Source: a virus
Taxonomy: Duplodnaviria; Heunggongvirae; Uroviricota; Caudoviricetes
Reading direction: 5' to 3' (one strand)
Virus record (IMG/VR): IMGVR_UViG_2568526086_000005
Location: 1 to 39,463 of that record
Length of the DNA: 39,463 bases
Shown here: one piece after another, positions 1-39,463 of the stretch
Position numbering within the stretch: position 1 is the stretch's first letter
How the letters are laid out: the number at the start of each line of letters is the position of its first letter
Position numbers and translations under genes: made by a program
The notes under the pieces: generated by a model
Database searches by the model: none
Seen by the model: only the letters and a program-made list of their open reading frames with translations
Told to the model about the DNA's origin: nothing

Positions 1-1260
1 TCATATTCCTATCGCCATGCCATGGGGCATGGATGGGGCAAAGTCCGATAATTTCTGGTTCAACATAGCAATCTGATCGCTGCTGCTGTCGGCCATCCAG
101 GCGCCGTAAACATTGAAAACCATCTGGGCGCTGGCATGTCCCATCTGGCTGGCAATGAAACTCGGGTTGGCCCCGGCAGACAGCGACCAGCAGGCGTAAG
201 TGTGTCTCGACTGATACGCCTTGCGGTGCCTTAAACCTGACCGTTTAAGCGCCGCATCCCATGAGTCACCAACTGAATCGGCTTTGTACAGGTAACCTAC
301 GCTGCCACTTTTTTTAACCAACTGAGGATTGAACACAAATGTACAGTCGTGAATGACCGTTCGGCCATACTCCCGCAGTTGTACCTCAACCTGATACTGC
401 CTGCCTAACCTGGTCATTTCCGCCTGGTTCCTCAAAGCGTCAATGGCTGGCTTGATCAGGTGAACGACCCTGTCGGTACCGGCTTCGGTTTTTGGTAGAG
501 TGAAATCACCGAGTTTCGTATAATTCCGGCGTATGGTCATCGTTCCAGTTTTCAGATCTATGTCTTCCCATGCGAGGGATACCAGCTCACCGTGACGTAA
601 TCCTGTGTATACCGCAATTGACCACAGGTTTTTCGTTTGCTGATGCTTGCAGGCATCAATGAAGCGAACGAATTCATCACGTGTGAGCGGATCTGGTTCT
701 ATCCTAGCCCTCTTTAGCGGCTTGATGCCGTTAAACGGGTTTTCACTCACATAGCCATTATCAACAGCGAACTGAAACATACCGGCGATCGTGGTCATGT
801 AGTAGTTTACCGTCACCACACTCAACCCTTTATCCCCCGCCAGCATATCCTTCCTGATATAGAGAAGCTCTTCTCTTGTCACAGACGAAACCAGCTTATT
901 CGCGCCAACCCTCGGCAGCATGCTTCTCACCACCGATTCATACCTGTTTATGGCATTAGCGCAGATCTCCATCCGTTTAAGCTCAAGCCATTTTTCAGAC
1001 AGATCTTTTACGGTGATATCTTTCTTCCCGATGCCGAAAGTTTTCAGATTTGGCGAGTTGGGGAATTGGGCCGCATAGTCAAAGGTCCCCATGCGGATAG
1101 CGAAACAAACTGACGTTCTCAGCTCCCCGGCCACCTTCCTGTTTTTAGCGGTGTCAGGGACACCGAGGTTTTCCCTGACACGCTTACCTTTAAAAATGAA
1201 CCATATGCGGAGTGACTTTCCGTGGTTCTCAACGCCCGTTGGGTATGATTCTTTACTCAT
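1..1260 (-). CDS. int: Phage integrase, tyrosine recombinase family (complete; stop codon at bases 1-3)
   Basis: 419-aa ORF with ATG at 1260. C-terminal catalytic-domain motifs typical of lambda-type integrases (..HGELVSLAWEDID.., ..RHTYACWSLSAGANP..). Sits at the prophage end, next to a small excisionase-like gene. Confidence 0.9.
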   Translation of the reverse strand: MSKESYPTGVENHGKSLRIWFIFKGKRVRENLGVPDTAKNRKVAGELRTSVCFAIRMGTFDYAAQFPNSPNLKTFGIGKKDITVKDLSEKWLELKRMEICANAINRYESVVRSMLPRVGANKLVSSVTREELLYIRKDMLAGDKGLSVVTVNYYMTTIAGMFQFAVDNGYVSENPFNGIKPLKRARIEPDPLTRDEFVRFIDACKHQQTKNLWSIAVYTGLRHGELVSLAWEDIDLKTGTMTIRRNYTKLGDFTLPKTEAGTDRVVHLIKPAIDALRNQAEMTRLGRQYQVEVQLREYGRTVIHDCTFVFNPQLVKKSGSVGYLYKADSVGDSWDAALKRSGLRHRKAYQSRHTYACWSLSAGANPSFIASQMGHASAQMVFNVYGAWMADSSSDQIAMLNQKLSDFAPSMPHGMAIGI

Positions 1261-1302
1261 TTATCCCTCCCGACGTCCAGGAGCGTTGCAAGTTTACCTG
1301 TT

Positions 1303-1548
1303 TCATACCGCCCGATCACCCAATGGTTGCTTTTGAGCCTGAATCCATGCGTCTACCGCTTTGCGGTTGTACATGCATTCGCTGGTTGGCTTTGGCTCTC
1401 CTTCAGGGGAAACGTGCTTATACTCACGCCCAAGCAGCCAGGATGATTTGCGGGCCCGTGTAATGGTTCCACGTTTCATCCCTGTGACTGCCATCAGCAA
1501 GTCCTCTGAAACCCATTCGTTTGGCTCGATCTGGATTATTGTCTGCAT
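1303..1548 (-). CDS. xis: Excisionase-like DNA-binding protein
   Basis: 81-aa ORF just upstream of int on the same strand. ATG at 1548 preceded by GAGGTG. Basic, small, in the xis position. Confidence 0.6.
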   Translation of the reverse strand: MQTIIQIEPNEWVSEDLLMAVTGMKRGTITRARKSSWLLGREYKHVSPEGEPKPTSECMYNRKAVDAWIQAQKQPLGDRAV

Positions 1549-1707
1549 GCATCACCTCTGCCGCACTCTTTAACTGATATAGAATTCCCAGCTACTGGCG
1601 ACGGAATTCATAACCTTAATCGCCATTTCAGCCGTTTCCCTGCTGTCGTAACACTGGAAATACATCTCCTGCCCAGTACGTTTAAGCTTCATCATTACCC
1701 ACATACA

Positions 1708-1926
1708 TCACCTCAGGTGCTTACTACGTTCTTCAAACTCTTCTTGGCAATCAGCACAGCGCTGGCATCCCGCCACCAGTTCCCGGCGCCGAGCCGCTAT
1801 CTCTTCCCCGCAGTCGCGGCAGTGAGTAGCCGAAACCGCCGAATGGTTGATGCGACATTTCGCAATGGCGGCTTTCCGCTGGAGTTCCGCTAACTCGTTG
1901 GCCTGATCGATGATTTCTGCGCTCAT
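1708..1926 (-). CDS. DksA/TraR-family C4 zinc-finger protein
   Basis: 72 aa with a CxxC-(17)-CxxC arrangement (CRDCGEE...CQRCADCQEE). Start overlaps the stop of the upstream gene (ATGA). Confidence 0.7.
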   Translation of the reverse strand: MSAEIIDQANELAELQRKAAIAKCRINHSAVSATHCRDCGEEIAARRRELVAGCQRCADCQEEFEERSKHLR

Positions 1927-2627
1927 GCTGAAACTCCCTTAACTGCCAGAAACGTAGCCATCGCTTTATCAACAATCTTCGAATTGTGGTATTTGCTGAT
2001 TGCCCAGGTGATAGCGAATAGAATCCAACGGAAGTGACTGGTATACGTTTTAAACGTCAGGCCTTCGCAGACATCCCAGGCGCTCCAACCAGCTGGCCAA
2101 TCAGCGTCATAAACAGCCTGATAAGCCTCCCATTCGTTATTGAAGTCAGCTCGGCATAAGTCGCGGACGATTTCGCGTAACACTGCTTTGTCGCTATCCG
2201 GTGTATCGTCATCGTCGTCCCAGTCTTCATCCTCTTCTGTTTCAGCATCTTCATCGTCCTTCAGGTAATCACTCAGAGACTCTTTCAGACTTTTGCAGAA
2301 CGCGTCGTGGTCATACTCTTTCGCCAGCATTTCTCGTGCCGAACATCCCGCGCCAGCCTCCAGCTTTTCAGCCCAGTAATGGGTATTGATTCCACCCTCC
2401 CAGGAGCCAAAAAAGTCGAACATGTCCGCGATGCGACTGAATGTCCAGGTTCCCATGTCGCCGGTTACGGTCAAGTAACCAGGCCATGTGATAACGTCGT
2501 AGTAGTAGCAAGATGTTCCCGGCTGCTGCATGCGCAGGTGGCGATACAGCCCATCGTCACGGATGATTTCCAGACGGTGAAATGCGGTATCAATCAAAAA
2601 TCGTGAGTCAATTTCGAAGAAGCTCAT
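1923..2627 (-). CDS. Hypothetical early protein with a long acidic tract
   Basis: 234-aa ORF with ATG at 2627, coupled by ATGA overlaps to both neighbours. Contains DDEDAETEEDEDWDDDDDTPDSD. Confidence 0.55.
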   Translation of the reverse strand: MSFFEIDSRFLIDTAFHRLEIIRDDGLYRHLRMQQPGTSCYYYDVITWPGYLTVTGDMGTWTFSRIADMFDFFGSWEGGINTHYWAEKLEAGAGCSAREMLAKEYDHDAFCKSLKESLSDYLKDDEDAETEEDEDWDDDDDTPDSDKAVLREIVRDLCRADFNNEWEAYQAVYDADWPAGWSAWDVCEGLTFKTYTSHFRWILFAITWAISKYHNSKIVDKAMATFLAVKGVSA

Positions 2628-2914
2628 AACTCGACTGCCTTACTCAGCTTCTCGCCGAGCGCAAAGATGTAGTCGCGTAACTCTTCCAGTGACTGCGCTT
2701 CTGATTGCATAATTTCACGATGGCAAAGTTCTTTCACCAGGTGCTCAAACTTGCTGTAATAACCGATACGACTTAGTGTTTCTTTCCCTGCATTCTCGCC
2801 TTCTTTGATAATTCCTCTTTCGCTAAGAATCAGGTCATGTTTGGTTCCGGTAATAACGTATTTTCCGAGGTCGATGTTTAGCTTCATTGTTTTCATTGTT
2901 AATTCCTCAGTCAT
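2624..2914 (-). CDS. Hypothetical early protein (start uncertain: ATG at 2914 overlaps the upstream stop; ATG at 2896 has the better RBS, GAGGAA)
   Basis: The ORF in the track starts at an alternative codon further upstream. The in-frame ATGs at 2914 and 2896 are the likely starts. Confidence 0.45.
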   Translation of the reverse strand: MTEELTMKTMKLNIDLGKYVITGTKHDLILSERGIIKEGENAGKETLSRIGYYSKFEHLVKELCHREIMQSEAQSLEELRDYIFALGEKLSKAVEL

Positions 2915-3200
2915 TACTGATAGCGCCATAGCGTGAGCGGTAATTACGCAGGCGCGGGTCAATTTCAGGGAAGTGGGTATATGTGGCTTTGCGGAATGGT
3001 CGGATTGATGTCTGGTAAATTCGCTCGCGTTCTTCTTTCTCTGCAAGCCATATACAATGGCGAAATTCCTTTTCCTCTTTCGTTTCCTGCGGTAGCGACA
3101 TTATCCGATCGTAGTTTTTTCTGAATTTATCCAGCACCTCCGATACGGAATTGCCGGAACAGCGGCGCGGGTCATCCGCACCATACAAAGGCGCTGGCAT
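2907..3200 (-). CDS. Hypothetical early protein
   Basis: 97-aa ORF, ATG at 3200 preceded by AGGAG with 6-nt spacing. Lies in the co-oriented pL operon. Confidence 0.5.
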   Translation of the reverse strand: MPAPLYGADDPRRCSGNSVSEVLDKFRKNYDRIMSLPQETKEEKEFRHCIWLAEKEERERIYQTSIRPFRKATYTHFPEIDPRLRNYRSRYGAISND

Positions 3201-3216
3201 GGTTTTCTCCTGTTGA

Positions 3217-3765
3217 TTATTTAGCTAACTTTTTCCAGATCGCTGAAACGTATTTGGCTTGGTGGATGGCATCATCAAGCGCGTTGTGGCGAGTTCCTTT
3301 GAATGGCATATCTCGCTTAGGGTCGAATCCTATTGCCTTCCCAAGTTCGACGATTGTTCTTACGTCGCGGTCATTCCACCACTGCCACGGAACTGGCTGC
3401 CCTGTCAGCGAATAACTGTTGCGGAGAATAACGCAGTCAAATGATGCTCCATTCCCCCAAACCTGAACGAGTTTGTGGTTGGCGTTCTTTATGATGAATT
3501 CAGATAACCATGAAAGAGCCGTTGAAAGCTCTTGAGTGTTGCTGGTTAGCGATTTTCTGGCTTCTTCACTCTGTTCCATCCACCATAAAATCGTTGAAGC
3601 GTCAGGACGCGCCCGATATCGCATTGATGACTCAAGCGAGATATTTACCGAGAACTCTTCTCCTGTTTCTCCGGTATTCGGGTCAAAGAATACCGCCCCA
3701 ATAGAAATAACTGGCGCATATGGCCCGTTGCCCATTGTTTCAAGGTCAACCATTAAGTGATTCAT
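3217..3765 (-). CDS. DEDD-type 3'-5' exonuclease (DnaQ-like fold)
   Basis: 182 aa. N-terminal MVDLETMG (Exo I-type D-x-E motif), later ..HNALDDA.. (Exo III-like). RBS AAGGA upstream of ATG at 3765. Confidence 0.65.
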   Translation of the reverse strand: MNHLMVDLETMGNGPYAPVISIGAVFFDPNTGETGEEFSVNISLESSMRYRARPDASTILWWMEQSEEARKSLTSNTQELSTALSWLSEFIIKNANHKLVQVWGNGASFDCVILRNSYSLTGQPVPWQWWNDRDVRTIVELGKAIGFDPKRDMPFKGTRHNALDDAIHQAKYVSAIWKKLAK

Positions 3766-3773
3766 GTAAGTCC

Positions 3774-4280
3774 TTAAATTGCGTGAATAGCGTGACGAGG
3801 GAAGGGGAGAGTTACTGGTGCAAAGGGTATATCGTCGTCAAAATCCATCGGTGGTTCGTTGTGTTGTGCTGGTGATGATTGCTGCTGTGGCTTCTGTGAT
3901 TGCCTGCTGGCTGCTTGTTGTTTGCTGTCGCCAATTCCGCCAAGCATTTGCATCACGCCATTAATTCCGACATGAACCTCGGTTGTGTAACAGTCTTGCC
4001 CTGACTGGTCTTTCCACTTTCTGGTTCTCAGCATTCCCTCGAAATAAATCTGATCACCTTTTTTCACATACTGCCCCACGACCTCAGCCAGTTTCCCGGA
4101 TACAGCAACACGATGCCATTCAGTCAATTCCTTTTGCTCGCCAGTATTTTTATCTCGCCATTGTTCTGACGTGGCTATTGTCAGGTTAGCGAACGCTGTA
4201 CCTGATGGTGAGTATCGAACTTCCGGGTCTTGTCCTACCCGACCAAGGATAATCACCTTATTTACGCCTCTGCTTGCCAT
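3774..4280 (-). CDS. ssb: Single-stranded DNA-binding protein with a 15-residue extension beyond the canonical DDDIPF terminus
   Basis: OB-fold N-terminus ([23 protein letters not shown]...), Gln/Pro-rich linker, then ..[11 protein letters not shown] followed in frame by [15 protein letters not shown] before the stop. Confidence 0.85.
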
Positions 4281-4988
4281 TTATGCCGCCTGTTTTAGTT
4301 CGTTAACTCTGATGTTCATTACCTGAACGCATTTAGCCTGCGCCTCCTCATTGCCAGCCATTAATTGCCAGTCACGCTGATAACGCTCGATGAGTTTTTT
4401 CTTGTCAGTTTCTGTTGACGCATAATCGCTGAAGTCTTTCAGGATTTGTTCGCAGTCAACCGATGGAGATTTCTGGTTGGTATTTTCTGGTGATGGTTTG
4501 TTATCTGATGCTGGTATTGCCCATCCCGGCAGCGATGGAGGGAGCCAGTAAAATCCTGTTCCATCCTTGAGTTTTGCCCTGTGCCATCCCTGCTTTTTAT
4601 CGAGAGATGTTTGTGCGAAACCTTCCTCAAGGTTATACAGATACCGACCGATTCCCCACTGAACGGCAGCGCGCTTCATTGCACCGGAACGACCACCTTT
4701 GACGGCTTCTACCTGCGTGTTTTCAGCAGCATCCCATTTGGTTACCCATTCGGAATCAATCTTTATTGATATGCCGCATTCAACGCCGCCGTTGTTGGGA
4801 ATATCGCGGTATTCATTGCGCCATCCTGCTTTGCCGCAAACATCGTCCAGGCGTTTCATGATTGCCCGGTTCGTGACATAAGCCAGCACCATAGCCCACA
4901 CTTTGCCATCGCGTGTTTTACCGCTTTGCTGTATTCGCCATTCGATATCTTCAGGGCTGAATGGCTCATCGAATTTATTCAAATCCAT
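4281..4988 (-). CDS. Rad52-like single-strand annealing protein
   Basis: 235 aa. Sits in the position lambda bet would occupy, next to ssb and the exonuclease. The Rad52-family assignment is from memory of the family, not from a search. The TAA stop abuts the ssb ATG. Confidence 0.6.
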   Translation of the reverse strand: MDLNKFDEPFSPEDIEWRIQQSGKTRDGKVWAMVLAYVTNRAIMKRLDDVCGKAGWRNEYRDIPNNGGVECGISIKIDSEWVTKWDAAENTQVEAVKGGRSGAMKRAAVQWGIGRYLYNLEEGFAQTSLDKKQGWHRAKLKDGTGFYWLPPSLPGWAIPASDNKPSPENTNQKSPSVDCEQILKDFSDYASTETDKKKLIERYQRDWQLMAGNEEAQAKCVQVMNIRVNELKQAA

Positions 4989-5242
4989 AATTCACCTCAG
5001 AATGGACACGGCCCAAGGAAATAACGCTGATTTAATACTTCGACTCGGGACAAATTAAGGCATACCCGCATTCCTTCGCGGTCGCCATTATGGCGATACC
5101 AGAGAGCTTTCTGCGTGTACATGCGTCTCTGTAACTTGCTCTCCTTCACTGTGGTTGCAAGTGACATGAATATCTCCTTCGTTACCGATTAATTCTTTCA
5201 TCTGACGAATGAATTCTTCGTCTGACCAGTTATCTGTAAAAC

Positions 5243-5395
5243 TCATTTCCTGCGATACCACGGAAGGTTGATAGCTGATTTCATCGCTTTATTTGCTTCA
5301 AGCCACATTTTGGAATCACCAATAAATCTGGCTATTACTGCTTTGTTCTGTGCAGCACGAAGCATCTGGTGATTGATGGCTATTTCATTGCGCAT
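5243..5395 (-). CDS. kil: Kil-like small protein (host cell-division inhibitor homolog)
   Basis: 50-aa ORF missing from the track (under 60 aa). ATG at 5395 preceded by GAGG. Translation MRNEIAINHQMLRAAQNKAVIARFIGDSKMWLEANKAMKS... resembles remembered lambda Kil (..TFIGDEKMF..). Lies immediately after cIII, as in lambda. Confidence 0.45.
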   Translation of the reverse strand: MRNEIAINHQMLRAAQNKAVIARFIGDSKMWLEANKAMKSAINLPWYRRK

Positions 5396-5511
5396 AATAA
5401 GACCTCAACTCTTTTCCATCCGTCACGTAATTTACGGGTGATTCGTTCAAGTAAAGATTCATTTAGTTGGAAGGCACCCATGCGAGCGCCTCCCGCGATT
5501 GCGTAAATCAT
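5380..5511 (-). CDS. cIII: CIII-like protein (FtsH inhibitor that stabilises CII)
   Basis: 43-aa ORF missing from the track. ATG at 5511 preceded by AAGGAA. Translation MIYAIAGGARMGAFQLNESLLERITRKLRDGWKRVEVLLCAMK matches the lambda CIII core helix ESLLERITRKLRDGWKRL as I remember it. Confidence 0.65.
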   Translation of the reverse strand: MIYAIAGGARMGAFQLNESLLERITRKLRDGWKRVEVLLCAMK

Positions 5512-5535
5512 GGGTGGTTCCTTATGTTGGTTTTA

Positions 5536-6504
5536 TTAGTAGGTTATTTTTGTTGCGAATACCTCGCCTTTTACGATGGCTGTTATGATATTTTTAGCAA
5601 CATCTTCTGATGCGCCAACCTTGATAAGGTCAGCAAGTATTTTGTTATTTACTTCTTTCCGGTGAGCTTTATCCTTTGCTCTACGCTCTTCTTCGTCCTT
5701 GATTCTTTTTTCTTCTGCTATTCTGGCTTGCTCTTTTGCTTCAGCATCGCGACGGATTCGTTCAGCCTCCTCCTGTGCTTTTCTGCGTTCTGCTTCAATT
5801 GCTGCCTGCTTTTCTCTTTCAGCTCGTTCTGCTGCCTCTTTTGCTTCGCGCTGTGCTCGTTGCTCGTCTTCAATGCGTTCACGCTCTGCACGTTCCGCTG
5901 CGGCCTTAGCTTCTGCTTCTCGCCTTGCTGCTGCTTCAATTTCGGCTTTTGCCTTTGCTTCGGCTTCAGCTCTGGCTTTCTCTTCAGCTTCTTTTTTTAA
6001 GCGTTCTTCATGCTCTCGCTTTTCCTGCTCCGCTTTGAGTCTTGCCTCTTCTCTTTGGCGGTCAAATTCGCGATCCATCAAAATCGCTATTTCATGGTCA
6101 GACTCAATTTGCTTTGCGAGAGCTTCAGCTGCTGCCTTAGCTTCTTCTTCGGCTTTAATCCGCGCCTGTTCTTCCTCATAATCAGTAAGAGGCTGGCGTG
6201 CCTTGGCTTTCAGCTCATCAAGGCGATCACGCACTGTCTTGCGGTTGGCATCAATTAGCTTTGGAATTTCCTTCAGTTCAGCAACAAGGTCTTTGCCAAG
6301 ACCATCGAGATATGTTTTCGTCTGCGCAACTTTATACGCCAGAGAAGCGATCTCCTTTCTGCCCTTTGCCGTTGTGATATCAGGCACAAAGGACATAACT
6401 TCACGTTCAACCTTTTGAAGGATTTCTTCAATCTGGTCGGCAGACTGAAATACAGTCATTGCATTTGCTTTTTCAATAACAACTAAATCTGTTACTTCAC
6501 TCAT
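5536..6504 (-). CDS. Hypothetical protein with a long E/R/K/A-rich predicted single alpha-helix or coiled-coil segment
   Basis: Start placed at ATG 6504 (GGAGG RBS) rather than the track's 6600, because an intrinsic terminator lies at 6517-6544. About 130 residues of KAEAEAKA / ERAERE-type repeats. Confidence 0.6.
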   Translation of the reverse strand: MSEVTDLVVIEKANAMTVFQSADQIEEILQKVEREVMSFVPDITTAKGRKEIASLAYKVAQTKTYLDGLGKDLVAELKEIPKLIDANRKTVRDRLDELKAKARQPLTDYEEEQARIKAEEEAKAAAEALAKQIESDHEIAILMDREFDRQREEARLKAEQEKREHEERLKKEAEEKARAEAEAKAKAEIEAAARREAEAKAAAERAERERIEDEQRAQREAKEAAERAEREKQAAIEAERRKAQEEAERIRRDAEAKEQARIAEEKRIKDEEERRAKDKAHRKEVNNKILADLIKVGASEDVAKNIITAIVKGEVFATKITY

Positions 6505-6516
6505 ATATCCTCCGTC

Positions 6517-6544
6517 AAAAAAAATCGCCCTCACATTGGAGGGC
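6517..6544 (-). terminator. Rho-independent terminator in the pL operon (tL-like)
   Basis: On the minus strand: GCCCTC-CAATGT-GAGGGC hairpin followed by GA and eight T. Confidence 0.55.
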
Positions 6545-6678
6545 AAAGAAGATTTCCAATAATCAGAACAAGTCGGCTCCTGTTTAGTTACGAGCGACAT
6601 TGCTCCGTGTATTCACTCGTTGGAATGAATACACAGTGCAGTGTTTATTCTGTTGTTTATGCCAAAAGTAAAGGCCGA

Positions 6679-7302
6679 CTATGCGGCCTCGGAAGGAAGT
6701 CCAATCATCTTATTCAAATCTTCTACCCGTAAAGCAGGAAGTGCTGTACTTGCTTTATCTGCTTCTTCTGGTAGCAATTCTTTGCTTTCAGGCCAAACTT
6801 CAATAAGTCGCTTAACTGTTGTGACTGAGTTCAAAGCAGCCCATACATTTGATTCGATATCCTTTTTCTTGGCTTCAAGTTTTTGTTGCAATGCGCAGAT
6901 TTCATCAAACCTTTTTGTTATTTCGTGTTCTGCGCTAAACATGCATTTATCTTTGGTCGGAGTAGGGAGCAATATATCTTCGCCGTTGCCGTCTTTCCCA
7001 TATGAATACCAGCCAACCCTTCTGCCAGATACAGTCAGATAAATTGAAGTTGAACGGGCATCGCATGAGTAAAATGAACATCCCAGCTTTTCAAGTTCTT
7101 CGCTTATAGCCATTAACTTGGATAATAACTGATCCACTTCCTCAGTTTTCTTTTTACCGCCAAATGCAATAACTCTGGCGTCAAGTGCAAGCTGGTTCTT
7201 TAACTTTGTTACTTCTTCAAGTTCAGTGAAAACCCCAGACTTAATTAAAGCGTTACGAGCAATTTCCTCTTTCATTCTCGTAGTTAAGCGGATTGATGAC
7301 AT
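6679..7302 (-). CDS. Hypothetical protein; terminator-flanked accessory gene in the pL operon
   Basis: 207 aa from ATG 7302 (RBS GAGAGGAA). Visibly AT-richer than the flanking genes. Intrinsic terminators lie on both sides. Confidence 0.55.
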   Translation of the reverse strand: MSSIRLTTRMKEEIARNALIKSGVFTELEEVTKLKNQLALDARVIAFGGKKKTEEVDQLLSKLMAISEELEKLGCSFYSCDARSTSIYLTVSGRRVGWYSYGKDGNGEDILLPTPTKDKCMFSAEHEITKRFDEICALQQKLEAKKKDIESNVWAALNSVTTVKRLIEVWPESKELLPEEADKASTALPALRVEDLNKMIGLPSEAA

Positions 7303-7415
7303 ATTAATTCCTCTCAAATAAGTGGTTTGCTGCCTAATTTCATTTTCTGGCGGCCTGAGCAAGTCACACCTATTTCACTGCGTGGCTTGCGGTAGTAAAT
7401 TATATTTGTTCAGAC

Positions 7416-7438
7416 AATAAAAAACCCACCGAAGTGGG
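7416..7438 (-). terminator. Rho-independent terminator (tL-like)
   Basis: On the minus strand: CCCAC-TTCG-GTGGG followed by TTTTTTATT, starting right at the stop of the upstream gene. Confidence 0.55.
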
Positions 7439-7777
7439 CTATGACCATTTTTTATTTGGATTTCGTTGGTGAGCGTGATTAACAACTCTGTGCATTACAT
7501 CCTCATATTTTTCATCTTCAATTTTTTCGACATCGCGAGGAAATGGTGTTGCTAATGCTTTGTCAACTTTGTCCATTGGTTCTTCATTAATCTTATATTC
7601 AGGACCGTCATCTATAGCATTAAATCCAGGTGTTACACCGTTTTTTAATGCATATGCTATCCTTTTTTCCCATCTCGCTATTCTCCTCCTGTCTCGAGAT
7701 GTAAGACCTCTATCAGATACTTTTCTGTTTTGTCCGCGGTCAGGATTAACATAAATAGTCTTTTTCACCATAAGCAT
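7439..7777 (-). CDS. Hypothetical small basic protein downstream of N
   Basis: The track ORF begins at a TTG. The first ATG (7777) lies 2 nt after the N stop. Product about 112 aa, no recognisable family. Confidence 0.45.
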   Translation of the reverse strand: MLMVKKTIYVNPDRGQNRKVSDRGLTSRDRRRIARWEKRIAYALKNGVTPGFNAIDDGPEYKINEEPMDKVDKALATPFPRDVEKIEDEKYEDVMHRVVNHAHQRNPNKKWS

Positions 7778-7779
7778 AC

Positions 7780-8085
7780 TCAATAAGCACCGTACGGTAG
7801 TTTACTGTACAATTTTATTTTTTGGACTGCATGTATTTTGTTTCCTAACGGGTTTGAATCTTTGTAATAAATACTTCTATTTTTTCGAACGACTTCTTCT
7901 TTCTTCTTGCAGCAAAGACTTCCTAGTGATGCTGCTTTGTCTGCTCTGACGCAACCAGAGAGCTTTAGCGCAATTTTTCGCGCCAGTGCTTCATTACTGC
8001 GTCGCTCGGCAATAAGTTCTGCTCTGCGAGCTTTGTAGCGGCTTTTTGCCGTACCTTTGGATTCTTTCCAGACAATGGTTACCAT
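7780..8085 (-). CDS. N: Antitermination protein N, phage-21 type
   Basis: ATG at 8085 (RBS AAGGAG). N-terminus MVTIVWKESKGTAKSRYKARRAELIAERR carries the arginine-rich motif I recognise as the phi21 N boxB-binding peptide. nutL lies just upstream. Confidence 0.8.
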   Translation of the reverse strand: MVTIVWKESKGTAKSRYKARRAELIAERRSNEALARKIALKLSGCVRADKAASLGSLCCKKKEEVVRKNRSIYYKDSNPLGNKIHAVQKIKLYSKLPYGAY

Positions 8086-8195
8086 GATGGTCTCCTTTAA
8101 GTGGCTTTGGCGCATGACGCGTCGAGGTGCTTATCTTCTCGATCGCTGTCTTGCAGCTGCAATTCGCGCCATCCCCAAAACCACTCAAGTTCTGG

Positions 8196-8235
8196 TCTCA
8201 ACGGTTAGGTTGAGAGTCCGTCGATGTTAAAGAGC
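8196..8235 (-). promoter_or_regulatory. nutL: boxA (8225-8235, GCTCTTTAACA) and boxB hairpin (8196-8215, TCTCAAC-CTAACC-GTTGAGA), both read on the minus strand
   Basis: boxA matches the CGCTCTTTAACA-type consensus. A perfect 7-bp stem hairpin lies 9 nt downstream, between pL and N. Confidence 0.7.
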
Positions 8236-8276
8236 CTGCCAATCTGTTCCGTTTGGCTTCCAGCGTCCTGCTGATG

Positions 8277-8311
8277 GCTTAAATTTAAGACTTCTTAATT
8301 TATTGGTCAAG
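8277..8311 (-). promoter_or_regulatory. pL promoter with overlapping OL operator
   Basis: Minus strand: -35 TTGACC (8305-8310), 16-nt spacer, -10 TTAAAT (8283-8288). Perfect palindrome TTAAGA-CT-TCTTAA at 8285-8298 overlaps the -10. Confidence 0.5.
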
Positions 8312-8375
8312 TGCATTTTTGAAGAAAACTTAATTTTATGGGCGTGAATTTAGTTTGTCTTTGATTTTTAACGGG

Positions 8376-8402
8376 AAATAAAAAAGGGGCGAAAGCCCCT
8401 TA
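8376..8402 (-). terminator. Rho-independent terminator downstream of cI
   Basis: Minus strand: AAGGGGC-TTTC-GCCCCTT hairpin followed by TTTTTTATTT. Overlaps the cI stop codon. Confidence 0.5.
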
Positions 8403-9050
8403 AGGAAGGTTTGCTAGCTTGGCATCAACGACAACGCCAATGATTTTACAGTTCCCATTGATTTCAATCATTGGGTATTGTGGATTGAGTGGTTTCAGGA
8501 ATTTTCTACCGGCATCAATAACTAACTTTTTGAATGTCGCCTCGTTTTCCCCTTCAAGTTTGGCGACTACCAGCTTTCCATTACGTGGTTCGACTTCTGG
8601 GTCGACGAGAATAATCATCCCCTCAGGAATACTCAGTCCTGCCGGGGCAGTCATTGAATCGCCTTTAACGTCGAGCCAAAAAGAGTCTTCAGAACAATCT
8701 ACCGTTGTGTCGTACCAGTTATCTATTGCACGCCTATGATATGGCTCTACAGCTTCCATCCAACATCCTGCGCTTACCCAACTAATTAGAGGATACGAAC
8801 CTCTTGGATCATGCCTGCTGTGATAGGCAATGTTTGAAAGACTATCCTCTCCTTTCAACAGGTAATCAGGGGAGCACTGCAAAGCCTTGGCTAAGGCCAA
8901 TAGGTTTTCGCCATTGGGCTCAGTTTCAGATCGCTCCCATTGGGAAATAGCAACATTAGACACGCCAACCATCTTGCCAAGGGCAGCCTGCCTAATCTTG
9001 AGTTCTTTTCTGCGAGCGCGAATACGCTCACCCATCAGTTGTGTATTCAT
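8400..9050 (-). CDS. cI: CI-type prophage repressor (N-terminal HTH, C-terminal LexA/S24-like autocleavage domain)
   Basis: 216 aa. HTH segment QAALGKMVGVSNVAISQWERSE, then an S24-like domain (..GDSM.. and a C-terminal lysine region). Divergent from cro across an operator region. Confidence 0.85.
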   Translation of the reverse strand: MNTQLMGERIRARRKELKIRQAALGKMVGVSNVAISQWERSETEPNGENLLALAKALQCSPDYLLKGEDSLSNIAYHSRHDPRGSYPLISWVSAGCWMEAVEPYHRRAIDNWYDTTVDCSEDSFWLDVKGDSMTAPAGLSIPEGMIILVDPEVEPRNGKLVVAKLEGENEATFKKLVIDAGRKFLKPLNPQYPMIEINGNCKIIGVVVDAKLANLP

Positions 9051-9130
9051 AGTTAAGACATCTTAAATAAACTTGACTTAAGATTCCTTTGGTGGATAAT
9101 TTAAGTGTTCTTTAACTTCGGAGCGAGTCT
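9051..9130. promoter_or_regulatory. OR operator region with pR (plus) and the presumptive pRM (minus)
   Basis: Perfect palindrome TTAAGA-CA-TCTTAA (9053-9066) and degenerate copy TTAAGT-GT-TCTTTA (9101-9114). pR -35 TTGACT (9073-9078) and -10 GATAAT (9095-9100). cI ATG abuts the region at 9050. Confidence 0.55.
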
Positions 9131-9316
9131 ATGTACAAAAAAGATGTTATTGACCACTTCGGAACCCAGCGTGCTGTTGCTAAAGCACTAGGCATTAGCG
9201 ATGCAGCAGTCTCTCAGTGGAAAGAAGTTATCCCAGAGAAAGACGCCTATCGATTGGAAATCGTTACAGCTGGCGCCCTGAAGTATCAAGAAAGTGCTTA
9301 CCGCCAAGCGGCATAA
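9131..9316 (+). CDS. cro: Cro-like repressor
   Basis: 61 aa, HTH-like QRAVAKALGISDAAVSQW. First gene of the pR operon, divergent from cI. RBS GGAG. Confidence 0.75.
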   Translation: MYKKDVIDHFGTQRAVAKALGISDAAVSQWKEVIPEKDAYRLEIVTAGALKYQESAYRQAA

Positions 9317-9322
9317 GCAAAT

Positions 9323-9363
9323 TGCTCTTTAACAGTTCTGGCCTTTCACCTCTAACCGGGTGA
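9323..9363 (+). promoter_or_regulatory. nutR: boxA (9323-9334, TGCTCTTTAACA) and boxB hairpin (9346-9363, TCACC-TCTAACCG-GGTGA)
   Basis: Same boxA sequence as nutL. The boxB loop shares CUAACC with the nutL boxB. Lies between cro and cII. Confidence 0.7.
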
Positions 9364-9431
9364 GCAAACATCAGCGGCAAATCCATTGGGTGTGCCGCTA
9401 TAACTCAATATCAATATAGGAAAATTAACAA

Positions 9432-9728
9432 ATGGCACAAGCAAGCTACAGCAAGCCAACACAGCGAGAAATTGATCGCGCTGAAACTGATTTACTCATC
9501 AACCTGTCAACGCTTACCCAGCGCGGTCTGGCAAAGATGATTGGCTGTCATGAATCGAAGATAAGCAGAACGGACTGGAGATTTATTGCTTCGGTCTTGT
9601 GTGCTTTCGGAATGGCATCAGACATCAGTCCGATTAGCAGGGCTTTTAAGTATGCGCTTGATGAAATCACAAAGAAAAAATCCCCGGCCGCCACCGAGGA
9701 TTTTAAGCAAATTGATATGCAATTCTGA
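9432..9728 (+). CDS. cII: CII-like transcriptional activator
   Basis: 98 aa. The C-terminus ..KKKSPAATEDFKQIDMQF resembles lambda CII ..KKRPAATERSEQIQMEF. HTH segment in the middle. Confidence 0.8.
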   Translation: MAQASYSKPTQREIDRAETDLLINLSTLTQRGLAKMIGCHESKISRTDWRFIASVLCAFGMASDISPISRAFKYALDEITKKKSPAATEDFKQIDMQF

Positions 9729-9760
9729 GGTAATTACTGGATCAATCCACAGGAGTCATT

Positions 9761-10606
9761 ATGACAAATACAGCAAAAATACTCAACTTCGGCAGAGGTA
9801 ACTTTGCCGAACAGGAGCTAAGAGTGGCTGATATCGATGATGGTTACACCAGATTCGCTAACGAGCTGCTGGAAGCTATCGCAAGTGCCGATTTAACCGC
9901 TCGCCAGTTGAAAGTTATGCTGGCCTACGTCCGGAAAACATATGGCTTCAATAAGAAAACAGATCGAATAGCCGATGAGCAAATTGCTCAGTTAACAGGA
10001 CTATCAAGGCAGAATGTTAACAAGGCTAAAAAAGAACTGATTTCAATGAATTGCCTGTTTATGGATGGAAATCAAATCGGTGTAAACAGGGAGGTATCTG
10101 CGTGGCAATTCAGCAAGTGTCTCCAAGTTAGCAACTTTGTCTCGAAGTTAGAGACAAAAAATGTCTCCAAATTAGAGACACTAAATGTCTCGAAGTTAGA
10201 GACACACAAAAGACATTCTTTAAAGACAAAAGAAAATATTAATAAACCCCCTATATCCCCCAAAAAAATTTCTCAGAAGTTCGACCCGCTAGAAACAGAG
10301 TTGCCTGATTGGTTATCGGCAGAAACATGGTTGTCGTGGGTTACCTATCGCAAGGAGATAGGTAAGTCGATCAAGTCTAAGCAAAGTGTCACTCAGGCTA
10401 TCAACGTTCTAAGCAGAAGTCTGGAGAAGGGATATACACCTGAAGAAATTATAAACCAGAGCATCGCCAGTGGTTGGCAGGGGATTTTTGAACCCAAGAC
10501 TCCAAAGGGGAAATCTCAACCGAGGCCGCAGCAGCGAGCTATGCAGGAAAACTTTGCCGCCAAAGATTACGGGCAAACTGAAATGCCTTCATGGGCGCAG
10601 GAGTGA
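9761..10606 (+). CDS. O: Replication initiator O (lambda-type, iteron-binding)
   Basis: 281 aa. The iterons lie inside the coding region, as in lambda O. RBS AGGAG. Confidence 0.85.
   Translation: MTNTAKILNFGRGNFAEQELRVADIDDGYTRFANELLEAIASADLTARQLKVMLAYVRKTYGFNKKTDRIADEQIAQLTGLSRQNVNKAKKELISMNCLFMDGNQIGVNREVSAWQFSKCLQVSNFVSKLETKNVSKLETLNVSKLETHKRHSLKTKENINKPPISPKKISQKFDPLETELPDWLSAETWLSWVTYRKEIGKSIKSKQSVTQAINVLSRSLEKGYTPEEIINQSIASGWQGIFEPKTPKGKSQPRPQQRAMQENFAAKDYGQTEMPSWAQE
10118..10204. repeat. Origin iterons: four copies of roughly 19 bp TGTCTC-N7-GAGACA at about 24-bp spacing, followed by an AT-rich stretch (to about 10270)
   Basis: Copies at 10118 (degenerate), 10138, 10162 and 10186. 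TGTCTCGAAGTTAGAGACA appears twice exactly. The AT-rich stretch aaagacattctttaaagacaaaagaaaatattaataaa follows. Confidence 0.75.
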
Positions 10607-10608
10607 AC

Positions 10609-11454
10609 ATGACGCTGGATGAAAAGATCTCCCAACTGGAGAAAAAACTTGCAGAATTGAGTTCTCCGCCAATTGCTATCGAGCATACAGCTGTAGAAAT
10701 TGGCACTGGCATCTGTGAAAAACATGGTGAGTTTGAGCAGCGTAACCGTTACTCGACTGGGCCAATTAAGTTTGCCTCAAGACCTAGCGAATGCCCGGAA
10801 TGCATGAGAGATGAGCTTATTCGGCTACAGGCGGAGAAGATTAAAATCGACGATGAATCACGTAAGCGCAATGTCGAGTTTCTGTTGAATAATCTTGATA
10901 TTCCTGAACGATTCAAGGGTTGCACACTACAGAATTACGAGCCAGTCAACGACGATGCAAAGAGAGTGCTCAGGGTGTGTCAGGCATACGCCAGCAAATG
11001 GCCTGAGAGGTTACAGAAAGGCGGTGGGCTGGTTATGTGTGGAAAGCCTGGTACTGGAAAGAATCATCTTGCACTGGCTATCGCCCGGCACGCAATTACG
11101 GAACATCAAAGCTCAGCTATTTTCACAACGGCGCTGAAAATTGCCAGAGAATATAAATCAACATGGTCGAAAAACTCCACCCGCACAGAGGATGAAGTGA
11201 TCCGACAGTTCACTAAACCTGACCTGCTAATTATCGATGAGGTTGGTGTGCAGTTTGGAAGCGAGGCGGAAAAGATGATCATGTTCGAAATCATCAACAC
11301 CCGCTACGAGCGCATGAAGCCAACAATCCTGATTAGCAACCAGAGCAAAGATGAACTGTCTGCATTCATTGGTGAGCGTGTTATTGACAGGATGAATGAT
11401 GGCGGCGGATGCACCCTTGCGTTTACATGGGATAGTTACAGGAGCAGATCGTGA
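10609..11454 (+). CDS. DnaC-like helicase loader (IstB-like AAA+ ATPase)
   Basis: Walker A CGKPGTGKNHLA and Walker B LLIIDEVG. ATG at 10609 overlaps the O stop. Occupies the lambda P position. Confidence 0.8.
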   Translation: MTLDEKISQLEKKLAELSSPPIAIEHTAVEIGTGICEKHGEFEQRNRYSTGPIKFASRPSECPECMRDELIRLQAEKIKIDDESRKRNVEFLLNNLDIPERFKGCTLQNYEPVNDDAKRVLRVCQAYASKWPERLQKGGGLVMCGKPGTGKNHLALAIARHAITEHQSSAIFTTALKIAREYKSTWSKNSTRTEDEVIRQFTKPDLLIIDEVGVQFGSEAEKMIMFEIINTRYERMKPTILISNQSKDELSAFIGERVIDRMNDGGGCTLAFTWDSYRSRS

Positions 11455-11741
11455 CTGGAAAAGAAATCATCCTGGAATATCTGAAAACTCATGAACAATT
11501 CTCCCCACATGAATTAGCACTGATCACCGGAATACCAAATAACAGAATCGCTCAAGCAGCAAGGCATATGGTGAAACAAGGGCATTTGAGTGTTGTTGAG
11601 CGTAAGTGGAAGACGGTTATTTATGCAAAACGCAAAGTGAAGAAGGAGCCAATTAAAAGAAATCCAGATGGTACGGGGTGGGGATGTGCAAATCCAATGA
11701 CGGCGTTTATTAATAGGGCGCTTATGGAGGTAAGGCAATGA
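11451..11741 (+). CDS. ren: Ren-like protein
   Basis: 96 aa with a GTG start overlapping the upstream stop (GGAG RBS). N-terminus MTGKEIILEYLKTH..F resembles lambda Ren (MTGKE...) and the gene has the same length and position. Confidence 0.5.
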   Translation: MTGKEIILEYLKTHEQFSPHELALITGIPNNRIAQAARHMVKQGHLSVVERKWKTVIYAKRKVKKEPIKRNPDGTGWGCANPMTAFINRALMEVRQ

Positions 11742-11766
11742 CCATCTACATCACTGAGCTAATAAC

Positions 11767-11797
11767 AGGGGCTATTTACACAGTAGCCCTTTTTTAT
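11767..11797 (+). terminator. Candidate tR2-like intrinsic terminator
   Basis: GGGCTA-(9 nt loop)-TAGCCC followed by TTTTTTATT. Confidence 0.4.
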
Positions 11798-11822
11798 TGG
11801 ATTAAGAACGAGGGGGATCCTG

Positions 11823-12035
11823 ATGGACACCGTTAACGGAATGTGTTCAGACGCACCGCGTGCCAAAAAATGTAAATGCGGAAAATCACCGACAATATTC
11901 GACATGGAGAACGGGTGCCAAATCTACTGCGCTAACCACGCCGCTGTGGCGGCCGCGAATTATCGCAGTGCGGTAACGGAGTGGAATAACCTGAAATCTG
12001 TTAGAGAGGGAAGTCATGAAAAAACTAACCTTTGA
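11823..12035 (+). CDS. Hypothetical small Cys-rich protein
   Basis: 70 aa, ATG preceded by GAGGGGG. CKCG...C..YC spacing suggests a metal-binding ribbon. Confidence 0.4.
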   Translation: MDTVNGMCSDAPRAKKCKCGKSPTIFDMENGCQIYCANHAAVAAANYRSAVTEWNNLKSVREGSHEKTNL

Positions 12036-12456
12036 AATTCGATCTCCAGCACATCAGCAAAACGCTATTCACGCAGTACAGCAAATCCTTCCAGACCCAA
12101 CCAAACCAATCGTAGTAACCATTCAGGAACGCAACCGCAGCTTAGACCAAAACAGGAAGCTATGGGCCTGCTTAGGTGACGTCTCTCGTCAGGTTGAATG
12201 GCATGGTCGCTGGCTGGATGCAGAAAGCTGGAAGTGTGTGTTTACCGCAGCATTAAAGCAGCAGGATGTTGTTCCTAACCTTGCCGGGAATGGCTTTGTG
12301 GTAATAGGCCAGTCAACCAGCAGGATGCGTGTAAGCGAATTTGCGGAGCTATTAGAGCTTATACAGGCATTCGGTACAGAGCGTGGCGTTAAGTGGTCAG
12401 ACGAAGCGAGACTGGCTCTGGAGTGGAAAGCGAGATGGGGAGATCGGGCTGCATGA
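12016..12456 (+). CDS. ninB: NinB recombination protein
   Basis: 146 aa. The sequence (MKKLTFEIRSPAHQQNAIHAVQQILPDPTKP...) is near-identical to lambda NinB as I remember it. Confidence 0.85.
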   Translation: MKKLTFEIRSPAHQQNAIHAVQQILPDPTKPIVVTIQERNRSLDQNRKLWACLGDVSRQVEWHGRWLDAESWKCVFTAALKQQDVVPNLAGNGFVVIGQSTSRMRVSEFAELLELIQAFGTERGVKWSDEARLALEWKARWGDRAA

Positions 12457-12980
12457 CTATCAAATCAAATACGCCAGCACACGACAAGGACTGCTGGCAA
12501 ACGCCGCTTTGGCTTTTTGATGCGCTGGATATTGAGTTTGGATTCTGGCTGGATTCGGCAGCGAGCGACAAAAATGCTCTGTGCGCTCACTGGCTAACTG
12601 AGGCCGACGACGCGCTAAATTCTGAGTGGATAAGCCACGGTGCAATCTGGAATAACCCACCGTACAGCAATATCAGGCCGTGGGTGGAAAAAGCCGCTGA
12701 GCAGTGCATACAACAGCGACAGACGGTAGTGATGCTTGTGCCAGAGGATATGTCTGTCGGATGGTTCAGCAAGGCTCTGGAGAGTGTTGACGAAGTTCGC
12801 ATTATCACTGATGGACGGATTAATTTTATCGAACCATCGACAGGGCTGGAGAAGAAGGGAAACAGTAAAGGCTCCATGCTGCTGATTTGGCGACCGTTCA
12901 TCAGTCCTCGACGGATGTTTACTACCGTATCCAAAGCGGCATTGATGGCGATCGGGCAGGGCGTCAGGAGGGCGGCATGA
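12453..12980 (+). CDS. Phage DNA N6-adenine methyltransferase (Dam-like)
   Basis: NPPY catalytic motif (..IWNNPPYSN..). ATG at 12453 overlaps the ninB stop. Occupies the lambda ninC position. Confidence 0.8.
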
Positions 12981-13153
12981 GGCGACAGCGACGAAGTATC
13001 ACCGACATAATCTGCGAAAACTGCAAATACCTTCCAACGAAACGCTCCAGAAATAAACGCAAGCCAATCCCAAAAGAATCTGACGTAAAAACCTTCAACT
13101 ACACGGCTCACCTGTGGGATATCCGGTGGCTAAGACATCGTGCGAGGAAATGA
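12977..13153 (+). CDS. Small nin-region protein (NinD/NinE-like)
   Basis: 58 aa from the ATG overlapping the Dam stop. [23 protein letters not shown]... resembles a small lambda nin protein; I cannot tell from memory whether that is NinD or NinE. Confidence 0.55.
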
Positions 13154-13557
13154 CAATGCTTTTAATTCAACCAGGATTTGGCCTTAGCATCAAAAAAGGG
13201 CACATGTTTGGCGAGAAAGAATCTCAACGAAAAATGGTGTCGATACAGTTGCCATTTATCAGTATTTATTGGCTAAACAGGGAGGCAACAAATTATTGGT
13301 ATACATGCGCCAGAGCAGCATTTAACGACCCTGACTGGTTTGTGAAAAACCACCACGCAGTTCGTCAGGCAAAGAGAAAGGCCAATACGACATACATGAA
13401 GGCGTATCGAAAAGCATGGAAAGAACACCGCGATCGATACCAGCAAGATATGGAAAAGCTTGAATCAGAAAACATGGAATTAAGACGAAAGCTTGGTGAA
13501 GCAAAACGAGACATTGATGCTTACAAGCGACTTTTTAATGGTGAAAGCCATGCTTAG
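13150..13557 (+). CDS. Hypothetical nin-region protein with a C-terminal coiled-coil
   Basis: 135 aa from the ATG overlapping the upstream stop. C-terminal heptad-like [29 protein letters not shown]. Confidence 0.45.
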
Positions 13558-13726
13558 TCCATCCCAATCTCTTCAATACCAGAAAGAAAGCGTCGAGCGG
13601 GCTTTAACGTGCGCTAACTGCGGTCAGAAGCTGCATGTGCTGGAAGTTCACGTGTGTGAGCACTGCTGCGCAGAACTGATGAGCGATCCGAATAGCTCAA
13701 TGTACGAGGAAGAAGACGATGGCTAA
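13550..13726 (+). CDS. ninF: NinF-like protein
   Basis: 58 aa ([40 protein letters not shown]...) with a zinc-ribbon-like CxxC..CxxCC arrangement. Resembles lambda NinF. Confidence 0.65.
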
Positions 13727-14330
13727 ACCAGCGCGAAGACGATGTAAAAACGATGAATGTCGGGAATGGTTTCACCCTGCATTCGCTAATCAGTGGTGGT
13801 GCTCTCCAGAGTGTGGAACCAAGATAGCACTCGAACGACGAAGTAAAGAACGCGAAAAAGCGGAAAAAGCAGCAGAGAAGAAACTACGACGAGAGGATCA
13901 GAAACAGAAAGATAAACTTAAGATTCGAAAACTCGCCTTAAAGCCCCGCAGTTACTGGATTAAACAAGCCCAACAAGCCGTAAACGCCTTCATCAGAGAA
14001 AGAGACCGCGACTTACCATGTATCTCGTGCGGAACGCTCACGTCTGCTCAGTGGGATGCCGGGCATTACCGGACAACTGCTGCGGCACCTCAACTCCGAT
14101 TTGATGAACGCAATATTCACAAGCAATGCGTGGTGTGCAACCAGCACAAAAGCGGAAATCTCGTTCCGTATCGCGTCGAACTGATTAACCGCATCGGGCA
14201 GGAAGCAGTAGACGAAATCGAATCAAACCATAACCGCCATCGCTGGACTGTCGAAGAGTGCAAGGCGATCAAGGAAGAGTACCAACAGAAACTTAAAAAA
14301 CTGCGAAACAGCAGAAGTGAGGCTGCATGA
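13719..14330 (+). CDS. ninG: NinG (Rap) recombination endonuclease-like protein
   Basis: 203 aa, Cys-rich N-terminus, basic. Resembles lambda NinG/Rap in sequence and position. Confidence 0.8.
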
Positions 14331-14992
14331 ATATCTACGAAAGAATTGATGGCAGCAAATACCGAAATATTTGGGTAGTTGGCGATCTGCACGGATGCTA
14401 CACGAACCTGATGAACAAACTGGATACGATTGGATTCGACAACAAAAAAGACCTGCTTATCTCGGTGGGCGATTTGGTTGATCGTGGTGCAGAGAACGTT
14501 GAATGCCTGGAATTAATCACATTCCCCTGGTTCAGAGCTGTACGTGGAAACCATGAGCAAATGATGATTGATGGCTTATCAGAGCGTGGAAACGTTAATC
14601 ACTGGCTGCTTAATGGCGGTGTCTGGTTCTTCAATCTCGATTACGACAAAGAGATTCTGGCTAAAGCTCTTGCCCATAAAGCAGAAGAACTTCCGTTAAT
14701 CATCGAACTGGTGAGCAAAGGTAAAAAATATGTCATTTGCCACGCCGATTATCCTTGTGATGAATACGAGTTAGGAAAGCCAGTTGATCATCAGCAGGTA
14801 ATCTGGAACCGCGAACGAATCGGCAACTCACAAAACGGGATCGTGAAAGAAATCAAAGGCGCGGACACGTTCATCTTTGGTCATACGCCAGCAGTGAAAC
14901 CACTCAAATTTGCCAACCAGATGTATATCGATACCGGCGCAGTGTTCTGCGGAAACCTCACATTGATTCAGGTACAGGGAGAAGGCGCATGA
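14327..14992 (+). CDS. ninI: Ser/Thr protein phosphatase (lambda PPase-like, calcineurin-like metallophosphoesterase)
   Basis: 221 aa. Metallophosphatase motifs GDLHG, GDLVDRG, GNHE. Confidence 0.8.
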
Positions 14993-15612
14993 GACTCGAA
15001 AGCGTAGCTAAATTTCATTCGCCAAAAAGCCCGATGATGAGCGACTCACCACGGGCTACGGCTTCTGACTCTCTTTCCGGTACTGATGTGATGGCTGCTA
15101 TGGGGATGGCGCAATCACAAGCCGGATTCGGAATGGCTGCATTCTGCGGTAAGCATGAACTCAGCCAGAACGACAAACAAAAGGCTATCAACTATCTGAT
15201 GCAATTTGCACACAAGGTATCGGGGAAATACCGTGGTGTGGCAAAGCTTGAAGGAAATACTAAGGCAAAGGTACTGCAAGTGCTCGCAACATTCGCTTAT
15301 GCGGATTATTGCCGTAGTGCCGCGACGCCGGGCGCAAGATGCAGAGATTGCCACGGTACAGGCCGTGCGGTTGATATAGCCAAAACAGAGCAGTGGGGGA
15401 GAGTTGTTGAGAAAGAGTGCGGAAGATGCAAAGGAGTCGGCTATTCAAGAATGCCAGCAAGCGCCGCATATCGCGCTGTAACGATGCTAATCCCAAACCT
15501 TACTCAACCCACCTGGTCACGCACTGTTAAGCCGCTGTATGACGCTCTGGTGGTGCAATGCCACAAAGAAGAGTCAATCGCAGACAACATTTTGAATGCG
15601 GTCACACGTTAG
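14989..15612 (+). CDS. Q: Late-gene antiterminator Q (lambda type)
   Basis: 207 aa. [28 protein letters not shown]... is near-identical to lambda Q as I remember it. pR' lies just downstream. Confidence 0.85.
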
Positions 15613-15654
15613 CAGCATGATTGCCACGGATGGCAACATATTAACGGCATGATA

Positions 15655-15683
15655 TTGACTTTTTGAATAAAGTTGGGTAAATT
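15655..15683 (+). promoter_or_regulatory. Late promoter pR' (-35 TTGACT, 17-nt spacer, -10 TAAATT), presumptive qut region
   Basis: The sequence ttgactttttgaataaagttgggtaaatttgactcaacgatgg closely resembles the lambda pR' region. Confidence 0.6.
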
Positions 15684-15719
15684 TGACTCAACGATGGATA
15701 AATGCACTCGTTAAATAAA

Positions 15720-15750
15720 GCCCTGAGTTAATAGCTCGGGGCTTTTTGCG
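15720..15750 (+). terminator. Intrinsic terminator about 30-60 nt downstream of the pR' start (tR'-like)
   Basis: GCCCTGAG-(7 nt loop)-CTCGGGGC (one G-U pair) followed by TTTTTGCGTTTT. Confidence 0.5.
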
Positions 15751-15974
15751 TTTTAATCACGACCTTTCTGAAAGCACATCAAACCAAATACCAGACAGAC
15801 AAAAATAATCACCTTATCCGCTGTGGCTACGGTGCGGTGTGCTTTGCATAAAAGAAAACCAGCGCAATGGCTGGCTTCGTGAAAGCGGGTGGCAAGAGGT
15901 TGCGCTAACAACCTCCTGCCGTTTTGCCCTTATTCCTAATTAAATAGAGCAAATCCCCTTATTGGGGCTAAGAC

Positions 15975-16298
15975 ATGAAGATGCCAGAAAAACATGACCT
16001 GTTAGCCGCCATTCTCGCGGCAAAGGAACAAGGCATCGGGGCAATCCTTGCGTTTGCAATGGCGTACCTTCGCGGCAGATATAATGGCGGTGCGTTTACA
16101 AAAACAGTAATCGACGCAACGATGTGCGCCATTATCGCCTGGTTCATTCGTGACCTTCTCGACTTCGCCGGACTAAGTAGCAATCTCGCTTATATAACGA
16201 GCGTGTTCATCGGCTACATCGGTACTGACTCGATTGGTTCGCTTATCAAACGCTTCGCTGCTAAAAAAGCCGGAATAGAAGATGGTGGAAATCAATAA
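15975..16298 (+). CDS. S: Holin S (class I, dual-start motif)
   Basis: [30 protein letters not shown]... matches lambda S. Met1-Lys2-Met3 dual start (second ATG at 15981). Confidence 0.9.
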
Positions 16299-16758
16299 TC
16301 AACGTAAGGCGTTCCTCGATATGCTGGCGTGGTCGGAGGGAACTGATAACGGACGGCAGAAAACCAGAAATCATGGTTATGACGTCATTGTTGGCGGAGA
16401 GCTATTCACTGATTACTCCGATCACCCTCGCAAACTTGTCACGCTAAACCCCAAACTCAAATCAACAGCCGCCGGACGCTACCAGCTTCTTTCCCGTTGG
16501 TGGGATGCCTATCGTAAGCAGCTTGGCCTGAAAGACTTCTCTCCGAAAAGCCAGGACGCTGTGGCACTGCAACAGATTAAAGAGCGTGGCGCTTTACCGA
16601 TGATTGACCACGGTGATATTCGTCAGGCAATCGACCGTTGCAGCAATATCTGGGCTTCACTGCCGGGGGCTGGTTATGGTCAGTTCGAGCATAAGGCTGA
16701 CAGCCTGATTGCAAAATTCAAAGAAGCTGGCGGAACGGTCAGAGAGATTGAGGTATGA
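16282..16758 (+). CDS. R: Endolysin R (lambda-type lytic transglycosylase)
   Basis: 158 aa. [26 protein letters not shown]... matches lambda R. Confidence 0.9.
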
Positions 16759-17222
16759 GCAGAGTAACCGCGATTATCTCAGCTCTGGTTATCTGCATCA
16801 TCGTTTGCCTGTCATGGGCTGTTAATCATTACCGTGATAACGCCATCGCCTACAAAGAGCAGCGCGATAACAAGGCCAGTGAACTGGAGAAGGTGAACGC
16901 CACCATTACTGACATGCAGCAGCGCCAGCGTGATGCTGATGCACTCGATGCTAAATACACAAAGGAGTTAGCGGATGCGAAAGCTGAAAATGATGCTCTT
17001 CGGCGCAAGCTTGATAATGGTGGTCGGGTGCTCGTCAAAGGAAAATGCCCTGTGCCAGCCTCAGCCAAAACCTCCAGCGCCTCCGGCATGGGCAATGATG
17101 CCACCGTCGAACTCTCTGCAGTTGCTGGACGAAACGTTCTCGGTATCCGGTCCGGAATCCTCAGCGACCAAACAGCCCTGAGAGCCCTGCAGGAATACAT
17201 CACCACGCAGTGCCTGAAATAA
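16755..17222 (+). CDS. Rz: Spanin inner-membrane subunit Rz
   Basis: 155 aa, N-terminal transmembrane helix ([16 protein letters not shown]), coiled-coil periplasmic domain. Matches lambda Rz. Confidence 0.85.
16975..17181 (+). CDS. Rz1: Spanin outer-membrane lipoprotein Rz1 (embedded in the +1 frame of Rz)
   Basis: ATG at 16975 preceded by AAAGGAG. Signal peptide with lipobox (..LIMVVGC) and a Pro-rich mature part ([11 protein letters not shown]). Confidence 0.7.
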
Positions 17223-17223
17223 C

Positions 17224-17250
17224 AGCCTCGCAATAGCGGGGCTTTTTAAT
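17224..17250 (+). terminator. Candidate intrinsic terminator after the lysis cassette
   Basis: CCTCGC-AATA-GCGGGG (one G-U pair) followed by CTTTTTAAT. Confidence 0.4.
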
Positions 17251-17373
17251 GCGTATCGTACACGCAAACCATCGAGAGTCTTTCAGTCGTGAGCCTGAGG
17301 AACGCCGTTAAAGGTGGCGACCTCTCTCGGGCGGCGTTCCTGTACGACAGGCTCACACCTAAAGGAAAACAGC

Positions 17374-17586
17374 ATGAAAAAATCAGTAGACAGCACAATC
17401 CCCCGGTCTGGCTATATTCGTCGCTTTCGCATGCCGGAATTACTGGGCGTTTCCATGCCTACTATTGATCGCTGGGTGAAAAACGGCACATTGCCACGCC
17501 CGGTAAAACTCACCAATAACGTGACCGTCTTTGATGCGGTAGAGATTAACAACTGGCTGGCAGAGCGTCGGGGAAAGGCGGCGTAA
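17374..17586 (+). CDS. AlpA-family phage transcriptional regulator (small HTH protein)
   Basis: 70 aa from ATG 17374 (RBS AAAGGAAAA). RMPELLGVSMPTIDRWVKNGTLPRPVKL...EINNWLAERR fits the AlpA pattern (R-x-PEx..G.S..TI..W......P.P.K). Confidence 0.6.
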   Translation: MKKSVDSTIPRSGYIRRFRMPELLGVSMPTIDRWVKNGTLPRPVKLTNNVTVFDAVEINNWLAERRGKAA

Positions 17587-17751
17587 TGGAATAGTGGAAC
17601 TGAAGAGTTCATTAAGGACTGATAGGGCATTACAGAGCCACTTCAAGAGGTGGCTCGATAATGTCACTAAGAGGAAAAATTCATGGCAAAACCGGACTGT
17701 GATTTCGTCGAATAAGAATGGTGACCATAAAACAGAGTCACCACAGATTAT

Positions 17752-18000
17752 TTACCCGCGCGCTTCGCGACCAGGCTCATCTTCATTAACGCGATAACGC
17801 CAATATCGTTCAGGCTTAACCCAAACCACTTTATCACCGCTTACTTTGCGGAATTGGGTAATGACAGGTGTAGATAAAACAAGATTACCATCAGCATTTT
17901 CTTTCAGAAACTGCTCATTATCGAGTTTGACTAAATAATCAACTACGTCTTCCTGATACAGGCAACCGTCATATTCTAACTGAGCCATCATCCACTTCAT
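17752..18000 (-). CDS. Hypothetical protein (start uncertain; track ORF extends to 18117 and would overlap the upstream gene)
   Basis: In-frame ATGs at 18000 and 17991, neither with a strong RBS. Convergent with the AlpA-like gene. Confidence 0.3.
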   Translation of the reverse strand: MKWMMAQLEYDGCLYQEDVVDYLVKLDNEQFLKENADGNLVLSTPVITQFRKVSGDKVVWVKPERYWRYRVNEDEPGREARG

Positions 18001-18035
18001 CACGTCTGTAAGAGACAACTTGAGTGCGTTTGGGT

Positions 18036-18245
18036 TTACGGCTTTGGGTTGGTAGCAGTCAGTGATTCTTCTGGAAATCTGGCTCTTTCTTGCTTCCTTC
18101 CTGAAAACCACTGACACCAGTAATCACCAACAAAAACATCAAAGCTGTTTATGATTGGCTCCTGAACAGCCATCGCCGGGCCGCCTGAAACCAAATAAAC
18201 AATGTCGCCGATTTTAAATTTAGGGGTACGTGGATTTTTTGACAT
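18036..18245 (-). CDS. Small DUF2158/YodC-like protein
   Basis: 69 aa, ATG at 18245 preceded by AAGGAA at 6 nt. MSKNPRTPKFKIGDIVYLVSGGPAMAV... has the KxGDxVxLxSGGP pattern of that small-protein family as I remember it. Confidence 0.5.
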   Translation of the reverse strand: MSKNPRTPKFKIGDIVYLVSGGPAMAVQEPIINSFDVFVGDYWCQWFSGRKQERARFPEESLTATNPKP

Positions 18246-18272
18246 AAAGCTTCCTTTTTAAGAGAGAGATAC

Positions 18273-18824
18273 ATGGCACTCACCGACAAACAAGAAATGT
18301 TCTGTCGCGAGTACCTCATCGATTTAAACGCCACGCAAGCGGCTATTCGGGCGGGGTACAGCGCAAAGACAGCTAACCGTACCGCATCCGAAAACCTGTC
18401 AAAACCTGACATCAAGTTAAGAATCGCCGAACTGAAAGCGCAACGCAATGATCTTGTTGGTATTAATGCAGAATATGTACTTAATCGCCTTATTGAAATC
18501 GACCAGATGGATGTGCTTGACATTCTCCTGCAAAACGGTGAGCTAAAACCCATCAAAGACTGGCCTAAGGTATGGCGCACAACGCTATCAGGAATGGATG
18601 TCGTGGAGATGGTATCCGCAGATAGCGCCGCACTTCTGAAGAAAATCAAATGGCCTGATAAGGTTAAAAATCTTGAATTGCTTGGGCGTCATGTTTCTGT
18701 TCAGGCGTTTAAAGACAACGTCAAAAATGAAGTTACTGGCGCTGATGGAGGACCAGTCAGAACAGAAATTACCAACTTAACGCCGGAGCAGGCTGCAGAG
18801 GCGTATAGAAAAATGATGGGCTAA
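18273..18824 (+). CDS. Terminase small subunit
   Basis: 183 aa. N-terminus [30 protein letters not shown] is the typical small-terminase helix-turn-helix opening. Immediately upstream of the large subunit. Confidence 0.8.
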
Positions 18825-18826
18825 GT

Positions 18827-20449
18827 ATGCCGTTACCATTTCCCTTCGATTTTAAACATCCTGATTACCAGATGGTTTTTGAATGGCGGATGGAACGCCT
18901 ACAGCGCATTCGCCAGAATCCTGAAATATTGCCTGCACTAAAACAGTTTTACCGAACCAATCCGGCTCAGTTCATCATCGACTGGGGCATGACAACGGAC
19001 CCACGTAACATCGATTATGGCCTGCCGGTGACCATTCCGTTTTTACTCTTCCCTAAGCAGGAGGAGTGGATCCACTGGATTATGGAACGCTGGGGCAATC
19101 GGGAGAATGGTATTACCGAAAAATCCCGTGAAATGGGGCTCAGTTGGACCGCGATCGGACTGGCCTGCTCGCTTTGTCTCTTCAACAAAGAAATGGTTAT
19201 CGGTTTCGGCTCCCGTAAAGAGGAATACGTCGACAGCACCGGTGACCCGAAAGCATTGTTCTGGAAGGCGCGCAAGTTCGTGGAAACACTACCTGTAGAG
19301 TTTCGCGGTTCGTGGAGCGAGAAGAAGCACGCGCCATATATGCGTGTTGAGTTTCCTGAAACTGGTGCCGTTATCAAAGGCGAGGCTGGCGATAATATTG
19401 GTCGTGGTGACCGTACCACGCTTTATCTGGTTGATGAGGCTGCATTCCTTCAGCGTCCTCTGCTGATTGATGCGGCGTTGTCACAAACCACCCGCTGCCG
19501 TATCGACCTGAGTTCGGTTAACGGCATGGCGAACCCGTTCGCGCAGAAGCGTCACGGCGGGAAGATACCGGTATTCACATTCCACTGGCGAAATGACCCG
19601 CGCAAGGATGAAGAGTGGTATCGCAGGGAATGCGAGAAAATCGATAATCCGGTGGTGGTGGCACAGGAACTTGATCTGAACTACAGCGCATCAGCGGAAG
19701 GCGTCCTGATTCCATCCGAATGGGTACAGGCTGCCGTTGATGCGCATATCAAACTGGGGATCCAGCCAACAGGCAAACGACTTGGCGCGATGGATGTCGC
19801 CGACGAAGGCAGGGACAAAAATTCCTTTTCCACCCGTCATGGCTTCCTCCTGGAGAATGTGCGGGAATGGTCCGGTGTGGGCAGCGACATTTATCAGTCC
19901 GTCGAGAAGGTCTTCGGCTTTTGCGAACAGGACGATCTTGAAGAGTTTCGCTTTGACGAGGACGGGCTGGGCGCTGGCGTTCGCGGCGATGCACGCGCTA
20001 TCAACGAACTGCGTAACGCTGCGCGCCGACCGTCAATACTCGCCACACCGTTTCGTGGTAGCGGCGCGGTATTTGATCCGGACGATGAAGCGGTGCGCGG
20101 GGACAACGGACAGGCCGCACGCCTGAACAAGGACTTCTTCGCCAACGCCAAGGCCCAAAGCTGGTGGTGGCTACGCAAGCTTTTCCAGAACACCTATCGC
20201 GCCGTGGTTGAGGGCATGGCCTACAACCCGGACGAAATCATCTCAATCAGCAGTAGCATGGCGCTCAAAGATAAACTCATCATCGAGCTTTCGCAGCCGA
20301 CCTATTCCATTAATGGTGTGGGAAAAATCGTTATTGATAAACAGCCTGATGGAACCCGGTCGCCAAACCTTGCCGACTCGGTGATGATCAGCTACGCGCC
20401 AATGAATTCAGCCCTGAACATCTGGGAGCTGCTAGGGAGACAGGCCTGA
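18827..20449 (+). CDS. Terminase large subunit (ATPase/nuclease)
   Basis: 540 aa. Deviant Walker A of the lambda-gpA type (..[10 protein letters not shown]..) and Walker [10 protein letters not shown]. Acidic nuclease-domain residues in the C-terminal half. Confidence 0.8.
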
Positions 20450-21915
20450 TGGCACGAAACAAACAAGCCACGCGGCGAACGGCACAGGCCACCGCTGATG
20501 GATATGAGAACTTTGTCGCCCGCGTGGGGATGCAGACGCCTAACCAGCACTCAGCATCGACCTACCGGGCTAACTTCACCAGCCGCAACCGCATGCTGGT
20601 GGAATGGTCCTATCGTTCGTCCTGGATCATCGGCGAAGCGGTCGACGCTATCCCGGATGATATGACCCGCAAAGGCATTCGCATCACTTCGGAAATTGAT
20701 GCAAAAGATCGCGGCATTCTCGAATCACAACTTGATGAGTTGCAGATCTGGGATGCGCTGAACGACGTGCTGAAATGGTCTCGCCTCTACGGCGGCGCGG
20801 TCGGCTTCATCATGATCGAGGGGCAGGCACCAATGACCCCGCTGCGGCTCGAAACCATTGGAGAAGGCAAGTTTAAGGGCATTCTCCCGCTCGACCGCTG
20901 GATGATTAACCCGGCCCTGACCCGCCGCATTAAAGAGATGGGGCCAGATCTCGGCAAACCTGAGTTTTACGACGTGGTGACCACTGCAACGGGCATCCCG
21001 GCCTGGCGCATCCATCACAGCCGCCTGATTCGCTTCGATGGCATCACGCTGCCATTCCAGCAGAAGATGACCGAGAACGAATGGGGAATGTCGGTTGTAG
21101 AGCGAATCTGGGATCGGCTTACTGCGTTCGACAGCGCCACTGTCGGAGCGGCTCAGCTGGTCTACAAAGCGCATCTGCGCACCTACAGCGTGGAGAAGCT
21201 GCGAGAGCTTATCGCACTTGGTGGCCCCGCGTTCGAGGCGTTGCTGAAGAACATCGACCTGATCCGCCAGTTCCAGAGCAATGAAGGCATGACGCTCATG
21301 GACTCGCGGGATAAGTTCGAAACCCACCAGTACAGCTTTAGTGGTCTGGATGACATTCTTTCGCAGTTTGCTGAGCAGATCAGCGGTGCCGTTGGTATCC
21401 CGCTGGTACGCCTGTTCGGTCAATCCCCGAAAGGCTTCTCTACTGGTGATGCAGACCTCGCCAACTATTACGACCGGGTGAGCTCATTGCAGGAGCGCCG
21501 CTTACGGCTGCCGATGCGCCGGATACTGGACATTATGCACCGCTCGGAACTCGGAAATCCGCTGCCGGACGATTTCACGTTTGAGTTTAACCCGCTATGG
21601 CAAATGTCAGACGTTGACCGATCAACGGTGGCCGTAAACACCACCAACGCGATCAGTACCGCGCTGGGCGACGGATTGATGACGCGTAAGGCGGCGATGA
21701 CCGACCTGCGCGAAAACTCTGACGTCACCGGCATCGGGGCATCCATTACCGACGAGGACATAGAGAATGCCGAAGACGAAGCGCCGCCAGGCATCGGCGA
21801 ACTTGGCGACAAACCGCCAGAGTCGCCAGGCGGAGATCCGATATCGAACGAGCCTACGGCAGATAGCGCGGGCGGTCGGGGACATCGTAAATGGTCGCTA
21901 CGATGGTTCAAATGA
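20449..21915 (+). CDS. Portal protein
   Basis: 488 aa, directly after the large terminase with ATG overlapping its stop. Acidic C-terminal tail. Called by position and size. Confidence 0.7.
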   Translation: MARNKQATRRTAQATADGYENFVARVGMQTPNQHSASTYRANFTSRNRMLVEWSYRSSWIIGEAVDAIPDDMTRKGIRITSEIDAKDRGILESQLDELQIWDALNDVLKWSRLYGGAVGFIMIEGQAPMTPLRLETIGEGKFKGILPLDRWMINPALTRRIKEMGPDLGKPEFYDVVTTATGIPAWRIHHSRLIRFDGITLPFQQKMTENEWGMSVVERIWDRLTAFDSATVGAAQLVYKAHLRTYSVEKLRELIALGGPAFEALLKNIDLIRQFQSNEGMTLMDSRDKFETHQYSFSGLDDILSQFAEQISGAVGIPLVRLFGQSPKGFSTGDADLANYYDRVSSLQERRLRLPMRRILDIMHRSELGNPLPDDFTFEFNPLWQMSDVDRSTVAVNTTNAISTALGDGLMTRKAAMTDLRENSDVTGIGASITDEDIENAEDEAPPGIGELGDKPPESPGGDPISNEPTADSAGGRGHRKWSLRWFK

Positions 21916-22540
21916 CAGTATCACGGAAATTATTGAGGCGCTGGAACGCTACAGTGAAATCATCACCCCCTGGGCGACGAAGGTAGCTGAGAACTTTACC
22001 GCCGACATTGCACGCCAGAATGAAAAGCAGTGGCGTCAGCACAGCCGGAACATCAGCTCAGAGCTGCGCAACATGGTCGACCGCGCCCCGGTAGGCCAAG
22101 TGATGAAATCCATCGTCGCTGAGCAAATTAAGTACATCAAATCGCTGCCTCTTGAGGCCGCCGATCGGGTGTATGACATTCAGAACAAAGCCATCGAGGC
22201 CGTTGTGACTGGTGGCCGCGCTGAGCCATTCGCGAAAGAGATAGCTGCGTCCGGTGACGTGTCACGCTCACGAGCGAACCTTATCGCCCGTACCGAGCTT
22301 GGACGCGCAACCGGCGCGCTGGATCAGGCGCGTGCGCTGTCAATCGGCTCGAATGGTTATATCTGGCGTACAGCCGAAGATGGCGACGTCCGGCACTCTC
22401 ATCGTGAGATGGAGGGCAAGTTTGTCGAATGGGGCCGACCCCCTACGCTTGACGGCATGACCGGTCATGCTGGCGAGCTCCCGAACTGTCGCTGTTACAA
22501 AGAGATCGTCTTCCCCAACCCTCATTCTTATCTCGCCTGA
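21767..22540 (+). CDS. Head morphogenesis protein (Mu F / SPP1 gp7 family)
   Basis: 257 aa. C-terminal ..HSHREMEGKF..GELPNCRCY matches the conserved end of Mu-F-like minor head proteins. The ATG at 21767 overlaps the portal ORF by 149 nt in another frame. Confidence 0.7.
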   Translation: MPKTKRRQASANLATNRQSRQAEIRYRTSLRQIARAVGDIVNGRYDGSNDSITEIIEALERYSEIITPWATKVAENFTADIARQNEKQWRQHSRNISSELRNMVDRAPVGQVMKSIVAEQIKYIKSLPLEAADRVYDIQNKAIEAVVTGGRAEPFAKEIAASGDVSRSRANLIARTELGRATGALDQARALSIGSNGYIWRTAEDGDVRHSHREMEGKFVEWGRPPTLDGMTGHAGELPNCRCYKEIVFPNPHSYLA

Positions 22541-22554
22541 ATCGCAGGTAAACC

Positions 22555-23775
22555 ATGAAATATTTTTTCAATACCCGGCTGGGGGAAACCCGCTATCAGC
22601 TTGCTGACGACTCTCTGTTGTGCAAAGACGTGCCGATAGGTCGAACGGGTAAACAGCTCTACGGCGCTGCCGATCTGCCAAACCTCAAACCCGACAAGCT
22701 CGGTGAGATAGTCGTAACGCGCTCTCCTGAGCAGGTATTCCATCCGGCCACGCTCGCCTCATTCGAAGGGATGAGCATCACGATCCTGCATCCTGAAGAT
22801 GAAAACGGGAATGTGCGGCTGGTAAATCCCGAGAACTGGAAAGAGCTTGCTGTCGGGCATCTTCAGAACGTGCGGCGCGGGACTGGTGACCAGTCTGATT
22901 TGATGCTGGCAGACCTTATCGTCAAAGACGAAAGCGCCATTCAGCTTATCGAAGATGGTCTGCGCGAAGTGTCGTGCGGCTATGACGCGGAGTACGAGCA
23001 GACCGAGCCAGGTAAAGCCGAGCAGGTCGATATTACCGGAAACCATGTGGCTCTTGTCCCTAAAGGCAGAGCCGGAAATCGTTGTGCAATTGGAGACAGA
23101 GACACAATGGCAAATCAAAAGAAAAGCTGGTGGACCCGCATGCGCACGGCCATCAAAACGGGTGACGCTGACACCATGAACGAACTGGTGGAGTCGGCTC
23201 CCGCATCGGTTACAGGAGATGAGGGGGATTTGCCGCAGGGCGTTAATCTCAACATCAACCTGTCCCCGCAGCAACCACTACCGGATAAAGCACCAGAGAT
23301 GGGCGGAGGTCCAACCGGCGACAGTGATGATGACCTCAAAACATTACTGAAAGCCCTGCTGGCTAAGCTGGAAGGAAATGCGACGGGCGATAACGACAAT
23401 AAGCCTGACGATAATCCGACCGGTGACGGCGAGGACGATGAAGAGGAAACCACGATTACTGGTGACTCAGCCTGGCGTGCCGAAGTTATCATGCCGGGTA
23501 TCGATCTGAGCCGTAAGGTGAAACCGACCGCGTTCAAACGTGATGTGCTGGCTGCCGCTGACAAAACACTGGTTCGCCAGGTTGTCGGTGATGCGGATAT
23601 ACGCAAATTGCCCAAGCAATCGGTCGATATGGCGTTTAACGCCGTGTCTGAGATTGCCAAAGGGCGAAACACCCGCAGCACCACGGGCGATGCACAACGT
23701 CCAAATATGGGCATGACCAGCATCGCTTCCCTGAACAAACAAAACGCCGACTTCTGGTCTAACCGCAAAGGATAA
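22555..23775 (+). CDS. Putative scaffolding or prohead-core protein
   Basis: 406 aa, between the Mu-F-like gene and the capsid genes. Long acidic, low-complexity linker (GDSDDD...DDNPTGDGEDDEEETT). Confidence 0.45.
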   Translation: MKYFFNTRLGETRYQLADDSLLCKDVPIGRTGKQLYGAADLPNLKPDKLGEIVVTRSPEQVFHPATLASFEGMSITILHPEDENGNVRLVNPENWKELAVGHLQNVRRGTGDQSDLMLADLIVKDESAIQLIEDGLREVSCGYDAEYEQTEPGKAEQVDITGNHVALVPKGRAGNRCAIGDRDTMANQKKSWWTRMRTAIKTGDADTMNELVESAPASVTGDEGDLPQGVNLNINLSPQQPLPDKAPEMGGGPTGDSDDDLKTLLKALLAKLEGNATGDNDNKPDDNPTGDGEDDEEETTITGDSAWRAEVIMPGIDLSRKVKPTAFKRDVLAAADKTLVRQVVGDADIRKLPKQSVDMAFNAVSEIAKGRNTRSTTGDAQRPNMGMTSIASLNKQNADFWSNRKG

Positions 23776-23779
23776 TCCA

Positions 23780-24283
23780 ATGACTGCATATCTGTACCGG
23801 ATGCCTGTTGGCATTGCCGGGGCTATCTCTCGCCCGCAGGACTTAACCGTCGAATCGGTGATCCTTAAATCCGCTAACGCCTTCGCTGCCTATGGTCTGG
23901 CTGGCAAATATGACGCTGACGGCTTTTTCGTGCCGCTGGCGGACGGTGACACCGCCGACAAGGTGAAGGGGATCTACGTTCGTCCGTATCCGACCACATC
24001 GCAGCCAGACATGGTTCGCCAGGTGGGGACGGATAAGAACTTCCCGGGTGACGCCATGAAGCGTGGCTACATGACCGTTAATCTCGGTTCTGATTTTGAT
24101 GCCAGCACCATCAAAAAAGGCGCCCCGGTATACGTTGTCGTCTCCACTGATGAATCCATCAAAGTGCCGCTGGGCGGTTTCATGTCCACGTCCGTCAGTG
24201 GCAAAAACGTGGCGCTGACCAACGCCGAATTCACAGGGGCCGGTGACGCTAACGGCAATGCAGAAATCTCCTGGAAGATTTAA
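23780..24283 (+). CDS. Head structural protein (possibly decoration or minor capsid protein)
   Basis: 167 aa, RBS AAGGA, immediately upstream of the major capsid gene. Confidence 0.45.
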   Translation: MTAYLYRMPVGIAGAISRPQDLTVESVILKSANAFAAYGLAGKYDADGFFVPLADGDTADKVKGIYVRPYPTTSQPDMVRQVGTDKNFPGDAMKRGYMTVNLGSDFDASTIKKGAPVYVVVSTDESIKVPLGGFMSTSVSGKNVALTNAEFTGAGDANGNAEISWKI

Positions 24284-24294
24284 GGAACAGACGA

Positions 24295-25236
24295 ATGATT
24301 ACTTTTGATCAGGCAACCGTTGATAGCTCTGGTGCCTTTCTCATCGGGGAGCTGGAGCGACTCGACCAGACGCTGAACCTGCCGCTGGTGGGTTACACCT
24401 GGACCCGCGATATTCAGCTGCGTGAAGACGTTTCTATCGCAGATGACATTTCCAGCTGGACTAACACCAGTTTTGGCGCTGCTGGTACTGGCGCAAATCC
24501 GAACGGTAAAAACTGGGTAGGCAAAGACTCCACTGCTATTGCTGGCGTGAATGTTGATATCGGCAAAGATGGCAATCCGCTGAACCTCTGGGGCATGGAA
24601 CTGGGCTGGACCGTTGTAGAGCTGGCAGCAGCTCAGCAGGTAGGTCGCCCGATTGATACCCAGAAGTACGACGGGATGCAGCTCAAATGGCAGATGGACA
24701 ACGACGAGCAGGTTTACATTGGCGATGATGCGCTCGGCCTGAAAGGGCTGGCAAACCTTGTCGGTGTGACGCTGAACAATGCGCCGAAGACCTGGGCGAA
24801 CTCCACCAACGACGAGATTCTCGATAGCGTGAACAGCATTCTGTCGAATTCCTGGGCAGCATCCGGTTATTCCATCGTGCCTTCTGATCTGCGCATTCCG
24901 CCAGAGCAGTATTCACTGCTGGCGAGCCGTAAGGTTTCCGAAGCGGGTAACCAGTCACTGCTGACCTATCTGGCTGTGAACACTATCGCTTTCCACCAGA
25001 ACGGCGTTCCGCTTGAAATCAAAGCGGTCAAATGGCTGAAAGGGCGTGGGGTTGGCGGTAAAGACCGTATGATCGCCTACACCAACGACAAGAAATACGT
25101 GCGCTATCCGCTGGTGCCGTTGCAGAGCGTTCCTATCCAGTATCGCGGTCTGTACCAGATTGCGACCTACTATGGCAAGCTCGGTGCGGTTGAGCCAGTG
25201 TACAAAGAAACCCTGTCCTACGTGGACGGTATCTGA
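24295..25236 (+). CDS. Major capsid protein
   Basis: 313 aa, strong RBS (TAAGGAAC), followed by a stable GC hairpin. Called by position and size in the head module. Confidence 0.65.
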   Translation: MITFDQATVDSSGAFLIGELERLDQTLNLPLVGYTWTRDIQLREDVSIADDISSWTNTSFGAAGTGANPNGKNWVGKDSTAIAGVNVDIGKDGNPLNLWGMELGWTVVELAAAQQVGRPIDTQKYDGMQLKWQMDNDEQVYIGDDALGLKGLANLVGVTLNNAPKTWANSTNDEILDSVNSILSNSWAASGYSIVPSDLRIPPEQYSLLASRKVSEAGNQSLLTYLAVNTIAFHQNGVPLEIKAVKWLKGRGVGGKDRMIAYTNDKKYVRYPLVPLQSVPIQYRGLYQIATYYGKLGAVEPVYKETLSYVDGI

Positions 25237-25246
25237 TAACCAGAAC

Positions 25247-25262
25247 GGCCCCGAAAGGGGCC
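25247..25262 (+). other. Stable GC hairpin after the capsid gene (GGCCCC-GAAA-GGGGCC), with no U-tract
   Basis: Perfect 6-bp GC stem with a GAAA tetraloop 11 nt after the capsid stop. Confidence 0.5.
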
Positions 25263-25277
25263 AGAAGGAAACTGAAA

Positions 25278-25667
25278 ATGGCGAAAGAAAAGCTGGTTAC
25301 CATCCATGTTCACACTCCGTTTACGCTGACGCTCGGCGATCAGTCAAAACAGGAGTTTGGCCGGGGGCGGCATAACGTACCGGAAGAGGTCGCGTCTCAC
25401 TGGTTCACCCAGGCGCACTCTGAGCTTTCCGAAAGCGTGATTAGCGACACCGATGATCTGCAACCCATTATCGACAGCCTGCAAGCGCAGATTGCCGACA
25501 AAGATAAGCAGATTGTCGATAAAGATCAGTTGATTGCCGATCTGAAAGAAGCGCTGCTCAAGCTGCAAGAGCAGAACGACAGCCTGCAAGCGCAGATTGC
25601 TGCCGCCCAGACTGGCGGTAATGGGGCGAAAGATGCCAAAGAATCAAAGCCTGCCAACAGTAAGTGA
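25278..25667 (+). CDS. Hypothetical head-associated protein with a coiled-coil C-terminal half
   Basis: 129 aa, RBS AGAAGGAAA. Heptad-like [44 protein letters not shown]. Confidence 0.45.
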
Positions 25668-26040
25668 TTTTCGCCGCGACTTCCCGCAGTTTGCTGACCC
25701 TGCCAAATATCCCGAAGCGCAAATCGAGTTTCGTCTGAATCTGGCCGATGTGCTGCTAAGCGAAAAGGTCACCGGCAAAAAGTTGTTTCCGTATTTTGCC
25801 GAGTTGTTCGTTGCGCACTACATGACGCTTTGGGCGGCAGATAGCCGGGCGATGCTGGTTGGCGGCCCGGGCGGTTCAACCAATGGTGTTCAGTCCTCTA
25901 AGTCCGTTGACAAGGTAAGCATCAGCTATGACACCAGCGCGACGCTAAACCCTGACGCAGGCTTCTGGAATAACACCCGATATGGCGCTGAATTTTATCA
26001 GCTGATCACGATGTTTGGTGCGGGCGGTCGCCAGCTATGA
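25633..26040 (+). CDS. Hypothetical head-tail connector/completion protein
   Basis: 135 aa from ATG 25633 (the track ORF starts at an alternative codon). Overlaps the previous gene by about 35 nt. Confidence 0.45.
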
Positions 26041-26591
26041 GTTTCAAAAGCGGTGTGACAACGAGGGTGGATAACGCTCAGGCCATTCTGGATGCGCTCA
26101 GGTCGCTAACCAAAAAGGATGTGCTGGTCGGCATCCCTTCGGAAGACAGCGAGCGTGAAGATGTTCCGTTTGGTAATGCCGGGATCGGTTACGTCAACGA
26201 ATACGGCTCACCAGCGCAAAACATCCCCCCACGCCCGCACCTGATCCCAGGCGTTAAATCGGTAGAGGAACAGACGGTGCCGCAGCTCAAAGCAGCGGCG
26301 CAGGCTGCGCTTGATGGAAATGCGGCGGGTGCGGAAAGAGCGCTTAACCGCGCCGGAACGCTGGCCGCGAATGGCGTCAGGCGTTACATGACCATTACCG
26401 GCTTTACACCGCTTGCTGATAGCACCGTTGAAGCACGCGCACGCCGTGGGCGCAAAGGGGCAAAAGAGGAACTTGCGCGGCGCGCTGCTGGTGAGTCTCC
26501 TGGAACCGATCTGGTGAAACCGCTAATCGACACCGGGCAATATCGCAGAGCTATTACCCATATTGTGAGAGATAAAGATGCCGACTCTTGA
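26037..26591 (+). CDS. Hypothetical virion protein
   Basis: 184 aa, ATG overlapping the upstream stop (ATGA). Confidence 0.5.
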
Positions 26592-26967
26592 TGTAACAGA
26601 TGTGCTTTTTGACCCCGATTTTTGCGACTTCAATTTGTGGGTAACACGCCGTGTGCAAACGGTGGATGAGGATGGGATCGGCAGCGACAGAGAAGTTAAA
26701 AAGCAGTTTGCCGGAGTCGTAACTGTTGATCGCTCTCTGGAAAACCGCCGTATGCAGGCAGGGCAGGTGATCAGCGGTGCAATTCTGATTGTGACGACTG
26801 AGCGACTGACGCAGGGACAGACTGGCCGTGATGCCGATATCGTGACGTATCAGGGCCGTGATTATCGTGTGACCTTCGTCGACCCGTATACAGCTTATGG
26901 GGCCGGATTCGTTCAGGCGCATTGTGAGTTGATGCCGTTTGATGGGGGAACTCCGGTTGAGCAATAA
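26578..26967 (+). CDS. Hypothetical virion protein
   Basis: 129 aa, RBS GAGAGA, overlapping its neighbours. Confidence 0.5.
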   Translation: MPTLDVTDVLFDPDFCDFNLWVTRRVQTVDEDGIGSDREVKKQFAGVVTVDRSLENRRMQAGQVISGAILIVTTERLTQGQTGRDADIVTYQGRDYRVTFVDPYTAYGAGFVQAHCELMPFDGGTPVEQ

Positions 26968-27505
26968 CACCAGTACAGAGCGCGGATGGTTAATACCAAC
27001 CAGTGGCAATCCGGATTATGACGAAGCACTCGACAGGCTGTTAAGCCAGTGGATGCGTAACGTTTCCGGTCTGTCTGCCGGGATGGTTCGCCCGCGCTGG
27101 CAGAAAGAGCAGCCGCCACTGCTACCGGTTGAAACGAACTGGTGTGCGTTTGGGGTTATCGGATGGTCAGGTGATGACAGCCCGGCATTCACCAGACAGA
27201 CCGATGATGGCTCTCAGCTCTGGCGGCATGAAACGATTGAGTGTATGGCTTCGTTTTATGGACCGGCGGGGATGGTGTATGCGTCCCGGTTTCGTGACGG
27301 TATATCTGTGCCGCAGAACAATGCAGCACTGAATGCGCTTGGGCTGTCTCTTGGCGATTACACAGGTCTGACTCCCTTCCCTGAACTTATTAATCAGCAA
27401 TGGGTCCGCCGCTACGATATGACGGTGCGTCTGCGCCGGAAGGTTGTGCGCGAGTACGGTATTAAATCGCTGGTGGAAGCACCAGTCATCTTTTTCGGAG
27501 ATTAA
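26942..27505 (+). CDS. Hypothetical virion protein (possible tail-completion/neck protein)
   Basis: The track ORF starts at TTG 26939; the first ATG is at 26942. Directly precedes the sheath gene. Confidence 0.45.
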   Translation: MGELRLSNNTSTERGWLIPTSGNPDYDEALDRLLSQWMRNVSGLSAGMVRPRWQKEQPPLLPVETNWCAFGVIGWSGDDSPAFTRQTDDGSQLWRHETIECMASFYGPAGMVYASRFRDGISVPQNNAALNALGLSLGDYTGLTPFPELINQQWVRRYDMTVRLRRKVVREYGIKSLVEAPVIFFGD

Positions 27506-27508
27506 GCT

Positions 27509-28654
27509 ATGGCACAGGGCTTGCCTGTATCAAACGTTGTTAATGTTGATGTGATCATGTCGCCGCGTGCAGCATCAGGGCGAAATTTTGGTGCATTACT
27601 CATTCTCGGCCCGTCCACAATCATTCCGGTAAGTGAGCGCATTCGCCGTTATTCTGCCGCGGAAGATATTGGAAAAGATTTTGGCGTGGAATCACCAGAA
27701 TATAAGGCTGCGCAGGTGTTTTTCTCTCAATCACCGAAACCTCAGGAGGTTTTTGTTGGTCGTTGGGTGAAAACGAAGGGAGACAGCGAACAGGCCACGC
27801 CTGAGACGCTGGAGCAGGCTGTGAATGCCATGCTCGATTATACTTCATGGTATGGGCTGGGGATTGCAGACGATGCAGATATTCCGGATGCAGACTGGCT
27901 GAAAGTGGCTGCGGCGATCGAATCCTCTTCTGTAAGCCGTATTCTGGCGATTACGACAAGCGATGAGAAATGCCTGCAGACTGCATCCAGCGATGATTTG
28001 GCATCAAAACTGAAAACCGCCGGATATTCACGCAGTTTTATTCAGTATTCATCGGGTAATAAATACGCTGCGTTATCTGCATTTGGCCGGGCATTCACGG
28101 TTAATTTCAATGGCAGTAATACCGCGATTACGCTCAAGTTTAAGCAGGAGCCGGGCGTCGGGTATGAAACACTGACAGTCAGCCAGGCATCGGCACTTGA
28201 TGCAAAAAACTGCAATGTATTCGTGCACTACCAGAATGATACGGCTATCCTCCAGCAGGGAGTGATGGCTAACGGCGATTTCTTTGATGAACGCCACGGC
28301 CTGGACTGGTTGCAGAACTACGTGCAGACCAACCTTTACAACCTGCTGTACACCTCGACTACCAAAATTCCGCAAACCGACGCGGGCGTTACCCGGTTAA
28401 TGACCAACGTCGAAGCGTCACTCGACCAGGCGGTTAATAACGGCCTGGTGGCTCCGGGTGTATGGAATGGCGGCCCGATCGGCCAGATTGAATCAGGTGA
28501 CACACTGACCAAGGGTTACTACGTCCACGCCGATTCAGTAGAAAACCAGGCGCAGTCCGACAGGGAAGCGCGTAAGTCGCCGGTGATTCAGGCGGCGATC
28601 AAACTGGCGGGTGCCATTCACTATGCTGACGTGCAGATCAATGTGGTGCGATAA
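27509..28654 (+). CDS. Tail sheath protein
   Basis: 381 aa, RBS GGAG, followed by tube and chaperone genes. Size and order fit a contractile tail. Confidence 0.65.
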
Positions 28655-28663
28655 GGAGCGACC

Positions 28664-29107
28664 ATGAGCGGAACCTATAGTTTTATTGACGTCTCGGCAT
28701 CCCTGACGGGCCCAACCGGTAGCATCGATCTGGGCTACGGCTCGGCGAACTCCGAAGAAGGCATTACGGTTGCGATGACCGAGGCAAAAAACACCATGAC
28801 CGTCGGCGCCGATGGCGAGGTGATGCACAGCCTGCACGCCGGTAAGAGCGGCACTATCACGTTGACTTTGCTGAAAACCTCCCCGGTAAACAAAAAGCTC
28901 TCGCTGATGTACAACGCACAGAGCCTGTCCTCGGCGACGTGGGGCAATAACGTCATCGTCATTCGCAACAAAGTATCAGGTGATACCACTACAGCGCGTT
29001 CTTGTGCTTTCCAGAAGCAACCCGATCACGCTAACGCCAAAGTCGGCAATACGGTTTCCTGGGTCTTTGACTGCGGCAAGATTGACCAGCTGCTGGGGGA
29101 GTTTTAA
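28664..29107 (+). CDS. Tail tube protein
   Basis: 147 aa, RBS AAGGAG, between the sheath and the chaperone. Confidence 0.6.
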   Translation: MSGTYSFIDVSASLTGPTGSIDLGYGSANSEEGITVAMTEAKNTMTVGADGEVMHSLHAGKSGTITLTLLKTSPVNKKLSLMYNAQSLSSATWGNNVIVIRNKVSGDTTTARSCAFQKQPDHANAKVGNTVSWVFDCGKIDQLLGEF

Positions 29108-29110
29108 CAG

Positions 29111-29530
29111 ATGGAATTTGAAATCAAAGGCGTTAATTATCGAACCGCCAAACTCGACGTATTCCAGCAACTGAAGGTAAGCCGTAAGCTGCTGCCGGTG
29201 CTGGCTGGGCTCGTTAGCGAATTTTCCACGCTGAAAGCGCAGGCCGCTGCGGGTAACTCTGGTGCAGTGCTGGAAAGCGTACTGCCGAAAATTGCCGATA
29301 CGCTGGCCGCGCTGCCGGACGAGGACGTTAACGCGGTGATTCATCCGTGTCTGAGCGTCGTTTCCCGCCAGCACGAAAAGGGCTGGACGAAGGTGTTCGA
29401 TCAGGGCGCGCTGATGTTCGACGATATCGACCTGTTCACGATGCTGCAGCTGGTGGCGCGGGTGGTCGCCGACAGCCTGGGAAATTTTTTGAAAGAACTC
29501 CCCGGCAGCGGGACGCCTACCCAGCCATAG
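29111..29530 (+). CDS. Tail assembly chaperone (short form, G-like)
   Basis: 139 aa, immediately upstream of the tape measure gene. Contains the slippery heptamer T_TTT_TTG near its 3' end. Confidence 0.6.
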   Translation: MEFEIKGVNYRTAKLDVFQQLKVSRKLLPVLAGLVSEFSTLKAQAAAGNSGAVLESVLPKIADTLAALPDEDVNAVIHPCLSVVSRQHEKGWTKVFDQGALMFDDIDLFTMLQLVARVVADSLGNFLKELPGSGTPTQP

Positions 29531-29724
29531 GTCCTGTCCTCGAATCCATGCCAGAAGGTGAGGATTTCCTGATGCGCCCGGTGGATGCCGGGCTCATCCC
29601 TTACACCGCCCTGAAAGATGGATCAGTCGACCTGGCTGATATTGCCCGTATGAATGACTGGCTGGACCTGAAAGCCGATAACGAAAACCGTATAGCGAAA
29701 TGGAGAGAGGCTAATGAACGCTGA
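29111..29724 (+). CDS. Tail assembly chaperone long form made by -1 programmed frameshift at T_TTT_TTG (29485-29491) (GT-like)
   Basis: The -1 frame after the heptamer stays open to 29724 and reads FFERTPRQRDAYPAIGPVLESMPEGEDFLMRPVDAGLIPYTALKDG.... This is the usual arrangement upstream of a tape measure gene. Confidence 0.5.
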
Positions 29725-31714
29725 AACGCTCAAGGACTTTCTGATCTCGCTTGGGTTCAAAGTTGATGAGGCTGGCGCCAGAAAATTCGATGCCGTCGTT
29801 GCCGGGACAACGCTTAAAGCGATTGAGCTGGGCGTCAAAGTTGAGGCGGCGGCGCTTTCCGTCGTTGCATTCACCGCGAAAATTGCCAGCGGTCTCGACG
29901 ACCTGTACTGGGCCTCTCAGCGCACAGGCGCGACGGTGGAGGGCATTAAGCAGATTGGGTATGCGGTTAGTCAGGTTGGCGGCAGTGTCGACTGGGCCCG
30001 CGGCTCTCTCGAAAATCTTGCCCGGTTCATGCGTAACAATCCCGGCGCTGAGGGTTTCCTGAACCGGCTGGGGGTTCAAACGCGTGATGCCAGCGGCAAC
30101 ATGCGGGATATGGCGACGATCTTTACCGGCGTCGGCCAGCGTCTTAGCAGCATGCCGTACTACCGTGCAAACCAGTACGCACAGATGCTGGGTATTGATG
30201 AAAATACCCTGATGGCAATGCGCCGTGGTATTGGTGAGTACATGGGCCAGTACAACGCGATGAAAAAGGCCATCGGGTTCAATCCTGAACAGGCTGCTGC
30301 TGCGTCTAACAGGTTTATGACCTCACTCCGTTCCCTCGGCGAAATGGCCGGTATGGCGCGGGACAAAATCGGTTCCAGTCTGGCCGATGGTCTGACGGGC
30401 TCGCTGGACCGCCTGCGCCGTCAGATCATGGAGAATTTCCCGAAAATTGAAGGGGCTATCACTGCTGGTGTCAAAGGTGTCCTGTGGTTTGGTGAAATCA
30501 TTGGCCGGGTGGTTTATCGGTTGATACAGCTCACAGGGGACATTATCAACTGGTGGAAATCACTCAGTACCGAAACCAGACAAGTTATTGAGGTATTTGG
30601 CGCATTGATGGTTGCATGGCGCCTTCTGAATACCGCCTTTGCGATGTCGCCCATTGGCCGTGTCTTTATGCTGGGAGCCGCGCTGATAGGTCTCTACGAC
30701 GATTACCGTACGTGGAAAGAAGGCGGCCAGTCGCTCATAGACTGGGGGAAATGGGAGCCGGGTATCAAATATGCCCAAAAGGCTTTTGCCAGCCTGAGTA
30801 AGGACTTTGGTGGCATCTATCTGAAGGTTAAAGACCTTGGCTCTGCCATCGTCGATCTGGGTAAGCGATTCCTTGAATTCATTAATATCGATACGTCGAA
30901 ATTTAATGGCAAATGGCTGTTTGACCAGATTATCGAAAGCGTCCGCAGTTCAATCAAAATCCTTGGTTCGCTGGTGGACGCTCTGCGAAAGGTTATTAGT
31001 GGCGATTTCTCAGGCGCATGGGATTCGCTTAAAGGCGCAGCCGCAGCGTGGAGTGATAGCCCGATTATTCAGGGTGCCGCCTCTGTCGGGCAGGGGTTAT
31101 GGGATAAGGCTGTTGACTGGTGGAATGGTGATGCCACGCAGTACGGACAATCAGTGAAACGACCGTCACCTTCAAAAGCTGGCGCTCAGTTGCTTGGATG
31201 GATGGCCCCGATGATGGGTAAGCTGGAGGCTATGTATAACCTTCCTTCTGGTCTTCTGCGAAGTGTCGCTATCACTGAATCAGGGGGAAATCAGTTCGCT
31301 GTATCCGGTGCCGGCGCACAGGGAATGTTCCAGTTTATGCCTGGCACCGCTCGGGATATGGGGCTACGCGGGAATGATGTCTTCGACCCGATCAAGTCAG
31401 CGGAAGCGGCGGCGCGATATCTATCGATGCTCCTGCAGAAGAACGGCGGAGATCTGGGTAAAGCTCTGGCCTCGTATAACTGGGGGATCGGTAACGTGCA
31501 GAAATACGGCATGGCGCTGATGCCGCAGGAAACCAGGCAATATATCCCGAAGGTGTTGAGCAATATGCCGGGGGCTGGCGCGACATTGAACCAGAATACC
31601 GTTATCAACATTTCTGGTGTCAGCGATCCGAGAGAGGCGGGGAAAATCGTCTCTGAAAGCCAGGGCAACGTTAATGCACGCGCTACCCAGCAACTAACCA
31701 GGGGGCCGAGCTGA
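29714..31714 (+). CDS. Tail tape measure protein with C-terminal lytic transglycosylase (SLT) domain
   Basis: 666 aa, helical N-terminal two-thirds with hydrophobic segments. C-terminal ..SVAITESGGNQFAVSGAGAQGMFQFMPGTARDMG..YNWG.. is an SLT catalytic motif (E-S...GLMQ-type). Confidence 0.75.
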   Translation: MNAETLKDFLISLGFKVDEAGARKFDAVVAGTTLKAIELGVKVEAAALSVVAFTAKIASGLDDLYWASQRTGATVEGIKQIGYAVSQVGGSVDWARGSLENLARFMRNNPGAEGFLNRLGVQTRDASGNMRDMATIFTGVGQRLSSMPYYRANQYAQMLGIDENTLMAMRRGIGEYMGQYNAMKKAIGFNPEQAAAASNRFMTSLRSLGEMAGMARDKIGSSLADGLTGSLDRLRRQIMENFPKIEGAITAGVKGVLWFGEIIGRVVYRLIQLTGDIINWWKSLSTETRQVIEVFGALMVAWRLLNTAFAMSPIGRVFMLGAALIGLYDDYRTWKEGGQSLIDWGKWEPGIKYAQKAFASLSKDFGGIYLKVKDLGSAIVDLGKRFLEFINIDTSKFNGKWLFDQIIESVRSSIKILGSLVDALRKVISGDFSGAWDSLKGAAAAWSDSPIIQGAASVGQGLWDKAVDWWNGDATQYGQSVKRPSPSKAGAQLLGWMAPMMGKLEAMYNLPSGLLRSVAITESGGNQFAVSGAGAQGMFQFMPGTARDMGLRGNDVFDPIKSAEAAARYLSMLLQKNGGDLGKALASYNWGIGNVQKYGMALMPQETRQYIPKVLSNMPGAGATLNQNTVINISGVSDPREAGKIVSESQGNVNARATQQLTRGPS

Positions 31715-32313
31715 TGGATATTCTTTCAACCCTTTTCCAGCAGCGGAGCCGCCGTATTGGTCTGATGATACCCGATGTGGTGGTTTCAGAGCGTCATAGC
31801 GATGCTCTGGAGGTGACAGAGCATCCAGTTGAAAGGCCTACAAGCGCAGGAACAGGGTTCATTGCAGACCATGCATATCGGCGCCCGTCAGAAGTCGTTA
31901 TGGAGATAGGCTTTGCTGGTGGTGGTTCCTTGCTGGATTTTTATGATACAGCAGGCATCGGGCTGTCTACGCCCCTTAACAACATGGGGCCTAAGGAAGT
32001 CTATGCTGAGCTGCTCAAAATGCAGCAGGAAAGGCAGTTGCTTGATGTAACCACCGGGAAGCGTCTTTATACCAATATGGTGATCCGCTCTCTGGATGTG
32101 ACGACCGAACGTACCAGCGAAAACGTACTGATGGCGACAGTTACACTGAGGGAAATAATCACCAGCCAAACGCAGACAGTCAGCGTGGCAGCGAAGGAAA
32201 ACATGAAAGAGGGGGTAAACACGTCAGCGGTGCAAAATTCAGGAGTAAAGACACCGACTCCGAAAGATGAGTCGCTAATAAGCCGGTTTGTCGGTTTCAT
32301 CTCGGGAGGTTAA
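31714..32313 (+). CDS. Tail/baseplate protein (hypothetical)
   Basis: 199 aa, ATG overlapping the tape measure stop. Confidence 0.5.
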   Translation: MDILSTLFQQRSRRIGLMIPDVVVSERHSDALEVTEHPVERPTSAGTGFIADHAYRRPSEVVMEIGFAGGGSLLDFYDTAGIGLSTPLNNMGPKEVYAELLKMQQERQLLDVTTGKRLYTNMVIRSLDVTTERTSENVLMATVTLREIITSQTQTVSVAAKENMKEGVNTSAVQNSGVKTPTPKDESLISRFVGFISGG

Positions 32314-32616
32314 ATGGCTGTTTCAGAAATCCCTCTATCACCAGAAAACCAGCGATTCTCCATATCTGTTGCAGGTCAAAGCCTGCAAATGGCTGTCACC
32401 TGGCGTGCTGCTTTCTGGTGTCTGGATATTATGGACAGTACCGGGGCCGACCTGATAAAGGGGATCCCGCTTATCACCGGCGCCAACCTGCTGGCTCAGT
32501 ATCGCTATCTCGGGCTTGGCTTTTCGCTCTATGTCAATTGCGACGACCCAGCAAATGATAATCCAACCCAAACCGACCTCGGCATTAAAAGCCATCTCTA
32601 CGCAGTAACGGAGTGA
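32314..32616 (+). CDS. Tail/baseplate protein (hypothetical)
   Basis: 100 aa, immediately follows the previous gene. Confidence 0.45.
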   Translation: MAVSEIPLSPENQRFSISVAGQSLQMAVTWRAAFWCLDIMDSTGADLIKGIPLITGANLLAQYRYLGLGFSLYVNCDDPANDNPTQTDLGIKSHLYAVTE

Positions 32617-32618
32617 TT

Positions 32619-33647
32619 ATGTCTCAGAACTGGATGCGGCACTTTGAGCTGCAGCTTATTGACGACAAGGGTGATGGTGTTTCGCTGTCGGATTTTAAGG
32701 TGACGTTTAATATCCAGAAGATGCCCGCGACTATCTTTAACGGATTCGTGGGTAACTTCAAAATCTACAATCTGTCGCCGGAGACACAAAACCGGATCAT
32801 GGGTAAAGAGTTTACTCGTGTAAGGGCTATTGCCGGGTATAACGGCACAGCAGACAGCAGTGGTAACTATCCTGATAAAAATGTGGGGATCATCTTTAAC
32901 GGTGATATTCGCTTTACCGTTACCGGAAAAGATAACGTCACCGATAGTTGGGTGCTCATCCAGTGTATTGATGGCTGGGAGGGGCATCTCAACGCCAGCG
33001 TGAAAACGACAGTATCGGCAGGCTGGAAGCATGCTGACCTGTTTGATTTGGGTATGCAGTCCCTTAGCCATTATGGCATTACAGAGGGAAGCAGGCCGGA
33101 TTTTGGTCCAACTGTATTCCCCCGCGGCCGCACTATTTATCAGAACACTGGACGCCTGATGTACAGCCTTGCAGGGCAATGTAAGGCTAATTGGTGGTAC
33201 GAAAACAACCAGGTGCATATTGTTCCTGATGATAAGTACATACAGGAAGCGATTGTACTGAACGCCAATACGGGCCTGATCGGTATGCCTCAGCAGACGA
33301 TGGGCGCCGGGGTAAATGTGCGCTGTCTGATAAACCCGAATATTAAGCTTGGTGGGCTTATCAGGCTGGATCAGGCCTCTGTATATCGTCAGGCTCTCGG
33401 TAATGACCAGGTTGGCCAGTCACCAGGTATCTTAGGCGAAAGTACCACAGACGGTAACATCTATGTCGATGGGCTTCCCGGGTCGCAGCTGGCGGCAATC
33501 AATACCGATGGTGATTACATTGTCGGCAGCATTGACTATACTGGCGATACTCGCGGGCAGGCGTGGTATATGGACCTGCTGTGTCTGGCGAAAGGGGCTC
33601 GGGATTTGCTCAACTCAAAAGGTTTGGATGCGGCGCAATACTCATGA
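32619..33647 (+). CDS. Baseplate hub-like protein
   Basis: ATG at 32619 (GGAG RBS; the track ORF starts at GTG 32613). About 342 aa, in the tail module after the tape measure. Confidence 0.5.
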   Translation: MSQNWMRHFELQLIDDKGDGVSLSDFKVTFNIQKMPATIFNGFVGNFKIYNLSPETQNRIMGKEFTRVRAIAGYNGTADSSGNYPDKNVGIIFNGDIRFTVTGKDNVTDSWVLIQCIDGWEGHLNASVKTTVSAGWKHADLFDLGMQSLSHYGITEGSRPDFGPTVFPRGRTIYQNTGRLMYSLAGQCKANWWYENNQVHIVPDDKYIQEAIVLNANTGLIGMPQQTMGAGVNVRCLINPNIKLGGLIRLDQASVYRQALGNDQVGQSPGILGESTTDGNIYVDGLPGSQLAAINTDGDYIVGSIDYTGDTRGQAWYMDLLCLAKGARDLLNSKGLDAAQYS

Positions 33648-33988
33648 AGAAAATCATTACTGCTTGTATTTTTTCCCTCTTCCTTTCCGCCCCTGCTTTT
33701 GCGGATACTTCCTGCGGACCGTTTGGGATCAACTGGAAGGCGCAGGATGGATTTGCGCGGATAAACGGCGCTAAGCCAGAGTCGCAGAAGATTACATTTC
33801 TAAAGGTAAAAAATGATTACAACAATGTGAAAATACAGTGGATGCTTCCTGACGCCAGATCTGGGCGTTGGCTTGGAATGGATTTTGTCGCCCGAAACGG
33901 CAAGCCTATCCTCAACGTCGAAGTGATCCGCAAGAACATGGACGAGCCCAGAGAGTTCTGGACGTACGACTGTCGGAAGGTGAAGTAA
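33644..33988 (+). CDS. Small secreted protein of unknown function (cassette gene 1)
   Basis: 114 aa from the ATG overlapping the baseplate-hub stop (ATGA). Signal peptide MKKIITACIFSLFLSAPAFA with an AxA cleavage site. Two Cys in the mature part. Confidence 0.55.
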   Translation: MKKIITACIFSLFLSAPAFADTSCGPFGINWKAQDGFARINGAKPESQKITFLKVKNDYNNVKIQWMLPDARSGRWLGMDFVARNGKPILNVEVIRKNMDEPREFWTYDCRKVK

Positions 33989-34037
33989 TCTGGTTGCTCG
34001 CTATTTTATGTGCTTAAAGGCAGGGTAGGTAAGCGTT

Positions 34038-34220
34038 ATGTCAAATTTTCTCACCGGTGTAAAAATTGATCATCCGCCTATCCCTTGCGAAGACCTGAAA
34101 TGTGAACAGGAGAGAACGGGGGATATTTTTATTAATTACCCCGTTAATGGAGAAAGATTTTCCCCAGAAAATCCCGCCGACAATGCATTTAACGTTAAAA
34201 CACCAAGCGGTAGTGATTAA
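34038..34220 (+). CDS. Hypothetical small protein (cassette gene 2)
   Basis: 60-aa ORF with ATG and a weak RBS. AT-rich. Coding status uncertain. Confidence 0.3.
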   Translation: MSNFLTGVKIDHPPIPCEDLKCEQERTGDIFINYPVNGERFSPENPADNAFNVKTPSGSD

Positions 34221-34262
34221 GCTCATTTAATCCCCTAATCTGTTTCAAAAACAGGAGGGGAA

Positions 34263-34829
34263 ATGAACGCTTACGACTACAAGAAAGCAGTTTACCGGAT
34301 AGCAAGGCATGAGGCTGGTCATTGGCTTGCAGCCTACATCTTGGGATGGGATCCAAAAAAAATTGAACTAAAAGTTCCCAGCTCGGAAAATAGTCATTAT
34401 GGCTATGCGTTATGCGCCTATAAAGTAAATTTAGAGACTATATGTGATGTCAGAGATTACGCTCGTGGCAGAGTTAAGGTGCTCTATTGTGGTGCATATG
34501 CTGATGGTTATGATGGATATAATTTTGACTATGAAAGAATAGGGCGTGAGATGGGGCGCACAGGTGGTGCGTATTCTGATTTTTGGAAAGCCGAAGAGAT
34601 ATATTTCTTTTATTATAATTGCCTTGAGAGTAAAGGTGATTGGGAGTACGAATTTAATCCTATTGTGAACGACGTTAAATTGTTAGTCAGAATGCATCAT
34701 GACTTCCTTGATTCTGTTGGAAATTATGCAAAAGATAAAGCTTTGAACATCGGTGATGTTATAGAGATAACTCCTGATACTCTCAAAACCTTGTTCATAG
34801 AAAGTAAGATAAGACTCCCTTCTTATTAG
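34263..34829 (+). CDS. Stand-alone FtsH-like (M41-type) zinc metallopeptidase domain protein, no AAA+ module (cassette gene 3)
   Basis: 188 aa, strong RBS AGGAGGGG. HEAGH at residues 16-20 inside RIARHEAGHWLAAYILGWDP, then LYCGAYADGYDGY and GAYSDF. These parallel FtsH's YHEAGHAI..HDP, LYGGRLAEE and GASND (third zinc ligand). AT-rich. Confidence 0.55.
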   Translation: MNAYDYKKAVYRIARHEAGHWLAAYILGWDPKKIELKVPSSENSHYGYALCAYKVNLETICDVRDYARGRVKVLYCGAYADGYDGYNFDYERIGREMGRTGGAYSDFWKAEEIYFFYYNCLESKGDWEYEFNPIVNDVKLLVRMHHDFLDSVGNYAKDKALNIGDVIEITPDTLKTLFIESKIRLPSY

Positions 34830-34842
34830 CTTATAGTTAAGA

Positions 34843-34866
34843 AGCCCGCTCCGGCGGGTTTTTTAA
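34843..34866 (+). terminator. Rho-independent terminator closing the inserted cassette
   Basis: GCCCGC-TCCG-GCGGG followed by TTTTTTAAT, 14 nt after the stop of the peptidase-like gene. Confidence 0.55.
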
Positions 34867-34882
34867 TGCCGGAGTAAACCAA

Positions 34883-35536
34883 ATGCCCGTAGCACTAAAC
34901 TCCCAGCTCGGCAGTAAAGAGCAGGCAGACGCACAACTGGCGCAGGCGATCATGTCTGCAATGCGCGTCTCCATGCCTGGCATCATTCAGTCGTTTGATC
35001 CGGACGCCGTCACCGCTGTTGTTCAGCCAGCCATTAAAGGCGCAGAGCAGGACGAATCCGGCGCCGAGGTATCGGTAAACCTCCCGCTACTGGTAGATGT
35101 TCCTGTCATCTTCCCTCGCGGCGGAGGTTGCACGCTGACTTTTCCTGTTAAGGCTGGTGATGAATGCCTTGTTATCTTTGCAGACCGCTGTATTGATTTC
35201 TGGTGGCAAAGCGGAGGTATTCAGGAGCCAGTAGACGAGCGCATGCATGATTTATCCGATGCCTTCTGCATTGTTGGTCCGCAGTCGCAGGCAAAGAAAA
35301 TAGGCGGTATCAGCACCAGTGCGGTAGAGCTGCGCAGTGATGACGGGGAAACAAAGTTGAGCCTTAATCCTGCCAGCGGAGCTATCAACGGTACGGCGCC
35401 GGGAGGTTTTAACCTGAACGGGCTTAAAATTCTTTCTGACGGCCGCCTGCAGCTGGTGGATGGCTCAGTCGTTGATAAGCATACGCATGGTGGCGTTGAG
35501 CCTGGTGGCAGCAGTACAGCACCACTCGGAGGATGA
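34883..35536 (+). CDS. Baseplate central spike/assembly protein (Mu gp45 / gpV-like)
   Basis: 217 aa, RBS GGAG. Position and size fit a baseplate spike. Gly-rich C-terminus. Confidence 0.55.
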   Translation: MPVALNSQLGSKEQADAQLAQAIMSAMRVSMPGIIQSFDPDAVTAVVQPAIKGAEQDESGAEVSVNLPLLVDVPVIFPRGGGCTLTFPVKAGDECLVIFADRCIDFWWQSGGIQEPVDERMHDLSDAFCIVGPQSQAKKIGGISTSAVELRSDDGETKLSLNPASGAINGTAPGGFNLNGLKILSDGRLQLVDGSVVDKHTHGGVEPGGSSTAPLGG

Positions 35537-35537
35537 T

Positions 35538-35891
35538 ATGCGATACCGTCGAGAAGATGACGATGGGGATTACACCTTCGGTCAGGGCGATGATACGTGG
35601 CTGGTTAACTCCCCAGAGGCTGTCGCGCAGGCCATAAAAACGCGATTTCTGCTTTGGTACGGGCAGTGGTTTCTGGACACCACAGAAGGTACGCCATGGA
35701 TTCAGTCCGTTCTGGGTAAGCAAAGGCCGGATACCTACAACCTCGCTATCCGTAAGCGGATCCTAGAAACGCAGGGGGTTAGCTCAATCACTGCATTTAA
35801 CACCACCGTTGACGGTACCACGCGCCGTGTAACGTTCACAGCAACGGTGGAAACCATCTACGGGACAACCACAGTAACTTCGGAGGCGTAA
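35538..35891 (+). CDS. Baseplate protein (Mu gp46-like)
   Basis: 117 aa from ATG 35538 (RBS GGAGGA; overlaps the previous stop). Confidence 0.5.
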   Translation: MRYRREDDDGDYTFGQGDDTWLVNSPEAVAQAIKTRFLLWYGQWFLDTTEGTPWIQSVLGKQRPDTYNLAIRKRILETQGVSSITAFNTTVDGTTRRVTFTATVETIYGTTTVTSEA

Positions 35892-37087
35892 TGGCTCTGG
35901 ACCTCGACACACTCGGCTTATCGGCAACGGTAACCGCTGAGGGGATAAGTGCGCCTGATTATCAGACGATACTCAGCACCCTGATTAGCTATTTTCAGCA
36001 GATTTATGGCAGTGATGCCTATCTCGACCCGGACAGCAAAGACGGACAGATGGTCGCTCTGGTGGCTCTGGCCATTCACGATGCCAACAACACGGCCATT
36101 TCTGTTTACCGGTCATTTTCTCCGTCGACGGCGCTGGACGATGCATTAACCAGTAACGTCAAAATTAACGGCATCACTCGCCGTGCTGCGACAAACTCTA
36201 CGGTCGATGAGCTGATCGAAGGTGAGGCCGGAACGTTAATCACAAACGGCTCTGTGAAAGATGCCAACGGCATCATCTGGAATCTTCCTGCTCAGGTGAC
36301 AATTGGTATTGATGGGACGGTTATTGCTACAGCGACGTGTTCTGTTGCTGGCGCTGTGGCGGCCCCTGCCGGGTCAGTCAATAAGATAAACACCCCGACA
36401 CGTGGTTGGGTATCAGTAACTAACCCTCAAGCGGCCACGGTAGGTGTTGCTGCTGAAACAAATGCTGAATTGCGTGTCCGGCAATCACAGAGCGTTGCTT
36501 TACCGTCTCTGACGCCGTTTGAGGCGGTAGATGGTGCGATAGCAAATATCAGCGGCGTAACGCGACATAAGCTGTATGAGAACGATACAGATACCACTGA
36601 TGTAAATGGCCTTCCTCCGCACTCAATCGCGGCTATTGTCGAAGGTGGTGATGCGACGGTCATTGCAAACAGTATTCGTGGTGTTAAAGGGCAGGGCGTA
36701 ACACCATACGGTAGTACGGTGATTGTTGTGCCTGATAAGTACGGAAACCCTCACCCGGTAGGTTTTTCAAGACCGGTCGATGTACCCATTTACGTCAAAA
36801 TCACTATCGAGCCCCTTACGGGCTACACATCCCAGGTCGGCGAAGAGATAAAGGCGGCTGTATCTGCCTACATTAACTCTCTGGCAATCGGCGCCAGCGT
36901 TCTTCTCAGTCGCGTTTACTCACCGGCTAACCTGGGCGTCGTCAGTGGAGGTAATGCCAGGTATTACGACATTACCGAGTTGCTGATCGGGACGTCTGCC
37001 GGTGGCGTAGCCGCGGCAAACGTGGATATTGCCTTTGACCAGTCAGCATCCTGCGCCGTCAGCAATATTAATCTGGTGGTCTCATGA
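35891..37087 (+). CDS. Baseplate J-like protein (Mu gp47 / P2 gpJ family)
   Basis: 398 aa, largest baseplate gene, in the usual order before the fibre genes. Confidence 0.65.
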   Translation: MALDLDTLGLSATVTAEGISAPDYQTILSTLISYFQQIYGSDAYLDPDSKDGQMVALVALAIHDANNTAISVYRSFSPSTALDDALTSNVKINGITRRAATNSTVDELIEGEAGTLITNGSVKDANGIIWNLPAQVTIGIDGTVIATATCSVAGAVAAPAGSVNKINTPTRGWVSVTNPQAATVGVAAETNAELRVRQSQSVALPSLTPFEAVDGAIANISGVTRHKLYENDTDTTDVNGLPPHSIAAIVEGGDATVIANSIRGVKGQGVTPYGSTVIVVPDKYGNPHPVGFSRPVDVPIYVKITIEPLTGYTSQVGEEIKAAVSAYINSLAIGASVLLSRVYSPANLGVVSGGNARYYDITELLIGTSAGGVAAANVDIAFDQSASCAVSNINLVVS

Positions 37088-37857
37088 GCAGATACACTGA
37101 CCGCATAACAAACTACCACGCCGGTAAACCAAAGTTCTTTGCACACGTTGACCTGTCCACCAGGCCACTGAGCGATGTTTCCGATGCAATGTCACGGCTA
37201 ATACCCGATTTTGATATTGATACCGCCATTGGCGTGCAGCTTGACGTTGTAGGCGAATGGGTTGGTCGTTCCCGTCGCGTGGCAACACCGGTAACCGGGA
37301 TTTATTTTTCGTGGGACACCGAACGGGTTGGCTGGGATCAGGGGGTCTGGCAGGGACCATATGACCCAAACGACGGTTTTATCGATCTAAGCGATGAAAT
37401 ATATCGGCTAATGCTGAAGGTGAAAGTGGCGATAAACAACTGGGATGGTCAGAACGATTCGCTGCCTTCAATTCTTGATGCCGCCCTTGCCGGGTCCGGG
37501 ATCCGCATGGCTATTGTCGACAACCAGGATATGTCGATTTCCATCTGGATACTCGGTGACCCATCGGTAGCCCTAAGTGAAATAGACCGGTTAATTCTGG
37601 ATAGCGCCGTCAATAAAGGCCCCTTTATCGCATTACCGGCAGGTTACGTACCATCGCGCTATGACATTAACCCGATTGACCAGGTTAACAGCGAGCTATG
37701 GTGGGCGATTCAAAACGGTTATATGACGGTTAAGGCCGCCGGAGTTCGTGTCCGTGAAATAGAGACCGTCAGTGATGGTTATCAGTTTTTTGGCTTCGAT
37801 ATCGAAAATGACTATATCGCTGGCTTCGACCGCGGGTCATGGGGAGAGAGATTTTAA
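37084..37857 (+). CDS. Tail protein (Mu gp48-like baseplate/fibre-attachment protein)
   Basis: 257 aa, ATG overlapping the J-like stop. Confidence 0.55.
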   Translation: MSRYTDRITNYHAGKPKFFAHVDLSTRPLSDVSDAMSRLIPDFDIDTAIGVQLDVVGEWVGRSRRVATPVTGIYFSWDTERVGWDQGVWQGPYDPNDGFIDLSDEIYRLMLKVKVAINNWDGQNDSLPSILDAALAGSGIRMAIVDNQDMSISIWILGDPSVALSEIDRLILDSAVNKGPFIALPAGYVPSRYDINPIDQVNSELWWAIQNGYMTVKAAGVRVREIETVSDGYQFFGFDIENDYIAGFDRGSWGERF

Positions 37858-38735
37858 TGGCGACTAACGATTTTAAACCCTTCGCTACTGGTAGCGGGGC
37901 AAACGTATTATCACAAGCTGATTATGACGCACTGTCGGCCAGAACAACTGGCTTTTTAAGTGGCAAAGCGTCTTCGGCCCAGGTCAACAAAGCTTTAAGG
38001 CAGGCATCAACTATTGCGGCGGTTGTGGCGCAGTTTATTTCGGATAACAGCGGCGATGACACCCTTGATAACGGTAATTTACCTACCTTACTGGCTAGTC
38101 TCGAAAGCGCCCTCCTCAAGTCCTCCCCTGGGCGGTTACAGAATATCGTTAGCTTTACCGCAAATGGTACCTACACCCCATCGCCAGGAACCAAACATGT
38201 AAAAGTTATTGTTACTGGCGGTGGCGGCGGTGGTGGTGGTTGTCAGGGAACTTCCGGATCTGAATCAGTTTCAGGTGGCGGCGGCGGTGCTGGTGGTACG
38301 GCCATTGGTTATTTTGCTGTAACTGAATCCAGCTATGCAGTCACTGTAGGTGCTGGTGGTTCTGCTGGCGTTGGTGCTGTCCAGGGTGGAACAGGCGGAA
38401 CCTCAATCATTAACGGCATTAGCGGATTGGGCGGAGATGGTGGTCAGAAATCAGGGATCACTACGCTGGCTGGCGGGAAAGGCGGTGTTTCTATTGGTGG
38501 CTCCGTTAACCTTCCAGGAGGTTACGGCACTGATGGGCAAAATGGCTCCCTGATTATCCCCGGCAATGGTGGATCATCATATTGGGGCGGCGGTGGTCGT
38601 GGGGGCGCACGCGGGGGCGTGGCCGGGGATTGTTATGGTTCTGGTGGTGGTGCATATGATGCTGCCATGTCTGGTAACTCTTACAATGGCGGACAAGGGA
38701 AAGCGGGAATTGTATATATTGAGGAATATTCTTAA
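37857..38735 (+). CDS. Tail fibre protein with glycine-rich C-terminal domain
   Basis: ATG at 37857 overlaps the upstream stop (TAATG). N-terminus MATNDFKPFATGSGANVLSQADYDAL is typical of fibre proximal domains. Long GGGGGG / GxGG repeats follow. Confidence 0.65.
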   Translation: MATNDFKPFATGSGANVLSQADYDALSARTTGFLSGKASSAQVNKALRQASTIAAVVAQFISDNSGDDTLDNGNLPTLLASLESALLKSSPGRLQNIVSFTANGTYTPSPGTKHVKVIVTGGGGGGGGCQGTSGSESVSGGGGGAGGTAIGYFAVTESSYAVTVGAGGSAGVGAVQGGTGGTSIINGISGLGGDGGQKSGITTLAGGKGGVSIGGSVNLPGGYGTDGQNGSLIIPGNGGSSYWGGGGRGGARGGVAGDCYGSGGGAYDAAMSGNSYNGGQGKAGIVYIEEYS

Positions 38736-38905
38736 TGGTAAGCAAGTATGCAGTTCTGAAAGAAGGCGTCGTGGATAACATTATTGTTGCTGATGATAAT
38801 TACTCTCCTGATGATTTAGAGGTAGTAAAATATAGCGACGAAACATTTTGCCAGCCAGGCATGTTGTACAATAAAGAGGATGGTTTATTTTATGATGATA
38901 AATAA
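38735..38905 (+). CDS. Small protein downstream of the tail fibre (possible fibre assembly/chaperone protein)
   Basis: 56-aa ORF missing from the track. ATG overlaps the fibre stop (TAATG). MVSKYAVLKEGVVDNIIVADDNYSPDD.... AT-rich. Confidence 0.35.
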   Translation: MVSKYAVLKEGVVDNIIVADDNYSPDDLEVVKYSDETFCQPGMLYNKEDGLFYDDK

Positions 38906-38943
38906 TCATCAAGAATAAATAACATTATCTACATATCTACACA

Positions 38944-38968
38944 TTACCAATCAACCGGCTTATGCCGG
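38944..38968 (+). terminator. Rho-independent terminator
   Basis: CCGGC-TTAT-GCCGG followed by TTTTTTATT. Confidence 0.55.
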
Positions 38969-38987
38969 TTTTTTATTGGGGCGACCA

Positions 38988-39463
38988 TGAGTGAATACGA
39001 TACCGGCAATCCTGTGCCGTCTGCATCAATACCTGATGCATGGGATAATATGCAGTCTATTGACAGGTTCGCTAATAGTAGTGATGAAACTATTACCACG
39101 CGTACAGGTAAACAGTTAGACACTCTGCATGGCATCAATGTAAAGGCTGATAGCCAACGTACTGAACAACAAGATTCCTTTGAATTATCTCAATCCGAAA
39201 GAGAGTCCTCTTTCGAAGAAAAATCAAATGAATTTGAATCGCGCTTCTCTTCTCAGCTATCAACACAGGAGTCAACATTTTCCGAATCTCAAACGGATAA
39301 AGAAAATCGCTTTCAGCAGTTTCTTCTTTCATCCGGTTATGTCTTCCTGGGGGATTACGGAAATGGCCCATTCCAGTTTAGCGCCCGCAACCAGTACATC
39401 CGTTACTGGATTTGCCCCTATATTTCCAGACATCTGTTATCACTTAACCCATTACAAGCCCGC
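38988..39463 (+). CDS. 5' part of an ORF running off the window end; hydrophilic Ser/Glu/Gln-rich protein, possibly a second fibre/tailspike or accessory protein
   Basis: ATG at 38988, then 158 codons with no stop to the window edge. AT-rich. Two overlapping minus-strand ORFs in the track conflict with it. Confidence 0.45.

Follow-up and report, generated by a model that had tools for sequence, protein, structure and literature searches.

Sequence comparison indicates that the acidic SSB-Ct tip followed by a conserved 15-residue tail is an alternative SSB ending in Enterobacterales temperate phages, phage-plasmids and IncN conjugative plasmids, and this tail probably alters which partner proteins the SSB recruits. 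The window analyzed here is the whole 39,463-nucleotide stretch of the virus record IMGVR_UViG_2568526086_000005, in which ssb lies within a recombination module on the minus strand (Table 1). Beyond the Phe codon of DDDIPF (3824–3822) the frame continues without interruption through the tail codons to the TAA at 3776–3774, confirming the observation in an earlier note that the tip is buried under an extension of 15 residues. The stop of the Rad52/Rad22-family gene directly abuts the ATG of ssb, and the exonuclease gene starts 8 nt past the ssb stop.

Table 1. Positions of ssb, the parts of its product and the neighboring genes in the window.
Feature	Position	Strand	Description or basis
ssb	3774..4280	−	one ORF, 168 codons plus TAA stop, ATG start
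OB-fold DNA-binding/tetramerization core, residues 1–113	3942..4280	−	Pfam, AF2, structure alignment, pN/pS
Disordered linker, Gln/Pro/Ser-rich, residues 114–142	3855..3941	−	pLDDT <50; alignment variability
Acidic SSB-Ct tip, residues 143–153, internal here	3822..3854	−	sequence; pN/pS
15-residue tail, residues 154–168	3777..3821	−	fixed length, codon-level conservation
IPF codon/tail junction, HNH cassette insertion point in relatives	3821..3822	−	allele comparison
Same junction in the cassette-free allele			reads ...GATATACCCTTT / GCACCAGTAACT...
Rad52/Rad22-family single-strand annealing protein, upstream	4281..4988	−	PF04098, E = 5e-26
DnaQ-like 3'-5' exonuclease (Rv2179c-like), downstream	3217..3765	−	PF16473, E = 1.3e-73
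Abc2 anti-RecBCD protein, final gene of recombination module	2907..3200	−	PF11043, E = 6.1e-64

The protein is identical to WP_029487537.1 (168 aa) and matches the PF00436 SSB family over residues 6–104 in Pfam (E = 1.8e-35). Judging from its ∼67% identity to E. coli-type SSB (P0014), it is probably an ssDNA-binding homotetramer. Its core aligns with the E. coli-type SSB structures 1eqq, 1eyg and 7f2n, and in a phmmer comparison with the SSBs in the PDB the solved enterobacterial structures match the OB core with E values down to 5.6e-59. The AF2 monomer model, based on 39 sequences, is confident over residues 6–113, which are predicted to form a beta-barrel with pLDDT of 74–88, whereas residues 114–168 remain below 50 and the tail is predicted to be disordered and undocked on the core. 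The linker is of low complexity and is the least conserved region in SSB alignments. The tip matches the acidic SSB-Ct motif D-F-D-D-D-I-P-F; a terminal SSB-Ct with a free Phe alpha-carboxyl is absent, as 15 residues come after Phe153 here and likewise in all tail-bearing members. Solved SSB structures all align to residues 1–153 only, leaving the tail without a counterpart among them, and a PDB search with the tail peptide gave no match.

The extension is conserved among aligned relatives rather than a one-off. Tail DNA is present in 409 of 5,426 complete E. coli genomes (about 7.5%), in the phages HK75, mEp235, mEpX2, epsilon34 and g341c (isolates sequenced independently since 2008–2010), and in 122 conjugative plasmids, mostly IncN; the tail-bearing phages include ones that grow on E. 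coli K-12. The 90%-identity cluster of WP_029487537.1 has 880 members, nearly all of those listed being 168 aa long, and the tail is carried by ∼108 of the best 120 cluster representatives. The earlier note had raised two trivial explanations, a sequencing error near 3774–3830 and a lost stop leaving an impaired protein. Neither survives, because hundreds of independent complete genomes, together with isolated phages, plasmids and the 880-member cluster, carry an identical or near-identical tail, and because the tail is under purifying selection as protein; the probability that an error or a recent inactivating stop loss in this one prophage created the tail is negligible. Nor do close homologs all end at IPF; where they do, a 440-bp insertion or replacement of the allele accounts for the difference, and no point mutation does. 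A profile-free search of 1.84 billion representatives with a 30-residue tail query returned 13 matches, mostly fragments, the number being small because clustering at 50% identity hides tail-bearing members behind tail-less representatives. The tail appears to be new to the literature: a full-text search with peptide strings gave no match, and a keyword search found it described nowhere. A 2025 survey of lambdoid recombination modules treats these SSBs as unstudied (PMC12315714), and HK75 Gp31 is termed uncharacterized in a 2026 preprint.

The stop is located exactly 15 codons past IPF in 140 of 140 genuine matches to a degenerate DNA pattern (120/120 in IMG/VR and 20/20 in genomes); the six chance matches outside SSBs stop after 5, 7, 15, 18, 33 and 37 codons. 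A read-through of 15 codons is by itself within chance, and it is the conservation of the tail that exceeds chance. The family consensus is [AS]-P-[VIA]-[TG]-L-[PMQ]-[FY]-P-[RSN]-H-x-[IV]-[HYN]-[AVS]-[ILV], and Pro2, Leu5, Phe/Tyr7, Pro8 and His10 are invariant in the pattern-matched set, the degenerate pattern itself having fixed the Pro, Leu and Phe/Tyr codons; Pro at position 2 in 83 of 83 unique tail DNAs is likewise a codon fixed by the search pattern. Tails found without the pattern have Pro, Thr or Lys at the Pro position, never Gln, and mostly keep Leu and Phe/Tyr, with exceptions in Pocitis76 (His for Phe/Tyr) and P0129 (Lys for Leu).

The conserved tail codons vary at third positions only, with an entropy there of 0.7–1.9 bits versus near 0 at first and second positions. 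Values of pN/pS are 0.18 for the tail, 0.21 for the OB core, 0.50 for the linker and 0.05 for the tip, which is the most constrained part. For the tail, dN/dS is ∼0.15 with all 15 codons counted and 0.26 when restricted to the ten that the search pattern left free. Diverged tails (APIGLPYPRHAIYVI, APIGLPFPSHSIYAL, APIGLMHPTHAIFSI and ATIGLQYGKSRIYAL) retain their length and key residues with synonymous sites near saturation (dS ∼1.2–1.4). An antisense ORF at 3720–3875 is out of register with the codon-position pattern of the tail, and no promoter-like or terminator-like site was found in 3000–5200; together with the codon-position pattern itself, these results speak against a DNA-level element. 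Selection works on the tail peptide, not on the DNA, and the pattern of substitution indicates that the tail is a genuine, translated C-terminal module under selection.

Conservation of this kind also bears on the idea that the tail is passive baggage, in which case the tip DNA would be a recombination hotspot between ssb alleles and the next 45 nt would be functionless and travel with the downstream module. Such an origin would suit the mosaicism of lambdoid genomes, the alignments with Huey and STEC346, where divergence begins within the tip codons, and the fact that loss of the tail is non-lethal. It would also suit the low tail pS of the E. coli-like set (0.28 versus ∼0.6), which points to recent recombinational spread that inflates the apparent conservation of that subset. 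However, the genes downstream of tail-bearing ssb differ among loci, being variously exonuclease, abc2, methylase, hypothetical genes or a convergent SprT gene, the diverged tails hold their length and key residues under the constraint and divergence given above, and none of the 140 SSB matches has a frameshifted or prematurely stopped tail. By codon analysis the baggage reading appears to be largely refuted already, and it is considered very improbable.

Aligned with the window, E. coli STEC346 has flanks 98.8% and 98.5% identical around an insert of ∼440 bp. The insert contributes a stop and a spacer, after which an HNH ORF runs on into the tail; the two alleles, near-identical elsewhere, are polymorphic for its presence at one site. 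An insert located exactly between IPF and tail is also found in Sf6, IME10, N7, CurroJimenez, Huey and loci L149–L158. After insertion ssb stops at IPF, and the putative HNH endonuclease inherits the 15-residue tail in frame. Two HNH lineages (46.6% identity) occupy this same site. The Huey HNH protein has no Pfam match. The motif ...AHHCDY...WLC..CH..WH is visible, relatives bear an endonuclease annotation, and 536 phage records fall within the family. The cassette resembles free-standing phage HNH homing endonuclease genes in its Zn-ribbon ORF of 155–159 aa, its presence or absence at one site between near-identical flanks, and the recoding of the ssb codons beside the insert. Unlike those genes, it sits inside a coding region and leaves both products intact, and homing is putative here.

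Two origins of the tail were considered and rejected. It is not native to the HNH endonuclease, since HNH relatives from phages of Vibrio, Klebsiella and Pectobacterium lack it at their ends, and it did not arise by point mutation, since alignment with Huey and STEC346 reveals allele replacement plus the 440-bp insert with no single-base stop change. With a DNA pattern that bars a preceding Phe, the tail was found elsewhere only on the HNH endonuclease, apart from one chance match.

The tip and tail together are swapped between SSB cores independently of neighboring genes, always at the extreme C-terminus in SSBs. They are found on E. coli-like SSB, on Proteus-type SSB, on L101, on a 152-aa PF00436 SSB only about 35% identical, and on the HK620 hkaK-type family (phrog_743; no PF00436 match), and tail-less versions exist for each SSB core type. 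Upstream they adjoin five families (Rad52-type, ERF, RecT, Sak4/AAA_24 and DUF2303), and they occur both with and without the exonuclease gene; on IncN plasmids ssb is part of the backbone beside antirestriction genes, with no annealing protein nearby. The suggestion that the variant favors the adjacent Rad52-like protein and exonuclease is therefore not upheld, as five annealing or recombination families serve as neighbors, the exonuclease may be present or absent, and IncN plasmids have no annealing protein nearby. Tail variants sort by host family rather than by SSB core or annealing protein: the tail APIGL[PMQ]YPRHxI[YN]VI of Providencia, Proteus and Moellerella spans three core types and six upstream clusters. 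This grouping could simply come from elements recombining within shared hosts. When the ORFs of 140 loci were clustered all against all, no family was common across core types except repressors and integrases, and a fixed neighboring partner gene was rejected on that basis. The SprT-family metalloprotease gene, which is convergent with ssb in IncN, was likewise discarded as a universal partner, being confined to IncN loci and missing from the window and from all phage loci.

As a working rule, bacterial-type SSBs organize genome maintenance via a tip that needs a free carboxylate on its terminal Phe; when this Phe is deleted, partners no longer bind in vitro and E. coli is not viable. In SSB-Ct pockets a basic lip anchors the alpha-carboxyl of the terminal Phe (PMC10164576; PMC5872125). 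For the tail-bearing SSBs we infer a mechanism of two steps. Internal Phe153 would lose the free alpha-carboxylate that is clamped by the SSB-Ct pockets of ExoI, RecQ, PriA, chi, DnaG, RecO and RecG, so that the element SSB would coat its own ssDNA without joining the host SSB interactome. The tail, probably read jointly with the conserved tip, would be a short linear motif on which a specific partner, most likely host-encoded, docks, and the SSB would switch or narrow its partners rather than simply lose them. The first step agrees with the earlier suggestion of an SSB variant whose tip has ceased to recruit host partners, which by analogy is plausible: GFP placed on the C-terminus of E. coli SSB makes exonuclease I binding undetectable while ssDNA binding is kept, and SSB-GFP expressed from a plasmid looks dominant-negative (PMC7293020). 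A short flexible extension, unlike the bulky GFP fold, might still permit weak tip binding. The conservation of the tail sequence itself, which the earlier note missed, suggests a specific ligand and not a mere block. A pure block needs no conserved sequence, and a pure new ligand needs no canonical tip, yet the tip stays under the strongest constraint of all segments; the two halves of the model therefore rest on different observations.

Counting against this mechanism, the tail is dispensable in nature: the SSBs of Sf6, IME10, N7 and Huey end at IPF, and IncN lineages have lost the tail via indel or ssb decay. Taken whole, the explanation that a capped Phe153 removes host docking and that the tail provides a partner-specific docking motif is given an even chance of being correct. 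An intramolecular latch was rejected separately, as AF2 leaves the tail disordered and the tail sits on unrelated cores.

A more specific form of the partner-switching mechanism, a "stealth SSB," is possible but rather doubtful. Tip and tail would together form a bipartite selectivity adaptor, invisible to host nucleases and recombination mediators yet recruiting one chosen host factor, e.g., primase, Pol III chi-psi or the beta clamp. The capped tip would hide the element's ssDNA from ExoI, RecJ, RecQ and RecOR when it is exposed during phage recombination and replication or during IncN entry by conjugation, and the protein might also poison host SSB tetramers through mixing.

The constraint on the tail might instead be that of a C-terminal degron or remodeling tag, comparable to the two-part ssrA tag or to the C-terminal end of MuA that ClpX recognizes, with the element SSB kept short-lived or stripped off ssDNA by an unfoldase. 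Proteases or unfoldases recognize apolar C-terminal pentapeptides and the ...RRKKAI end of MuA as signals, instability is common among lambdoid early proteins, and the degron consensus is an exposed non-polar C-terminus (for example LAA-COOH) or AI-COOH after basic residues. In every case the tail occupies the extreme C-terminus at one fixed length; AF2 predicts it to be disordered, and it is independent enough to be carried by an unrelated HNH endonuclease. It invariably ends in I, L or V, with A, V, S or C in the penultimate place and basic or His residues before that, as in the observed ends ...RHAIHAI, ...RHAIYVI, ...SHSIYAL and ...KSRIYAL, with AI, VI, AL, VV, SI or CL as the last two residues. 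However, the tail does not match LAA, the five invariant residues from Pro2 to His10 are distant from the C-terminus and exceed what known degrons need, and a degron leaves unexplained the constant intact tip that precedes the tail at exact spacing in SSBs. A degron is thus judged unlikely.

Retention of the tip would be accounted for directly if the SSB were a pro-protein, with the tail as a removable mask and a host or element protease cutting between Phe153 and Ala154 to expose DDDIPF-COOH at a chosen time or place. The tip is as constrained as the tip of host SSB, the tip/tail boundary is exact in every member with [AS]-P almost invariant at positions +1/+2 after Phe, and the IncN ssb is convergent with a metalloprotease gene. 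In addition, the ending has repeatedly been converted to an IPF stop at the exact junction, by the HNH cassette or by the IncN indel, which suggests that an exposed tip is functional in these elements. Nevertheless, no protease is consistently linked, the SprT gene having the limited distribution described above; a leaving peptide needs little conservation past the cleavage site, yet constraint extends over 15 of 15 positions and the length never varies; and the tail is kept in frame on HNH endonucleases, where unmasking is meaningless. Proteolytic unmasking is accordingly regarded as quite improbable.

Tail-bearing SSBs constitute a natural, selected and common class (about 7.5% of complete E. 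coli genomes) that breaks the free-carboxylate rule. If the tail switches partners, it would show phages and plasmids insulating their ssDNA from the host SSB interactome or recruiting one factor from it, and would provide a new peptide-protein interface in a pathway already being pursued for antibiotics. The finding also bears on recombineering, in which portability is limited by how well annealing protein and SSB tip match. Tests are straightforward, using phages that grow on K-12 and natural tail-plus and tail-minus alleles on one backbone (the window versus STEC346 or Sf6; pTR4 versus p0801-IMP).

Among known systems, the window SSB resembles E. coli-type homotetrameric SSB (PF00436) in its OB core, its Gln/Pro-rich disordered linker and its strongly constrained, intact tip. 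It differs in that the tip is non-terminal and is followed by 15 conserved residues, a segment that no solved SSB has; because these residues follow Phe, the alpha-carboxylate anchored by SSB-interacting proteins (PMC10164576) is absent. The SSB-GFP fusion, the only experimental analogue of a capped tip found in the literature, likewise extends past IPF and keeps normal ssDNA binding (PMC7293020); that fusion is artificial, with a bulky fold, and is non-functional or dominant-negative, whereas the tail is natural, short, disordered and selected.

Some likeness to the beta-clamp-binding motif is apparent in tail residues 2–7, P-[VI]-[TG]-L-[PM]-[FY], which have the spacing x-hydrophobic-x-L-x-aromatic within a disordered C-terminal segment. 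The hexapeptides QLSLPL of Hda, QLVLGL of Pol IV and QVELEF of Pol III alpha share this spacing. The Leu-x-aromatic part of the motif is present in the tail as Leu, [PMQ] and Phe/Tyr, the Leu and Phe/Tyr codons being fixed by the search pattern. Unlike the published consensus, QL[SD]LF or Q-L-x-L-F and usually C-terminal (PMC9690074, PMC4549789), the tail has Pro in place of the conserved Gln, and eight further conserved residues are not needed for clamp binding. A possible role as a beta-clamp-binding motif is offered as a lead only.

Further close counterparts are Sf6 gp27, ES18 gp48, HK620 HkaK and the p0801-IMP SSB, which have the same cores, an acidic tip and the same position in a recombination module or IncN backbone. 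HkaK ends in NDYPPF and is required for stimulation of Sak4 (PMC5928155). Sf6 gp27, ES18 gp48 and the p0801-IMP SSB stop at IPF and HkaK at PPF, whereas the window SSB belongs to a tail-bearing allelic class, and allele comparison indicates that the tail-bearing and tip-ending classes interconvert by HNH cassette insertion, indel or allele exchange.

The reading frame of the window SSB continues past the acidic tip (residues 143–153), which is normally C-terminal in bacterial SSBs, and through 15 further codons (3821–3777; residues 154–168, the tail) to a TAA, confirming the read-through beyond DDDIPF described in an earlier note on this DNA. Residues 6–104 match the Pfam SSB family PF00436 (E = 1.8e-35), and alignment to all solved SSBs is limited to residues 1–153. 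The gene belongs to a compact leftward operon of recombination genes in a lambdoid prophage, and no promoter-like or terminator-like sites were found between these genes; the early region is a mosaic near mEp235, N7, IME10 and Sf6. A very acidic stretch, DEDAETEEDEDWDDDDD, occurs in a 234-aa protein without a Pfam match, encoded between the recombination module and an excisionase-like gene.

Coordinates of features in the window and in compared loci
Feature	Location	Strand	Remark
ssb ORF	3774..4280	-	168-aa product
Rad52/Rad22-family annealing protein	4281-4988		leftward recombination operon
Rv2179c-like 3'-5' exonuclease	3217-3765		leftward recombination operon
Abc2 anti-RecBCD	2907-3200		leftward recombination operon
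Integrase	1-1260		window prophage
cI-like repressor	8400-9050		window prophage
Acidic protein	1923-2627	-	234 aa
Antisense ORF	3720-3875		overlaps tail
pTR4 ssb	L168:2005-2538		177-aa SSB with tail
p0801-IMP ssb	L171:1889-2440		stop after IPF
pKpnC22 ssb	L170:1890-2366		pseudogene
SprT-family zinc metalloprotease, pTR4	L168:2568-3353	-	convergent with ssb
Huey endonuclease	L001:3463-3945		directly after ssb
HNH homologue, Vibrio phage 252E42.2	L165:470-1026		directly after ssb
Exonuclease, HK620-type loci	L026:233-973	+	upstream of Sak4

The window SSB is identical to WP_029487537.1, whose 90%-identity cluster comprises 880 members from E. coli, Salmonella and Citrobacter, with a length of 168 aa in nearly all members listed. 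Phage homologues of all 168 residues were found by tblastn at 99.4% identity (HK75, mEp235, mEpX2), 91.7% (epsilon34, g341c, NM-3), about 69% (HZ41, CP-1639, ECP1) and about 59% (Hafnia Pocitis76, BUCT618, Cronobacter JK004). Of the 120 best cluster representatives, ∼108 carry a closely similar tail after DDDIPF at the C-terminus, and their linkers differ freely. The 48-nt tail DNA is present at ≥95% identity in 409 of 5,426 complete E. coli genomes. The occurrence of the same tail in this cluster, these genomes and several phage groups rules out a sequencing error or one-off event, and the stop loss proposed earlier finds no support.

A degenerate DNA pattern encoding DIPF[AS]PxxLx[FY]xxH retrieved at least 120 loci from IMG/VR and 26 from a one-genome-per-species collection, in which the genuine matches all belong to Enterobacterales (Enterobacteriaceae, Morganellaceae, Erwiniaceae, Pectobacteriaceae). 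Among the matches listed, the stop lies exactly 15 codons past IPF in all 140 genuine ones; of six chance matches, none of them in an SSB, all but one stop at a different distance. Tails outside the pattern, APIGLMHPTHAIFSI (Pocitis76), ATIGLQYGKSRIYAL (BUCT618) and APVGLMYNNALIHCI, are likewise 15 residues long. In 83 unique tail DNAs, entropy at conserved codons is ∼0 at positions 1 and 2 and 0.7–1.9 bits at position 3. The Nei-Gojobori dN/dS, with synonymous sites near saturation, is about 0.15 over 15 codons and 0.26 over the ten left free by the pattern. Region-wise pN/pS from 53 unique E. coli-like ssb genes is 0.21 for the OB core (residues 1–113), 0.50 for the linker (114–142), 0.05 for the tip and 0.18 for the tail. 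This codon analysis shows that selection acts on the tail peptide, not on the DNA; the sole overlapping antisense ORF is out of register with the tail codon pattern. That the tail exists as a selected module can be regarded as secure.

An enterobacterial-type tail-bearing SSB on a 799-kb contig labelled 'Chryseobacterium sp. 18061' (L147, CACSKA010000001.1) probably reflects contamination or a wrong label. Under the name E. coli DH5alpha, two assemblies (L161, NZ_CP026085.1, 1440263–1450310, and hit H104) each carry a prophage module with a Rad52-like protein, a 171-aa SSB with the tail, a 3'-5' exonuclease and an anti-RecBCD protein. In the chimeric protein P0122 (120 aa), the SSB linker, tip and tail follow immediately on an Ea22-like N-terminal segment, and the ORF presumably arose by deletion in some prophage. 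In P0014 (244 aa) the first ∼66 residues of an E. coli-type SSB are tandemly duplicated, which could be genuine or stem from an artefact of assembly or gene calling.

The tip-plus-15 ending is present on several distinct SSB cores: E. coli-like, Proteus-type (MANGSVNKV...), a 152-aa PF00436 SSB (MAINTITISG...) only about 35% identical, the 244-aa HK620 HkaK-type 'SSB-2' family (phrog_743; no PF00436 match, 36% identical to HkaK), and a further divergent protein (L101). Tail-less versions are known for each core type (for example Sf6 and ES18; Tbat2_3 and mEp044; HK620), and the NDYPPF end of the HK620 SSB is required for Sak4 stimulation (PMC5928155). The upstream gene varies (Rad52-type, ERF, RecT, Sak4/AAA_24 or DUF2303), one tail variant occurring on up to three core types and beside as many as six upstream clusters, as does the downstream gene (exonuclease, abc2, methylase or hypothetical). 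When all ORFs of 140 loci were clustered, no gene family beyond repressors and integrases co-occurred with the tail. The exonuclease upstream of Sak4 in HK620-type loci bears a 30-residue 'ExoX-like C-terminal' domain (PF20600), likewise a short module at the C-terminus of a protein from a recombination module, and its binding partner is maybe worth comparing.

A tblastn search of PLSDB located tail-bearing SSBs on IncN plasmids, and the tail DNA occurs in 122 plasmid records, 117 of them conjugative. With neighbours that vary and plasmids without recombination genes carrying the tail, the functional link to the adjacent Rad52-like protein and exonuclease envisaged in the earlier note is not upheld. 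One IncN ssb exists in three states: with tail in pTR4, between replication and antirestriction genes; stopped in p0801-IMP, where an indel directly after IPF creates TGA and leaves an out-of-frame tail remnant; and disrupted by an internal deletion in pKpnC22. The latter two sister plasmids show loss of the tail. The SprT gene occupies the same position in all four IncN loci (L168–L171) and adjoins the antirestriction genes; neither the window nor any phage locus has it, and its involvement in tail processing is speculative.

Close relatives ending at IPF have a different explanation from recent inactivation of the window gene, as they carry an HNH insert before the tail. The Huey SSB, 98% identical over residues 1–153, stops at IPF, and the product of the following gene ends with the tail. 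A second DNA pattern, for the tail without the preceding Phe, identified nine IMG/VR loci in which a 159-aa Zn-ribbon HNH protein ends in the tail, each gene lying 8 nt after an ssb ending in DDSDIPF and a stop. E. coli STEC346 carries the window module with both flanks 98.5–98.8% identical. Precisely where the IPF codon meets the tail (window 3821/3822) it has an insert of ∼440 bp (L162:1561-2000) made up of a stop, a spacer and the HNH ORF, and the final 33 nt of the STEC346 ssb are recoded; the ssb consequently terminates at IPF, and the tail passes to the endonuclease. Cassettes occupy this junction in STEC346, Huey, L149–L158 and Sf6 (gene 26), and represent two HNH lineages only 46.6% identical. 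Within the HNH family (536 phage records) the tail is confined to Sf6 gp26, IME10, N7, CurroJimenez and Huey, and the family's proteins from Vibrio, Klebsiella and Pectobacterium phages lack it, indicating that the tail belongs originally to ssb and was picked up by the inserted cassette, which looks like a homing-endonuclease gene targeting the tip-coding sequence. The IPF-ending close homologues are derived or alternative alleles; they do not preserve an ancestral form from which the window gene was lately broken, and the refuting condition that the earlier note set on such homologues thereby falls away. In the unrelated Vibrio phage 252E42.2, the annotated ssb preceding an HNH homologue ends in DFDDDRS, immediately followed by codons for DIPF and a stop, as if a 9-nt stop-bearing insertion had split the tip.

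In canonical SSB-Ct pockets the Phe side chain is buried, its alpha-carboxyl rests on a basic lip and Asp residues lie on a basic ridge, and removal of the terminal Phe is lethal and leaves no binding (PMC10164576; PMC5872125). E. coli SSB with a C-terminal GFP binds ssDNA normally, shows undetectable ExoI binding and appears dominant-negative from a plasmid (PMC7293020). Because the pockets anchor the alpha-carboxyl and the GFP fusion loses ExoI binding, a 15-residue extension would disable or strongly weaken docking, and it is likely that the tail caps the tip in this way. A mere block requires neither conserved sequence nor fixed length, so the tail would act as a specific ligand; confidence that it switches SSB partners is moderate. 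The AF2 model (39-sequence alignment) has a confident OB barrel, pLDDT <50 for residues 114–168 and no tail-core contact, which, with the occurrence of the tail on unrelated cores, argues that the tail is a linear motif recognised in trans and not an intramolecular latch. Since there is no fixed neighbour and plasmids lacking recombination genes are included, the most economical guess is a host-encoded partner. Tail variants group by host family across cores (APIGL[PMQ]YPRHxI[YN]VI in Providencia, Proteus and Moellerella), which fits a host partner, although shared gene pools could produce the same grouping. Candidate roles for the tail are a C-terminal degron, a removable mask, or a clamp-binding-like hexapeptide, P-[VI]-[TG]-L-[PM]-[FY], which however lacks the defining Gln.

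No paper mentioning the tail was found; a 2025 survey of lambdoid recombination modules (PMC12315714) describes these SSBs as unstudied and leaves 'partner interaction domains' for later analysis, and in a 2026 preprint HK75 Gp31 counts as uncharacterised. Although the functional hallmark of a terminal tip is missing from the window protein, its core, linker and tip make it a member of the bacterial SSB family.

Follow-up and report, generated by a model that had tools for sequence, protein, structure and literature searches.

A probable Nmad5-family accessory cassette in a variable slot of a lambdoid pL operon

The window analysed here is the whole stretch of DNA of one virus record (39,463 nucleotides; Caudoviricetes, IMG/VR IMGVR_UViG_2568526086_000005). 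Its pL operon contains the following genes and features around the Nmad5 gene, given from upstream to downstream.

7780-8115, minus strand: gene for the N antiterminator (PHROG 271), the first gene of the pL operon, with GTAKSRYKARRAELIAERR, which we take to be a phage-21-type arginine-rich motif
7439-7783, minus strand: HK022-type nun (PHROG 5632, 'Nun-like transcription termination factor', E 9e-71)
7413-7440, minus strand: intrinsic-terminator-like hairpin CCCACTTCGGTGGG plus T6ATTG, closing the nun cassette (terminator scan and folding)
7399-7404, minus strand: TATAAT without a -35 and without a TG extension, at the joint of the nun-terminator module and the N remnant (from the sequence)
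7314-7398, minus strand: 3'-terminal remnant of a lambda-type N gene, ending in ...IYYRKPRSEIGVTCSGRQKMKLGSKPLI, stop at 7316-7314 (alignment with N of HK542 and SH2026Stx1)
6679-7302, minus strand: gene for an Nmad5-family protein of 207 aa (Pfam PF18757, PHROG 1965, AlphaFold2 model)
6661-6690, minus strand: cassette-end hairpin AGGCCG...CGGCCT, then TTTACTTTT, overlapping the Nmad5 stop (terminator scan and folding)
6515-6670, minus strand: conserved non-coding element, homologue of the lambda ral-ea10 region (alignment and folding)
5536-6504, minus strand: gene for a 322-aa protein, the next in the pL operon and outside the cassette (PHROG 1376; TolA-like in RefSeq)

The 207-aa ORF had been reported in the initial annotation and was confirmed. 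It starts with an ATG at 7302, and a Shine-Dalgarno sequence, GAGG, is located at 7313-7310. Because the homologues begin at the same MSS as this ORF, a longer form of 227 aa starting at TTG, which is annotated in Kapi1, does not seem likely to be the product. It had been stated that the product belongs to no recognised family. This is not the case, as a Pfam scan gave a full-length match to PF18757 (E 7.8e-71; score 238.8 bits, cut-off 27), in which residues 4-203 of the protein align with positions 1-206 of the 206 in the profile. The protein also matches PHROG 1965 (E 1.9e-82), and the RefSeq label in E. coli prophages is 'Nmad5 family putative nucleotide modification protein'. An NCBIfam scan of the protein gave no match, and no similarity to Ral was detected in the Pfam, PHROG and NCBIfam scans. 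No PADLOC family matched the protein at E 0.1 or below, and no related solved structure was found.

Three motifs of the family are all present in the window protein, namely an N-terminal RLT...I..NA..K.G, a GG motif and a C-terminal WPE..ELLP ... DLN..IGLP, and they are kept in 28 close and 141 distant members. Conservation across the family is concentrated in the C-terminal peptide TTxKxLxxWPExxELLP ... LPAxxVxDLNxxIGLP, which is a low-confidence region in the AlphaFold2 model (pLDDT 84.6). Neither conserved catalytic-type residues nor an enzyme-like fold were found in family alignments and structure comparison. We infer a helical, standalone protein of about 200 aa that lacks a catalytic signature. 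It shares its full length and its ~200-aa standalone architecture with the family (PF18757, PHROG 1965), and there is no structural difference. The idea that Nmad5 is a DNA mimic was rejected, since homologues have pI values from 5.3 to 9.2.

Nmad5 is a known, widespread and named family that is biochemically uncharacterised. The Nmad names reportedly originate from Iyer et al. in 2013. The family comprises 2507 clusters at 50% identity; nearly all of the best 150 of these clusters are about 190-220 aa long with a full-length match, that is, they are standalone proteins. Copies that are 93-98% identical are found in mEp235, Kapi1, HK542, Stx1 phages and many E. coli prophages. When the gene plus its flanks was used as a query against 5426 complete E. 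coli genomes, 201 contained at least 80% of the query and 2253 matched at least part of it, with the 3' element alone in most of the matches listed. A position at the start of the early left operon is retained in diverged prophages (Providencia, with 47% identity, Dryocola and a JGI contig), and members are also found in lytic phages (Dhillonvirus, eiAU, PhiJL001 and Vibrio phages). A scan of genome contigs gave nine distant loci, and a scan of viral contigs with the alignment gave close relatives only. In distant relatives Nmad5 adjoins nuclease, SSB, polymerase or thymidine-hypermodification genes, which speaks for a role in DNA metabolism and not for one in counter-defence, and on a 100-kb contig, taken to be that of a lytic phage, its neighbours are genes for RNase T and RNase H.

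The N ORF upstream matches PHROG 271, 'anti-termination protein N-like' (E 1e-31), and has a weak match to Pfam N_peptide. The start of nun overlaps the N stop, and the window Nun is 96.5% identical to HK022 Nun (tblastn). Terminators had been described on both sides of the 207-aa ORF, and terminator-like hairpins were indeed called at 7440-7423 and 6546-6525. The upstream hairpin, with a folding energy of -10.3 kcal/mol (z -2.7), is followed by TTTTTATTG. Being the first terminator that the pL operon has here, it is the equivalent of tL1 by position; both are the first after N, although the sequence differs from that of lambda tL1, and the terminator in the window came with nun. HK022 nun has a hairpin of a different sequence at the equivalent place (CCCGCTCAGGCGGG plus TTTCATTTT), and the nun-terminator sequence of the window was not found in HK022.

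In HK542 and SH2026Stx1, N stops 11 nt short of the Nmad5 ATG. In the window, 7313-7352 is 100% identical to the matching stretch in 933W, HK97 and others. In this phage lineage, a phage-21-type N and an HK022-type nun cassette with its own terminator have taken the place of the old N. Of the old gene, 85 nt (7314-7398) persist, as the alignment shows, and now form the untranslated leader of Nmad5. The upstream terminator therefore belongs to nun, not to Nmad5. King, Madsen and Weisberg (2000) reportedly documented a lysogenic role for nun and found that its transcripts in the lysogen end behind the gene. In the window, nun and not Nmad5 is the gene with such a documented role.

On the other side of the gene, the cassette-end hairpin at 6690-6671 folds at -11.0 kcal/mol and is followed by TTTACTTTT in the window versus TTTATTTTT in relatives; in other phages, the same end of hairpin and T-run is found behind ral and behind a 140-aa ORF. 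The conserved element is about 97% identical to the lambda ral-ea10 intergenic region (NC_001416 33905-34086). A hairpin with a 14-bp stem at 6601-6640 in this element has a z of -6.7, and the whole stretch has a z of -6.35. The downstream terminator (stem 6546-6525, T8 at 6524-6517; -12.9 kcal/mol, z -3.9) belongs to this lambda-type element, not to the Nmad5 cassette. It would correspond to lambda tL2a (reportedly described by Luk and Szybalski 1983), which maps in the ral-ea10 region, the lambda DNA that is ~97% identical to the stretch holding the downstream hairpin of the window. The whole window gave no Rfam match at gathering scores. An sRNA in the 3' element was considered and rejected, as a search of 6300-8400 with E up to 1 gave a chance ToxT-thermometer match only, inside the ORF and on the opposite strand. 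AgvB (GcvB sponge) and Pas sRNA were rejected as candidates for the C/A-rich stretch, because they are located in the PR' moron region or elsewhere.

In related phages, the stretch from the end of N to the conserved element, which in lambda lies behind ral, is occupied by Ral, by Nmad5, by the two in tandem, or by several unknown ORFs. Among 62 such loci, 17 have Ral alone, 18 have Nmad5 alone and two have Ral and Nmad5 in tandem; several unknown ORFs fill the rest, and an internally deleted ral remnant is the sole content in three. In strain MS21324 the slot holds Ral and a 140-aa ORF, and the gene for the 322-aa protein follows the element there too. In 77 close Nmad5 loci, the preceding gene was N in 28 (intact, with a gap of 11 nt), Stx-type N in 13 (61 nt), Ral in eight (36 nt) and Nun in six only (136 nt). 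An intact N is the direct upstream neighbour of Nmad5 in most relatives. The preceding co-oriented gene ends 11-65 nt upstream in 52 of the 77, and therefore there is no room for a terminator and a promoter in these relatives. This speaks against the autonomous transcription unit that had been proposed. Each slot cassette is made up solely of a Shine-Dalgarno sequence, the ORF and a terminal hairpin plus T-run, lacks a promoter, and begins some 10 nt past the stop codon of the gene before it. At the joint of the Ral-Nmad5 tandem, where ...GGCCTTTATTTT meets CTTATTTGAGAGGAATTAATATG, the Shine-Dalgarno sequence alone travels with the gene, and the 5' boundary of the Nmad5 cassette is about 10-20 nt before the ATG. 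We conclude, with a probability of roughly 0.6, that Nmad5 is one of several cassettes that can fill a variable slot for accessory genes in the lambdoid pL operon.

Lambda ral sits in the same slot, bounded likewise by the 3' end of N on one side and the ral-ea10 element on the other. Both ral and Nmad5 have a Shine-Dalgarno sequence only, end in a hairpin with a T-run and are transcribed with or after N, but they have no sequence or fold similarity, and their products are of 66 aa and 207 aa, respectively. The two can sit in tandem and are thus neither strict alternatives nor simple functional equivalents. Nmad5 also resembles the lambdoid morons (lambda bor, lom and rexAB, HK97 gp15 and HK022 nun), which are likewise non-core, AT-rich, located near the immunity region and bounded by terminator-like flanks. 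It has its own downstream terminator (hairpin 6690-6671, terminator 6546-6525) and is inserted between genes that are adjacent in relatives, where the slot holds other cassettes. Unlike the morons, no promoter of its own travels with it: the cassette is promoterless, the sole -10 is private and outside, and Nmad5 is usually fused to the N transcription unit.

That the gene is an accessory one of the pL operon had been proposed before, and Nmad5 is indeed a non-core accessory gene. The best reading is that it is an ordinary early accessory gene that is transcribed from pL and depends on N. Where an intact N lies directly upstream, Nmad5 would be expressed along with N from the first transcript of pL. 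In the window phage, pL transcription would reach Nmad5 only after N permits read-through of the nun terminator (delayed-early), and Nmad5 would be insulated from any lysogenic nun transcript. This agrees with the initial annotation in that the gene is read through with N; Nmad5 is located between two terminators here and therefore should be read only by N-modified polymerase. Nmad5 would not be a defence gene of the lysogen. Since it is predicted to be a standalone helical protein with no catalytic signature and with its C-terminal peptide most conserved, we infer that the protein may bind a conserved partner and thereby act at an early stage of infection or induction.

The most likely role, though only tentatively proposed, is host interference or counter-defence, like that of its slot-mate Ral; it is proposed from the position and from a single study with indirect evidence on Dhillonvirus, a distantly related genus. 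In that study, a missense mutation in nmad5 allowed escape from the Tmn defence system, and deletion of nmad5 is viable and does not give Tmn escape; nmad5 appeared toxic to clone, and the protein there is longer (the mutated residue is K296) with its gene near capsid genes (PMC11846954). It is more doubtful that the slot is a hotspot of immediate-early counter-defence genes and that Nmad5 is a non-enzymatic inhibitor that would bind a host defence or DNA-transaction protein via its C-terminal peptide. The slot is not demonstrably an anti-defence locus, as its cassettes other than ral are uncharacterised and one of them encodes a predicted membrane protein. The evidence turns a would-be prophage defence candidate into a member of a named, widespread family, and the slot becomes a list of uncharacterised immediate-early genes that are cheap counter-defence candidates. 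Nmad5 is the most widespread gene of the slot, and one published study ties it to Tmn.

Exchange in the slot also bears on another explanation, in which Nmad5 is an accessory of phage DNA replication or recombination that, for example, loads or regulates a nuclease, an annealing protein or SSB, with no role in defence or counter-defence. Nmad5 swaps with Ral and unrelated small ORFs regardless of whether Bet, Erf, RecT or Rad52 follows, and its distribution in lambdoid phages is patchy, as judged from the 201 of 5426 E. coli genomes above. The neighbours speak for this explanation. In the Providencia prophage Nmad5 heads an operon with a 428-aa ORF and a 183-aa ORF, which we take to encode a Cas4-like nuclease (DUF2800-like) and a DUF2815-type SSB, respectively. 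RNase T and RNase H genes are its neighbours on one contig, and in the window Nmad5 is upstream of the genes for a Rad52-type protein, SSB, exonuclease and Abc2. However, a terminator element separates Nmad5 from these recombination genes, and nmad5 is dispensable in Dhillonvirus (PMC11846954), so that this explanation is unlikely.

The initial annotation proposed a unit with its own promoter that is expressed alone in the lysogen, similar to sieB, rexAB and bor, as a candidate exclusion or defence gene. For this, a C-to-A change would have made a working sigma-70 -10 element, and we regard it as improbable. The perfect TATAAT with a poor -35 was confirmed; it follows the terminator T-tract 97-102 nt 5' of the ATG and lies between two terminator-like hairpins. 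The best -35 at a spacing of 16-18 nt has at most 2/6 matches to TTGACA, there is no extended -10, and the promoter scan, which had been suggested as a check, made no call at 7404-7399. TATAAT is not enriched in the window (8 hexamers observed versus 13.7 +/- 4.1 expected), and a single intergenic one is unremarkable, no more than chance. Alignment with N genes places it outside the mobile Nmad5 cassette, at the recombination joint. A single C-to-A substitution at hexamer position 2 separates it from the TCTAAT found in the E. coli junctions that match best. This position is the most critical -10 base for sigma-70, and such a single change could in principle switch a promoter on. Relatives have TCTAAT, CCTAAT, CCGAAT, CTTAAT or CAGAAT at this site. 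Not one of 30 IMG/VR junctions, nor of 163 complete E. coli genomes containing the junction, has TATAAT, and the exact 28-mer around it had zero IMG/VR matches. It thus is a private one-base change at a recombination joint, present in no other sequence searched, and therefore is not a selected feature of the Nmad5 gene. A perfect -10 after a T-rich stretch can allow weak sigma-70 initiation, and there may be some lysogenic expression from ~7392. As a lesser variant of the hotspot reading, the private change may have just created a promoter that turns an early gene into a lysogen-expressed gene in the window phage.

The likeness to sieB, rex and bor was not borne out in other respects either. 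The lack of a PADLOC match and the occurrence of family members in lytic phages argue against it, as does the early gene ral being the sole characterised gene of the slot. In lambda, the annotated sieB gene and N are on opposite strands, so that sieB is not 'read through with N'. The site is close to the immunity region, as for rex, sieB and nun, and the whole N-nun-Nmad5 block is AT-rich, both of which are in favour of such a unit. The gene had been called AT-richer than its neighbours; this is only half true, as its GC is 0.405 versus 0.499 for the window (in the lowest 3.5% among windows of the same size), but nun directly upstream is more AT-rich (0.368) and N is similar (0.423).

It is very improbable that Nmad5 takes part in phage DNA base modification, although its name would imply this: the name was given because members adjoin genes for nucleotide modification, Nmad5 is listed in a thymidine-hypermodification cassette of M6-like phages and is labelled a 'DNA modification enzyme' without biochemical data in PMC11846954, but such a neighbourhood, which is a contextual trait and not a membership condition, is absent at the window Nmad5, where the neighbours are N, nun, the TolA-like protein, cIII, kil, the Rad52-type protein, SSB, exonuclease and Abc2, and no hydroxymethylase, kinase, aGPT-Pplase or methylase is found among the same-strand neighbours and pL-operon genes (window 1-8115), and a lone 207-aa helical protein with no conserved catalytic-type residues and no enzyme-like fold is unlikely as a catalyst.

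The 322-aa protein encoded after the element is rich in Glu, Ala and Lys. The hairpin at 6690-6671 over the Nmad5 stop is a third terminator-like hairpin, which had been missed in the initial annotation.

We revealed that the 207-aa ORF is an Nmad5-family gene, carried as a cassette in the early leftward (pL) operon of a lambdoid temperate phage. The operon is on the minus strand, on the 3' side of the cI-type repressor (8400-9050).

Features of the pL operon (all minus strand)
7780-8115: N antiterminator (PHROG 271)
7439-7783: nun gene, 96.5% identical to HK022 nun
7440-7423 plus T-run: terminator-like hairpin after nun, called by terminator scan
6679-7302: 207-aa ORF (Nmad5)
6546-6525 plus T8: second terminator, ending a 175-nt non-coding stretch, called by terminator scan
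Further genes, in order (window ORFs and mEp235 annotation): 322-aa gene, cIII, kil, Rad52-type annealing protein, SSB, exonuclease, Abc2, xis, int

The initial annotation proposed a lysogen-expressed exclusion or defence gene with its own -10 element, bracketed by two terminators and AT-richer than its neighbours. Both terminators fold more stably than shuffled sequence (z -2.7 upstream, z -3.9 downstream), but they originate from nun and from a lambda-type ral-ea10 element. GC is 0.405 against 0.499 for the window; however, nun is lower (0.368) and N similar (0.423), and therefore the whole block is AT-rich, not the Nmad5 gene alone. Taken part by part the observation thus holds; it carries little statistical weight, and one of its statements is not accurate.

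A perfect TATAAT is present at 7404-7399 (minus), but at 16-18 nt spacings its -35 shares at most 2/6 positions with TTGACA, the TG extension is absent, and the promoter scan of the window did not list it. The hexamer occurs 8 times in the window against 13.7 expected. The leader of the Nmad5 gene, window 7314-7398, is a remnant of an N gene of lambda type, namely its 3' end (...IYYRKPRSEIGVTCSGRQKMKLGSKPLI, then stop). We aligned the region 5' of the Nmad5 ATG with HK542, SH2026Stx1, PhiR12_1 and mEp235. An intact N stops 11 nt 5' of the ATG in HK542 and SH2026Stx1, and 933W, HK97 and many others share the final 40 nt of the N remnant at 100% identity. In the window, mEp235 and Kapi1, the N body is swapped for a different N, nun and a terminator. 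The recombination joint lies at ~7399 and is straddled by TATAAT; the hexamer there is CCTAAT in mEp235, CCGAAT in Kapi1, and CCTAAT, TCTAAT, CCGAAT, CTTAAT or CAGAAT in 30 IMG/VR junctions. The exact 28-mer containing TATAAT had zero matches in IMG/VR, and 0 of 163 complete E. coli genomes having the junction were identical to the window, the closest being one base off at hexamer position 2 (TCTAAT vs TATAAT). That the hexamer differs in every IMG/VR and E. coli junction compared indicates that the C-to-A change behind the perfect -10 is private, and that such a -10 is not conserved with the Nmad5 gene. The model of lysogenic expression is improbable: it now depends on this private -10 being active, and the comparative data lend it no support.

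Among close Nmad5 loci of IMG/VR (n=77), we scored the preceding co-oriented gene and its gap to the ATG.

Gene preceding Nmad5, gap to the ATG and number of loci
N-type ORF: 11 nt, 28/77
Stx-type N: 61 nt, 13/77
Ral: 36 nt, 8/77
74-aa ORF: 65 nt, 3/77
Nun: 136 nt, 6/77
Zinc-finger ORF (88-92 aa): 136 nt, 5/77
Other: 142-293 nt, 8/77
None found: no gap figure, 6/77

In 52/77 loci a terminator plus promoter cannot fit upstream, which argues that Nmad5 shares N's transcript there; judged from this layout, it must be immediate-early in those loci. The zinc-finger-like ORF (MTSKQVSYKCYCPLCGRKF...; PHROG 20899) of the IMG/VR loci L284, L314, L318 and L321 has the same gap as nun. Diverged prophages, too, have the gene beside the repressor, where the early-left operon begins: a Providencia prophage (47% identity), a Dryocola prophage, in which it comes after an N-like gene, and a JGI contig.

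The downstream terminator belongs to the ral-ea10 element. The intergenic region between ral and ea10 in lambda (NC_001416 33905-34086) is matched at ~97% identity by window 6519-6670, which contains both the terminator hairpin and a 14-bp hairpin (6601-6640; -22.8 kcal/mol, z -6.7). Lambda tL2a reportedly maps to this region (Luk and Szybalski 1983). At least part of the gene-plus-flanks query matched in 2253/5426 complete E. coli genomes; among the matches listed, most cover the element only, and only 201 genomes had 80% or more of the query. We searched IMG/VR by the N-end boundary and added loci already collected, requiring the element downstream, and obtained 62 loci.

Content of the slot between the N 3' end and the ral-ea10 element
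Nmad5 alone: 18/62
Ral alone: 17/62
Ral + 140/149-aa membrane-type ORF: 5/62
149-aa ORF without Ral: 4/62
83/91-aa ORF: 4/62
107-aa ORF: 3/62
80-aa ORFs, two unrelated types (DUF7446, n=2; shorter membrane-type form, n=1): 3/62
Internally deleted ral only: 3/62
156-aa ORF: 2/62
Ral + Nmad5 in tandem: 2/62
Ral + 80-aa ORF: 1/62

Slot cassettes begin ~10 nt past the preceding stop (TGAG, Shine-Dalgarno, ATG) and end with a GC hairpin and GGCCTTTATTTTT. The Ral-Nmad5 tandem joint reads ...GGCCTTTATTTT|CTTATTTGAGAGGAATTAATATG; therefore, the Nmad5 cassette carries a Shine-Dalgarno and no promoter. HK022 nun is the same kind of cassette, with its stop and T-run hairpin leading directly to the element, which is interrupted by IS903 in HK022 and by another IS in SH2026Stx1. 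Thus, the 'gene between two terminators' is two successive cassettes with their own end hairpins, followed by a lambda-type terminator. Cassettes share short boundary sequences, with CTTATTTGAG and a Shine-Dalgarno on the 5' side and, on the 3' side, a GC hairpin followed by GGCCTTTATTTTT (window 6661-6690; IMG/VR loci L006, L076, L201 and L335), and these look like sites of cassette exchange. No function is assigned to the other slot cassettes.

In this phage, Nmad5 would be transcribed from pL; N would be required for polymerase to pass the nun terminator, making Nmad5 delayed-early here and insulating it from any lysogenic nun transcript. Constitutive nun promoters were reportedly located by King, Madsen and Weisberg in 2000, with transcripts expected to end after nun. 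The promoter scan called no promoter-like site inside N. The arginine-rich motif of N, GTAKSRYKARRAELIAERR, is one we take to be of phage 21 type. This N and HK022-type Nun coexist in the window (7439-8115, minus), whereas HK022 is without N; the start of nun overlaps the N stop.

The product, placed in no family by the initial annotation, matches the entire Nmad5 profile (Pfam PF18757; 238.8 bits, cut-off 27) and PHROG 1965, where no function is assigned. With an E-value limit of 0.001, a profile search of 1.84 billion representatives found 2507 clusters; the best-scoring 150 among those listed were nearly all ~190-220 aa, full-length matches. PADLOC and NCBIfam gave no match, no related solved structure was found, and BFVD matches to the AlphaFold2 model (pLDDT 84.6) were only Nmad5 or unnamed phage proteins. 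The model has three long helices, a small beta-sheet, a long helix and short C-terminal helices. In both 28 close and 141 distant members, conservation peaks in the C-terminal 50 residues (TTxKxLxxWPExxELLP ... LPAxxVxDLNxxIGLP), and residues 183-207 are poorly modelled. No invariant catalytic-type residues were evident in these members, and pI ranges from 5.3 to 9.2 across homologues. We infer that Nmad5 is a binding protein, not an enzyme; it would act early, probably binding a partner via the C-terminal peptide.

We tentatively favour host interference or counter-defence as its role (probability about 0.35), because Nmad5 shares Ral's slot and expression mode and is patchy and dispensable. 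Moreover, an nmad5 missense change lets a Dhillonvirus escape Tmn, whereas deleting the gene gives no escape, and nmad5 seemed to be toxic (PMC11846954). The main rival, a replication or recombination accessory, is based on neighbours in distant phages; members are found in lytic phages too. Direct base modification is unlikely here: E. coli proteins that are the same or nearly the same go by the RefSeq name 'Nmad5 family putative nucleotide modification protein' and the gene also occurs within a thymidine-hypermodification cassette of M6-like phages, but no recognisable modification enzyme is adjacent or elsewhere in the part of the pL operon examined (window 1-8115). The family and this mosaic region of the lambdoid early-left operon are known; what keeps Nmad5 and its slot-mates of interest is that they make up a small, well-defined group of uncharacterised immediate-early accessory genes.

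Antisense to Nmad5, a 133-aa ORF (6641-7042, plus) has an annotated counterpart in HK542 (HK542c101) and is probably not a gene. The element at 6515-6700 (minus) is strongly structured (z -6.35), and no Rfam family was found for it. A short ORF with ATG at 6600 and a GGAG Shine-Dalgarno (MSLVTKQEPTCSDYWKSSLPS...; 6504-6600, minus) crosses the terminator hairpin and is kept in lambda and mEp235. The lambda version, read from aligned sequence, ends after ~30 codons; in the window its frame runs on into the 322-aa gene to make a 354-aa ORF (5536-6600). The 322-aa gene (5536-6504, minus) comes after the terminator element regardless of slot cassette. Its product (PHROG 1376; no Pfam match) has a long Glu/Ala/Lys/Arg-rich middle region, probably a coiled-coil, and its relatives in RefSeq are named 'cell envelope biogenesis protein TolA' and are frequently annotated as pseudogenes.

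What the first reader, a model, noticed from the sequence alone, without database searches (positions are those of the whole stretch)
17224..18262. Accessory locus between the lysis cassette and terminase: AlpA-like regulator facing two minus-strand genes
In lambda this slot holds bor. Here it holds an AlpA-family HTH regulator (plus strand) and, converging on it, a DUF2158/YodC-like small protein and an unassigned ORF. AlpA-type proteins usually control excision or satellite elements, so finding one inside the late region is unexpected. The locus is outside the normal late-operon logic (opposite strand) and may be a separately regulated module.
Basis: partly seen in the sequence, partly recalled or inferred. 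Interest (0 to 1): 0.5.

Follow-up and report, generated by a model that had tools for sequence, protein, structure and literature searches.

The report
Satellite on-switch gene inside a prophage
Between its lysis and DNA-packaging genes, this E. coli prophage carries an intact copy of AlpA, the on-switch gene of phage-parasitic islands (PICIs), so the phage may itself trigger or tamper with its parasites; the two neighbouring reverse-strand genes are an unrelated, conserved pair of unknown function.

Summary
Between Rz (ends 17222) and terS (starts 18273) lie three real genes: an AlpA-family gene (17374-17586, +), a DUF6953 gene (17752-18000/18018, -) and a DUF2158/YodC gene (18036-18245, -).

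They are not one module. The identical AlpA occurs without the minus-strand pair in other prophage backbones. The pair occurs without AlpA in E. coli, Klebsiella-like and Burkholderia prophages.

The AlpA gene belongs to the clade of int-proximal alpA genes of ~12.5-kb phage-inducible chromosomal islands (PICIs). Its HTH/wing core is 97% nucleotide-identical to the alpA of an E. coli yicC-site PICI. All 68 other enterobacterial relatives sampled systematically, but one uninformative short contig, sit in PICI context.

The coding sequence is fused to a phage leader, RBS and first codons inside the Q-dependent late operon. A second phage-borne allele, in Klebsiella prophages, has the same ends but the core of the Klebsiella PICI alpA.

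Published work shows PICI or PICMI AlpA expressed in trans is enough to induce the satellite. The phage signal that normally turns alpA on is unknown.

Best reading (inferred, untested): a captured satellite master switch, expressed late, that acts on matching resident PICIs. It is rare and not reported in the literature searched.

The parts
17224..17250 (+). Intrinsic-terminator-like hairpin plus T-run directly after the Rz stop codon. It would stop transcripts not modified by the Q antiterminator before they reach alpA.
   Evidence: 8-bp stem with 6 G-C pairs at 17224-17243, followed by TTTTTAAT; this hairpin appears in the minimum-free-energy fold.
17251..17373 (+). Phage 'cargo leader'. 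It contains a long hairpin (about 17288-17357) and the ribosome-binding site AAAGGAA (17361-17367). The same leader precedes different cargo genes in related prophages.
   Evidence: folding energy -63.9 kcal/mol, z-score -4.85, 0 of 200 shuffles fold as well; 100% identical in prophage L006, where a 194-aa hypothetical gene starts at the same ATG; 99% identical in all phage-borne alpA copies and 20-31% to PICI sequences.
17374..17586 (+). alpA, 70 aa: a phage-borne copy of the PICI int-proximal AlpA (winged-HTH regulator / excision factor family). It is a chimera: codons 1-7 are phage-specific, codons 8-14 are Klebsiella-PICI-like, the core is E. coli-PICI-like, and the 3' end is shared with phage allele 2.
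17416..17528 (+). HTH + wing 'specificity core' of alpA. It has been exchanged between phage-borne alleles by recombination with resident PICI alpA genes.
   Evidence: 110/113 nt (97%) identical to E. coli yicC PICI L005, but 64% to phage allele 2 (L018). The L018 core is 89% identical to Klebsiella PICI L026.
17586..17594 (+). ATGGAATAG, overlapping the alpA stop (TAATG). It looks like a remnant of the start of the PICI gene (144-145 aa) that is translationally coupled to alpA. This points to capture in the PICI-to-phage direction.
   Evidence: alignment: PICI L022 reads GTAATGGAAAAGAAAAACCG at the same place. Only a short match, so suggestive only.
17626..17665 (+). Conserved 'trailer' hairpin downstream of the cargo gene. 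It has no T-run, so it is not a terminator on the + strand. It forms the right-hand conserved flank of the cargo slot.
   Evidence: fold; 94-96% identical in all phage-borne alpA copies and also present in Klebsiella phage ST15-VIM1phi2.1, which lacks alpA.
17720..17742 (.). GGTGAC-N11-GTCACC hairpin between the convergent genes. It is the likely transcript end of the minus-strand pair.
   Evidence: Its function as a terminator is inferred.
17752..18018 (-). DUF6953 gene: 82 aa from the ATG at 18000, or 88 aa from the TTG at 18018. Predicted small winged-helix protein. Second gene of the DUF2158-DUF6953 cassette.
18036..18245 (-). DUF2158/YodC-family gene, 69 aa. Predicted SH3/KOW-like beta-barrel. 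First gene of the cassette, divergent from terS with only 27 nt between the start codons.
15655..15745 (+). Context: late promoter-like site (pR'-like, 15655-15683) and strong terminator (tR'-like, 15717-15745) downstream of Q. This is the only recognisable driver of + strand transcription through lysis genes, alpA and terS.
   Evidence: Q (14989-15612) scores 192 bits on Pfam Antiterm.

Best explanation
The locus holds two independent cargo units in the variable slot between the lysis and packaging modules of a lambdoid-early, myovirus-late E. coli prophage.

Unit 1 is alpA, a gene captured from a phage-inducible chromosomal island (PICI). Only the coding sequence from about codon 8 was taken. 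It is fused in frame to the slot's resident leader, RBS and start codon. It therefore no longer carries the PICI's own promoter or its RBS-occluding 5' hairpin.

alpA lies between Rz and terS on the late strand, behind an intrinsic terminator and without a recognisable promoter. I infer that it is made only from the Q-antiterminated late transcript.

The protein keeps every invariant residue of the PICI AlpA clade. I therefore infer that it binds the same targets as the AlpA of matching PICIs (the yicC/der-site ~12.5-kb islands). In trans, it would switch on their excision-replication-packaging programme, either through the AlpA auto-activation loop or as an excision directionality factor. This would couple satellite induction directly to late gene expression of this phage.

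The DNA-recognition core has been swapped by recombination with resident PICIs, giving an E. coli-type core in E. coli prophages and a Klebsiella-type core in Klebsiella prophages. Who benefits is unresolved. The phage might gain by mobilising useful satellites, or the satellite might have planted its switch in a helper.

Unit 2 is DUF2158 followed by DUF6953: a separate, widely conserved two-gene cassette of unknown function, with a predicted SH3/KOW-like barrel and a small winged helix. It is transcribed against the late operon and is probably expressed in the lysogen.

Shown here: gene identities, provenance, mosaic structure, independence of the two units, rarity. Inferred: late-only expression, action on PICIs, any fitness effect.
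For: Provenance from PICIs:
- Window 17410-17591 is 93% nt identical to the alpA of an E. coli island at yicC. That island reads int-hyp-alpA-144 aa-AntA/B-Icd-...-primase(DUF927)-SSB-PerC. The proteins are 86% identical, and identical over residues 13-51.
- Every other homologue whose context was examined is int-proximal in such an island: P0016, P0042, P0002; 20 of 21 enterobacterial GTDB species-representative loci, the other being an uninformative short contig; and 47 of 47 IMG/VR loci.
- L024 and L025 are circularly permuted 12,495-bp contigs of one such island.

Fusion and capture:
- Leader and ATG are 100% identical to a prophage with a different cargo gene.
- A TAATGGAA remnant of the PICI downstream gene follows the stop codon.

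Selection and spread:
- The exact protein is found on 14 contigs, always between a spanin gene and terS. These span at least 3 backbones with different Q, lysis and terminase types.
- Allele 2 sits in the same slot on 6 contigs in further backbones, which are Klebsiella prophage-like.
- Within alleles there are 7 synonymous and 0 nonsynonymous differences among the copies read.
- All invariant columns of the clade alignment are retained.
- Segment identities show core swapping.

Expression logic: pR'/tR' lie at 15655-15745, a terminator at 17224-17243, and no promoter-like site precedes alpA.

Function of AlpA in satellites:
- AlpA is an auto-activating master activator. Over-expression alone causes excision and replication of EcCICFT073. 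The helper signal is unidentified (PMC6092414).
- alpA is required, helper-induced and auto-activating in EcCIMP1 (PMC11773190).
- alpA in trans is sufficient for PICMI excision and was used to cure the element (PMC10803314).

A phage-satellite relationship with this phage lineage:
- A PICI of the same alpA clade carries a baseplate-hub homologue 51% identical to window 32613-33647.
- It also carries a TerS-like DUF2280 protein whose C-terminal tail is 48% identical to the window TerS tail.
- Another PICI-type contig carries an Rz'-cargo-DUF6953-DUF2158-terS' segment.

Not the phage's own excision factor: Int (1-1260) and a DUF1233 excisionase (1303-1548, 118 bits) sit together at the other end of the window.
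Against: - No experiment exists on this AlpA allele. The tested EcCICFT073 AlpA is only 27% identical to the window protein, so function is transferred by family and by conserved gene position, not by near-identity.
- AlpA operators are unknown. My motif search found no convincing shared site and cannot show a target in either the PICI or the phage.
- The configuration is rare. It is absent from 5,426 complete E. coli genomes and from 50,697 phage records. Allele 1 copies are almost all nucleotide-identical. This fits a recent, possibly transient event.
- Core swapping could be neutral gene conversion from whatever PICI is resident, rather than selected specificity matching.
- Late-only expression would leave little time for a satellite to replicate, so a benefit to either party is unclear.
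- I could not show that genomes with the phage-borne allele also carry a matching PICI.
- Late-only expression is an inference from consensus scans; weak promoters would be missed.
Confidence: 0.5

Rival explanations
1. Neutral hitch-hiker. The gene is a by-product of recombination between a helper phage and a co-replicating PICI. It happens to be in frame in a permissive cargo slot and has no role for either partner.
For: - Rarity: 0 of 5,426 complete E. coli genomes, 0 of 50,697 phage records, and 0 of 68 systematically sampled enterobacterial relatives.
- 10 of 11 allele-1 copies are nucleotide-identical, i.e. recent.
- Phage-PICI exchange around this junction demonstrably occurs in both directions.
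Against: - The ORF is intact in all 20 contigs read.
- It is present in at least 5 distinct backbones in two host genera.
- There are two alleles with conserved ends and swapped cores.
- All 7 within-allele differences are synonymous.
- All invariant clade residues are retained.
Confidence: 0.2
2. Anti-satellite device. The phage makes AlpA to disturb its parasite. It could induce the PICI at the wrong time (too late to replicate or interfere), force excision and loss, or occupy AlpA operators without activating them.
For: - AlpA in trans causes uncontrolled, host-damaging PICI replication (PMC6092414).
- AlpA in trans was used to cure a PICMI (PMC10803314).
- The phage copy is cut loose from the PICI's own control region.
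- Its N-terminal 12 residues differ from those of PICI AlpAs.
Against: - The N-terminus is the hypervariable part of the whole clade, and all conserved residues are kept, so nothing suggests a dominant-negative protein.
- Late expression occurs in a cell already committed to lysis, where curing has no obvious value.
- There is no evidence of expression in the lysogen.
Confidence: 0.12
3. Regulator of phage or host genes. AlpA acts on promoters in the phage itself (for example the neighbouring minus-strand pair or the packaging genes) or in the host chromosome, as a conventional moron-type regulator.
For: - Regulators such as Rha occupy the same slot in a sister prophage.
- AlpA-family proteins can be transcription factors (PMC6092414).
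- There are weak sequence matches of the HTH to small-terminase N-terminal domains.
Against: - AlpA occurs with at least 4 different terS/terL types, and with or without the minus-strand pair, so no constant phage target travels with it.
- The conserved flanks are the same for unrelated cargo genes, so they are not AlpA-specific sites.
- Apart from alpA, the window shares no sequence with the closest PICIs L005, L007, L026 and L029; it matches L022/L024 only in the late-gene region 32613-33584.
Confidence: 0.08
4. Excision factor of the prophage itself, or a spare one.
For: The family includes excisionases such as P4 Vis, TorI and the Kapi1 Xis-like AlpA_1 (PMC11773190). PHROG and NCBIfam give weak excisionase hits.
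Against: - The prophage has its own Int plus a DUF1233 excisionase side by side, about 16 kb away.
- Its integrase is of a different type (Arm-DNA-bind_2) from the PICI integrases (Arm-DNA-bind_3).
- Late expression is too late for prophage excision.
Confidence: 0.03

Closest known systems
AlpA of Gram-negative PICIs (EcCICFT073, EcCIMP1, cf-PICI EcCIEDL933): the int-proximal master activator
   Same: Same Pfam family. The window protein is 86% identical to the AlpA of a PICI with the canonical int-alpA-...-primase layout. The expected biochemical activity is therefore the same.
   Different: - It is encoded by the (potential) helper prophage, in the late operon, not next to an integrase in a satellite.
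- It lacks the PICI promoter and 5' hairpin.
- It is only 27% identical to the one allele studied in most detail, EcCICFT073.
Phage-encoded inducers of satellites (own knowledge: SaPI derepressors such as dUTPase and Sri that bind the Stl repressor; P2 Cox and Ogr acting on P4)
   Same: It would work like them: a helper-encoded protein whose production switches the satellite on.
   Different: Those inducers are ordinary phage proteins that the satellite has evolved to sense. Here the phage carries the satellite's own activator gene, a homologue rather than an unrelated ligand. No experiment supports the activity yet.
Helper-embedded PICIs (Mageeney et al. 2023, PMC10111431)
   Same: PICI-derived DNA inside the late region of a lambdoid prophage, co-oriented with the late genes.
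   Different: HE-PICIs are whole satellites (int, alpA, primase, att sites) integrated in a late gene. Here only a 0.2-kb coding sequence is present, with no int, primase or att.
AlpA of CP4-57, Vis of P4, and AlpA of PICMI (excision directionality factors)
   Same: Same fold family. In-trans expression triggers excision of an integrated element (PMC10803314).
   Different: Those genes act on the element that encodes them. This one has no cognate integrase in the phage.
Lambda bor / moron slot between Rz and the packaging genes
   Same: Same genomic position. The cargo varies between sister prophages: Rha, a 194-aa hypothetical protein, a PLD-like nuclease, the DUF2158-DUF6953 pair. The minus-strand orientation of the DUF pair resembles bor.
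   Different: alpA is on the late strand without its own promoter-like site. The cargo is a satellite regulator, not a host-fitness factor.

Membership tests
Pfam Phage_AlpA (PF05930) / HTH_17 winged-HTH family | Score above the curated gathering threshold | tested here: met
   27.8 bits against a cut-off of 21; HTH_17 27.2 against 27. The best PDB sequence match is 8c3t, 'AlpA family phage regulatory protein', E 0.0036.
PICI-type AlpA clade (int-proximal alpA of enterobacterial PICIs) | Close sequence relationship to alpA genes that sit next to int in int-alpA-primase islands | tested here: met
   86% aa and 93% nt identity to L005; core 97%. 81 homologue clusters; all invariant columns retained.
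PICI-type AlpA clade (int-proximal alpA of enterobacterial PICIs) | Encoded in a satellite: downstream of a tyrosine integrase, upstream of a primase, with no phage structural or lysis genes in the element | tested here: not met
   The window gene lies between Rz and terS of a complete prophage. In contrast, 67 of 68 systematically sampled enterobacterial relatives are in PICI context; the remaining one is an uninformative short contig. It is therefore a phage-borne copy, not a PICI gene in situ.
PICI-type AlpA clade (int-proximal alpA of enterobacterial PICIs) | Activates its own promoter and induces excision and replication of the island | not testable with these tools
   Known only from experiments on other alleles (PMC6092414, PMC11773190). 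The operator is unknown and the motif search was inconclusive.
Helper-embedded PICI (HE-PICI) | A whole satellite (int, alpA, primase, att repeats) inserted in a prophage late gene | tested here: not met
   Only alpA is shared with the closest PICIs (L005, L007, L026, L029). L022/L024 share in addition a segment of the tail/baseplate region (window 32613-33584), not int or primase. No int or primase lies near the locus.
Prophage excisionase (recombination directionality factor of this phage) | Adjacent to, and cognate with, the phage integrase | tested here: not met
   Int is at 1-1260 and a DUF1233 excisionase at 1303-1548 (118 bits), 16 kb from alpA.
Moron (autonomous cargo unit in a late region) | Variable presence at a fixed junction between conserved phage modules | tested here: met
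   Sister prophages carry Rha, a 194-198-aa hypothetical protein, small ORFs or a PLD-like gene in the same slot, with the same leader and trailer.
Moron (autonomous cargo unit in a late region) | Own promoter and terminator; expression from the repressed prophage | tested here: inconclusive
   For alpA: a terminator lies upstream, and no promoter-like site or + strand terminator lies downstream. For the minus-strand pair: there is a hairpin after DUF6953, but its promoter would lie inside terS and was not detected. Transcript data are needed.
Pfam DUF6953 and DUF2158 (YodC family) | Score above gathering thresholds | tested here: met
   82.3 bits (cut-off 27) and 49.9 bits (cut-off 22.3).
Known anti-phage defence systems or toxin-antitoxin pairs (for the DUF2158-DUF6953 pair) | Match to a PADLOC model or to a known toxin/antitoxin domain | tested here: not met
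   No PADLOC hit for either protein, no informative NCBIfam hit, and only generic winged-helix and SH3/KOW fold matches.

The most novel reading that the evidence does not exclude
Some temperate phages carry the master switch of their own satellites. A helper-type prophage expresses a captured PICI AlpA from its late operon, and the DNA-recognition core is kept matched (by recombination) to the PICI type resident in its host genus. The phage itself then decides whether and when the satellite is induced. This would be a previously undescribed layer of phage-satellite interplay: either co-operation, or a satellite gene planted in the helper. It would also be the first concrete molecular route from helper to alpA-dependent induction in Gram-negative PICIs.
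Probability: 0.4. Interest if true: 0.8.

Novelty: new variant of a known kind. Interest (0 to 1): 0.62.

Why it matters
How helper phages switch on alpA, and hence Gram-negative PICIs and PICMIs, is an explicitly open question in the field (PMC6092414, PMC10803314). A phage that encodes the switch itself gives a simple, directly testable case:
- delete or express one 213-bp gene and measure satellite excision, replication and transfer;
- use the two natural alleles to test AlpA specificity.

It also shows that gene flow between satellites and helpers runs both ways at the lysis-packaging junction. In addition, AlpA, used as a satellite signature in detection tools, can occasionally mark a prophage.

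Separately, the DUF2158-DUF6953 pair is defined here as a conserved, uncharacterised two-gene prophage cassette worth testing.

Tried and rejected
- AlpA operator search. I compared the 460 nt upstream of alpA in seven PICIs. AATGG/CCATT repeats recur in some (L005, L007, L029) but not all (L022). The only clusters in the window lie inside coding regions with different flanks. Result: inconclusive, not used as evidence.
- Other PICI DNA in the window. blastn and tblastx of the window against six PICIs found only alpA, plus distant late-gene homologies to L022/L024. This rejects an HE-PICI or a larger PICI remnant.
- Co-occurrence of the phage-borne allele with a matching PICI in the same assembly. 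Sample identifiers from look-ups of PICI alleles P0007 and P0043 did not overlap those of the phage-borne copies. The tool cannot query an assembly, so this stays untested.
- Rfam on the whole window: no family reaches threshold, so the leader hairpin is not a known RNA.
- PADLOC and NCBIfam for the three proteins: nothing beyond a generic HTH similarity of AlpA to MADS MAD1.
- PDB sequence search for the DUF proteins: nothing. Fold searches gave only generic winged-helix and SH3/KOW matches, so no function is claimed.
- Literature. There is no paper on DUF6953, and only two passing mentions of DUF2158. No paper describes a phage-borne PICI-type AlpA.
- The 90-aa (GTG 17314) form of AlpA and the 121-aa (GTG 18117) form of the DUF6953 ORF were rejected on homologue lengths and start-site conservation.
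- RNAalifold on the MAFFT alignment of PICI alpA leaders returned no structure because the alignment was poor. I replaced it with a per-sequence stem search with a shuffle control.
Full report
**Anatomy**

The window is a lambdoid-type prophage. Int (1-1260, -) and a DUF1233 excisionase (1303-1548, -) lie at the left end.

The late region reads as follows:
- Q antiterminator, 14989-15612.
- pR'-like promoter (15655-15683) and a strong tR'-like terminator (15717-15745).
- Holin, lysozyme and Rz/Rz1, 15975-17222.
- The locus in question.
- terS (18273-18824, Terminase_2), terL, portal, head genes and myovirus-type baseplate genes.

The locus contains three genes with strong family support:
- alpA, 17374-17586 (+), 70 aa.
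- A DUF6953 gene, 17752-18000/18018 (-).
- A DUF2158/YodC gene, 18036-18245 (-).

**The three genes are two independent units**

I looked up the exact 70-aa AlpA in public assemblies and found 14 contigs. In every one the gene lies between a spanin gene and terS. The backbones differ in Q family (three types), lysis cassette (two types) and terminase (Terminase_2 TerS + 540-aa TerL, or 246/347-aa TerS + Terminase_6N TerL).

Only the window-type backbone (L010, L011, L012, L015) has the two minus-strand genes. In the others terS follows alpA after 97 nt.

Conversely, an E. coli prophage that is 98.8% identical across DUF6953-DUF2158-terS has an Rha regulator where alpA is (L003).

DUF2158 followed by DUF6953 recurs as a pair in several places:
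- In lambda-like E. coli prophages (L033-L037). There it is again between lysis and terminase genes and against the late strand.
- In Burkholderia prophages next to a kinase and a SocA/Panacea gene (L038-L040), with a 4-nt overlap between the two genes.
- In IMG/VR phages, divergent from the same terS family (L116, L117).

**The slot is a cassette site**

The 150 nt after Rz comprise a terminator at 17224-17243, a long hairpin at about 17288-17357 (z = -4.85) and the RBS. This stretch, up to the ATG at 17374, is 100% identical in prophages where a 194-198-aa hypothetical gene starts at that same ATG (L004, L006).

A trailer hairpin (17626-17665) is likewise shared with phages that carry other cargo. 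Cargo genes are therefore exchanged between constant flanks.

**What the AlpA is**

Against 5,426 complete E. coli genomes, the alpA part of the locus matches only islands at the yicC site. These read int - hypothetical - alpA - 144-aa ORF - AntA/Bro/ASH genes - Icd-like - primase (Zn-ribbon/Toprim/DUF927) - SSB - PerC. They span about 12 kb and have no structural or lysis genes. That is the Gram-negative PICI layout described by Fillol-Salom et al. (PMC6092414) and Mageeney et al. (PMC10111431).

- The best match (L005) is 93% nt identical over 17410-17591 and 86% aa identical. Residues 13-51 are identical.
- A search of 5.8 billion protein clusters returns only 81 clusters, all enterobacterial-type.
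- The three I looked up (P0016, P0042, P0002) are int-proximal in such islands at yicC or der. For P0016 there are circularly permuted 12,495-bp contigs, consistent with an excised element.

Two systematic samples agree:
- 20 of 21 enterobacterial loci among GTDB species representatives are in PICI context, and the other is an uninformative short contig.
- 47 of 47 IMG/VR loci are in PICI context.
- None of these is phage-borne.

No deposited phage genome (50,697 records) has a homologue above 41% identity.

**Mosaic structure of the gene**

A nucleotide alignment of phage-borne and PICI copies shows the following for the window gene:

| Segment | Coordinates | Closest relative |
|---|---|---|
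| Leader + codons 1-7 | to 17394 | phage-specific: leader 99%, codons 1-7 95-100% among the phage copies aligned |
| Codons 8-14 | 17395-17415 | 90% to the Klebsiella PICI allele (L026) |
| HTH + wing core | 17416-17528 | 97% to E. coli PICI L005, only 64% to phage allele 2 |
| 3' end | 17529-17586 | 100% identical to phage allele 2 |

After the stop codon, TAATGGAA reproduces the translationally coupled start of the next PICI gene, as in L022.

Phage allele 2 (P0028, 79% aa identity) has the same N- and C-termini. Its codons 8-14 are 100% identical and its core 89% identical to the Klebsiella PICI alpA (P0042/L026). It sits in the same slot in yet other backbones, and these are 94% identical to Klebsiella pneumoniae prophages.

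The simplest history has three steps:
1. A PICI alpA coding sequence was captured into the phage cargo slot.
2. It spread among prophages through the conserved flanks.
3. Its recognition core was later replaced by recombination with the PICI resident in the new host genus.

Within alleles all seven nucleotide differences are synonymous. All invariant residues of the clade are kept. This argues against a decaying remnant. One 90%-cluster representative (P0001) does carry an R16C change.

**Mechanism: shown versus inferred**

Published experiments show three things:
- PICI AlpA activates its own promoter. Its over-expression, without any phage, induces excision and runaway replication of EcCICFT073. 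Helper phages raise alpA expression by an unidentified route (PMC6092414).
- EcCIMP1 behaves the same way with its helper Kapi1 (PMC11773190).
- In PICMIs, alpA in trans is sufficient for excision, probably as a directionality factor, and was used to cure the element (PMC10803314).

In PICIs the alpA start is preceded by a hairpin that abuts or includes the Shine-Dalgarno sequence. Of 49 distinct leaders, 46 form a stem of at least 7 bp there, against a mean of 6.4 (maximum 13) in shuffles. There are 35 distinct arm pairs, including compensatory variants. The phage-borne copies have lost this region.

I therefore infer the following:
- The phage makes a fully competent AlpA under late (Q-dependent) control. 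The reasons are that terS and all structural genes lie downstream on the same strand, no promoter-like site precedes alpA, and a terminator upstream blocks unmodified transcripts.
- This AlpA acts in trans on resident PICIs of the matching allele.

That this phage lineage meets such PICIs is supported by three observations:
- A PICI of the same alpA clade carries a baseplate-hub gene 51% identical to window 32613-33647 (E 7e-121).
- It also carries a DUF2280 TerS-like gene whose C-terminal 61 residues are 48% identical to the window TerS tail.
- A PICI-type IMG/VR contig (L115) contains, after its primase, an inverted phage segment. This reads Rz' - 147-aa cargo - DUF6953 - DUF2158 - terS' (N-terminal 95 aa, 76% identical to the window TerS).

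**Caveats**

- The experimentally studied EcCICFT073 AlpA is only 27% identical to the window protein.
- No operator is known, and my motif search was inconclusive.
- The configuration is rare and allele 1 copies are nearly all nucleotide-identical. A recent neutral capture, followed by neutral gene conversion, cannot be excluded.
- Induction only at late times gives a satellite little time, so the beneficiary is unclear.
- Co-residence with a matching PICI could not be checked.

**The minus-strand pair**

There is no defence-system model, solved relative or literature for either.

Only 27 nt separate the DUF2158 and terS start codons, so the pair's promoter must lie inside terS. Late transcription runs antisense through the pair. 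I infer lysogen-phase expression, as for lambda bor (the bor comparison is my own knowledge), but the function is unknown.

**Comparison and novelty**

The gene is a member of the Phage_AlpA family and of the PICI alpA clade by sequence. It fails the positional definition of a PICI alpA, is not an HE-PICI, and is not the phage's own excisionase.

It would work like a helper-encoded satellite inducer. Unlike known inducers, it would be a copy of the satellite's own activator.

Mageeney et al. noted one Phage_AlpA hit far from int among 169 model prophages, without follow-up. I found no description of phage-borne PICI-type AlpA.

I class it as a new variant of a known kind, of moderate-to-high interest, with a mechanism that is plausible but untested.

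Noticed in passing
window 17251-17373 (hairpin about 17288-17357): A 124-nt leader with a very stable long hairpin (-63.9 kcal/mol for 17220-17390, z -4.85) precedes the cargo gene. It is conserved at 99-100% upstream of unrelated cargo genes in many E. coli and Klebsiella prophages. The fold partly pairs the Shine-Dalgarno region. There is no Rfam match. Its role (translation control, processing site, recombination flank) is unknown.
   Followed up: partly
PICI loci L005, L007, L022, L026, L029, L041-L061, L068-L114: the 55 nt upstream of the alpA start: PICI alpA genes are preceded by a conserved hairpin that abuts or includes the Shine-Dalgarno sequence (e.g. CCCGUAAC-N16-GUUACGGG). Of 49 distinct leaders, 46 form a stem of at least 7 bp, against a mean of 6.4 in shuffles. 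Many arm variants are compensatory. This could be a post-transcriptional or operator gate on the satellite master switch. The phage-borne copies lack it.
   Followed up: partly
L115 6702-8656 (IMG/VR contig IMGVR_UViG_2630968924_000008): Downstream of its primase, a PICI-type element (der-type int, alpA, primase) carries an inverted copy of a phage lysis-packaging junction. It reads Rz' (62% id) - 147-aa ORF - DUF6953 - DUF2158 - truncated terS (N-terminal 95 aa, 76% id to the window TerS). This may be a captured pac region.
   Followed up: partly
L022 14832-15899 and L024 525-998, compared with window 32613-33647 and 18273-18824: A 12.5-kb PICI of the same alpA clade encodes a baseplate-hub (gp41-like) homologue 51% identical to the window's. 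It also encodes a DUF2280 TerS-like protein that shares only its C-terminal tail (48% over 61 aa) with the window TerS. This suggests the PICI exploits phages with this terminase and tail type.
   Followed up: partly
L024 and L025 (both 12,495 bp): Circularly permuted contigs of the same PICI were assembled from several sequencing runs (9 further similar places not shown). This is consistent with excised or replicating circular or concatemeric forms in those samples.
   Followed up: no
L019 2638-3249 (-): In one allele-2 prophage, the position of the DUF pair is taken by a minus-strand 203-aa gene. It has weak PLD/NgoFVII-like nuclease domain hits (E about 3e-4, below the gathering score). It may be a defence-type cargo in the same slot.
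   Followed up: no
proteins P0110, P0131, P0156, P0173, P0193: Several database records name 78-88-aa DUF6953 proteins 'ATP-dependent RNA helicase HrpA' or 'RNA helicase'. This is very likely an annotation artefact for a small stand-alone protein.
   Followed up: no
window 18246-18272: Only 27 nt separate the divergent start codons of DUF2158 and terS. This arrangement is kept in distant phages (L116, L117) and in the PICI-borne copy (L115). Each gene's promoter and 5' UTR must therefore overlap the other gene's coding sequence. The tight linkage hints at a functional tie between the pair and terS or pac.
   Followed up: no
L045 (contig CACSKA010000004.1, labelled Chryseobacterium sp. 18061): A yicC-type enterobacterial PICI (int 88% and primase 85% identical to the E. 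coli PICI L005) sits on a 430-kb contig of an assembly labelled Chryseobacterium. The assembly is probably mislabelled or contaminated.
   Followed up: no

Follow-up and report, generated by a model that had tools for sequence, protein, structure and literature searches.

The tail assembly chaperone gene of this prophage very probably carries a programmed −1 ribosomal frameshift of the lambda G/GT type, judging from its sequence and from the sequences of its relatives. The window, namely the whole stretch of DNA analysed (39,463 nt; IMG/VR record IMGVR_UViG_2568526086_000005), is derived from a myovirus-like E. coli prophage whose sheath is of the DUF3383 type. The same type of frameshift had been proposed in a sequence-only reading of the window, and the proposal is backed by gene order, Pfam and PHROG matches, comparative data, and the annotations of Klebsiella phage Mulock and Burkholderia phage Magia. 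The relevant features are as follows.

27509–28654, + strand: tail sheath gene (Pfam DUF3383, 3.7e-102; phrog_205 tail sheath, 4e-134)
28664–29107, + strand: gene for a tail tube-type structural protein, adjoining the 5' side of the chaperone gene (Pfam KPP10_Orf10 (DUF3277), 1.2e-62)
29111–29530, + strand: tail assembly chaperone ORF, zero frame (Pfam Phage_TAC_15, 7.1e-36; phrog_1688, 1.2e-56)
29479–29491, + strand: 13-nt slippery patch G_GGA_AAT_TTT_TTG, made of three consecutive in-frame X_XXY_YYZ heptamers
29482–29488, + strand: heptamer A_AAT_TTT, with Asn in the P site and Phe in the A site; a slip would give ...GNF-FERTPR...
29485–29491, + strand: heptamer T_TTT_TTG, with Phe in the P site and Leu in the A site; a slip would give ...GNFL-ERTPR...
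29488–29724, + strand: −1 frame extension, starting at 29488 or 29491 depending on the register (Pfam DUF6889, 7.5e-20; phrog_4364, 5.7e-27)
29572–29724, + strand: 50-aa 'DUF6889 family protein' ORF, as called by RefSeq/PGAP
29714–31714, + strand: tape measure gene (phrog_2276 tail length tape measure protein, 6.7e-210)

Gene order and the two overlapping frames

The genes are arranged in the order DUF3383 sheath, KPP10_Orf10 tube, Phage_TAC_15 chaperone, −1 ORF (DUF6889), and tape measure. The overlapping pair formed by the chaperone ORF and the −1 ORF therefore sits between the tube and tape measure genes. The Magia homologue of the 28664–29107 product is annotated as a putative tail tube protein, and the tape measure protein has a C-terminal lytic transglycosylase domain (Pfam SLT, 5.4e-25, residues 502–600). 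The chaperone encoded by the zero frame is 139 aa long (15.0 kDa).

The heptamer T_TTT_TTG lies exactly where the sequence-only reading had placed it. Specifically, the zero frame reads GGA AAT TTT TTG AAA (GNFLK) at this point, and the heptamer is 39 nt ahead of the zero-frame stop, close to the chaperone ORF's 3' end. The −1 frame, too, had been described as open and ending within the tape measure gene, and it does run without a stop from 29332 until the TGA at 29722–29724. With the tape measure ATG at 29714, the −1 ORF and the tape measure gene share 11 nt, as they also do in Mulock, SEN34, YP3, and EKP1.

The fusion of the two frames is predicted to have 204 aa (22.6 kDa), with the Pfam DUF6889 match spanning approximately 29599–29715. 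In the AF2 model of the chaperone, the last helix ends at residue 128 and the zero-frame tail (residues 129–139) has low confidence, which places the slip site at the edge of the folded domain. In the AF2 model of the 77-aa extension, residues 1–20 have pLDDT of 49–59, while residues 21–77 are helical with pLDDT of 85–94. The model thus describes the extension as a flexible linker of ~20 aa followed by a compact helical DUF6889 domain. No match to the fusion was found by phmmer in the PDB, and Foldseek against the PDB gave no significant match for either the chaperone model (best E 0.84) or the DUF6889 model (best E 6.7). Foldseek against BFVD gave weak matches alone, to small uncharacterised myovirus proteins (best E 0.057).

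Conservation of the site and of the −1 frame

We compared ~150 related loci in all, including 76 distinct Enterobacterales loci (50–100% protein identity) and 67 further distinct viral contigs. These loci are phylogenetically related, and the counts given below are not independent observations. The −1 frame is open for 182–197 nt past the zero-frame stop in 74 of the 76 Enterobacterales loci, and the two exceptions (L038 and L070), in which the −1 frame is broken, appear to be decayed copies. In most of the 76 loci the +1 frame meets a stop after roughly 7–30 nt. The viral contigs have the same two-frame arrangement in all 67 cases. Conservation of the −1 peptide begins with its very first residues (FFARTPRQRD, then LPDGED).

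The sequence-only reading had named homologues without a conserved slippery site as evidence that would count against a frameshift. What we found is the opposite: T_TTT_TTN is kept in 75/76 Enterobacterales loci and in 67/67 viral contigs, and the 13-nt patch is identical in 65 of the 67 contigs and in most of the Enterobacterales loci. By itself, the heptamer is not statistically unusual in the window. Specifically, TTTTTTG occurs 16 times in the window, compared with 11.6 ± 3.4 times in shuffled sequences, and the structural genes contain 23 in-frame X_XXY_YYZ heptamers in 6485 codons, or about one per 280 codons. The case for a frameshift therefore rests on the relatives. The unusual features are the run of three consecutive in-frame heptamers, starting at 29479 (G_GGA_AAT), 29482 (A_AAT_TTT), and 29485 (T_TTT_TTG), and its strong conservation.

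Codon usage at the patch is constrained. F126 is encoded by TTT in 75/75 loci, while the other invariant Phe columns have TTC in 43–44 and TTT in 32–33. L127 is encoded by TTG in 70 and TTA in 1 of 71 loci and never by CTN, while the other Leu columns are mostly CTG. Upstream of these codons, N125 is AAT in 68/68 loci and G124 is GGA in 67/76. Synonymous entropy shows nothing unusual through codon 122, is close to zero at codons 125–127, and is low further downstream, where, for example, L130 is CTC in 50/51 and S133 is AGC in 39/40 loci. A synonymous constraint that starts at the patch and continues downstream fits dual coding from the site onward.

Stops in the −1 frame confine the position of the shift. 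Five loci (L005, L006, L012, L059, and L069) have a −1 stop shortly before either the patch or the T run, which confines the shift to the patch. In three of them (L012, L059, and L069) the stop directly precedes the T run, which leaves that run as the only place for a slip.

The arrangement extends to distant relatives. Phages of Burkholderia, Bordetella, Acinetobacter, Ralstonia, Providencia, and Edwardsiella, with 33–46% identity, keep the −1 DUF6889 extension, and a slip-prone motif occurs in every one of them at the homologous LG.F position. The motifs are C_CCT_TTT, G_GGA_AAT, A_AAT_TTT, G_GGT_TTT/T_TTT_TTC, T_TTT_TTT, or T_TTT. A register of X_XXT_TTT, or at least T_TTT, is common to Magia, BgManors32, AbTJ, Ralstonia PY059, vB_PL1, and ZHS. 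From the anatomy of the site and its conservation, we infer the slip itself.

Origin of the DUF6889 product and nature of the signal

RefSeq/PGAP treats DUF6889 differently, as a separate 50-aa protein initiated at ATG 29572 with no frameshift involved. Such a gene is annotated in the E. coli AB66 prophage, which is 99.4% identical, and the databases hold many stand-alone DUF6889 ORFs. Independent translation could also occur here, in view of GAGG at 29560–63, a plausible Shine-Dalgarno sequence 8 nt before the ATG. However, the start codon is not conserved: ATG 29572 is found in just 31 of 74 distinct homologous loci, and between the slip site and its column 40 of the 74 loci have no ATG and 35 have no ATG, GTG, or TTG. 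The region is left unannotated in SEN34, YP3, and EKP1 because no start codon exists there. Furthermore, the −1 peptide is conserved upstream of ATG 29572 (FFARTPRQRD...LPDGED), and synonymous constraint sets in at the slippery patch, not at the ATG. The Shine-Dalgarno-like GGTGAGGA doubles as coding sequence for the conserved GED motif. The DUF6889 database entries are orphan ORFs called at lengths anywhere between 42 and 132 aa, consistent with arbitrary choices of start codon. A separate 50-aa gene from ATG 29572 is not the mechanism of this family, and we regard an account of the prophage gene by such a start, with no frameshift, as very improbable.

A second possibility is that RNA polymerase slips on T6 (29485–29490) and adds an extra U, so that a single-frame ...GNFFER... 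mRNA is made. T6 is strictly conserved in 75/76 close relatives, and such an mRNA would yield exactly the protein expected from a ribosomal slip at A_AAT_TTT. E. coli genes avoid U7 and A7 runs whatever the frame, possibly because of transcriptional slippage (PMC4066793). Nevertheless, T6 is shorter than the runs of about 9 on which bacterial RNA polymerase slips efficiently. Distant relatives keep the two-frame architecture with T4 only (CCCTTTT, AAATTTT), and in Bordetella (GGGAAATACTTTC) and Salmonella L066 (GGGAAATATTTTG) it is kept without any T run; these sites can work only as ribosomal heptamers. Slippage by RNA polymerase thus has little chance of being the explanation.

That the overlap is vestigial or due to chance, with no functional fusion or DUF6889 product, can be set aside almost entirely: heptamer frequency alone is compatible with chance and the −1 frame is broken in L038 and L070, but frame and domain are conserved down to 33% identity in phages of Gamma- and Betaproteobacteria, the domain has its own Pfam family, and synonymous constraint at the site is strong.

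A programmed −1 ribosomal frameshift remains the preferred reading. In the mechanism we propose, the majority of ribosomes would read 29111–29530 and release the 139-aa chaperone, and a minority would slip back one base on the patch and read the −1 frame to 29724, yielding the 204-aa fusion. The slip could occur in any of the three registers. The junction peptide VVADSLGNFFER (GNFFER) is predicted for a slip at G_GGA_AAT or A_AAT_TTT, or for transcriptional slippage, and VVADSLGNFLER (GNFLER) is predicted for a slip at T_TTT_TTG; the zero-frame product would be marked by VVADSLGNFLK. The junction variants NFFER and NFLER, from Mulock and from the window, have no exact match in the sequence collection searched. 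A database search with the 77-aa extension gave no natural in-frame chaperone-DUF6889 fusion, only short orphan ORFs.

T_TTT_TTG, which had been put forward as the slip site, is present and conserved, but it is the third of three overlapping in-frame heptamers and not the sole candidate. According to efficiency rules established in E. coli, H_HH.U_UU.Y heptamers belong to the efficient class, while the U_UUG tetramer is weakly shift-prone and U_UU.U_UU.G is outside the efficient heptamer class (PMC4066793). Together with the distant relatives, these rules favour the register with Phe TTT in the A site no less than T_TTT_TTG, and the middle heptamer, A_AAT_TTT, may be the principal slip register.

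It is conceivable, though we consider it doubtful, that the signal is a composite triple-register tract of 13 nt, conserved as a unit and working without an RNA stimulator, with a frameshift rate equal to the sum of the three slip chances. If this is true, related phages have repeatedly swapped which register is kept: Bordetella and one Salmonella prophage would have kept G_GGA_AAT only, Burkholderia C_CCT_TTT, and Providencia T_TTT_TTT. On the composite-tract reading, GGA, a rare Gly codon, would be part of the conserved unit in those 67 of the 76 loci that have it.

The GC-rich sequence downstream of the heptamer had been suggested as a stimulatory structure. The tract itself, cccggcagcgggacgcc, is present at 29501–29517, but it is neither unusually stable nor conserved as a structure. 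Specifically, a 4-bp hairpin at 29501–12 has a folding energy of −7.1 kcal/mol (z = −0.68), which is matched or beaten by 52 of 200 shuffled sequences, and the hairpin is lost in Mulock. RNA folding of six segments, including the Mulock and SEN34 equivalents, gave z from −1.2 to +0.2, with −0.2 to −1.2 for the longer folds, and none was more stable than shuffled sequences. Neither a conserved nor a covarying structure emerged from RNAalifold on 48 homologues, and no helix lies near the site (consensus −0.69 kcal/mol); the consensus contains 3 pairs alone, ~80 nt downstream and inside the RPVDAG codons. Rfam gave no match at E ≤ 1. Fold z-scores, RNAalifold, and Rfam all give no support to a downstream stimulatory structure. 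As far as can be read from the letters, no RNA structure appears to be involved, and the patch itself appears to be the signal.

Upstream of the patch, GGGTGG at 29460–65 might add Shine-Dalgarno-like stimulation, which is speculation. It lies 13–19 nt from the heptamers, with a codon bias of CGG in 41/68 loci at R117 and GTG in 66/76 at V118. The same letters double as coding sequence for a conserved R-V-V, and the element is absent in Photorhabdus and Bordetella relatives.

Annotation of DUF6889 and comparison with known systems

The analysis is mainly of value to annotation. In RefSeq/PGAP and most phage records the gene appears as a chaperone plus an orphan DUF6889 ORF, or the region is blank, and older records often mislabel the DUF6889 ORF as "NTP pyrophosphohydrolase". 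Our literature search found no paper mentioning DUF6889. The comparative data indicate that DUF6889 is a frameshift-only C-terminal chaperone domain across a large group of Proteobacteria myoviruses and prophages that have a DUF3383 sheath. DUF6889 thereby gains a functional context as the counterpart of the T domain of lambda, and a concrete junction peptide is now defined. The understanding of recoding is unchanged; how such sites evolve is modestly illustrated by the patch with its three registers and by the slip motifs that turn over among relatives.

The frameshift of lambda gpG/gpGT is reportedly the subject of work by Levin, Hendrix and Casjens in 1993 and by Xu, Hendrix and Duda in 2004, 2013, and 2014. 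In lambda the fusion is the minor product, in a low and fixed proportion of about 1:30 to the short protein. The lambda system has been reviewed (PMC5009743). By analogy with gpG/gpGT (PMC5009743), the chaperone domain common to the short and long proteins would let both of them coat the tape measure protein. The fusion would consist of this domain, the flexible linker of ~20 aa, and the small helical DUF6889 domain, and the rare DUF6889 domain, again by analogy with lambda, would recruit the tube and/or sheath subunit and thereby start tail polymerisation. As in lambda, neither the chaperone nor the fusion would end up in the virion.

Like lambda G/GT, the locus has two overlapping ORFs flanked by the major tail gene(s) on one side and the tape measure gene on the other, a −1 domain reached only via the shift, and no evident stimulatory RNA structure. 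It differs in that Phage_TAC_15 and DUF6889 have no detectable sequence or fold similarity to G or T, in that the phage has a contractile tail with a DUF3383 sheath, and in that the 13-nt patch contains three in-frame heptamers instead of one.

E. coli dnaX and IS3/IS911-type signals share with the locus an X_XXY_YYZ heptamer decoded by bacterial ribosomes. In those signals the heptamer is accompanied by a Shine-Dalgarno-like element upstream and by a hairpin or pseudoknot downstream. Here, in contrast, there is no conserved downstream structure, and upstream there is just the speculative GGGTGG. Compared with canonical stimulated −1 PRF, the locus has the in-frame heptamer, in three copies, and has no stable conserved downstream structure.

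A further comparison is with phage P2 E/E+E', which also has a contractile tail, a chaperone pair located after sheath and tube and before the tape measure, and a −1 shift, although no homology to it was detected. Frameshifts in myovirus chaperones, including P2 E/E+E', were reportedly described by Xu et al. in 2004. The efficiency of P2-type frameshifts is reported to be 2–3 fold higher than that of lambda (PMC5009743).

The direct homologues are in Mulock and Magia. Mulock (CPT_Mulock_014/015) has 89% DNA identity and the identical GGGAAATTTTTTG patch, while Magia (CPT_Magia_015/016) has the same architecture at ~46% protein identity, with C_CCT_TTT instead. In both phages the labels 'tape measure chaperone' and 'frameshift product' are database annotation only, and the genome announcement of Mulock does not mention a frameshift. 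The E. coli prophage copies in RefSeq, unlike Mulock and Magia, are annotated as two separate genes. The prophage gene joins the lambda G/GT class as one more ordinary member, and its frameshift is already annotated in Mulock and Magia.

Organization of the chaperone region

The chaperone ORF lies in a contractile tail module, which also encodes a sheath protein (DUF3383, phrog_205), a tube-type protein (KPP10_Orf10/DUF3277), and Dit-like, plug and hub proteins. The central features, all on the presented strand, are:

29111-29530, chaperone ORF (zero frame); Pfam Phage_TAC_15 (7e-36), phrog_1688 'tail assembly chaperone' (1e-56)
29332-29724, −1 open frame; Pfam DUF6889 (7.5e-20), phrog_4364
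29479-29491, 13-nt patch of three consecutive in-frame slippery heptamers
29714-31714, tape measure gene, 666 aa; C-terminal SLT lytic transglycosylase domain (residues 502-600)

The chaperone ORF reads ...AGC CTG GGA AAT TTT TTG AAA GAA... through the patch. As the sequence-only reading described, T_TTT_TTG (29485-29491) is in the X_XXY_YYZ register, with the zero-frame stop 39 nt further on, and the −1 frame is open to a TGA at 29722-29724, 11 nt past the tape measure ATG (29714). That single heptamer is present, but it is the last of three, preceded by G_GGA_AAT (29479) and A_AAT_TTT (29482), which went unremarked. A lone heptamer at 29485 is unsurprising by itself; the window contains 16 copies of TTTTTTG versus 11.6 expected, and structural genes contain about one in-frame slippery heptamer per 280 codons. 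The overlap of the −1 ORF stop with the tape measure start (29714-29724, ATGAACGCTGA) has equal length in phages Mulock, SEN34, YP3 and EKP1, and might link translation of the tape measure gene to ribosomes arriving from upstream.

The window is a prophage of E. coli; part of the E. coli AB66 chromosome is 99.4% identical to it, and 'Wanchaivirus PDP110P2' 96.6%. A low-GC stretch (33644-34829; 36-47%, versus 52-57% around it) separates the baseplate hub from the spike gene. This stretch contains a 114-aa ORF (33644-33988) with a signal-peptide-like N-terminus (MKKIITACIFSLFLSAPAFA) and a 188-aa ORF (34263-34829), both without a Pfam match, and is possibly a moron insertion.

Conservation of the site and the −1 frame

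The comparison covered 76 distinct homologous loci (chaperone identity 50-100%), drawn from phage records and from bacterial assemblies at one genome per species, together with 67 further distinct viral contigs and eight distant phages (33-46% identity). The −1 frame is open for 182-197 nt past the zero-frame stop in 74 of the 76 loci; in the +1 frame, most loci reach a stop after roughly 7-30 nt. Likewise, the −1 extension is 188 or 194 nt in each of the 66 viral contigs in which it could be traced. The two exceptions, truncated after 68 nt in Enterobacter sp. R1 (L038) and stop-interrupted in an Arsenophonus MAG (L070), are probably decaying prophage copies. The distance from the heptamer to the zero-frame stop is exactly 42 nt in most of the 76 loci, despite a variable tail sequence (29491-29530 in the window). 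Two loci attributed to Bacteroidota, Elizabethkingia phage EKP1 (L005) and a Chryseobacterium sp. 18061 contig (L036), carry an Enterobacterales-type tail module with ~70% DNA identity and an identical patch; this host assignment looks odd, and contamination or mis-attribution is a possible cause.

Codon usage indicates that the slippery site is retained at the nucleotide level. F126 is TTT in 75/75 loci, versus TTC 43-44 and TTT 32-33 at two other invariant Phe columns. L127 is TTG in 70, TTA in one and never CTN, whereas CTG predominates in other conserved Leu columns. N125 is AAT in 68/68, codons for S, G or D at this residue still end in T, and G124 is GGA in 67/76. Relative synonymous entropy (gene mean 0.80) is 0.99 at codon 121 and 0.74 at codon 122; it then falls to 0 at codons 125 and 126, with 0.04 at codon 127, as expected if translation of a second frame begins exactly there. 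Synonymous variation is low further downstream too (L130 CTC 50/51, S133 AGC 39/40, E134 GAG 38/38). Because a −1-frame stop lies directly 5' of the patch in L005 and L006, and directly 5' of the T run in L012 (TAG), L059 (TGA) and L069 (TAA), the shift in these loci is confined to those few bases.

In the distant phages, a DUF6889-bearing −1 extension (167-227 nt) is retained, and the homologous 'LG.F' position carries a slip-prone motif whose sequence varies: C_CCT_TTT in Magia and BgManors32, G_GGA_AAT only in Bordetella IFTN9, G_GGA_AAT plus A_AAT_TTT in Acinetobacter AbTJ, G_GGT_TTT plus T_TTT_TTC in Ralstonia PY059, T_TTT_TTT in Providencia PSTCR3, and bare T_TTT in vB_PL1 and ZHS. A motif that changes while its position and frame stay fixed is the hallmark of a functional recoding site.

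Some internal initiation at ATG 29572, which is preceded by GAGG at 8-nt spacing, may occur in this phage, but independent initiation cannot be the family-wide mechanism. This column is ATG in just 31/74 distinct loci (elsewhere CTT, CTC, CTG, CGC and so on), and between the slip site and this column 40/74 loci lack ATG and 35/74 lack ATG, GTG and TTG. Moreover, the −1 peptide is well conserved directly from the slip site (consensus FFARTPRQRD..P.ASGLTL..LPDGED.L.RPVDAG...), and DUF6889 database entries (42-132 aa) have scattered starts, typical of gene callers taking any available start; none is an in-frame fusion to the chaperone domain. Transcriptional slippage adding one U on the T6 run would yield a protein identical to that from a ribosomal slip at G_GGA_AAT or A_AAT_TTT, but six bases are short for slippage by bacterial RNA polymerase, the run is entirely missing from the Bordetella phage (GGGAAATACTTTC) and Salmonella L066 (GGGAAATATTTTG), and in other distant relatives the run is T4 only.

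Slip register and candidate stimulatory elements

Within Enterobacterales, T_TTT_TTG, the register proposed by the sequence-only reading, is the most conserved; it is present in 75/76 loci, compared with 65/76 for A_AAT_TTT and about 61/76 for G_GGA_AAT. Nevertheless, three observations point to a ribosomal slip one codon upstream. Seven of the eight distant phages share the register that places Phe126 TTT in the A site (X_XXT_TTT, or at least T_TTT). Reporter assays in E. coli rank H_HH.U_UU.Y heptamers, including A_AA.U_UU.U, among the most efficient and U_UU.U among the three most shift-prone tetramers, whereas U_UU.U_UU.G falls outside the efficient class and U_UUG gives just 1.8-3.6-fold over background even with a pseudoknot (PMC4066793). 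Family-wide, the −1 peptide has an aromatic residue, F or Y, at position 2, and a ribosome reads that codon in the −1 frame only when it has already slipped.

The T run is lost in L066 (Salmonella enterica s1, ~1899-1911; GGA AAT ATT TTG) and L163 (Bordetella phage IFTN9, 751-757; GGA AAT ACT TTC), leaving G_GGA_AAT as the sole heptamer. Both encode ...GN-YF..., with a −1 peptide beginning YF, not FF. Thus, all three registers are in use somewhere in the family. For the window, by judgement and not measurement, we assign slightly over half of slips to A_AAT_TTT, about a third to T_TTT_TTG and about a tenth to G_GGA_AAT. The predicted products differ by one residue, ...GNFFER... (G_GGA_AAT, A_AAT_TTT) versus ...GNFLER... 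(T_TTT_TTG).

The GC-rich downstream tract, suggested earlier as a stimulatory structure, shows no sign of being one. At best it forms a 4-bp hairpin (29501-29512, −7.1 kcal/mol, z = −0.68; 52/200 shuffles equally stable), which is disrupted in Mulock (CCCCGACAACGAG). Downstream segments of 39, 69 and 109 nt have z-scores of −0.20, +0.21 and −1.22, and the Mulock and SEN34 equivalents +1.03 and −0.25. Across 48 diverse homologues, the RNAalifold consensus has an energy of −0.69 kcal/mol and just three pairs, ~80 nt downstream inside the RPVDAG codons, and an Rfam search returned no matches. The strong primary-sequence conservation just downstream of the patch (…G.. CTC CC. … CGA GAC) is due to two overlapping conserved frames, ELP.SET (zero) and RTPRQRD (−1). 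The lambda G/GT site is likewise not known to need RNA structure.

Codon bias is also observed 13-19 nt upstream of the patch (29459-29467). R117 is CGG in 41/68 homologues, a codon otherwise rare (at most 8/76 in the other Arg columns), and V118 uses GTG in 66/76. The two codons create GGGTGG (29460-65), a possible Shine-Dalgarno-like element that is missing from Photorhabdus and Bordetella relatives.

Predicted products, annotation and relation to lambda G/GT

The short product has 139 aa (15.0 kDa) and the predicted fusion 204 aa (22.6 kDa). In the AlphaFold2 chaperone model (mean pLDDT 75), the last helix ends at residue 128, placing the slip site (codons 124-127) at the fold edge; the zero-frame tail is predicted to be disordered. 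In the extension model (mean pLDDT 81), a low-confidence linker of ~20 residues leads into a compact helical domain (pLDDT 85-94). Neither model significantly matches PDB or BFVD structures, and a sequence search against PDB found no match. On the lambda model (PMC5009743), binding to the tape measure protein would fall to the chaperone domain shared by both products, and the rare DUF6889 domain would bring in the tube and/or sheath subunit.

RefSeq has two separate genes here, the chaperone and a 50-aa 'DUF6889 family protein' whose start corresponds to ATG 29572, and the SEN34, YP3 and EKP1 records leave the region without annotation. Orphan DUF6889 ORFs in NCBI/nr and phage records are often labelled 'NTP pyrophosphohydrolase' (P0136, P0140, P0151, P0154 and others, H2, H8, H9), for which we saw no domain support in this analysis.

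The comparison firmly demonstrates a conserved site and −1 frame, corrects the signal to a three-register patch without an RNA stimulator, and assigns DUF6889 as the frameshift-only domain, which many current annotations describe wrongly. The sequence-only finding is real, and its reading as a lambda G/GT-like chaperone frameshift was essentially right. The site belongs to a long-known conserved class of tail-chaperone frameshifts, already annotated in close and distant homologues: the records of Klebsiella phage Mulock (89% identity, same GGGAAATTTTTTG) and Burkholderia phage Magia both carry a joined 'tape measure chaperone frameshift product'.

Follow-up and report, generated by a model that had tools for sequence, protein, structure and literature searches.

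What does an exported protein do when its gene lies inside the tail module of a phage, in direct contact with a baseplate gene? This question is raised by a small gene in the window (the whole 39,463-nt stretch of DNA analysed here, from a member of the Caudoviricetes; IMG/VR record IMGVR_UViG_2568526086_000005). The gene occupies positions 33644–33988 of the + strand and encodes a protein of 114 aa. It follows the gene for an E217 gp41-like baseplate hub of 344 aa (32613–33647, + strand; Pfam E217_GP41, PF22759; PHROG 196, "baseplate hub"). The slot that it opens is bordered downstream by the central spike gene (34883–35536, + strand), the product of which has a gpV-like N-terminal domain (Pfam PF18352, 4e-45) and an Apex motif (PF18946).

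A conserved gene of an uncharacterised family

The ORF at 33644–33988 is a real, conserved phage gene. Its homologues form 83 clusters at 90% identity and 57 representative clusters at 50% identity, the family is present in 474 IMG/VR contigs, and dN/dS, computed on hub-similar pairs only and with dS saturated, is ~0.1 (~0.11), figures that place the ORF far beyond chance. The sequence-only reading of this DNA had staked its proposal on conservation of the ORF in related elements, and the cluster and contig counts bear it out. It had also described translational coupling to a baseplate gene, which was confirmed as an ATGA overlap (33644–33647, + strand) between the start codon of the small gene (ATG, 33644–33646) and the stop codon of the hub gene (TGA, 33645–33647).

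The protein matches PHROG 3443 over its full length (E = 6.2e-45; residues 4–114 on a 115-position profile), and the homologues found come from Enterobacterales only. A protein 99% identical to it, WP_029487556.1, bears the RefSeq name "STY1065/STY2022 family phage-derived protein"; the NCBIfam HMM library contains no model matching the small protein, and the RefSeq family name was not reproduced by HMM. Searches of Pfam, NCBIfam and PADLOC gave no match, the PHROG search returned solely the function-unknown family, and a sequence profile search of the PDB found nothing. Structural comparison of the predicted model gave no match pointing to a mechanism, and a literature search on STY1065/STY2022 retrieved only unrelated astronomy papers. 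The family is uncharacterised. Matches of the family profile to three long repeat proteins (P0128, P0132 and P0134) were judged spurious, being inflated by repeats.

Predicted export signal and fold, with a conserved cysteine pair

The N-terminus of the protein, MKKIITACIFSLFLSAPAFA followed by DTSC, has a positive n-region, a hydrophobic h-region (mean Kyte-Doolittle value of 2.6 over 10 residues) and an A-x-A site. Heuristic inspection for the features of Sec/signal peptidase I substrates (a charged n-region, a hydrophobic h-region of 10–15 residues, and small residues at −3 and −1) found all three, as MKK, IITACIFSLFLSAP and AFA before the D, which predicts a signal peptide of residues 1–20 (33644–33703, + strand) cut after AFA. 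The same n/h/c architecture is found in 59/59 hub-adjacent homologues, with the signal sequence itself ~70% divergent. The classical Sec signal peptide that had been read from the sequence is upheld by this inspection, and the protein is very probably exported to the periplasm.

The predicted mature domain (33704–33985, + strand) comprises 94 aa and contains two cysteines, Cys24 and Cys110, in agreement with the earlier estimate of about 94 residues with a cysteine pair; a third, Cys8, lies inside the signal peptide. An AlphaFold2 prediction gave a small all-beta barrel of the up-and-down type, in which Cys24 (codon 33713–33715, + strand) is placed in the first strand (residues 22–24) and Cys110 (codon 33971–33973, + strand) in the last (residues 104–112). 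Among the aligned homologues, Cys24 never varies and at least 90% retain Cys110, and the two are always separated by 83–87 residues. They may form a disulfide in the periplasm.

Several other classes of envelope protein were considered and rejected. The first mature cysteine stands at +4 past AFA (DTSC) and no lipobox of the form L-[AS]-[GA]-C is present; homologues carry A-A-L-Q-C, K-G-M-Q-C and similar sequences at that position, and a lipobox is limited to fusion proteins of ~290 aa (P0089, L029 and L031). An outer-membrane beta-barrel should have amphipathic membrane-spanning strands, an aromatic residue at the C-terminus and, for 8 strands, a length of at least ~140 aa; this class was ruled out by size, charge and the C-terminus. 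No Pfam MliC domain was found, nor a close structural resemblance to the 8-stranded barrel and inhibitory loop of the MliC/PliC lysozyme inhibitors, which were set aside.

A fixed position behind the baseplate hub

The small gene lies directly 3′ of the hub gene in 80/80 viral contigs from IMG/VR and in 58/78 genome loci. Its start falls between −11 and +13 nt from the hub stop in most hub-adjacent homologues, and its end lies 331–355 nt past the hub stop in all 80 IMG/VR loci. Essentially every member of its own hub lineage carries it. Where the hub is more distant (37–39% identity), its gene is followed at once by that of the spike. No intact small gene is present in seven loci (L016, L019, L027, L034, L042, L050 and L055), where an unrelated signal-peptide protein or lipoprotein takes its place, and two more (L029 and L031) encode a lipoprotein fusion bearing the family domain. 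Because distant hubs adjoin the spike and other loci hold unrelated exported proteins, the small gene is accessory rather than a part of the tail.

Classical morons have their own promoter and terminator, an atypical base composition and a sporadic distribution among related phages. The small gene had been proposed to be such a gene, and its accessory, hub-coupled character agrees with the proposal. However, the gene is nearly universal in its hub lineage, shares the GC content of the tail genes (0.48–0.50) and lacks a separate intergenic region; a scan of the gap on its 3′ side found no terminator-like site, although a candidate promoter lies inside the hub gene. A typical, sporadic moron is therefore not supported, and from its synteny the gene is better described as the fixed first gene of an accessory island between hub and spike.

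Allelic divergence and exchange

The position of the gene is constant, and its sequence is highly variable. Among 50 pairs of loci with a hub distance below 0.10, the median amino acid distance was 0.35 for the small protein and 0.27 for its mature part, compared with 0.05 for the hub, 0.05 for Dit and 0.07 for J. The small gene was saturated in dS where the dS of the hub gene was 0 to 0.9. The mature part occurs in 113 distinct sequences, which fall into 38 clusters at 80% identity. Comparison with Klebsiella phage ST340-VIM1phi10.1 outlined a patch of allelic replacement (33590–33932, + strand) that covers the 3′-terminal ~55 nt of the hub gene, the signal peptide and the first ~3/4 of the small gene; nucleotide identity is 45–73% within the patch, its borders are sharp, and the flanks are 93–100% identical, mostly 97% or more. 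No positive selection on the small gene was seen, given a dN/dS of ~0.1 and an old divergence with saturated dS. These patterns show that the alleles represent old lineages and that recombination passes them between phages much more frequently than it does the tail genes. In Serratia aquatilis, seven tandem paralogues were found, six of them intact. Each has a signal peptide and varies in its N-terminal half, and the arrangement is reminiscent of arrays formed by immunity or specificity genes.

The alleles were compared with the proteins of the phages that carry them. [quoted passage not shown] One fibre protein, WP_025270001.1, was found together with alleles 99% and 32% identical to that of the window, on which ground a receptor-matched blocker of the Llp/Cor type was rejected. 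A Spackle-like inhibitor matched to the lytic transglycosylase of the phage's own TMP was rejected on the lack of covariation with the TMP C-terminus; Salmonella relatives, moreover, have the small-protein family alongside a TMP with no Pfam SLT match on record. Since allele type is uncoupled from hub, TMP C-terminus and fibre, and linked only weakly to the spike, the protein is neither a blocker matched to the receptor of its own phage nor an inhibitor matched to that phage's tail enzyme.

The same data bear on the idea that the protein belongs to the tail or helps to assemble it. Its hydrophobic N-terminus would then be a membrane anchor or an uncleaved segment, and the protein would cooperate with the hub when the baseplate is assembled or the membrane is penetrated. 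The invariable position after the hub gene and the translational coupling to it speak for this idea, as does the annotation of the homologue in Klebsiella phage Mulock as a "putative membrane protein". We nevertheless regard it as very improbable. The small protein diverges at 5–7 times the rate of the hub, Dit and J and swaps independently of them, sister hubs lack the gene or are followed by unrelated exported proteins, and up to seven copies occur. A virion structural protein was rejected on this independent evolution and exchange and on the absence or replacement of the gene in related tail modules. The conserved cysteine pair and the A-x-A site also argue for a cleaved periplasmic protein. 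Pbunaviruses (PB1, E217 and Pa193) have an ORF in the same post-hub position, after a homologous hub and with a start/stop overlap, and this hub-spike ORF is unmodelled in the cryo-EM virion structures of E217 and Pa193. The PB1 version (ORF40) was rejected as a counterpart, because it has 177 aa, no signal peptide and no similarity beyond its position. Fusion of the small protein to the hub by programmed frameshifting is unlikely, since the frame of the small gene varies between homologues with respect to that of the hub gene (offsets of −11 to +13), and no slippery site was seen by eye. An apparent fusion of this kind in L066 was traced to an N-masked stretch.

A promoter-like element inside the hub gene

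A scan matched a promoter-like element within the hub gene (33514–33542, + strand), with ATTACA as −35, a 17-nt spacer and TATACT as −10, the latter ~100 nt upstream of the small gene. The element scored 11.7, compared with 6.0 in windows from the hub interior, although the −35 match is weak (3–4 of 6). The last base of TATACT is the third base of the Thr310 codon (33542), and it is frozen as T, the codon being ACT in 87 of 94 dereplicated hubs; at 65 other conserved four- or six-fold sites of the hub, the share of the major codon is at most 67%. TATACT is absent from hubs without the slot. Because TATACT is frozen at a synonymous site, the element is a candidate internal promoter, and its conservation suggests that a promoter is embedded in the hub gene and permits transcription independent of the late operon.

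This element weighs on a further reading, in which the small protein is made only with the tail genes and does its periplasmic work at a late stage of lytic growth rather than in the lysogen. Possible roles would be to shield the producing cell or its debris from attack by progeny or from wasteful ejection ("lysis from without", loss of progeny), or to modulate the envelope before lysis. The overlap of its start with the hub stop within a Q-antiterminated late operon fits this reading, as do its tail-like GC content and its presence in nearly every member of the lineage, and the weak Shine-Dalgarno sequence of the gene in the window suggests dependence on coupling. Most homologues, however, have a 4-mer Shine-Dalgarno sequence of their own, and the frozen TATACT suggests that the gene can be transcribed separately from the late operon. 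The lysis cassette (holin, GH108 endolysin and small ORFs) lies elsewhere and looks complete, and the diversity of alleles, the tandem arrays and the unrelated replacements are hard to fit with a housekeeping lytic function. A purely late-lytic role is considered unlikely.

The variable cargo of the slot

Between the small gene and the spike gene, the window carries variable cargo of low GC (34038–34829, + strand): an ORF of 60 aa (34038–34220) and a protein of 188 aa with a HEAGH (HEXXH) motif (34263–34829), which match PHROGs 34871 and 36675, both function-unknown families. GC across 34000–34880 is 0.36–0.41, and the moron-like look is confined to this stretch past the small gene. The content of the slot varies widely between loci, with 84 clusters that include Phd/Doc, PD-Lambda-1, Bro-N/antirepressor-like and EACC1 genes; the place of the HEXXH protein is taken elsewhere by Phd/Doc, EACC1 or DUF4236 genes. 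The neighbourhood of hub and spike is thus a hotspot of conflict genes.

The sequence-only reading had offered, as an alternative, that the small protein partners a downstream peptidase-like protein. Such a protein is present, but it is not the product of the next gene, as the 60-aa ORF intervenes. That the small protein works with it as a substrate, inhibitor or periplasmic partner is scarcely credible. The two genes are close (275 nt) and on the same strand in the window, but they co-occur in only 5/80 viral contigs and 0/78 genome loci, and the partnership did not survive this comparison. The HEXXH protein also has no signal peptide, the GC content of the cargo block is unlike that of the small gene, and the block retains 100% identity in a phage with a small-gene allele of just 64% identity.

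A putative periplasmic exclusion factor

The reading that we tentatively prefer, at somewhat less than even probability, is that the small protein is a periplasmic factor of the superinfection-exclusion type. The phages that carry the gene are temperate myoviruses of a single lineage, which infect Enterobacterales and have lambdoid regulation. The start codon of the gene is coupled to the stop of the hub gene within the Q-dependent late operon, for which reason the protein would be made late; it is probably also expressed in the lysogen, from a sigma-70-type promoter within the final ~130 nt of the hub gene. The product, of ~10 kDa, would pass through the Sec pathway into the periplasm and fold there into a small beta-barrel held by the Cys24-Cys110 disulfide. 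It would remain outside the virion and act in the cell envelope, where it would interfere with an incoming phage while the tail tip crosses the periplasm. A conserved face, made up of INGxKPESQKITFL and the C-terminal LNVEVIRKNMDEPRxFWTYDC, may perform a constant job, and the variable segments (residues 28–39, 54–57 and 68–73) may set specificity, with allele diversity maintained by recombinational exchange of cassettes.

The analysis shows directly that the gene is real, that it has export features, keeps its place behind the hub, swaps alleles, forms arrays and lies downstream of a frozen −10-like element; export itself, the disulfide, promoter activity and the exclusion function are inferred. 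Conservation of the signal and cysteines, the accessory nature of the gene, polymorphism, swapping, the Serratia array, the cargo hotspot, the candidate promoter and the precedents of T4 Spackle, T5 Llp and Cor were counted for exclusion. Counted against it were the near-universal presence in the lineage and the tight coupling to a late gene, which are unusual for exclusion genes, a dN/dS of 0.1, which shows no sign of positive selection, the weak −35 match, the independence of allele type from hub, TMP C-terminus and fibre, and the lack of a match in PADLOC, Pfam or NCBIfam or of a structural match that points to a mechanism.

A periplasmic binder or inhibitor could instead help the lysogen against threats other than phages. 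The protein might act like an immunity factor and inhibit effectors that degrade the cell wall (T6SS, bacteriocins or lysozymes), or be a ligand-binding barrel that alters envelope physiology (lysogenic conversion); we hold this to be improbable. Within the exclusion reading, a more specific and doubtful proposal is that the hub-linked gene is the specificity element of an undescribed phage-phage exclusion system. Such a system would comprise periplasmic beta-barrels shuffled by recombination, a promoter hidden in the hub gene, recognition by every allele of its own class of incoming tail tips or envelope intermediates, arrays (as in Serratia) like those of orphan immunity genes, and a dedicated slot for envelope guards that is also open to unrelated exported proteins.

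Comparison with known systems

Accessory hotspots for moron and defence genes occur in the late operons of prophages, as in the P2-type hotspots and lambda lom/bor. The small gene likewise heads a slot between two structural genes, with variable cargo that includes toxin-antitoxin and defence genes. Unlike hotspot cargo, it is not sporadic, has a tail-like GC content and is coupled to the hub gene, and it is constant yet swaps alleles.

T4 Spackle (gp61.3) is a small periplasmic exclusion protein with a cleaved targeting signal and a disulfide, and it acts on incoming tail tips (PMC7677548). The protein described here is likewise a small, predicted exported and cysteine-paired phage protein. 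Spackle, however, is an alpha-helical bundle of 75 aa, encoded by an early gene, that inhibits the gp5 tail lysozyme (PMC7677548), whereas the small protein is a predicted beta-barrel of 94 aa encoded in a late tail operon, and its alleles do not track the muralytic TMP domain of their own phage. No Pfam match links the two proteins, and their folds (an all-beta model and a helical bundle) are unrelated.

T5 Llp and Cor are small envelope exclusion proteins of the periplasmic side, and in Llp the Cys11-Cys58 bond constrains the termini (PMC9586334). The small gene resembles T5 llp and T1/phi80 cor in being encoded in the tail module beside a gene for a tail-tip protein. Llp and Cor are lipoproteins that jam the receptor of their own phage and are encoded beside the gene for the receptor-binding protein, whereas the small protein has no lipobox, is encoded beside the hub gene, and has an allele type uncoupled from that of the fibre. 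Two loci do encode lipoprotein fusions of the family domain.

Implications

No exclusion role has been described for the small-protein family. Whatever its function, the locus is a clean natural case of cassette exchange within a late operon, of a slot that always opens with an exported protein, and of a probable promoter in a structural gene that is visible only as a frozen synonymous site. Temperate phages with such tails are common in Klebsiella, Salmonella, E. coli, Serratia, Pantoea, Yersinia and Photorhabdus; among complete E. coli genomes, 25 of 5,426 have DNA matching the hub-to-spike region. If the protein does mediate allele-specific exclusion in the periplasm, it would be a widespread determinant of which phages succeed in infecting lysogens of clinically important Enterobacterales, with a bearing on phage therapy and on competition between prophages.

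The small gene and its family

The gene at 33644-33988 (+), 114 codons long, lies exactly where the sequence-only reading had placed it; it is real and belongs to a family. Its start codon ATG overlaps, as ATGA, the stop codon TGA of the preceding 344-aa gene, and this upstream gene (32613-33647) encodes the baseplate hub (Pfam E217_GP41; PHROG 196, "baseplate hub"), which bears out the proposed coupling to a baseplate gene. The neighbouring genes make up a myovirus tail-tip module, consisting of a tape-measure protein with a lytic-transglycosylase C-terminus (TMP, 29714-31714), a Dit-like protein (31714-32313), a plug (32314-32616), the hub, three ORFs in the gap between hub and spike, a gpV-like spike (34883-35536), a sheath initiator, and baseplate J (35891-37087). 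An E. coli prophage that is nearly identical encodes NinG, a Q antiterminator, a holin and a GH108 endolysin, indicating lambdoid regulation of the phage; the tail genes are therefore assigned to a Q-dependent late operon, and the small gene with them, because its start overlaps the hub stop. In fourteen E. coli prophages (L001 4438-4718), the spike and sheath-initiator genes are separated by an extra ~280 bp for which the window (~35536) has no counterpart. The final ~60 nt of the window (39403-39463) match IS2 with 98-100% identity, a sign that either the element ends here or an insertion sequence lies downstream of the tail-fibre region.

The N-terminus, MKKIITACIFSLFLSAPAFA followed by DTSC, can be divided into the three regions typical of signal-peptidase-I substrates and contains no lipobox. 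Across the family alignment the character of this region is kept and its sequence is not, so the Sec signal peptide called earlier is upheld as a prediction. The mature part is 94 aa long, as estimated, with two cysteines, of which Cys24 is invariant and Cys110 is present in at least 90% of the aligned sequences. Conservation is strong in two blocks, INGxKPESQKITFL and LNVEVIRKNMDEPRxFWTYDC. The ORF is conserved among its relatives: a protein search returned 83 homologue clusters, restricted to Enterobacterales, with full-length members 47-99% identical, and the family occurred in 474 viral contigs of IMG/VR. When 1.8 billion representatives were searched with a profile, only 57 family clusters came up. 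The protein matches PHROG 3443, a family of unknown function, along its entire length, and a 99%-identical RefSeq protein is named "STY1065/STY2022 family phage-derived protein". No match was found in Pfam, NCBIfam or PADLOC, and no mention of the locus tags STY1065/STY2022 in the literature searched.

Position behind the hub

A genome search anchored on the hub protein yielded 78 loci from about 30 genera. In 58 of these, a family member begins at the hub stop codon, with an offset of mostly -4 or -1 and nearly always within -11 to +13. Two loci (L029, L031) encode a lipoprotein of ~290 aa with the family domain at its C-terminus, and in seven the first position is held by an unrelated signal-peptide protein or lipoprotein, three of the seven retaining a 3′ remnant of the family gene. 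Four loci were truncated by contig ends, one was disrupted by a transposase, and one was broken by an N-masked stretch, with the family gene readable in its C-terminal part alone. Five had more distant hubs: in four, at 37-39% identity, the spike directly follows the hub, and the fifth is a pseudogene. When the search was anchored on the family, the hub was immediately upstream in 80 of 80 viral contigs, with the spike 65 to 2,915 nt away. This linkage (58/78 and 80/80), together with the distant hubs that lack the gene, ties the small gene to one hub clade and makes it dispensable for tail architecture; a structural or assembly role is considered very improbable. Judged from these sequences, the position after the hub seems to demand an exported protein and no one particular fold.

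Lipoproteins of 265-380 aa in the first post-hub position (P0089 and P0102; L029 6075-6941; L031 6099-6989; L027 6068-7207; L050 6086-7210) have in common an unknown N-terminal domain of ~190 aa with the motif ...IPVFYAAYHEYG..., fused in some to the family barrel domain. The rest of the L027 and L050 proteins did not match the family profile, and none of these lipoproteins matched Pfam, PHROG or NCBIfam. Pbunaviruses show a similar arrangement, with one ORF between homologous hub and tail-tip genes and a start/stop overlap. However, in Pseudomonas phage PB1 this is ORF40 (L014 12601-13134; equivalents E217 gp42 and Pa193 gp43), 177 aa long and devoid of a signal peptide and of known function. 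Its product is absent from the virion models of the cryo-EM papers.

Allele exchange

Compared with Klebsiella phage ST340-VIM1phi10.1, a patch at ~33590-33932 has sharp borders and only 45-73% identity, whereas identity in its flanks ranges from 93% to 100%, for the most part at or above 97%. The patch spans the last ~18 hub codons, the signal-peptide region and about three quarters of the small gene, and identity is back at 100% in the conserved 3′ end. Among 50 locus pairs with hubs differing by less than 10%, the median amino-acid distance was 0.35 for the whole small protein and 0.27 for its mature part, compared with 0.22 for the spike, 0.14 for the TMP C-terminus, 0.09 for the plug, 0.07 for J, and 0.05 for both hub and Dit. 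Small-gene dS was saturated even at hub dS of 0 to 0.2, and reached 1.17 between L059 and L061 despite identical hubs; dN/dS was ~0.11, versus 0.024 for the hub. Saturated dS with low dN/dS shows that the diversity does not come from fast point evolution. The alleles are old lineages, each under purifying selection and spread by recombination, for which the hub tail and the conserved 3′ end of the gene probably provide the crossover sites. The 113 distinct mature sequences fall into 38 clusters at 80% identity.

Serratia aquatilis CP173186 (L074 6095-10983, the same as L005) carries seven tandem family copies, six of them intact and one split, in an array that lies between hub and spike and is interrupted by a transposase gene. 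Each copy has its own signal peptide; the signal peptides and N-terminal halves are divergent and the C-terminal halves nearly identical. One copy belongs to the distant Mulock type. Within the tail tip, mosaicism is highest in the small gene, followed by the spike and then the TMP C-terminus (31050-31714). Positions 35084-35536, the 3′ two-thirds of the spike, are 96.7% identical to Klebsiella phage Mulock, although the rest of the region is only ~70% identical.

Cargo of the hub-to-spike interval

GC content falls to 0.36-0.41 across 34000-34880. This stretch includes a block (34038-34829) that encodes a 60-aa ORF and a 188-aa protein with a zinc-peptidase-like HEAGH motif, both matching only PHROGs of unknown function (34871, 36675). 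The block is 100% identical in ST340-VIM1phi10.1, although the adjoining small gene differs; in that phage, GenBank puts the short ORF on the opposite strand. Cargo between the small gene and the spike comprises 84 clusters among 158 loci, including Phd/Doc (Fic) toxin-antitoxin pairs, EACC1, DUF4236, Bro-N/P22 antirepressor-like proteins, Arc-like repressors and a PD-Lambda-1 defence protein. Also present are tRNA_anti-like OB-fold and HEPN-looking proteins, many unknowns, and several more exported proteins or lipoproteins. The interval (33988-34883 in the window; the same slot in L015-L173) is an accessory/defence-gene hotspot. The HEAGH protein, suggested earlier as a partner, occurs alongside the family in just 5 of 80 viral contigs and 0 of 78 genome loci, and the partnership was rejected on this co-occurrence, retaining almost no credence.

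A candidate promoter within the hub gene

Most homologues have a 4-base Shine-Dalgarno sequence within the variable C-terminal codons of the hub; the copy in the window is weak. A consensus scan of the + strand found one promoter-like site, ATTACA-17-TATACT (33514-33542, +), inside the hub gene. It overlaps the conserved hub motif DYIVxxIxYTGDTRG, so constraint on the protein could explain its conservation, but synonymous sites argue otherwise. Thr310, whose codon provides the last T of the -10-like TATACT, is encoded by ACT in 87 of 94 dereplicated hubs and in 112 of the 118 distinct versions, whereas at the Thr three positions further on the four possible codons are about equally frequent, and the top codon reaches at most 67% at the other 65 conserved 4/6-fold sites. 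Elsewhere, ACT is not the favoured Thr codon (12% at T220). The Tyr codon of the -10 is TAT in 86%, compared with 42-45% at two other invariant Tyr positions. Four hubs without the slot lack TATACT, having YH, YK or TAT ACC instead; hubs whose slot starts with a different exported protein retain it. The element is a probable internal sigma-70 promoter, which would drive the slot genes apart from late transcription; its -35 is weak, and it may be a different nucleotide-level element.

Function

Within the hub-similar pairs, small-protein distance was uncorrelated with that of the hub (rho -0.12), the TMP C-terminal domain (rho -0.07) or J (rho -0.23), and weakly correlated with that of the adjoining spike (rho 0.30). 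The fibre protein WP_025270001.1 occurs in two E. coli prophages whose alleles are 99% and 32% identical to that of the window; Wanchaivirus PDP110P2 has the fibre DNA at 96% identity but carries an allele only 34% identical. Llp and Cor are blockers matched to the phage's own receptor, whereas the small-protein alleles are independent of fibre type, and the occurrence of one fibre with divergent alleles argues against such a blocker. Likewise, T4 Spackle is matched to the phage's own tail enzyme, and the lack of tracking of the TMP C-terminus argues against an inhibitor of that kind.

The sequence data are consistent with an accessory protein that is soluble and periplasmic and has one conserved and one variable face. 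Of the mechanisms considered, exclusion or a similar activity in the envelope has the best support, with T4 Spackle (PMC7677548) and T5 Llp (PMC9586334) as analogues; it is put forward tentatively, at somewhat less than even odds, because the alleles follow none of the phage's own tail-tip parts. Action in the periplasm purely late in the lytic cycle is judged unlikely, and an immunity factor against non-phage agents or a host-fitness factor equally so.

The family was already catalogued, as uncharacterised, and small exported accessory proteins within phage tail modules are a known kind. New, as far as the databases and literature searched show, are the gene's locked place behind the hub, the rule that the slot opens with an exported protein, the exchange of alleles as cassettes, the array of paralogues and the hidden signature of a putative promoter. 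The observations fit a protein that is kept by every member of the lineage, freely exchanged among them, and placed at the head of an island of conflict genes.
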